Assembly: GCA_005191425.1 (NCBI GenBank)
Contig: SUPR01000011.1
Coordinates: 1 to 32,000, forward strand
DNA: 32,000 bases
From: Candidatus Helarchaeota ASGARD archaeon Hel_GB_B
GTDB lineage: Archaea; Asgardarchaeota; Lokiarchaeia; Helarchaeales; HEL-GB-B
Reading direction: 5' to 3'
This document shows positions 1 to 32,000 of the stretch, piece by piece (the first letter of the stretch is position 1; every line of letters begins with the position of its first letter). The notes under the pieces were generated by a model. The model did no database searches, had not been told where the DNA came from, and was given only the letters and a program-made list of their open reading frames with translations. The translations under genes and the position numbers were made by a program.

Positions 1-1
1 A

Positions 2-2029
2 AAGTATGTTGATATCAGGGATCATATCAAGTCTCCAGCGTTAAAAATAACTGTAGATAAACTTCAAAATTTCAATAGAGTTAAACGCGACCTCGCAAAT
101 TTAAAAAACACAGTTTTATATAATGCGGATATTCCCCATTCTAGAATGTGGCTGTACCTAAATGACTTATTTCCAACTGCTAAAGTCCATGTTAATAATA
201 GTCATCCACCGGTTCTTGTTGATGGCGAGTCAAGGGCTTCATTGGACTATAATATGCCTGATTTTAAGTCAATAGAACTAGATATTAAGGTCAAAAACAG
301 GCATATACGTCCTCGTATAGACGATAAACTTGGAACTGTTATAATAAAATTTGAGGATGAAAAAATCATAGTTGATCATGATTGTGAAGCTGAGTTATTA
401 TTGAAAATGTGTCATATTATAAATGACATTGATCCCGATATAATTTATACAAAAAATGGTGACTCATTTCTATTTCCCTATTTAATAGCACGTGGTTCAT
501 ATAATCGAATATTACAAAATATGTGTATCTCTCGGGAAAATTATCCATTCGAAAAAGGGCTTATCCGCCTGCAAGGTGGTGGCTCCTACCAATCTTATGG
601 TATAACATATTATCGATCCCCTTTACAGTATTTTTTATATGGGCGTCTTCATATCGATAGTGCAATGGGTACAAGGGCATTCCCATGGCAAGGTATTGAA
701 GGAATAATTGAAGTAGCCCGCATTACAATGGTACCTATCCAGAATGTCTCCCGAATAACTATCGGGCAAGCAATGACTTCAATGCAATTTTATGAGGCAA
801 TAAATAATGATATCCTTATTCCGCTCCGCAAAACAAATACTTCTGAAAAGTTCAAAACTGGCTTAAAAATGGTTAAAAGTGATAAAGGAGGTTTTATCTT
901 TACTCCACAAGTAGGATTTTTTGAAAATGTTTATGAACTCGACTTTAGTTCTATGTACCCCACAATTATGCTAACAAGAAATATTTCTCCAGAGACTATC
1001 TTGTGTTCATGTAAAAATTCAACTCACTATGTCCCCGACCTTGGGTATAATATCTGTGGCAAGCGTATAGGACTAATTCCACGAGTTTTAAAACTGGTCC
1101 TTGATAAAAGGTTGCGGTATAAAAGGTTAGCAAGGAAATATGGTAAAAATTCCCGATATAATGCCAGGCAAGCTGCTCTCAAATGGATTTTAGTCACAAG
1201 TTTCGGATATATGGGCTATAAAAATGCAAGATTTGGACGTATCGAGGCACATGAATCAGTTACTGCATTTGCAAGGAAAATACTAATAGATACATTTCAT
1301 ATTGCTGAAGAGCATGGACTCAAAGTATTACACGGAATTGTCGACTGTTTATGGGTTCAACCAGAAAATGGAGTAGGTACAGAAGAAATTAAGTCTTTTT
1401 GTCAGAAAGTTAATAATAAAACAAAAATCGAACTGGATAATAAAGGAAAATATGAATGGATAATTTTTCTTCCCCTTAAATCTGACCCGACAATTGCTAC
1501 CCTAAATCATTATTACGGAAAACTCGAGAATGATACCATAAAAGTTAGGGGCCTTCAAGTTAGAAAACATGATTCTCCAAAGATAGTTAAAGATGCGCAA
1601 AATGAAATTTTAGACCTATTTAAAAATACACACAATTGGGACGAATTTAACAAGGCGATCCCTAAAGCAAGAAAAATACTAAATAAGTATATAACACGGA
1701 TTAAAACTGGCAAAATCAATATAGACGATTTATTAATTACATCTCGTTTGTCAAAAAATATTACTGATTATGTTATGAATACCCGCCAAGTATCTGCTTC
1801 TCTCCAACTCCATAACCACGGCGTAAATATCAATGCTGGGGAAATGGTCCAATATGTTATTACCGATGCAAATGCTACTAACCCCCTCCATAGAGTAGTC
1901 CCTGCTCAACTCATTAAAAGTGGTACTAAAATAAAATATGACAAATATGAATACACTAAACTTTTAAATACAATGCTAAATGACATGCTTTCTTTTAGAA
2001 AAAATGGTGTTATTCCAAGCTTATCTTGA
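2..2029 (+). CDS. polB2: Family B DNA polymerase, archaeal PolB2 (Dpo2-like) group; 5'-partial
   Basis: Motif A DFSSMYP, altered motif B KWILVTSFGYMGY, altered motif C HGIVDCL. The frame is open from base 2 (KYVDIRDH...LYNADIPHSR) into the ORF-track ATG at 146, so the gene starts upstream of the window. Confidence 0.92.
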   Translation, partial: KYVDIRDHIKSPALKITVDKLQNFNRVKRDLANLKNTVLYNADIPHSRMWLYLNDLFPTAKVHVNNSHPPVLVDGESRASLDYNMPDFKSIELDIKVKNRHIRPRIDDKLGTVIIKFEDEKIIVDHDCEAELLLKMCHIINDIDPDIIYTKNGDSFLFPYLIARGSYNRILQNMCISRENYPFEKGLIRLQGGGSYQSYGITYYRSPLQYFLYGRLHIDSAMGTRAFPWQGIEGIIEVARITMVPIQNVSRITIGQAMTSMQFYEAINNDILIPLRKTNTSEKFKTGLKMVKSDKGGFIFTPQVGFFENVYELDFSSMYPTIMLTRNISPETILCSCKNSTHYVPDLGYNICGKRIGLIPRVLKLVLDKRLRYKRLARKYGKNSRYNARQAALKWILVTSFGYMGYKNARFGRIEAHESVTAFARKILIDTFHIAEEHGLKVLHGIVDCLWVQPENGVGTEEIKSFCQKVNNKTKIELDNKGKYEWIIFLPLKSDPTIATLNHYYGKLENDTIKVRGLQVRKHDSPKIVKDAQNEILDLFKNTHNWDEFNKAIPKARKILNKYITRIKTGKINIDDLLITSRLSKNITDYVMNTRQVSASLQLHNHGVNINAGEMVQYVITDANATNPLHRVVPAQLIKSGTKIKYDKYEYTKLLNTMLNDMLSFRKNGVIPSLS

Positions 2030-2210
2030 CCAAGGGTATCTCTACATCACAGATACTCATATCGGAATCAAGGTACAATGATACCCAGTGGTCATTATGT
2101 TTAATAATACAAGGAATTGGAAATCGTTCATAAGGCTCAAAATCTTTAACATCGACCTCAAATCTAAGAGGTTTTTTACATATTGGACACCGAATAATTT
2201 TTTCAGTCAA
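2010..2210 (-). CDS. 66-aa putative Zn-binding protein (C8/C11/H38/H41), co-transcribed with the Rab-like GTPase
   Basis: TTG start 2 nt after the GTPase stop; CPIC and KHNDH motifs; 3' end overlaps polB2 by 20 nt. Confidence 0.75.
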   Translation of the reverse strand: MTEKIIRCPICKKPLRFEVDVKDFEPYERFPIPCIIKHNDHWVSLYLDSDMSICDVEIPLVKISLE

Positions 2211-2212
2211 AT

Positions 2213-2734
2213 TTAACCCTCTTCAATAATTTTTTTTGCAAGTGCTTTAAAAATATCTTCAACTCCTTCACCACTTTTTGCTGAGGACTCGAAATAGTCC
2301 ATACCACATTGTTTGGCATATTCTTTTGCTTCATCAGTTTCAACAACTCTTAAATCTGCCAAATCTGCTTTATTTCCGACTAAAACTGATGGTATTAGTC
2401 CGGTAATTTCCCATAAAAATTCTATCCACTCGGTTAATCTAATATATGTTTTTCGCCGTGTTAAATCAAAACAAATTACTGCGCCATTTGAGCCCTTACA
2501 AAATGTCGGCAAAACGCTTTTAAACCTATGTTCTCCAGCAAGATCCCATAAACTTAATGAAATATTCGTATCACCAATTGAAAAATTTTTAACATAAAAG
2601 TCACTACCAATTGTGGTTTTATATCCTTCCAAAAATGACCCTTCACAAAATTTCTTTACTAAGCTCGTCTTACCAACTGCAGCTTCGCCTATTATCACTA
2701 TTTTAAAGATTTTTCTTTTAGCTGGCTTAGCCAT
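2213..2734 (-). CDS. Rab-like small GTPase (Ras superfamily)
   Basis: G1 GEAAVGKTS, G2 TTIGSDF, G3 WDLAGE, G4 NKAD, G5 SAK; RabF-like IGSDF, RFKSVL, CFDLT; no C-terminal prenylation cysteines. Confidence 0.95.
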   Translation of the reverse strand: MAKPAKRKIFKIVIIGEAAVGKTSLVKKFCEGSFLEGYKTTIGSDFYVKNFSIGDTNISLSLWDLAGEHRFKSVLPTFCKGSNGAVICFDLTRRKTYIRLTEWIEFLWEITGLIPSVLVGNKADLADLRVVETDEAKEYAKQCGMDYFESSAKSGEGVEDIFKALAKKIIEEG

Positions 2735-3049
2735 GTCTCTGGTCTCACTTTATTTTTCAATTTGTTATGATTATTAATTTATTTCTTAATATTATTAATA
2801 ATTTTATCTAACGTTAGCGCAGTCTTTTTTTTAAATTTGTAATACTAAAACAATGTATATTCTAATTATAAAAATTATTATAGTGGAAATATTTTTACCA
2901 AATATGTTGAAATTTTTGATTGAATACTTTAGGTTTCTATTTTAAATAGAAATTGAAATTATCTATGGAGATAATTTTTATTATAAATATTTTAATAATA
3001 AAAAAAGATAAAAAATTAACTCATATTCTTAATACAAGAGGTGCATTTA

Positions 3050-3577
3050 TTGGTAGTATTCGAAGTAAAAAAGGTATTTCCATTTAATAAAGAATTACTC
3101 AAGGAATATTTTATGTGTTTTAAAATTTGGGAATTGGGAATGCCCTACAAAAGTGTAAAAATAAAACCTCGTGAGAAAAACAGCTGGGATTGGAAAATTA
3201 AAGATGTGATTGATTTCATTATAATTAAATGGTCTTTTGAACATAAATTTACTTCTATTCAACAGGAATTTGATAATTATCTTAAAGTAGATTTTGAGAA
3301 TAGCAATTATATTAGTGATTTTGATGGTAAAATTACTTTTAATGAAAAAGTGAATGAAGATAATGGTAATGTATTATGCCTTGTTAAATTTGTAGTTAAA
3401 AAGCTTAGGTTAAAAGATCCCATTTTAAATCAATTACGAGACCCATTTATTGGAATTTTGAAGGCTGATTATAAAAAATTTTTAAATAATGTATATGAAA
3501 TTCTACAAGATAAAGAAGTACGAGTTCAATCCATTAATGAATGTTGGTGGGTAAAAAAAGAAGTGATAAAATTTTGA
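3050..3577 (+). CDS. Hypothetical protein, possibly SRPBCC/START-like helix-grip fold
   Basis: Clean ORF. The track's GTG at 3041 lies inside a GAGGTG SD, so the in-frame TTG at 3050 is the likelier start. Fold guess rests only on a run of beta-strand-like segments and a long C-terminal amphipathic helix. Confidence refers to the CDS; the fold is weak. Confidence 0.6.
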   Translation: MVVFEVKKVFPFNKELLKEYFMCFKIWELGMPYKSVKIKPREKNSWDWKIKDVIDFIIIKWSFEHKFTSIQQEFDNYLKVDFENSNYISDFDGKITFNEKVNEDNGNVLCLVKFVVKKLRLKDPILNQLRDPFIGILKADYKKFLNNVYEILQDKEVRVQSINECWWVKKEVIKF

Positions 3578-3584
3578 GTTAAAA

Positions 3585-4757
3585 TCATATTAAATCTTTA
3601 AGGAGTTCTACTATCCCAAATATTTTTAAGTTTGAGCCCATTGATTTTGCTGCATCTTTAAAATTTCTTAAACAAAAGGGGCAACTTGTTATTAAATCCT
3701 CAGCACCAGTCTGTTCAGCTTCTTTTAGTCTATCTATTGCTATTTTCACAGCCCAATCTTTAAATCCCGATTTAACGCCACCACCTGCTCCGCAACACCA
3801 TGAATTTTCTCTAATTCTCCGCATTTCAATAAGTTCTAATTCCGGAATATTTTTTAAAATCTCACGAGGCTCATCGAATACACCTGCATGTCTGCCTAGA
3901 TGACATGGGTCATGATATGTTATTTTAATTGGTTTTTCTTTATCAATTTTTAATTTTCCTTCCTTCATTAATTTAAAAATAAATTCTGAAATGTGCAAAA
4001 TTTCAAATGGTAATTCTTTCCCTAAAATTTTTGGATAGTCAATTTTTAAGGTCCTATAACATCCAGCACAAGAAGTTACAATTGTTTTAGCTCCACTTTT
4101 TTTAAAAATGTCCATATTCTTTTTAATTAATTCTGGTATGACATTTACTTGTCCGGTTCTAAGGGCAGGAGATCCGCAACAATGTTCATCAGGTGAAATT
4201 GTAAAATCGACATTTAATTTTTTTAGAAGTTCAAAAGTTGACTTAGCAAGTTCTTTTTCTCTATAAGAGGAAGTACACCCCACAAAATATAATACTTCAG
4301 CAGTTGTTTTTAACTCTTTTTGGTCTAACCAATTTAACCGATTTGAGTGGGGTTCTTTATATGGGTTATTATTTGCTATTATAGAATCATAGAATGCTTT
4401 TTGATTTGAATATGGTCCAAATCCTCGACTTACCGCCTCTTCTCGTAGTGCTTCGAAAATTTCTATTAAATGATCAGAAACATCTTGTTGACATTGCATT
4501 GAACATGCACCACATAAAGGGCATGCATAAATTATTTTTATAATATTTTCATTCCATTTTAAGATGCCATTTAACAGTCCATAAGCAAGCCATACTTTAC
4601 CAGAACTCCAGTATGTTTCGAATTTAAAATGTTCACCAGCGGGGCATGATTCTGCATAGTCTTTATAAAGATATTTACAGCTGTTACATTTAGGACACCA
4701 AGAAACCCATTCTTTCACTTTTTCGAGACCAGTTTTTATATTTTCACCAGCAATCAT
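3585..4757 (-). CDS. HdrD/GlcF-like Fe-S oxidoreductase (2x[4Fe-4S] plus two CCG domains)
   Basis: CPKCNSC...CP and CPLCGACSMQC; CCG domains YFVGC...HCCGS...TSCAGC and YHDPCHLGRH...WCCGAGGG...TSCPFC. Confidence 0.93.
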   Translation of the reverse strand: MIAGENIKTGLEKVKEWVSWCPKCNSCKYLYKDYAESCPAGEHFKFETYWSSGKVWLAYGLLNGILKWNENIIKIIYACPLCGACSMQCQQDVSDHLIEIFEALREEAVSRGFGPYSNQKAFYDSIIANNNPYKEPHSNRLNWLDQKELKTTAEVLYFVGCTSSYREKELAKSTFELLKKLNVDFTISPDEHCCGSPALRTGQVNVIPELIKKNMDIFKKSGAKTIVTSCAGCYRTLKIDYPKILGKELPFEILHISEFIFKLMKEGKLKIDKEKPIKITYHDPCHLGRHAGVFDEPREILKNIPELELIEMRRIRENSWCCGAGGGVKSGFKDWAVKIAIDRLKEAEQTGAEDLITSCPFCLRNFKDAAKSMGSNLKIFGIVELLKDLI

Positions 4758-4759
4758 AT

Positions 4760-6220
4760 CTAATCAAATCCTAGATGATGTGGGTTTAAAATTCCGTTGG
4801 GGTCAAGAGTTTTTTTAATTTTTTTTAACAGAGAAACAAATCCCGGGTCTGCTCGTTCCATAATTTTTGGAGCAACCCATGGTGGCATTTTATAAATAAC
4901 TCCTCCGATATCTAATATCATTTCCGCTAGTTCTTTGACCATTGCTCGTATTTCCTCTATTTCTTTTTCATTAGATTTATCAAAAGGAATTAAAAACCTA
5001 AGTACTCCATAATGCCCGGACTTCATAGGTCTGTGGAGAACACCCGGAATTTTATCATATTTTTTATGAATTTCAATGCCTTTAATACATCCTTCCAGCC
5101 ATTTAGATAAAGGTACATAGGAACCAACCCAAGTAAGACCCCCTCTATTAAGTAAACCAGGGATCTGAATAGGTAAATCCATAGGCGTCATCATTTTTTG
5201 TCCCATTTCCCCATAATCTTCAGGTTTTAATAATACTAATTGAGCTCCATCTTGGTCATTAATTTCATTAACCATTTTTACCAGAAATTTGTATTTTGCT
5301 TTTACTTCTTCCTCTGTATTTCCATATAATGTGAGTAAATTAACAAAATACAGCCCTTCAAATCTGGGGACAAAACCCATCATCTCAATTAAATTTTTGA
5401 GTTCTTCCATAGGTAAAAGACCTTTACTCATAAACATATTTAAAAGTCCACCGCCTATTTCTTGACAAATTCCCGACCTACATAATTTAAAAATAAATCT
5501 ATTATATACATCTGCTGGATCTGTTGCAAAAACCACGCAATGCGTAATGATTGGTGGTTTTGGCCATAAACAAATTGATCCCTTAGTAGCTATACCCGTA
5601 GTACCCTGCCAGCCAACAAATAAACCAAGTAAATCTGGCAAGGGCGTCCGACTATACCAATAAGGGCTAATTGCGCATGTACCTGCTCTTGCTATCTTTC
5701 CATTAGGCAAGACTACTTCAATTCCGTTTAATGATTCACTCATACTACCATATTTATGTGATAAATTTCCAAGTCCCTGTAAAATTGCGTTTACTAAAAC
5801 CGAAGAAAATGGTGGCGCAAATGGGAACGAATATTGAAATTCTATTAACTCTTCATCCAATAACTTTCTAAGGTGCCCAAAAGTAAAGCCGGGTTCAATA
5901 ACAATATACATATCTTTTTTATTAATTTCAATGACTTTTTTCATTCTTTTTAAGTCCATTAAAATCCCTTTTCCATATGGAATTGCAAGTCCACCTACAT
6001 TTGAACCCGCAACATAGGGCGTAATTGGAATTTTATTTTTGTTAGCAAATAGGACTATCTTTTGGACTTCTTCGGTAGTCTCAGGCATAACTACGATATC
6101 CGGTGTTTCTGGAAAGTTTTCTGTCATATCTTTTGAATATAAATAAAGTTCTTCTGGTCTTTCAGAAACGAAATCTTCGCCGACTATATCGACTAAATCT
6201 TTTAGCACTAATACCACCAT
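4760..6220 (-). CDS. FAD-linked oxidoreductase, VAO/PCMH (FAD_binding_4) superfamily
   Basis: PDIVVMPETTEEVQKIV, MDLKRMKKVIEI, IEPG, GIEVVLPNG, GTTGIATK, C-terminal KKTLDPNGILNP. Confidence 0.9.
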   Translation of the reverse strand: MVVLVLKDLVDIVGEDFVSERPEELYLYSKDMTENFPETPDIVVMPETTEEVQKIVLFANKNKIPITPYVAGSNVGGLAIPYGKGILMDLKRMKKVIEINKKDMYIVIEPGFTFGHLRKLLDEELIEFQYSFPFAPPFSSVLVNAILQGLGNLSHKYGSMSESLNGIEVVLPNGKIARAGTCAISPYWYSRTPLPDLLGLFVGWQGTTGIATKGSICLWPKPPIITHCVVFATDPADVYNRFIFKLCRSGICQEIGGGLLNMFMSKGLLPMEELKNLIEMMGFVPRFEGLYFVNLLTLYGNTEEEVKAKYKFLVKMVNEINDQDGAQLVLLKPEDYGEMGQKMMTPMDLPIQIPGLLNRGGLTWVGSYVPLSKWLEGCIKGIEIHKKYDKIPGVLHRPMKSGHYGVLRFLIPFDKSNEKEIEEIRAMVKELAEMILDIGGVIYKMPPWVAPKIMERADPGFVSLLKKIKKTLDPNGILNPHHLGFD

Positions 6221-6234
6221 TGATATAATTTCAG

Positions 6235-6633
6235 TTAAATGTTAAAATCTGTAATATCTGACATTGATTCAATTATTTTAATCATTTCAGTTGTAGCCGG
6301 CAGATATTTCATTAATTTTGGTAATGGACCCTTTACAATAATTAATTTTTTTTGCACTGCGTCCATAAAATTTAGTTCTCCTTTAATAACGCGTATCCAT
6401 ACATCTTTTGTACCTTCCAATGTAAATTCTGCATCTTCATTTAAGCCCTCGTCCAAATCTTCTGCTCTCCCATTATTAGACCTCCAATGAAATGAGATTC
6501 CAGCATCAGGTGCATTTAAATTGAAACTGGTATTCAATCCTTCTGCATATTCAAGAAAATCCTCATTTGTATTACACCGGTTCGCAAATTCTTTTGCCCA
6601 TTCTATAGACCCTAATTTTAATTTTTCAGACAT
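6235..6633 (-). CDS. SCP2 sterol/lipid-carrier domain protein
   Basis: EWAKEFANRCN...AEFTLEGTKDVWIRVIKGELNFMDAVQKKLIIVKG matches the SCP2 pattern; SD GAGGT upstream. Confidence 0.85.
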   Translation of the reverse strand: MSEKLKLGSIEWAKEFANRCNTNEDFLEYAEGLNTSFNLNAPDAGISFHWRSNNGRAEDLDEGLNEDAEFTLEGTKDVWIRVIKGELNFMDAVQKKLIIVKGPLPKLMKYLPATTEMIKIIESMSDITDFNI

Positions 6634-6767
6634 TTTTCAAACCTCTTTTATTAATAGAAATGATTTTTCTTTTTAAAAAAATAAAAATACTCACTAAAGC
6701 TTGATCTAAATTCAATTTCCATATATTTAAATCTTTGATTAACTGGTATATTTGACATTGTGTTCTA

Positions 6768-8090
6768 TTATTTAGCATTTTTAAGAAAATCTAAATCGAC
6801 CTTCTCTCTTCTTTTGAACCCCTGTTCCGGATATGGGTGTCCATATTTATATTTTTTGGCCATATAAAGACCTAACGGCATTTTTCTTGGTCTAAAATTA
6901 CTAGGCGCCCCAGGTTCTACTTTAATTAATTCATATTTTCTTGTTCCAAGTCCAATTCTCTCACCAACGCTTAATTGGATGTTGACATTGATTCCAAATA
7001 ACGAACTTGCTGTCGTAAATTTTTCAACGCCAGCATCTCCTACTCCATAATCGACACATTGGGTATTTGGAATACCTGCAACTTCAGTACATTTATCTAA
7101 ACAAGCTTGGTCGATAGCAACAGGATCTCTACTTGCAAATACTCCAATATCAGGTAAAGTCGCAGCATCACTAAAAGGTAAGCAATCACACCATGGCGTT
7201 ATGTCTATTGCATAGTTTATGAACCCTACTTTATCTCTACCTTTTAATTTCATAAATGCAAGAGCAGAATCTGCAATTGCAGCACTAGTTACTTCAAAAT
7301 AACCTTCAGGAAGTGTGAATACACTACAAGCTAATGATTTTAATAAATGGCATGTACAACCTTTGCATTTATCTTTATCCCAAATAATTGAATCTTCAGT
7401 TACTCTGATTGCACCTTCAGGGCAGGTATTATTACAATCTTCTGCATACTTACATTTTAATCCTTTACACCGTTTTGGTTTAAACTTAGAATTCTGAATA
7501 CCATATATGGGATGTCCTCCCAGATGTAAATTATATTTTCCTCTTTTCGACGCGCACCCTACACCTATGTTTTTAATAGACCCACCAATAGTCGCAATTG
7601 GATGTCCTTTAAAATGTGTTAATACAATTACTGCGTCTGCATTTGTAATTTCTCGAGCAATATATTGCTCCTGTAAAATAAACCCTTCGGGCAAATCTAT
7701 TCGGTAATCATCAGTCCCAACTGCACCATCAGCTATTATTATGGGACATCCCATTGATTCGGGTGTAAAACCGTTCATCGCAGCTGTTTCCAAGTAATCT
7801 TTTGCTGTAATCCGGTTGATATACTCATAATATGGTAATGTAGTAGTATCAGTGACAAATGGCTCTCCACCGTATTCCTTAATCTTATCACAAATTACTC
7901 TCACTAAAATTGGTCTAAGATATGCTGTATTAAAATATTCTCCCATATGAACTTTTACAGCAACACTGTCTCCATCTTTAAAACACTCATTTAGTCCCGC
8001 TTTTTCAAAAAGCCAAGCACCTTTAGCTGCCATACTAGTTTCTATACTCATAGACCTTGCGTGCATGAAATATACTTTTTCTGAATCCAT
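6768..8090 (-). CDS. DUF362-family Fe-S protein with embedded ferredoxin-like domain
   Basis: VAVKVHMGE, LTHFKGH, IKNIGVGCASKRGK, CNNTCPEGAI...CKGCTC, ITPWCDC, ASRDPVAIDQAC. Confidence 0.9.
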   Translation of the reverse strand: MDSEKVYFMHARSMSIETSMAAKGAWLFEKAGLNECFKDGDSVAVKVHMGEYFNTAYLRPILVRVICDKIKEYGGEPFVTDTTTLPYYEYINRITAKDYLETAAMNGFTPESMGCPIIIADGAVGTDDYRIDLPEGFILQEQYIAREITNADAVIVLTHFKGHPIATIGGSIKNIGVGCASKRGKYNLHLGGHPIYGIQNSKFKPKRCKGLKCKYAEDCNNTCPEGAIRVTEDSIIWDKDKCKGCTCHLLKSLACSVFTLPEGYFEVTSAAIADSALAFMKLKGRDKVGFINYAIDITPWCDCLPFSDAATLPDIGVFASRDPVAIDQACLDKCTEVAGIPNTQCVDYGVGDAGVEKFTTASSLFGINVNIQLSVGERIGLGTRKYELIKVEPGAPSNFRPRKMPLGLYMAKKYKYGHPYPEQGFKRREKVDLDFLKNAK

Positions 8091-8244
8091 AGATTATTAA
8101 TCATCTAATTTCAAATATAAATCTACTTACAGATCTAAAACGCTAATAGAATTTATACTTAAAAGATATATATAGAAAATATAAATGATTTTTTATGGGG
8201 ATATTTTGATATATATTGCTATAAACAAAAAAGATCTTATAATT

Positions 8245-9255
8245 TTAATTAATTGGATAAAAAATAGACCTTATTTCATCCATACTAGCTAAATATAAAC
8301 TTTTTACCCATTGCCTTAATAATAAATTCATTTTTTTCATTTTTTCATATTCTTCTTGAGTTAAATCTTCCTTTATTATTAACCCACTTTTATAATAAAA
8401 TCCCTTATAAATTTCTGGGTGTAGTTGCATTTTTTCAATGAATTTAATTGACCTTAATGACAAATAATTTATTATCTCATTTGATGGGTTCTTTTTAAAT
8501 ACATATGAAATCATGCACATCTCCTTTTTACCACGAGCCCATTTTGAAGGAATCTCAAAATAATAACTAAAATGTCCCATGTCTTTGTATGTCCGCGTAA
8601 AAAATCCTTGTTTTCCAGAGGTTAATTCTAAATCATTACAAATTCTAGACTTTTGTTCTTCAGTAATCATATCTTCAGGAAAAGTATGAAATGGGATTGG
8701 GCCTATTTTTGTATGAAAATATGATAAAACTATACCCATCAATGTCTCAATCATTTCTGGAGTAACAGAGCCCTTTAACTCTAAATATTTAGTTTCAAAT
8801 TGTTTTAAATATTTATTAAAATCATCAAGTATCTTTTTAACTTCCTTAATATTGAATTCATTATTGTCTAATGTTTTTAATAATTTCTCTGATATTTCTC
8901 GCAATTTAGAACTTAAATAATCTATATTTTGAAAAATAAAATCATGAGCTCGTTCTCCAATCAAAATAGTCAAGTTTAAAGGAATTTTTCCCTCTGCAAT
9001 ATCTTCTTGAATAATAGAAAAAGTATATGTTAACCCAATATTCTTATATCTCGTAAATGGTAATATTGAAATTCCTTCTGAAAAATATTCTGATTCTCCT
9101 ACCATTATTGAAATAATTTTAGCAGTAATATTAAAACTCATTTCTAAGTTTACACGATTTTCTGGGCCATAATAAATAGGTTCTGGCCCATTATCTCCAA
9201 ATCTGGAAAATATTATTCCTTGTACAATGTCTTCAGTATTTAGGGTTGTTTCCAA
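8245..9255 (-). CDS. Tandem longin/uDENN (folliculin-N-like) domain protein
   Basis: Two repeats start GIIFSRFGDNGPEP and GIVLSYFHTKIGPIP; the second carries FEIPSKWARGKKEMCMISYV. TTG start with GGAG SD. Confidence 0.65.
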   Translation of the reverse strand: METTLNTEDIVQGIIFSRFGDNGPEPIYYGPENRVNLEMSFNITAKIISIMVGESEYFSEGISILPFTRYKNIGLTYTFSIIQEDIAEGKIPLNLTILIGERAHDFIFQNIDYLSSKLREISEKLLKTLDNNEFNIKEVKKILDDFNKYLKQFETKYLELKGSVTPEMIETLMGIVLSYFHTKIGPIPFHTFPEDMITEEQKSRICNDLELTSGKQGFFTRTYKDMGHFSYYFEIPSKWARGKKEMCMISYVFKKNPSNEIINYLSLRSIKFIEKMQLHPEIYKGFYYKSGLIIKEDLTQEEYEKMKKMNLLLRQWVKSLYLASMDEIRSIFYPIN

Positions 9256-9552
9256 TGTTGAATCTCCATTAATTTTCTAATTAATCAAATTCCTATTTAA
9301 TTGATTTATTAACGATTATCTATAAATATCTTAAGTTTAAATAACGATTTTGGTCAATTGATATTAAAGTTAAAAAATTGATAAAATAGCTACATTCTCT
9401 TTAATAAATAATTTTTTGGAATAAAATGCTATTAATTCAATATTTTTAAATATTTTCAATTCATTTTATTCTTAATCATATTATCCATATGATAAACTAT
9501 TATTAATATTTAAGAAAAACTTTCAATAGAATTTTAATTAATGTGAAAAACC

Positions 9553-9981
9553 ATGAAATGTCTAAATACGTCTATCAAAAGAATTATTTTTTGTAAGCTT
9601 GATGATGGCGAAGATTTGCTAGACGGAATAAATAAGATAAGCAATGAATATAATATTAAAAGTGCATCTTTTTATGGTATAGGTGCGGTTAAAAAAGCCG
9701 TTTTTGGATTTTATAAAGATAATAAATATATTTCTAATGAAAAAAATCAAAATTTAGAAGTTATTTCTTGTATAGGTAATATCGCAATTGATAAAGATAC
9801 TAAGAAAAAAATTATACATTGCCATATAACATGTGGTGATGATAAAGGAAATTCTTTTGGTGGGCATGTTTTAACTGGGTGTATAATTTCTCCCACATTA
9901 GAATTAACAATTTTTGAATTTGAAGACCAAATTTTTAGAAAATATAATGAAAAACTTAACTTAACTTTATTAAATTTGTGA
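9553..9981 (+). CDS. PPC (DUF296) domain protein
   Basis: KLDDGEDLL, GIGAV, LEVISCIGNI, HCHITCGD..G.SFGGHV, TLEL. Confidence 0.9.
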   Translation: MKCLNTSIKRIIFCKLDDGEDLLDGINKISNEYNIKSASFYGIGAVKKAVFGFYKDNKYISNEKNQNLEVISCIGNIAIDKDTKKKIIHCHITCGDDKGNSFGGHVLTGCIISPTLELTIFEFEDQIFRKYNEKLNLTLLNL

Positions 9982-9986
9982 TAATT

Positions 9987-10943
9987 ATGATAGAAATAAA
10001 AGGACTGTCCAAAAACTTCAAAAAAATAAAAGCTTTGGATAATATTAGCTTAACAGTTAATGAAGGAGAAGTTTTTGGATTTTTAGGGCCAAATGGGGCG
10101 GGTAAAACCACAACAATTAGGATATTAAGTTGTATATTAAAGCCAGATGCCGGAACAGCCGTCCTTGACAATTATGATATCCACGAAGAACCCATGAAAA
10201 TTCGTAAATTAATTGGTGTATTAACAGAAAATCCATGTATATACGAACGACTTTCTGGACGTTATAACCTTATGTTTTTTGGAAAGCTTTATGAAGTTCC
10301 TGAAGACCAGATTGAACAACGAGTTGATGAATTATTAACTATGTTTGACCTTCAAGATAGAAGTAACGATAAATCAGGTACTTATTCTAAAGGAATGAAA
10401 AAGAAATTAGCAATTTCCAGGACTATGATCCATAATCCTAAAATTATTTTTCTAGATGAACCAACAACTGGCTTAGACCCAAAGGCTAGCAAAGATTTAA
10501 GAGATTATATAAAAAAATTAAGTATTAAAAGAAAAATTACTATTTTTCTAAGCACTCATAACCTCACAGAAGCTGAATATTTATGTGACAAAATTGCTGT
10601 TATTAATAAAGGAAAGATTATCGCTATTGGTAGACCCAATGAGCTAAGTAGGATGTTGTGGTCCGGTGATCGCGTAGAAATAACGCTTATTAATGATTAT
10701 AAAGATAAAGGTATATCACAATCGGAAATTCATGATATGATTAGTTCTATTGATGGCGTTAATGAATGTATAGTTAATGATAATAAAATTCATCTTTCAT
10801 TAGAATCTGCTGAAAAAGTTAATCCAATTATAATTAAAAAATTAATATCTTCAGGTATTGATATTGTGCAAGCAAAAATTGAAGGACATAGCCTAGAAGA
10901 TATCTATCTATCTTTAATTAAAGAAGAAAGTGATAAAAAATGA
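9987..10943 (+). CDS. ABC-2 type exporter ATP-binding subunit
   Basis: Walker A GPNGAGKTT, signature YSKGM, Walker B IIFLDEPT, H-loop STH. ATG 9987 follows a GTGA SD (track start GTG 9978). Confidence 0.95.
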   Translation: MIEIKGLSKNFKKIKALDNISLTVNEGEVFGFLGPNGAGKTTTIRILSCILKPDAGTAVLDNYDIHEEPMKIRKLIGVLTENPCIYERLSGRYNLMFFGKLYEVPEDQIEQRVDELLTMFDLQDRSNDKSGTYSKGMKKKLAISRTMIHNPKIIFLDEPTTGLDPKASKDLRDYIKKLSIKRKITIFLSTHNLTEAEYLCDKIAVINKGKIIAIGRPNELSRMLWSGDRVEITLINDYKDKGISQSEIHDMISSIDGVNECIVNDNKIHLSLESAEKVNPIIIKKLISSGIDIVQAKIEGHSLEDIYLSLIKEESDKK

Positions 10944-11707
10944 AAAAAGCTATAATCATAATGAAAAAGGATATTAAAGAAATAAGGACCAGTTTCCAAA
11001 TATTTGGGACTATGATTGCTACTCCCGCTCTATTAACTGGTATAGCTTTAGTCACGTTTGGAATTTTGTTCGCTATTATTCCTAACCCAATTGATTTATA
11101 TTCAATCCTATATGGTGCTGGAAATATTTTACCGATGTATAATCTTATGTTTTTAATAATACCTGTAGTTTTACCTACATATATAGCTGCCGATTCATTT
11201 GTTGGTGAAAAAGTCAGAAAAACAATTGAAGCATTACTAGTAGCACCGATCAGTGATAATGAACTATTACTTGGAAAAGTTTTAGTGTCATTAATCCCGA
11301 CCTTACTGTTCTCTTACTTATTTATAGGTGTTTATATTATTGGTATAAACATCTTGCAATTAGTTAATTATGGCACAATTGTATTTATTTTTCCTGATTT
11401 AGGTTTTATTTTAGGGTGTCTTTTACATATCCCTTTATTATGCATTATTACTATTGAAATAATGGTCATAATCTCTTTAAAAGTCAAAGGAATACGTGAA
11501 GCCCAACAAATTGGTGGTGTGGTAGTTATCCCGGTAATTTCCTTTATGTTTTTGCCTTTTGCAGGACTTAATCTTTATAGTCTTTCAAACCCCTTAAACA
11601 TATTTCTATTCACATTAATTACTCTTATTTTTTGCCTATTGGCTATCTCTTTTTATTTTCTAAGTCTCAAGGTATTCAAAAGGTCTAATATAATTGTAAA
11701 AATCTAA
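10940..11707 (+). CDS. ABC-2 type exporter permease
   Basis: About six hydrophobic segments; ADSFVGEKVRKTIEALLVAPISDNELLLGK motif; 4-nt overlap with the ATPase gene. Confidence 0.92.
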   Translation: MKKAIIIMKKDIKEIRTSFQIFGTMIATPALLTGIALVTFGILFAIIPNPIDLYSILYGAGNILPMYNLMFLIIPVVLPTYIAADSFVGEKVRKTIEALLVAPISDNELLLGKVLVSLIPTLLFSYLFIGVYIIGINILQLVNYGTIVFIFPDLGFILGCLLHIPLLCIITIEIMVIISLKVKGIREAQQIGGVVVIPVISFMFLPFAGLNLYSLSNPLNIFLFTLITLIFCLLAISFYFLSLKVFKRSNIIVKI

Positions 11708-11730
11708 AAAAATTATTATTTTCTTATATA

Positions 11731-11746
11731 TTCTTTTTTTATTTTT
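11731..11746 (+). terminator. Probable archaeal oligo-T terminator after the ABC operon
   Basis: TTCTTTTTTTATTTTT about 25 nt after the stop codon; weak evidence in such an AT-rich genome. Confidence 0.4.
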
Positions 11747-11913
11747 CGTTAATCCAAATCGCTAATTTTATTATGGTGTTAAAGAGAAAAATCATATTAA
11801 AAAATAATCTAATTATTATACCCTATTATATAATAATTTGAAAAACTAATTCTGTAAATACTATTATTTCAATAGATTAAAAAATATTTTAATCTCAGAT
11901 TTTTCAAGATTTA

Positions 11914-11948
11914 GAGAAAATTTATAATAAACATATGTTTAAACATAT
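11914..11948 (+). promoter_or_regulatory. BRE/TATA promoter and palindromic operator of vapBC
   Basis: GAGAAAA + TTTATAAT (11914-11928) about 25-30 nt before ATG 11953; perfect palindromes TAAACATATGTTTA (11928-11941) and ATATGTTTAAACATAT (11933-11948). Confidence 0.65.
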
Positions 11949-11952
11949 ATAT

Positions 11953-12168
11953 ATGACTACCAAAACAATTACTATTAAGAAAGAAGTATATGACTTGTTA
12001 AACAGTATTAAGAAAGAGGACGAAAGTTTTAGTGATTTATTGGAGCGATTAGCAAAAAGGAACAAATCTTTAATAATTTTAAAAAAATTGAAAGGTACAA
12101 TTGATTTAGGAGATTCACAAGAATTAATAAATGAAATAAAATCTAAGCGAAATGATTGGAGATCATAA
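11953..12168 (+). CDS. vapB: VapB-type antitoxin (archaeal VAPB_antitox family)
   Basis: MTTKTITIKKEVYDLLNSIKKEDESFSDLLERL pattern; stop TAA overlaps the toxin ATG (TAATG). Confidence 0.88.
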   Translation: MTTKTITIKKEVYDLLNSIKKEDESFSDLLERLAKRNKSLIILKKLKGTIDLGDSQELINEIKSKRNDWRS

Positions 12169-12563
12169 TGATATTATTAGATTCTGATGTTCTCATAGAA
12201 ATATTAAACAAGAATTCAAGAATAAAAGACCTATTAATTGCAAAAATCGAAAAAGACGGAGATCAAGTGGCAACAACTGCTATTAATTTTCAAGAAATAC
12301 TATATGGTATTTTAAAAAGGAAAAATATAACTGAATTAAATAAAAATCATTTAATCTATTCATTTGATGTAATTCCTTTTACTAAAAGGGATGCAGAAAT
12401 AGCAGCGAGAGTCGAATTTATTTTAGAGAAATCTGGTAAAAAGAAACCGAAAGGTGATATTTTAATAGCTTCGATTGCAATCAGAACTGGGAGTAAATTA
12501 TTTACTCTTAATAAAAAACATTTTAAGGATATCCCAGAATTGAACTTATTTAATAAATTTTAA
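12168..12563 (+). CDS. vapC: VapC PIN-domain ribonuclease toxin
   Basis: ILLDSDVLI, FQEI, GDILIASIA, FTLNKKHF. Confidence 0.93.
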   Translation: MILLDSDVLIEILNKNSRIKDLLIAKIEKDGDQVATTAINFQEILYGILKRKNITELNKNHLIYSFDVIPFTKRDAEIAARVEFILEKSGKKKPKGDILIASIAIRTGSKLFTLNKKHFKDIPELNLFNKF

Positions 12564-13024
12564 ATTTTCTTTACATTAATTGAGATAATTAAAAATTATG
12601 CTATACAATAAAATAAAAGAATTAAACTTGATGAAAGTTTTTATAGAAAGAGTTTCTCTCAAGAACTTGGAAAATTTATTATATATAGAGATTATTCAGA
12701 AGAAATATCTTATTTTACCAGAAGATTGAAAAATTCAAAATTTGTAAATAATTTTTAATTTTTATTATTCTTACATTTTTATTAAATATATTAACATCCT
12801 CATTTTTTGGAGATATACCGCTAAAAAAATTGACAGAAAGATATATTTTCTAAAAAATAGAATTAACATTTACATATTTTTGTCGAAAAGTGGAATTTGA
12901 AAAATCTCCTTTTTATTAATTAAAGTATTAATTAAATATTAGTTAAAGAACAATTTTAAATAAAAATTGAAATTTAATTTCTAGGTTAAAAAATTTTAAG
13001 AAAATAAATAATGGGTGATGTCAG

Positions 13025-15322
13025 ATCGTTCAATCTTTAAATGGGATATGGAAAATCCAAACAGACGAATCCGAAATCGGTGTTGAACAAGAATGGTGGT
13101 GGACTGGTTATAATGACAATGATTGGTCTACAATACAAGTACCAGGACATTGGCAAGACCAGAATTTTCCAGATTATAATGGTGTCGTTTGGTATAGGTT
13201 ATTATTTGACCTTGACGACTCCTTTAAAAACGAATATGGCCCAAGAACATTATTAAGGTTTGATGGTGTTTTTTATTACTGTCAAATTTGGCTTAATAAT
13301 GAATATTTAGGGGAACATGAGGGTTATTTTGATTCTTTTGAGTTTGATGTTTCAGATTTACTTGATATTAATAATAACCTCCTTTGTATTAAAGTCGTTT
13401 GTTATGATGAACCAAATTTAAATAAGAAGAGACAAATAACTGGTGTCTTCTCTCACTGGGATGCATCTGATCCTAATTTTAACCCTGGTGGAATCTGGAA
13501 TAATGTGTCCTTAATAAAAAAACCAGTATTATATCTTAAAGAATTATCAATCAGGACTAAAATAATTGATTTAGAATCACAAACAGGAAAAATCCTTTTA
13601 AAATTTAATGTAGATTCGTTAATCACCTCTGACATCAAATTGAATTTTGTTATTAAACCAAAGAATTTTGAGGGTGAAATCCTGAACGACACTCATTTAA
13701 TGAGTGTTTCACCTGGAAATAATTTAGTTGAAAAGGAAATCACTATATATAACGCAAAATTCTGGTGGACTCATGATCATGGTTATCCTTTTCTATACGA
13801 CCTTGATATAATTGCCAATTTTAATGGAAGGGACATTGATATACTGAACACATTCTTCGGAATTAAAGAAATTAAATTAATTAGAAATAATGGCTGGCAA
13901 GTTTTTTTAAATAATAAGCGAATTTTCATTAAGGGCTCAAATTATGCTCCTCAAAAACATAGAATCGCAAAATCAACAAGAGAAGACTATGAACAAGATG
14001 TCGATTTAATGGTCAACGCAAATTTTAATATGGTCCGAGTTCATGCCCATATCGATAGAAATGAATTACATGAAATAGCCAGTGAAAAAGGAATTTTAAT
14101 CTGGCAAGATTTCCCGCTTCAATGGTATTATAATAAAACGGTCATTAAATCCGCAAAAGACCAAACTAAACGTATTGTTAATCAATTGAAGAATTATCCT
14201 TCACAGGGTATTTGGTGCTGTCATAATGAGCCTTTCAAAATACCTACTAAAAATGAAATTATAAAACTCCTTTTTTTAATAATCTGCTCAATATTTTCTT
14301 ATATTGGCTTTAATTTTCTCTTTAATTTATATCTATCACTTCCAATAACAATTTCAAAAATTTATTCTATAATTATTATTTTAACTATTTTTATTGGTAT
14401 TTCTTTAATTTTCGATCTAATTCCAACAGTTCTATTTTATAATTGGAATATTAATACACTTGATAAAAAGATCGCCGACCTTATTTCTAAACTTGATCCT
14501 GACCACCCAATTTTAAAAGCGAGTGGTCTTCTTGGTAGGACTGATTTACATTGGTATGATGGATGGTACTTCAACCCTGGAAAATATTGGAAGGCTAATA
14601 AATTCTCTAAGAAATTTCTAAAATGTTTTGCACCATTTGTAACTGAATATGGTGCCCAAAGTTTTCCAAATGTAGAATCACTCGAAAAATTTAAAATTAA
14701 TTTAAAATGGCCCTTTAATGAGGAAACATGGCTAAATTTAAAAAAGAACTTTAGATGTCAATCAAATATCGTAAAAAAAATTTTTAAAATAAATTCATTC
14801 AAAACTTTAGATGATTTTATTCATGCCACGCAACAATATCAATCCTCTTTACTAAAATTTCATAACGAATTATGGCGAAAACTTAGATACAACCCCACAG
14901 GCGGTGCAATTTGCTTTTTATTTAATGACTGTTCCCCTCTTATTACTTGGTCGGTCATAGACTATTTTAGAAAACCCAAATTAGCCTACGAATCTGTTTC
15001 TCTATCTTTCGAACCTTTATATGCACTTTTGTCCAAATGGCCTCGAAAATTCAAGAAAAATTCTCTTTTTAAAAACTCTATTCTATTAATAAATGATTAC
15101 TTGCATGATGTTCATGATATTAATATTAAACTTGTTGTAAAATCTCCCACTAATACTATTCTTGAAAATAATTATGATTGTAATATTAAAGCTGATTCTA
15201 TTATTCAGATTGACCAACTTAAATTTATTATTCCTAACGAAATCGGTGAATATTCTCTTGATATCTATTTATCGTCTGAAATTAATTCTATTTTAAACTC
15301 ATATAAATTTATTGTAAATTAA
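13025..15322 (+). CDS. Glycoside hydrolase family 2 (beta-mannosidase-like) with internal TM hairpin; non-canonical or mutated start
   Basis: Frame open from 13019 to 15322. Upstream part reads QSLNGIWK...VPGHW...GVVWYR...LRFDGVFY...EHEGYF (GH2 sugar-binding domain). Catalytic motifs WCCHNEP (acid/base) and FVTEYGAQSFP (nucleophile). Confidence 0.85.
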   Translation: MVQSLNGIWKIQTDESEIGVEQEWWWTGYNDNDWSTIQVPGHWQDQNFPDYNGVVWYRLLFDLDDSFKNEYGPRTLLRFDGVFYYCQIWLNNEYLGEHEGYFDSFEFDVSDLLDINNNLLCIKVVCYDEPNLNKKRQITGVFSHWDASDPNFNPGGIWNNVSLIKKPVLYLKELSIRTKIIDLESQTGKILLKFNVDSLITSDIKLNFVIKPKNFEGEILNDTHLMSVSPGNNLVEKEITIYNAKFWWTHDHGYPFLYDLDIIANFNGRDIDILNTFFGIKEIKLIRNNGWQVFLNNKRIFIKGSNYAPQKHRIAKSTREDYEQDVDLMVNANFNMVRVHAHIDRNELHEIASEKGILIWQDFPLQWYYNKTVIKSAKDQTKRIVNQLKNYPSQGIWCCHNEPFKIPTKNEIIKLLFLIICSIFSYIGFNFLFNLYLSLPITISKIYSIIIILTIFIGISLIFDLIPTVLFYNWNINTLDKKIADLISKLDPDHPILKASGLLGRTDLHWYDGWYFNPGKYWKANKFSKKFLKCFAPFVTEYGAQSFPNVESLEKFKINLKWPFNEETWLNLKKNFRCQSNIVKKIFKINSFKTLDDFIHATQQYQSSLLKFHNELWRKLRYNPTGGAICFLFNDCSPLITWSVIDYFRKPKLAYESVSLSFEPLYALLSKWPRKFKKNSLFKNSILLINDYLHDVHDINIKLVVKSPTNTILENNYDCNIKADSIIQIDQLKFIIPNEIGEYSLDIYLSSEINSILNSYKFIVN

Positions 15323-15435
15323 AATATCTTAAATAAAAAAAATTTCAATTTAAATCATTGGAATCTGATATACAGGGTTTATTCATTTTCCCATGCTAAA
15401 GGTAGGAAATTAAATTTCGTATCTATTCTATACGA

Positions 15436-15482
15436 ACGGATATTGGCGTGACCCCAAACGCCTCTATCCCGTCCACTTTTTT
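15436..15482 (+). other. GC-rich stem-loop followed by a T-run (terminator-like or element-end hairpin)
   Basis: ACGGATA-TT-GGCGT / loop GACCCCAA / ACGCC-TC-TATCCCGT, then CCAC-TTTTTT. Confidence 0.45.
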
Positions 15483-15549
15483 ATTATTTGATTTTTGAGA
15501 TAGAATATTTCTTTATTTTCCGTTGCTTTCGTTGCTTTTATTAATTTGA

Positions 15550-16110
15550 ATTTATCTCATTAAAAATAAATACAAGTCCTTAATGCCGGCAATTAAAAAT
15601 GAACGAATAAAACAACAAATACTATCGTTCCACCAGAATAAAAGTAAACAATGTATTCAATATCGTTTTTACCCATCGAGAAAAGACAGTAGGGGTTATG
15701 AGTTCAATGTTTTCTTTGTGAAGAATGAATATGCATGGACAAATCTCTCGAAAACTCCCCAGACTGAGAAAGATATTCTCGAATTATACCATGCATATGC
15801 TACCAATAAAGTGATAAGAAACCGCACTAATCATAATTTGAAAAAAATAGCAGCCCAATACAAGGACAGATGGGGAGTAGAGACCGCATTCAAAATGATT
15901 AATTTCTTCCAGATAAGAACTTCGTCCAGTATATTCATTGTAAGACTATTTTGTTACTTATTTTCTATGGTCATTTATAATTTATGGATATTATATAATC
16001 TAATTTATAAGTGCTCTCAAGAAAATAGATATATACTCCCATCATTTCAGCTGAAATTGTATATTTTAGTAAAATCTCTTCAATATTGGATTCAAATAAT
16101 TATGGTATAA
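15550..16110 (+). pseudogene. DDE transposase fragment
   Basis: YKDRWGVETAFK (Y-R-E-K-type motif) and IRTSS...VRLFCYLFSMVIYNLW; the N-terminal region carrying the DD residues is missing; in-frame TGA at 15547. Confidence 0.8.
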
Positions 16111-16158
16111 ACAAAAAAATTGCAAATGGAGGTGAATTTTTAACATTCGGAAGTACTG
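15550..16158 (+). mobile_element. 5'-truncated insertion sequence, ISH3-like (IS4 superfamily)
   Basis: Transposase C-terminal half plus a candidate right end ...TTCGGAAGTACTG (revcomp CAGTACTTCCGAA). No matching left end found between 15322 and 15580. Confidence 0.7.
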
Positions 16159-16400
16159 ATAGTAGCGAAACATTTTTAAAGATAAAAAAGAGCGGGTCCT
16201 GTCCAAAAATCTTTAATTTAAAGCCACTTTTATCATTATGAATTTTCGCACTCATTGCATTTTATAGACCTTTTTACATAAATGGGATATAAGATGAGTA
16301 TAGACCAAGATGAGCTGTTTAATAAATATTTATAGGTATATAAATTTATATAAGGCAGAGTTATAAAATTTTTAGATAAATATGATAATAAAAATGATTA

Positions 16401-16850
16401 ATGAATAAAAATAATAATATTATTAAAAATGAGGAGTTAAATAAAAATAGGGACGGGCAAATTAATCATTTTGAAAAGGGAAGACTAAATGTTTATTATT
16501 ATCACAAAAACCTGGACTTGATAATACCGATTAATAGCGCATCAAAAGAGGTTATAAAGGCGCTAAAAATAGTTGCAATAAAATTTAAGGGGAAAAATAC
16601 AACAACAAAAATAATAGAACAGGAGTTTAGTAGAGTAAAAAAGCAGATAAATTTTAAAGTAAAAAGAAGTGAGGAGATGTGGATAAAGGGCTTGAATTTT
16701 TATTATACTATTAGAGAATTTCCAGATTTGGTGAAAGGAATAATAAAAGAAATGGAAATAGGAAAAAAGATGTTAGGAAGGTCGATGGGACTTGTATTAA
16801 AAGTAATAGAGAACTGCGGCGGAAAAATAGTAGAAAAAAATAAAAATTAA
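16401..16850 (+). CDS. Hypothetical basic protein (orphan)
   Basis: 149-codon ORF, strongly purine-rich coding strand, no recognised motif. Confidence 0.6.
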   Translation: MNKNNNIIKNEELNKNRDGQINHFEKGRLNVYYYHKNLDLIIPINSASKEVIKALKIVAIKFKGKNTTTKIIEQEFSRVKKQINFKVKRSEEMWIKGLNFYYTIREFPDLVKGIIKEMEIGKKMLGRSMGLVLKVIENCGGKIVEKNKN

Positions 16851-17094
16851 AGATGTTTTATTTTTAAAGCATAGGATTTTGTAAAAAGTCAAATAAATAT
16901 ATTTTTCTCCAAAAAATGATTTCATATGCTTTTTTTACACCAATCTTAATAAAAAACATTGAAAAAAATCATAATATAAAATTATCATTTGAAAATAGAA
17001 TATAAATTAGAAATGATGAAAATCAAATAAAATAAAAAACATTTAAAAATATTTTAGGCTAAATACAAATGCAACAAAAATAAAGATGAGTTAA

Positions 17095-18630
17095 ATGAAA
17101 AAAAAGACTATAATTTTAATTTTGTTATTAACTATAATCCCAATTTTTGTGAGTATATTAGAAATAAATTCTCCATTTATTTCACAAAGAAATTATACAT
17201 ATGATAATGAATTAACAATCTCAAATTTAGCTCTGGGTGATATCGATAGATTTGTTTCAACTGCAATTAATTGTACTGATATTACATATATGAATGGATA
17301 TATTTGGGCAATTAATTTTGATAATTATAATGAAATTTACAAATTGGATCCAGATACTGGGACTGAGATAATGCATTTTATATTATCATTTCCCGTTATT
17401 GGAATTGCAAATGATGGAGTTTATCTATATGTAAGTGTAAATGATGTGGGAAATAATACTATTTTCAAATTGGACACAAATGGCAATATAATATCTAAAG
17501 TAACAATTACTAATTCTTCTTTAATTGGTAAGATTTATGGACTTGTTTGTGTTGGTAATCAAATGTGGGCAGCTTCAAATAGTCCAGATAGGTTAGTCAG
17601 ATTTAATAAAGATACGGGGGTATCTGATAGAGAAATTTCTTATTTGAGTACTCCTGCAGCTGGATTAGCAGAATATGACAATTACATCTGGGGAATAATG
17701 TATGCAGTAAATAAAATTTATGCTTACGATCCAATGACAAAAAGATGTAAAGACACATTTTCAAATGGTTTTCCATCCCAAAATGGAGATTGGGGTTTTA
17801 CAGAAAACGGAACACATTTTATTGCTTCGGACTTTCATATGAAAAGATTAGTTTTCTATAAAATACCTACAAAACAAGGTGAAGTTTTTACTGAACATGA
17901 TGCGCCTGCTTCGTATTCACCGTATGATATAGCATGGAACGGAACAAATTATTTTGTTACAGATTTAGTAGATAAAAAAGTTTTTGTTTTAAGTGAAGGC
18001 CCAATGACTTTAGAATATTATTTTAATACAACAATCTCGCCTATGGGAATTGTTTATATCAATAATTATCTTTATATTAGCGATTATAATTCTCCCTATA
18101 GTATTTACAAATATACATTAACAGGTACTCAAGTATCCGTATTTACTACAAATTTTGGTGGTACTGTAGATAGTCTCACTTTTGATGGTACCTATATTTG
18201 GTCAGCTTTTGACAATTCATCGGGATCATATTTAGCTAAACATAATCTAGATGATTTATCTATAATTAAAGTATATCCGACCTATAATTTTGCAGGAATA
18301 GCATATGACAATAGAAATCATGTTATTTGGGCTGTAGATTGGACAAACAATACCATAGAACAAATAAATCCAAATAATGCTAAGTTAACTGGTATTAAAT
18401 TTTCGACTCCTTATTCAACTGGTGAATATGGACTGGTTTTTAATGGAAAACATCTAGTTCATTCTTCTTTTAGTAGTGGTAAAATTTATAAGATCATTGT
18501 TAATTTTCCAGTGGTAACTAACTTGCCCAATATACCTGGTTTTCAATTATATTTCATTATTGCCCTTGTAGGACTAATTAGTTTACTATATAACTCAATT
18601 AGAAAAAAAGAATGGCATATGCCCCTCTAG
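17095..18630 (+). CDS. Cell-surface protein with tandem beta-propellers and IPGF (PGF/Loki-CTERM-like) sorting signal
   Basis: Signal peptide MKKKTIILILLLTIIPIF; repeated G-hydrophobic-x-x-(D/N)G-x-x-hydrophobic-W blades; C-terminal NIPGF + TM + RKK. Confidence 0.85.
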   Translation: MKKKTIILILLLTIIPIFVSILEINSPFISQRNYTYDNELTISNLALGDIDRFVSTAINCTDITYMNGYIWAINFDNYNEIYKLDPDTGTEIMHFILSFPVIGIANDGVYLYVSVNDVGNNTIFKLDTNGNIISKVTITNSSLIGKIYGLVCVGNQMWAASNSPDRLVRFNKDTGVSDREISYLSTPAAGLAEYDNYIWGIMYAVNKIYAYDPMTKRCKDTFSNGFPSQNGDWGFTENGTHFIASDFHMKRLVFYKIPTKQGEVFTEHDAPASYSPYDIAWNGTNYFVTDLVDKKVFVLSEGPMTLEYYFNTTISPMGIVYINNYLYISDYNSPYSIYKYTLTGTQVSVFTTNFGGTVDSLTFDGTYIWSAFDNSSGSYLAKHNLDDLSIIKVYPTYNFAGIAYDNRNHVIWAVDWTNNTIEQINPNNAKLTGIKFSTPYSTGEYGLVFNGKHLVHSSFSSGKIYKIIVNFPVVTNLPNIPGFQLYFIIALVGLISLLYNSIRKKEWHMPL

Positions 18631-18669
18631 ACTACCAAATGAATGAAATAAAAAAAGTAATTAATAAAC

Positions 18670-18701
18670 TTTTATTTTTTATATTTTTTTTATACTCTTT
18701 T
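18670..18701 (+). terminator. Probable oligo-T terminator after the surface-protein gene
   Basis: Several T runs of 4-8 nt starting about 40 nt after the stop. Confidence 0.4.
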
Positions 18702-19074
18702 AATTTAGAGGATTATTTTAGATGTTTATAGTTTGTAAATAATTTTTTATACAAATTAGCACTTTATTTGTATAATATTCTTTCTTAAAAAATAATTTTA
18801 TGGATTTATAATAATAAATGTCTGCAAATTTTATTTATTCATGGTGCTTTTCATTTTTTATAAGATTGTAAAGATTTTTTTCATAAATTTTTAGCATGAT
18901 ATAATTATTACCGACCTATTAAGCTATTATATTATTAAAAGATTATTAGTAAAAAATTAATCAGCGTCAAAAAGTGATAAAAGCCAAATAATTAAATTCA
19001 TTTAATTTAAATTTCTTCTTAAAGATTGAAATATGTGTAAAATTAATCTATAAGAATTAAAACCATTTTTTGAG

Positions 19075-19968
19075 TTGATGATTGTGCAAAAAATAAACAA
19101 TACAGAACTTATTAAAGATGTTGAAATATTATTTCTTGTTGAAAATTCGGTATATACATCAAAATTATTTGCTGAACATGGTTTAGCAATTTATTTAAGG
19201 GGACATTTTTTAAATGGAAAAGAATTCAAAGTTTTATTTGACACTGGTCAGACTGGAATTTCTCTAATCAATAATATAAAAAACTTAAAAGTTGATCTTA
19301 CTAATTTAGACGGAATAGTTTTTTCACATGGGCATTATGATCATACAGGAGGAATTAAGCATTTTCTTGAAAGTTATAATGATAATGTAAAAATATATTG
19401 TCATCCAGAGGTATTTAAGAAAAAATATTCAGTAAATAATCAAAAGAAAAGAGATATAGGACTTCCATTCAATAGAAAATTAATTGAATCTCTTGGTGGA
19501 ATATTTAAAGAAATAACTAAGCCAACTCAAATTGTAGGTGGAATATTTACTACTGGAGAAATTGAGAGGACTAATGATTTTGAGAAAGTCCCGGACCGGT
19601 TTAAGAAGTTGGAAGACGGAGAATTAATTCAGGATGATATTATAGATGATTTAGCATTAATCTTAAACACGCCGGAAGGAATTATTTTAGTTACAGGGTG
19701 TGGACATTCAGGTGTAGTTAATACAATTCATCATTCTTTAAAAATTTCGAATAGTAATAAGGTATTAGGGTTATTTGGAGGTTTTCATTTGATAGATGCT
19801 AATTTTTCTAAAGTTAATACTACAATTGATAACCTAAAAAAAATAGATATTGAGACAATTGGTGCATGCCATTGTACAGGTTCATTTGCAGCAAGTTTAT
19901 TAATTAATGAATATGTAGGTCAATATAGATATTGTTCTACCGGCGTTAAATTAGTATTTAAATTTTAA
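19075..19968 (+). CDS. MBL-fold metallohydrolase (COG1237-like)
   Basis: AEHGLAIY, LFDTGQ, SHGHYDHTGG, TGCGHSG, GGFHL, CHCTG. Confidence 0.92.
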   Translation: MMIVQKINNTELIKDVEILFLVENSVYTSKLFAEHGLAIYLRGHFLNGKEFKVLFDTGQTGISLINNIKNLKVDLTNLDGIVFSHGHYDHTGGIKHFLESYNDNVKIYCHPEVFKKKYSVNNQKKRDIGLPFNRKLIESLGGIFKEITKPTQIVGGIFTTGEIERTNDFEKVPDRFKKLEDGELIQDDIIDDLALILNTPEGIILVTGCGHSGVVNTIHHSLKISNSNKVLGLFGGFHLIDANFSKVNTTIDNLKKIDIETIGACHCTGSFAASLLINEYVGQYRYCSTGVKLVFKF

Positions 19969-19986
19969 TTTGCTTATTTTTACTAT

Positions 19987-20514
19987 TTATTTTAAAAGCT
20001 CAGTTAAAGTATTTTTAAAAACATTAAAATCATTTTGTGTAAATAAAACGAAATTAACTGATTTAATGTTCGAGTTTCCTTTAAGATATTCAATAGTAGT
20101 ACTTAACATTATTTTTGCACATTTATTGATTGGATAACCAAAAATTCCAGTACTTATTGCAGGAAATGCAATACTTTTTAAGTTATGTTTATCAGCAAGT
20201 TTTAATGAATTCAATGTAGCATTTTTTAATTTGTTATCTTCATCACCTTCGCCCATACGTGGGCCTACTGCATGTATAACATAGCGAGCTTTCAAATTTC
20301 CGCCAGTAGTAATTACAGCTCCACCTACAAAAGTTCCGCCAATTTTATTGCATTCTTCTTGAATTATTGGTCCACCTTTTCTCCTAATAGCACCAGCCAC
20401 ACCACCACCCATGATTAATTGTGCATTAGCTGCATTAACTATTGCGTCAGTATCTTGTTCTGTAATATCTCCTTTTATTAAATTAATTTCTGAATCCTTT
20501 ATTCTTACATTCAT
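19987..20514 (-). CDS. Macro-domain ADP-ribose-binding/hydrolase protein (YmdB-like)
   Basis: [42 protein letters not shown]. Confidence 0.96.
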
Positions 20515-20611
20515 TTAACTTACACCAAATCAATTATTTTTATTCTAAATTAAATAGTATTGTTGAATATTTAAATTTATAAAAATTCATTAAATTAAAA
20601 AAAGTTGTCAA

Positions 20612-21307
20612 TTAACTAATTATAGAATATAATTCTTCCAAATCATTGACTAATAGATCAGGCGCTTCGCTTTTTAATTGGTCTTTAGAGTGAAAACCAG
20701 TGCAAACAGATATACACATAATACCACCATTTTTACCTGCTTTTATATCATGGATTGAGTCTCCAATGATAATACATTCCTCTTTTTTTAAATGTAAGTG
20801 ATTGACAGCCAGAAGATAAGCCGCAGGATTTGGTTTTCCAATTTTTATGTTATCACCAGTTATAATTACGTCAAAAAAATCAAACAATTTCACTTTTTTC
20901 AAAATATAATTAACATTAATTTGAGGTGTAGAGGAACAGACCGCCAGTTTGTAATTATTAGACTTAAAATATTTTAATAATTTAATTGCGCCATTTTGGA
21001 CAGGAATATCTCCTTCTAAAAATTCGTGATAATATTTAATTTTTTTAGATGCAATTTTTTTTACAACTTTTTTTTCAGTACCACCAAGAGAATTAAAATT
21101 TTTATTAAATAAGATATCACTTGGAATATCCCACGGAGTTCGTCCCATATTTTGCTCTATAATTTTTTTGTCAATTGTATAACTACTTTCGTTAAATGCT
21201 TTCAAAAAAGCCTGGACATGATATTTTAAAGTATTTATAAGCGTTCCATCTAAATCAAAGATAAACCCTTTTATTCTATTATTTAATATTTTATTCTTTA
21301 AGCTCAT
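20612..21307 (-). CDS. HAD-superfamily phosphatase (PGP/beta-PGM-like)
   Basis: FDLDGTL, CSS, KPNP, IGDSIHD. Confidence 0.93.
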   Translation of the reverse strand: MSLKNKILNNRIKGFIFDLDGTLINTLKYHVQAFLKAFNESSYTIDKKIIEQNMGRTPWDIPSDILFNKNFNSLGGTEKKVVKKIASKKIKYYHEFLEGDIPVQNGAIKLLKYFKSNNYKLAVCSSTPQINVNYILKKVKLFDFFDVIITGDNIKIGKPNPAAYLLAVNHLHLKKEECIIIGDSIHDIKAGKNGGIMCISVCTGFHSKDQLKSEAPDLLVNDLEELYSIIS

Positions 21308-22979
21308 TGTCGCTCTTTCTTGTAGATAATTTATTAAATATTAAAGTTCGTCTTCTTATACTTTTAAAAATACTTTTAATTGACCTTTTTAATGCACCCA
21401 TATCATTTTTATGAAAACCCTTTATTAAATAGAAGATTAGAAAGCTAGTCCCGGCATATATCAATATTATTAGTCCATCAACAAGTAAATACAAGAATCC
21501 TTCGGTTGTCGTATATGGAATAAGATTAAAAAATTTCAAAAATAAAAACAAGGTACTTGGGACAGAAATGGAGAATAGTATTTTTCCAAATTTAGTTATC
21601 AAACTTTTAATGGGATATTGTAATTTATTTGCAGTATAAAATAAGAAAATAAATGAATAGATTGAAACTGCAAGTGCTACGCCCATTGCAAGTCCATTTA
21701 AATCGAAAAATATAAACCCAACTAAACTAAATGAAACAATTAATCCATATTCAAGAAAAGCTAAGTACATCCATTTGTGGGTTAAATTCATACTTTGCAT
21801 AATATATCTGCATAATCCTATGCTTAATTTAATAGCGTACATTAATACTAAACTGCTTAATATTGGCCATGCATTATAAAATGGTAGACCGATGTAATGT
21901 AATAATATTTGGGGCGATAATAACATTACGCTTGTTGCTAAAACAATTGATAAAAAGAAGGACAAATTGAATAATCTTCCAAATAAATCTCTAAATTTTT
22001 GCATTTCTTTTTTTGTATATAATTCAGTTGCAATTGCAACTTGACCACCCTGCAAGCTAGATGTTAATGCCATTCCATATCTTCCGAGTTTCAGAGAAGT
22101 CCCATAAATAGTAATTGAGTAATTTGGATTTGTATATGGGTATTTCATAGACATTAGATAAGGGATTAAAACGGTATTTAAATCAATAAACAATGTTTCA
22201 TCAAAATTAGCGAAATAAAATGCTAACCCTTGAGAGCTATACCTTTTTATATCTTTCCAATTGACATACTTTAAACTGAATTTCAAATTCTTATATCTTT
22301 TTTTGATTATGTAAAAAATGGCAATGCTCCCAATAATTATAAACAAATAATCAGATATAATGAGTCCTAATACATTAAAGCCCAATACAATAAATATTAT
22401 TTTAAAAAATGATGTAGTTGTATTAACAATAGTCATTATAAATACATAGAAATCATTTCTTTGGAAGCCCAATAATACTATTGTATATGGATTAACTAAA
22501 TTAAGAATAAATCTACCAATTATTAATGCAACACATGATGATATATAAATATTCATAAAACTTGGCTCAATAATACCTCTAGACGGCACAAAAAAAAACA
22601 TTATAAAAATCAAAATTATTGTAGTTATGATGGAAGCTAAAATATTTAAAAATAAATTAATCGAGAAAACTGAATTTATTTTGTTTTCATTCTTTAAGGA
22701 AAAATATTCCGATATGAATTTGCTACTAGAAAAATTTGTCCCTAAATTAAAAAAATTATAGGATAATATTATTATACCGGCATAGGAAGTGATAGTGTAA
22801 TAATATCCGAAATCAAATTTGATAAAATTTAAGATTATTGGTATTGAAATAAACTTTAAAATATAACTTATTATATTTCCTGCTAGATTAAATAAAGAGT
22901 TTCTACCAACTCTTTCACTAAAAGGAATTTTATAGCTTATATTTTCATCAAAATCATTATTTTGCTTGTCTTCTGCCAC
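21291..22979 (-). CDS. MOP-superfamily oligosaccharide flippase (Wzx/polysaccharide biosynthesis type)
   Basis: About 12-14 TM segments; NLAGNIISY, FNLGTNFSSSKFISEY, LLGFQRND; GTG start. Confidence 0.8.
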   Translation of the reverse strand: MAEDKQNNDFDENISYKIPFSERVGRNSLFNLAGNIISYILKFISIPIILNFIKFDFGYYYTITSYAGIIILSYNFFNLGTNFSSSKFISEYFSLKNENKINSVFSINLFLNILASIITTIILIFIMFFFVPSRGIIEPSFMNIYISSCVALIIGRFILNLVNPYTIVLLGFQRNDFYVFIMTIVNTTTSFFKIIFIVLGFNVLGLIISDYLFIIIGSIAIFYIIKKRYKNLKFSLKYVNWKDIKRYSSQGLAFYFANFDETLFIDLNTVLIPYLMSMKYPYTNPNYSITIYGTSLKLGRYGMALTSSLQGGQVAIATELYTKKEMQKFRDLFGRLFNLSFFLSIVLATSVMLLSPQILLHYIGLPFYNAWPILSSLVLMYAIKLSIGLCRYIMQSMNLTHKWMYLAFLEYGLIVSFSLVGFIFFDLNGLAMGVALAVSIYSFIFLFYTANKLQYPIKSLITKFGKILFSISVPSTLFLFLKFFNLIPYTTTEGFLYLLVDGLIILIYAGTSFLIFYLIKGFHKNDMGALKRSIKSIFKSIRRRTLIFNKLSTRKSDNELKE

Positions 22980-23549
22980 TAATTCTCACATTCCATATAA
23001 CTATTATTACAAAATCTATTAATCAAACATAATAAACAATCAAATCAAAACTTTACTACTATTTTAAGATTTATTAAATGTTTATTCTTAAACTCTTTCG
23101 ATTTTTTCATTCGACTTTTTAAATTAATTGGTATAATTTATTTAAATACTTTAATTTTAATGTTCAGATTTTGAAAATATAATTATGTAATAAATTTTTT
23201 AATGTAGAATAGAACCAAATTAACTGTTAATATATAAATTGCGCATCATATTGATTGTAATTGTTTCTTTTTTCTGCTCAAATGATAGTTTAAATTTTTA
23301 AATTATCGAAAATTTTCATTCGCACCTAAATTATTAAAATTAATAAATATTTTTTTAATTAGATTATTTTGAAAATATCTAAAAAAATAACTAAATATAT
23401 TAAAAATACAATCGCCTTAAATAGAATCATCAAAAATTAAATTATTTAAGGTATTAAAATTATAGTAAGAAAAATTTAACTACAAATTCAGTTATATAAA
23501 AGGGCTTATAATTTATAATCCAATAAAAAATAAATATTAATTCAGAAAA

Positions 23550-24518
23550 ATGAAAAAAATAATTATAATTACACATAGAGAAGACCTTGATGGAATAGGT
23601 TCTGCTGCAATATTAAAGAGATATTATGACCAAAGTGGTGAATATTTCTTTTTTTTTTATTACTCTCTTTATAGTGAATTTGTGAAATTAATTTCAAAGG
23701 CAATAGTTAAAGATTTTGATTTGTTATATATAACAGATATTGGATTTAATGAATTATATTTACCATTTTTTCGAGGAACGGTTGATTTTCATAAAAAAAA
23801 TTATTATGAATCTATTAGATTAAAGTTCAAGAAAATTTATTGGATAGACCATCATCTGATTAATAATGAAAATAGAAGATTTATGGAATCTATTTTAGGA
23901 GGTTTTATTCACAACGCTAAAAATGGTTGCGCATCTAAATTACTTTATAAATATCTAAAGGAAAAATATGGGTGGATAGATAGTATTTCGGAGCAAATTT
24001 CTAATTTTGCTAATGCAGTAGACCATAATATAAGTTTAGAAATATCAGATATGTTGCAGAGGGTCATAAATGCAAATCAAACTAATTTAAGAAATTTATA
24101 TAAAATAATGTTATATTTATCTGAGGGAGATTTTGAGAATGACTGGATTATAAATCAGAACAAAGAAAGATTAAAAGTTGAAAATATCGAGATAAAACGA
24201 GTTTTAAAAAATTTAATAAATTTTGAAATAAATGGGTTGAAAATACTTATAGGAATTTCTGAAATATTTACGACAGGTAGTCTTATAAAATATTTATTTA
24301 ACAATCTTGATGCAGATATCTATCTAACAATAAATGGAGACCAAGTTTCAATTAGAAGCCATTCGATCAATGTGCGAAATATAGCAACTGAATTCGGCGG
24401 TGGTGGACATAAATTTAGAGCAGGGTTTGTTTATAAAGATATAATTAAAGATAACAAAATATCAAAAAAATTCATAGAGGAGTTTAAAAATATAATAAGT
24501 ATTAAAACTAAAAAATAA
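23550..24518 (+). CDS. DHH/DHHA1 phosphoesterase (NrnA/RecJ-like)
   Basis: THREDLDGIGS, ITD, WIDHH, SIRS, GGGGHKFRAG. Confidence 0.92.
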   Translation: MKKIIIITHREDLDGIGSAAILKRYYDQSGEYFFFFYYSLYSEFVKLISKAIVKDFDLLYITDIGFNELYLPFFRGTVDFHKKNYYESIRLKFKKIYWIDHHLINNENRRFMESILGGFIHNAKNGCASKLLYKYLKEKYGWIDSISEQISNFANAVDHNISLEISDMLQRVINANQTNLRNLYKIMLYLSEGDFENDWIINQNKERLKVENIEIKRVLKNLINFEINGLKILIGISEIFTTGSLIKYLFNNLDADIYLTINGDQVSIRSHSINVRNIATEFGGGGHKFRAGFVYKDIIKDNKISKKFIEEFKNIISIKTKK

Positions 24519-24552
24519 GTTATGACTTGGGTTTTTTTAATTTGAAAAATCA

Positions 24553-25086
24553 TTAATCAGTACTGGACCCACATTTAAAACAGAATTTATCATTTCTTGA
24601 GATTGGTTCACCACAATAGGGACAATAATAAGGATTTTCAGATTTTGCTTCACTGACTTCAATTTTTTGGTCTTCCAATTTTTTAGGATTGATAATAATA
24701 TCACCAGTTTTTTTATCATAGATATATTTTAACCTGCCTTCAGATCTTAAGTCCATTAGAACTCTGAGTAAAATGTTTTGACTAATCATGGTCTCTGAAC
24801 TTAACTTATCTAGTGAAATTCTATCGTTCAATTCTTTATAAGAATTCAATACACTTTCTACTGTTTTCTTAAATCTTTTATTTTGCATATATTGATTAAC
24901 TGACGCAATCCATAGGAAAAAAGCTGGGATACCAAACCAAAAGCCCCAATACTTAATTCCAATAAAAGGAATATCAAATATAATGAATACAATACTGATT
25001 AATACAAGTATTGTAAAAACTAAAGCTACACCAGCAGTATTCCAGAATTCTCTACTTTTTTCATAATACCTATCATCTTTTTTCAA
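24553..25086 (-). CDS. Membrane protein: two TM helices, PCI-like winged helix, C-terminal Zn ribbon
   Basis: Hydrophobic aa ~17-63; RISLDKLSSET...LMDLRSEGRLKYIYD; CPYCG...FCFKCGS; TTG start with GGTG SD. Confidence 0.75.
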   Translation of the reverse strand: MKKDDRYYEKSREFWNTAGVALVFTILVLISIVFIIFDIPFIGIKYWGFWFGIPAFFLWIASVNQYMQNKRFKKTVESVLNSYKELNDRISLDKLSSETMISQNILLRVLMDLRSEGRLKYIYDKKTGDIIINPKKLEDQKIEVSEAKSENPYYCPYCGEPISRNDKFCFKCGSSTD

Positions 25087-25337
25087 TATTCAAACACCAA
25101 AGAATTTCTCTTTATTTTCTATACATATTCCAATTGTCTTATCTTATATAAAGATTTAAAGATTGAATAGAATTATTAATAATAAAAAAACTTTATTTTA
25201 AATAGTTATTGGTTTTATAATCTAATAAAAGGCTAAGAAATTAAAATAAAAAAGATAAAACATAATTTTTCAATCAATAAAAAAGAGTTTCAAAAATATT
25301 CTGAGAATAAAATTAAATCAAAAATTAAATAAAAAAA

Positions 25338-26258
25338 TTAAATAAAAATTTTAACGAGTGGAGCAAAGAATCTTATAAAACCAACTTTCCAGCCAAGATT
25401 ACTTCTAAGATCATCGATGTAATCGTCGAAATTTCTTTTTTGAAAATTAAAGACTTTTTCAGATGTATTTGTATCATACCAGTCAAGGTAAAAATGGTCA
25501 TTACTAAATTTTTCCTTATTGGGAGGCGGCAAATTGAACATTTCAAATAACTTAACAATTTGATCATAATAAATAAGTTGACATTGTGTGCCGCCACCGA
25601 TAATATAGGTCTTTTTAGCTTGATGGGGAGGTATTGAAACTGCATTGGATACAGCTAAGGCTACATCTAAAGGATGAATAAATTCCACTCTTTGATCCCA
25701 AGGAAGTGAATACATTCGTTTTAAGTTTTTTGGTTTAAGGTCAACATTTAGATATGGTGCTTCAGCAAATCTGAGGATTATCCACTCTAAATTAGAGTTT
25801 TTAACAATATTTTCACATTTTATTTTATGTTCAGAATAATTATCTGTAGCAAAAACAGGGTGATCAACAGTTATTGGGGGATTTTCATTATGTGTATGGC
25901 CAAAAACAGCAACAGAAGAAGTAAATATAAGTCTACAATTTGGATTTAATTGCTCAATTAATTTTACTAACTGTCTAGTACCTTCAACATTAATTTCATA
26001 AGCTTTGGGATTTGTTTCAGACCAAGGAGGTAATATGAATGCTAAATGTATAATAACATCTTGATCAGGAATTAAATCCTTATACGTATTTTCATCTAAT
26101 ATATTTCCCCATTTTACTAAGTCGGGAAATTTATTAGCGCCCATTTGGTTATTCATAGTTTTTAGATCAAAAATGGTAATTTCATGCCCTTTTTCTAACA
26201 AATTTTTGCAAATATGTCTTCCTAGACCGCCTAAGCCACCAGTAATTAATATTTTCAT
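25338..26258 (-). CDS. Extended SDR, NAD-dependent epimerase/dehydratase (3beta-HSD-like)
   Basis: TGGLGGLG, acidic FDL after beta2, HLAF, FTSSVAVFG, YSEHK catalytic motif. Confidence 0.88.
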   Translation of the reverse strand: MKILITGGLGGLGRHICKNLLEKGHEITIFDLKTMNNQMGANKFPDLVKWGNILDENTYKDLIPDQDVIIHLAFILPPWSETNPKAYEINVEGTRQLVKLIEQLNPNCRLIFTSSVAVFGHTHNENPPITVDHPVFATDNYSEHKIKCENIVKNSNLEWIILRFAEAPYLNVDLKPKNLKRMYSLPWDQRVEFIHPLDVALAVSNAVSIPPHQAKKTYIIGGGTQCQLIYYDQIVKLFEMFNLPPPNKEKFSNDHFYLDWYDTNTSEKVFNFQKRNFDDYIDDLRSNLGWKVGFIRFFAPLVKIFI

Positions 26259-26332
26259 AGTAGTTCACTTTTAAACAAATAAATTTTAACCAATTAATAT
26301 TACCCAAAAAATTATAAAATAAATAAATAATG

Positions 26333-26346
26333 CTTGAAATATCAAG
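26333..26346. promoter_or_regulatory. Candidate operator in the SDR/SRD5A divergent promoter
   Basis: Perfect CTTGA-N4-TCAAG palindrome in a 109-bp intergenic region. Confidence 0.4.
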
Positions 26347-26367
26347 GTAATATAAAAATAATAAAAT

Positions 26368-32000: not shown

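Follow-up and report, generated by a model that had tools for sequence, protein, structure and literature searches.

The window analysed here, a stretch of 32,000 nucleotides from a Helarchaeota-type Asgard archaeon, carries on its forward strand a gene for a glycoside hydrolase of family 2 (GH2) in which a long hydrophobic segment follows closely on the catalytic acid/base residue (Table 1). The gene occupies a stop-to-stop open frame of 767 amino acids (13019-15322), and the residue numbers of this 767-residue protein start at 13019. Reading of the sequence found no in-frame ATG, GTG or TTG upstream of 13505, and the ATC at 13025 is the probable start codon. The Shine-Dalgarno-like element that precedes it is unaltered in strain variants of approximately 97% identity from three other metagenomes, the start region is the same in independent strains, and in orthologues that do have a canonical start codon the protein starts right at the conserved LNGxWK strand. 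The annotated gene call (P0002, 605 amino acids, from the GTG at 13505) omits the N-terminal sugar-binding domain and is truncated, the true protein being about 160 residues longer at its N-terminus. In the strains of approximately 97% identity the gene is intact with zero indels, and the first 36 strain differences within it divide into 17 synonymous and 19 non-synonymous changes.

Table 1. Features of the GH2 gene and its start region, with positions in the window and the evidence for each.
Feature	Position	Strand	Evidence
Shine-Dalgarno-like GGTGAT	13014..13019	+	5 nt 5' of ATC 13025; direct reading
GH2 gene	13025..15322	+	stop codon 15320-15322; Pfam PF02837 + PF00703 + PF02836
N-terminal sugar-binding (jelly-roll) domain, residues 5-169	13031..13525	+	PF02837, E 4.3e-21, 76 bits
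Immunoglobulin-like beta-sandwich, residues 172-282	13532..13864	+	PF00703, E 7.3e-07, 30.4 bits
(beta/alpha)8 barrel, first half, strands 1-4, to NE motif	13898..14230	+	PF02836, 27.5 bits
Asn403-Glu404 (Glu404 codon 14228-14230, acid/base)	14225-14230	+	aligns to acid/base region of DtMan, PDB 5n6u
Hairpin helix 1, residues 411-438, hydrophobic core 417-435	14249..14332	+	AF2 helix H411-438; Kyte-Doolittle 2.26
Tight turn LSLP, residues 439-442	14333..14344	+	DSSP on AF2 model; sequence
Hairpin helix 2, residues 443-468, hydrophobic core 450-468	14345..14422	+	AF2 helix H443-464; Kyte-Doolittle 2.70
Barrel return, PT motif and YNWN, residues 469-478	14423..14452	+	alignment; leads into helix alpha-4
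Catalytic nucleophile Glu543, TEYG motif	14645..14647	+	aligns to DtMan nucleophile region
C-terminal beta-sandwich, residues 667-767	15017..15319	+	all-beta in AF2 model; aligns to beta-mannosidase C-terminal domains

A GH2 enzyme with both catalytic glutamates intact

All three Pfam families score over their cut-offs, and the match to the barrel family PF02836 ends at the insert, covering profile positions 7-137 of 302. The hallmarks of GH2 enzymes are an NE acid/base motif in loop 4, a glutamate nucleophile in loop 7 and an arginine in strand 2 (PMC12243196); all are present here as N403-E404, within the WCCHNEP motif (residues 399-405), E543, within FVTEYG (residues 540-545), and R340. Across 112 aligned sequences H402, N403, E404, R340, E543 and G545 are invariant, and N477 and D482 nearly so. 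As a sequence-only reading of the locus had proposed, the enzyme belongs to GH2 and both its catalytic glutamates are intact; the codon positions given there for the acid/base and the nucleophile are correct.

An AF2 model of the whole protein has a pLDDT of 95.4 and a pTM of 0.93. In fold it comes closest to beta-mannosidases (Z 34-39, 650-678 of the 767 residues aligned), and the GH2 beta-mannosidase structures XacMan2A (6byc), mouse MANBA (6ddt), DtMan (5n6u), BtMan2A (2vjx) and CapGH2b (9nfe) share its architecture of jelly-roll, Ig-like domain, (beta/alpha)8 barrel and C-terminal beta-sandwich, as well as the NE motif of the acid/base and the nucleophile in loop 7. The sequence match to 5n6u is clear (E 7.8e-34), yet identity to these structures is just 17-22%. 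They also differ from the protein described here in being soluble or secreted enzymes with no hairpin in loop 4: residues 404-482 of the query face just 25 residues of the solved 5n6u chain, against 80 here.

The sequence-only reading had set the enzyme beside GH2 beta-mannosidases; of the label beta-mannosidase the kinship in fold stands, while the implied substrate is doubtful because loop 2 has histidine where mannosidases have tryptophan. In the mannosidase subfamilies GH2_13 (exo) and GH2_17 (endo), a tryptophan replaces the loop-2 histidine near the C2 and C3 hydroxyls (PMC12243196). Loop 2 here is R340-V-H342-A-H344, with both histidines near-invariant in the family, and H342 of this RVHAH aligns with the tryptophan of RVWGG in DtMan; as the comparison is a loop alignment, the missing tryptophan is taken as strong doubt and not as proof. 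In NCBIfam no equivalog reaches its cut-off for the protein, and names from NCBIfam and the ESM Atlas go only as far as generic GH2 or beta-mannosidase. With histidine in loop 2, the sugar specificity may differ from that of the mannosidases.

The hydrophobic insert of barrel loop 4

The hairpin insert is confirmed at the position where it was first noticed. The hydrophobic stretch begins twelve residues (405-416) past Glu404 and spans residues 417-474 (14267-14440), with 19-residue Kyte-Doolittle maxima of 2.26 (417-435) and 2.70 (450-468), and these are the sole windows above 1.6 in the entire protein. AF2 places here two helices of 28 (411-438) and 22 residues (443-464) with a four-residue turn between them, at block-mean pLDDT values of 92-96 to residue 460 and 79 over residues 461-470. 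Mean Eisenberg hydrophobicity and hydrophobic moment are 0.82 and 0.12 for helix 1 and 0.90 and 0.20 for helix 2, so that the segment has what a two-helix membrane hairpin should have: long, uniformly hydrophobic, non-amphipathic stretches, predicted to be helical and connected by a short turn. Near the LSLP turn there are small polar residues and Lys447. The insert is located in barrel loop 4, immediately past the acid/base glutamate, with linkers of about 6 residues from Glu404 to helix 1 and about 5-10 residues on the other side (from alignment and the AF2 model), after which the chain rejoins the barrel at a conserved YNWN segment that aligns with the soluble homologues.

Pfam searches with the insert alone (P0001:400-485 and P0025:410-600, E up to 1) gave zero family matches, and the whole protein gave no domains beyond those of GH2. 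The CAAD/CURT1 domain (PF14159) was considered as the identity of the insert, and gave no Pfam match with either the insert alone or the whole protein.

The sequence of the insert changes quickly and its character does not. Among close orthologues identity is 32-40% within the insert against 59-64% elsewhere, and in the next clade 16-27% against 43-46%, so that the insert diverges at about twice the rate of the rest of the protein with its hydrophobicity kept. Mean hydropathy is 1.3-1.7 for the inserts and -0.4 for the remainder of the protein. An insert of 45-60 residues contains 0-6 charged ones, whereas their share outside it is 23%, and hydrophobic moments are 0.02-0.2 at a mean hydrophobicity of 0.75-0.9. 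The hydrophobicity of the insert thus appears to be under selection, and it can be argued that the insert behaves as lipid-facing sequence.

Transmembrane segments were assigned here from hydropathy scales together with the secondary structure of the AF2 model. By hydropathy and alignment of starts, neither the protein nor its orthologues have a signal peptide or any N-terminal hydrophobic segment, in agreement with the sequence-only reading. In 25 two-helix homologues the mean count of Lys and Arg is 1.2 before helix 1, 2.2 after helix 2 and 0.6 in the connecting loop, a modest bias with helix boundaries set by a simple heuristic; the protein of the window has 3 before helix 1, 1 in the loop and 1 after helix 2. 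This distribution fits, modestly, the positive-inside rule with cytoplasmic flanks. Folding of the barrel needs both flanks on one side of the membrane, and since a signal peptide is lacking and the flanks are positive, all the globular domains are most likely cytoplasmic, which would make this a cytoplasm-facing, hairpin-anchored enzyme. We infer both the membrane insertion of the hairpin and its cytoplasmic orientation on these grounds. Given the link of about six residues to helix 1 and the nearly straight run of helix 2 into YNWN, only a few residues would separate the catalytic pocket from the bilayer surface.

Distribution, origin and gene neighbourhood

Approximately 80 soluble homologues have 96-103 residues between the two catalytic glutamates and no hydrophobic window, and every one of them that carries a name is bacterial. 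In the archaeal homologues the spacing is 129-141, 156-173 or 201-236 residues, and hydrophobic windows number 2-4. Alignment of the homologues delimits the insertion and confines it to one Asgard clade, absent from the named bacterial relatives and present in every member of that clade, which covers several families and two or more classes. It occupies the same loop in all 33 rows with an insert in the trimmed tree set (46 in a larger FastTree set), in homologues down to 36% identity and at loci of 28-51% GC, and is in frame and stop-free wherever it occurs. Recurrence at one loop across this range of composition and identity is beyond what chance or AT-richness would give.

The soluble sister clade contains proteins of 700-750 amino acids, all named members being bacterial, such as P0081 of Kallotenue papyrolyticum and proteins from Chloroflexota and Deltaproteobacteria MAGs; by their names and NCBIfam no member has been biochemically characterised. 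These proteins are 31-37% identical to the query over the full length, share with it HNE, TE[YF]G and the YNWN(K/R)DVLD that follows loop 4, and have ESM Atlas models that superpose on it with a TM-score of 0.84-0.85, but they lack the insert and fall on a separate branch of the tree. In maximum-likelihood trees computed with the insert columns left out, a branch separates 32-33 insert-bearing rows (SH-aLRT 86) from 28-34 soluble rows (97). With the soluble paralogues as outgroup a single change is enough to explain the insert, which appears to have arisen once. In a clade of another class (P0030-P0033) three hydrophobic windows are found by a stricter count, and the AF2 model is of low confidence (pLDDT 42-60) over the second half of the insert. 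One insert-bearing protein, P0054, is labelled bacterial (Deferrimicrobium MAG); it is 45% identical to the query, resembles Helarchaeota-type proteins and belongs to a cluster with a 756-residue member, and we read its label as a putative binning error.

Among eight loci no conserved carbohydrate, glycolipid, dolichol or glycosylation genes or operon were found near the GH2 gene. An ABC-2 transporter pair precedes it in close relatives, with synteny held for the nearest relative only. In a sister clade a conserved protein with four transmembrane segments is encoded 11 nt 3' of the GH2 gene; no counterpart was found in the present genome with the sister-clade query, and the insert has no similarity to it. 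In four lineages an SCP2 lipid-transfer gene is found no more than 7 kb from the GH2 gene, a pattern spotted post hoc in genomes that hold 9-18 SCP2 genes (those of f22 and f25 hold none). The four-segment protein and the SCP2 neighbours are a weak hint of a membrane setting.

A proposed catalytic pocket at the bilayer and its alternatives

Few enzymes are as well catalogued as glycoside hydrolases, and those bound to membranes are normally attached through a helix at one terminus or through a lipid anchor. The suggestion that the present architecture is undescribed holds for the open-access papers and preprints searched, where nothing relevant was found on a glycoside hydrolase with an internal transmembrane hairpin or on an Asgard GH2 enzyme or mannosidase. 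A recent survey of GH2 subfamilies filtered proteins with transmembrane domains out of its analysis of secretion signals (PMC12243196).

We consider it probable that the protein is a hairpin-anchored, cytoplasm-facing GH2 enzyme whose pocket is held at the bilayer. The gene product would be a retaining exo-beta-glycosidase, and the part of barrel loop 4 that leads from the acid/base glutamate to helix alpha-4 would have gained some 40-60 residues in an ancestor of one archaeal clade. The two long, uniformly hydrophobic helices would enter the cytoplasmic membrane as a hairpin, leaving the globular domains in the cytoplasm and the catalytic pocket at the bilayer surface. Beyond mere localisation, the purpose of the arrangement may be to offer the pocket to membrane-borne beta-glycosides such as glycolipid head groups or polyprenyl-linked glycans. 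A more specific proposal, that the clade hydrolyses or transglycosylates lipid-linked beta-glycosides in the cytoplasmic leaflet (glycosyl-archaeol, GDGT head groups, or polyprenyl- or dolichyl-(P)P-linked glycans), is put forward only tentatively.

The strongest competitor, a less probable one that still deserves weight, is that the hairpin is a tether only, keeping the enzyme for instance near sugar importers or a membrane partner, with soluble oligosaccharides as substrates and the closeness of pocket and bilayer irrelevant to them. There is a precedent in the cyanobacterial aminoacyl-tRNA synthetases that bear a CAAD domain (the valyl, isoleucyl, leucyl and glutamyl enzymes among others), likewise soluble cytoplasmic enzymes with an internal two-transmembrane anchor restricted to a lineage, which serves to localise them (PMC4893482). 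The weak conservation of the insert sequence fits a simple anchor, and the upstream ABC-2 pair of close relatives, the four-segment protein of the sister clade and the lack of glycolipid or dolichol genes nearby are all compatible with a tether. The precedent differs from the GH2 insert in several respects, however. CAAD is a CURT1-homologous domain with a coiled coil that was acquired repeatedly; it lies on the side of the enzyme away from the substrate site, and catalysis is unchanged when it is removed (PMC4893482). The GH2 insert has no match in Pfam, arose apparently once, and lies on the catalytic face straight after the acid/base glutamate with short linkers on both sides. A terminal anchor would be simpler, and retention of the exact site through duplications and across classes suggests that position matters.

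It is improbable that the helices lie outside the membrane, where they would either form a hydrophobic core between subunits in a soluble oligomer or cover the active site as a lid. Oligomers are common among GH2 enzymes, and AF2 models the hairpin at high confidence with no membrane present, but so few charges among 45-60 residues, the near absence of amphipathicity, a sequence conservation too low for a specific interface, and helix numbers (2-4) and loop lengths that differ among clades all speak against soluble packing. An outward-facing enzyme on the same anchor, with surface or environmental glycans as its substrates, is very unlikely. The majority of GH2 subfamilies are predominantly secreted (PMC12243196) and other GH2 representatives have N-terminal hydrophobic segments, whereas this protein and its orthologues have neither such a segment nor a signal peptide, and the charge bias places the flanks inside. 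We know of no route, by Sec/YidC N-tail translocation, that would export a folded region of 410 residues ahead of the first helix. That the segment is missing from the mature protein, as an artefact, pseudogene remnant, intein or intervening sequence removed from the RNA, is scarcely credible: the lack of a canonical start codon and the AT-rich hairpin DNA (17% GC) are outweighed by an insert that is in frame and stop-free in all homologues at 28-51% GC and apparently selected for hydrophobicity, by a start region shared among independent strains, by contigs from other samples that join across the segment with no skipped form, and by the absence of an intein-type domain when the insert was scanned alone, known inteins being far longer than its approximately 58 residues.

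The protein is a real, conserved variant of a known enzyme family, set apart by its hairpin. A predicted transmembrane hairpin in the catalytic loop, retained for so long in Asgard lineages, points to an interfacial glycosidase whose targets are membrane-borne glycans. A functional likeness is offered by GBA2, the non-lysosomal glucosylceramidase of family GH116, a beta-glycosidase that acts on glycolipid at the cytosolic face of membranes. The likeness is in the proposed mode of working only, as the GH116 fold differs, there is no homology, and the catalytic domain of GBA2 has no transmembrane hairpin. To our knowledge, very little is known of the turnover of glycolipids and lipid-linked glycans in the archaeal relatives of eukaryotes. 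The clade would offer a natural example of a soluble TIM-barrel enzyme turned into a membrane enzyme by one loop insertion. If its enzymes do act on lipid-linked beta-glycosides in the cytoplasmic leaflet, they would form a prokaryotic equivalent of glycolipid glycosidases that face the cytosol, GBA2 among them, and would reveal a previously unseen route from a soluble TIM-barrel glycosidase to an interfacial enzyme.

The GH2 gene and its probable start codon

The assembly that holds this gene (3.5 Mb in 182 contigs, 94% complete) is Asgard archaeal in character: the top homologues are MAG proteins named Helarchaeota, Lokiarchaeota or Promethearchaeota, and the window also encodes a Ras-family GTPase. 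The GH2 frame is open for 767 codons (13019-15322, plus strand; residue numbers count from 13019). The public call, P0002, begins only at GTG 13505; at 605 residues it lacks the sugar-binding domain. Within the frame no ATG, GTG or TTG precedes 13505, and the two ATGs at 13011 and 13018 lie in other frames. A close strain (about 97% identity) is present on contigs of three hydrothermal-vent metagenomes, one contig of one sample spanning the whole gene. None of the three samples carries an indel across 12957-15334, and the start region is identical in both samples covering it, so the missing canonical start is real. A strain variant, 13507 G>A, abolishes the GTG used by gene callers. The start codon is likely to be ATC 13025, which stands 5 nt after GGTGAT; the orthologue P0003 has a TTG start at the equivalent position. 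Among the first 36 listed strain differences 17 are synonymous and 19 non-synonymous, a ratio indicative of purifying selection. In a related genome, the orthologue at locus L010 (G124 C27:25076-27328) has one in-frame TGA in an otherwise intact 764-codon frame; sequencing error, recent pseudogene formation and recoding are all possible causes.

A hydrophobic hairpin beside the active site

The sequence-only reading had described two hydrophobic helices inserted after the acid/base glutamate of a GH2 barrel, and translation of the frame reproduces exactly its positions for both catalytic motifs and both glutamates. A Kyte-Doolittle scan of the entire protein (19-residue windows) exceeds 1.6 in just two regions, whose cores are 417-435 (2.26) and 450-468 (2.70). 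Residues 411-470 (60 aa) have a mean hydropathy of 1.6 and five charges, against a mean of -0.40 and 23% charged residues in the remainder. Eisenberg hydrophobicity averages 0.82 and 0.90 in the two cores, whose helical moments are only 0.12 and 0.20; neither core has a polar face. The AlphaFold2 model, built from a 112-sequence alignment (pLDDT 95.4, pTM 0.93), places helices at 411-438 and 443-464 with the turn LSLP between them; pLDDT averaged by block is 92-96 through residue 460 and 79 across 461-470. The segment described from sequence alone is fully confirmed. Pfam returns no family match to the insert.

Features of the GH2 gene and of the loci discussed (window coordinates unless a locus is named)
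Feature	Residues	Coordinates	Strand	Basis or position
PF02837 sugar-binding domain	5-169			Pfam
PF00703	172-282			Pfam
PF02836 barrel	294-406			Pfam; match ends at 406
WCCHNEP, acid/base Glu404	399-405	Glu404 14228-14230	+	
FVTEYG, nucleophile Glu543	540-545	Glu543 14645-14647	+	
VapB/VapC (PIN) pair		11935-12563		between ABC-2 transporter genes and GH2
DDE transposase remnant		15583-16110		after GH2 gene
4-TM gene		L038:10264-10653; L045:9270-9659		downstream of GH2, also in L010, L011 and L012
SCP2 genes		6235-6633; L040:7178-7597; L043:12339-12710; G125 C11:12602-12856		

The DNA encoding the hairpin is only 17% GC in the window, but homologues at loci of 38-51% GC retain it, and it is therefore not an artefact of AT-richness. 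Orthologues share 32-40% of residues with the insert versus 59-64% elsewhere, and the next clade 16-27% versus 43-46%, while the hydropathy of the insert holds at 1.3-1.7 throughout both groups. Fast divergence with hydropathy kept is the expected pattern of lipid-facing helices, unlike that of a specific protein interface. Reading the hairpin as a membrane anchor is, on this sequence and model evidence, well supported although unproven.

As the sequence-only reading noted, there is no signal peptide: the N-terminus has no hydrophobic segment, and orthologues with ordinary start codons begin 1-7 residues ahead of the conserved LNGxWK strand, leaving no room for one. Over 25 two-helix homologues the mean Lys+Arg counts are 1.2 and 2.2 in the flanks and 0.6 in the connecting loop. 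Folding of the barrel needs both flanks on the same side, and together with the positive flanks and the N-terminus this makes a cytoplasmic location of the globular domains likely.

In the GH-A architecture the acid/base glutamate lies at the C-terminal end of strand 4, so that loop 4 belongs to the barrel's catalytic face. Helix 1 begins seven residues past Glu404 and helix 2 stops 5-10 residues ahead of the near-invariant N477 and D482; with such spacings the bilayer surface must be very close to the pocket. This predicted closeness supports the earlier proposal of an active site held at the membrane. A lipid-linked substrate is a reasonable idea, of which closeness of pocket and bilayer is no proof.

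Sugar specificity and gene neighbourhood

The label beta-mannosidase is backed by the fold but put in doubt by loop 2. The closest fold matches (Z 34-39) are the beta-mannosidases XacMan2A, mouse MANBA, DtMan, BtMan2A and CapGH2b, followed by the exo-glucosaminidase CsxA (Z 33) and beta-glucuronidases (Z about 31). According to the 2025 subdivision of GH2, only the multifunctional GH2_15 retains the loop-2 His near C2/C3; the mannosidase subfamilies GH2_13 and GH2_17 have Trp in its place, GH2_16 has Glu and GH2_14 has Gly (PMC12243196). The present family has R340-V-H342-A-H344 with both histidines nearly invariant, H342 aligning opposite the Trp of DtMan; it also conserves the NE motif, a Tyr in loop 6 and a Trp in loop 8. 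No NCBIfam equivalog applies to the protein. Since the fold is nearest to mannosidases but the loop-2 His is kept, we prefer to call it a beta-mannosidase-like GH2 and to assign no specificity.

Upstream, the window shares with the nearest relative a block of a PCC-domain gene, an ABC-2 ATPase and a permease. The syntenic locus of that relative (L037) has only 183 bases where the VapBC pair sits in the window, a comparison indicating that the pair was inserted ahead of the GH2 gene, next to the ABC-2 block. With a DDE transposase remnant following GH2 as well, the locus is a past target of mobile insertions. Neighbours in other clades are unrelated. At all five loci of an insert-bearing sister clade, the gene of a 129-aa four-helix membrane protein follows the hairpin GH2 gene at a distance of 11 nt. 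Its copies are 44-56% identical among themselves and match no Pfam family, and a search of the window's genome with the sister-clade query did not find it; it is a candidate membrane partner. SCP2 lipid-transfer genes lie 0.5-7 kb from the hairpin GH2 in four lineages, whose genomes hold 9-18 copies each; the f22 and f25 genomes have none. This proximity is a lead and not a finding, and together with the four-helix neighbour it hints only weakly at a setting in membrane or lipid biology. Further downstream in the sister clade are GlpA-like DAO/Fer2_BFD and FAD-oxidoreductase genes (L038:10671-13777, L045:9725-12506), with a DUF1667 gene in L038, and upstream are PEP-utilizer genes, joined in L038 by PPDK_N; the GH2/four-helix pair may be linked to glycerol-phosphate metabolism.

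Other putative membrane GH2s, and the distribution and origin of the insert

None of the open-access papers and preprints found by searching describes a transmembrane hairpin built into the catalytic domain of a glycoside hydrolase. A survey of GH2 domain architectures does not mention membranes, and the GH2 subfamily paper filtered out TM-domain proteins in its secretion-signal analysis (PMC12243196). The nearest functional parallel is CAAD, an insert in aminoacyl-tRNA synthetases of cyanobacteria whose two TM helices anchor a soluble enzyme (PMC4893482). CAAD is, however, a recognisable domain, repeatedly acquired and away from the substrate site (PMC4893482), unlike the GH2 insert with its lack of Pfam matches. 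Elsewhere in the window's genome, contig C104 (L005:835-2676, minus strand) encodes a GH2 of beta-glucuronidase/galactosidase type, a 614-aa open frame with no signal peptide that terminates, after a basic cluster, in the hydrophobic stretch FTFISRLAIPFGFFFTFVFKIINIVNIL; this looks like a C-terminal tail anchor. Four giant GH2 representatives of 1800-2069 aa (P0206, P0240, P0259 and P0265) combine an N-terminal hydrophobic segment, a GH2 module and about eight C-terminal TM segments, a different membrane-bound architecture that is apparently also unstudied.

The closest solved relative by sequence, Dictyoglomus beta-mannosidase 5n6u (E 7.8e-34), aligns over query 60-403 (chain 85-447) and 483-667 (chain 472-656). 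The break falls exactly at the insert, about 80 query residues facing 25. The window's genome also has a soluble GH2 paralogue (contig C27, 778 aa, motifs HCE and NEFG), in which there is no hydrophobic segment. Alignment of 120 homologues gives the range of the insert. About 80 have 96-103 residues between the catalytic glutamates and no hydrophobic window, all the named ones being bacterial, whereas in every archaeal relative this distance is 129-141, 156-173 or 201-236 residues, with two to four hydrophobic windows that are the sole hydrophobic segments of the protein. The insert is bounded by HNEPF(K)xP(T)K and by YNWNK(D/N)VLD, a segment common to all family members. Of 400 genomes of the phylum searched in six frames, 24 have the family and, by a tally of the loci, 16 of these have insert-bearing copies, some as two paralogues; the carriers are every sampled member of families f1, f2, f22 and f25 and some members of f3, f5 and f6. 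Exhaustive searching of 1.84 billion cluster representatives with HMMER contributed, among the best 150, only a few more insert-bearing proteins, and also further soluble ones, such as the short-loop P0142 (43% identical).

Maximum-likelihood trees that exclude the insert (only columns occupied in 70% or more of rows; soluble archaeal paralogues as outgroup) separate, across one branch, 32-33 insert-bearing rows (SH-aLRT 86) from 28-34 soluble rows (SH-aLRT 97), so that one state change is enough to explain the distribution. A larger FastTree run agrees with this but does not resolve the deepest split. The simplest history would be one gain in an Asgard ancestor, then duplication and, in two subclades, growth of the insert to three or four helices. 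The insert is an ancient, selected feature, and the hairpin GH2 is a new variant within a known enzyme family.
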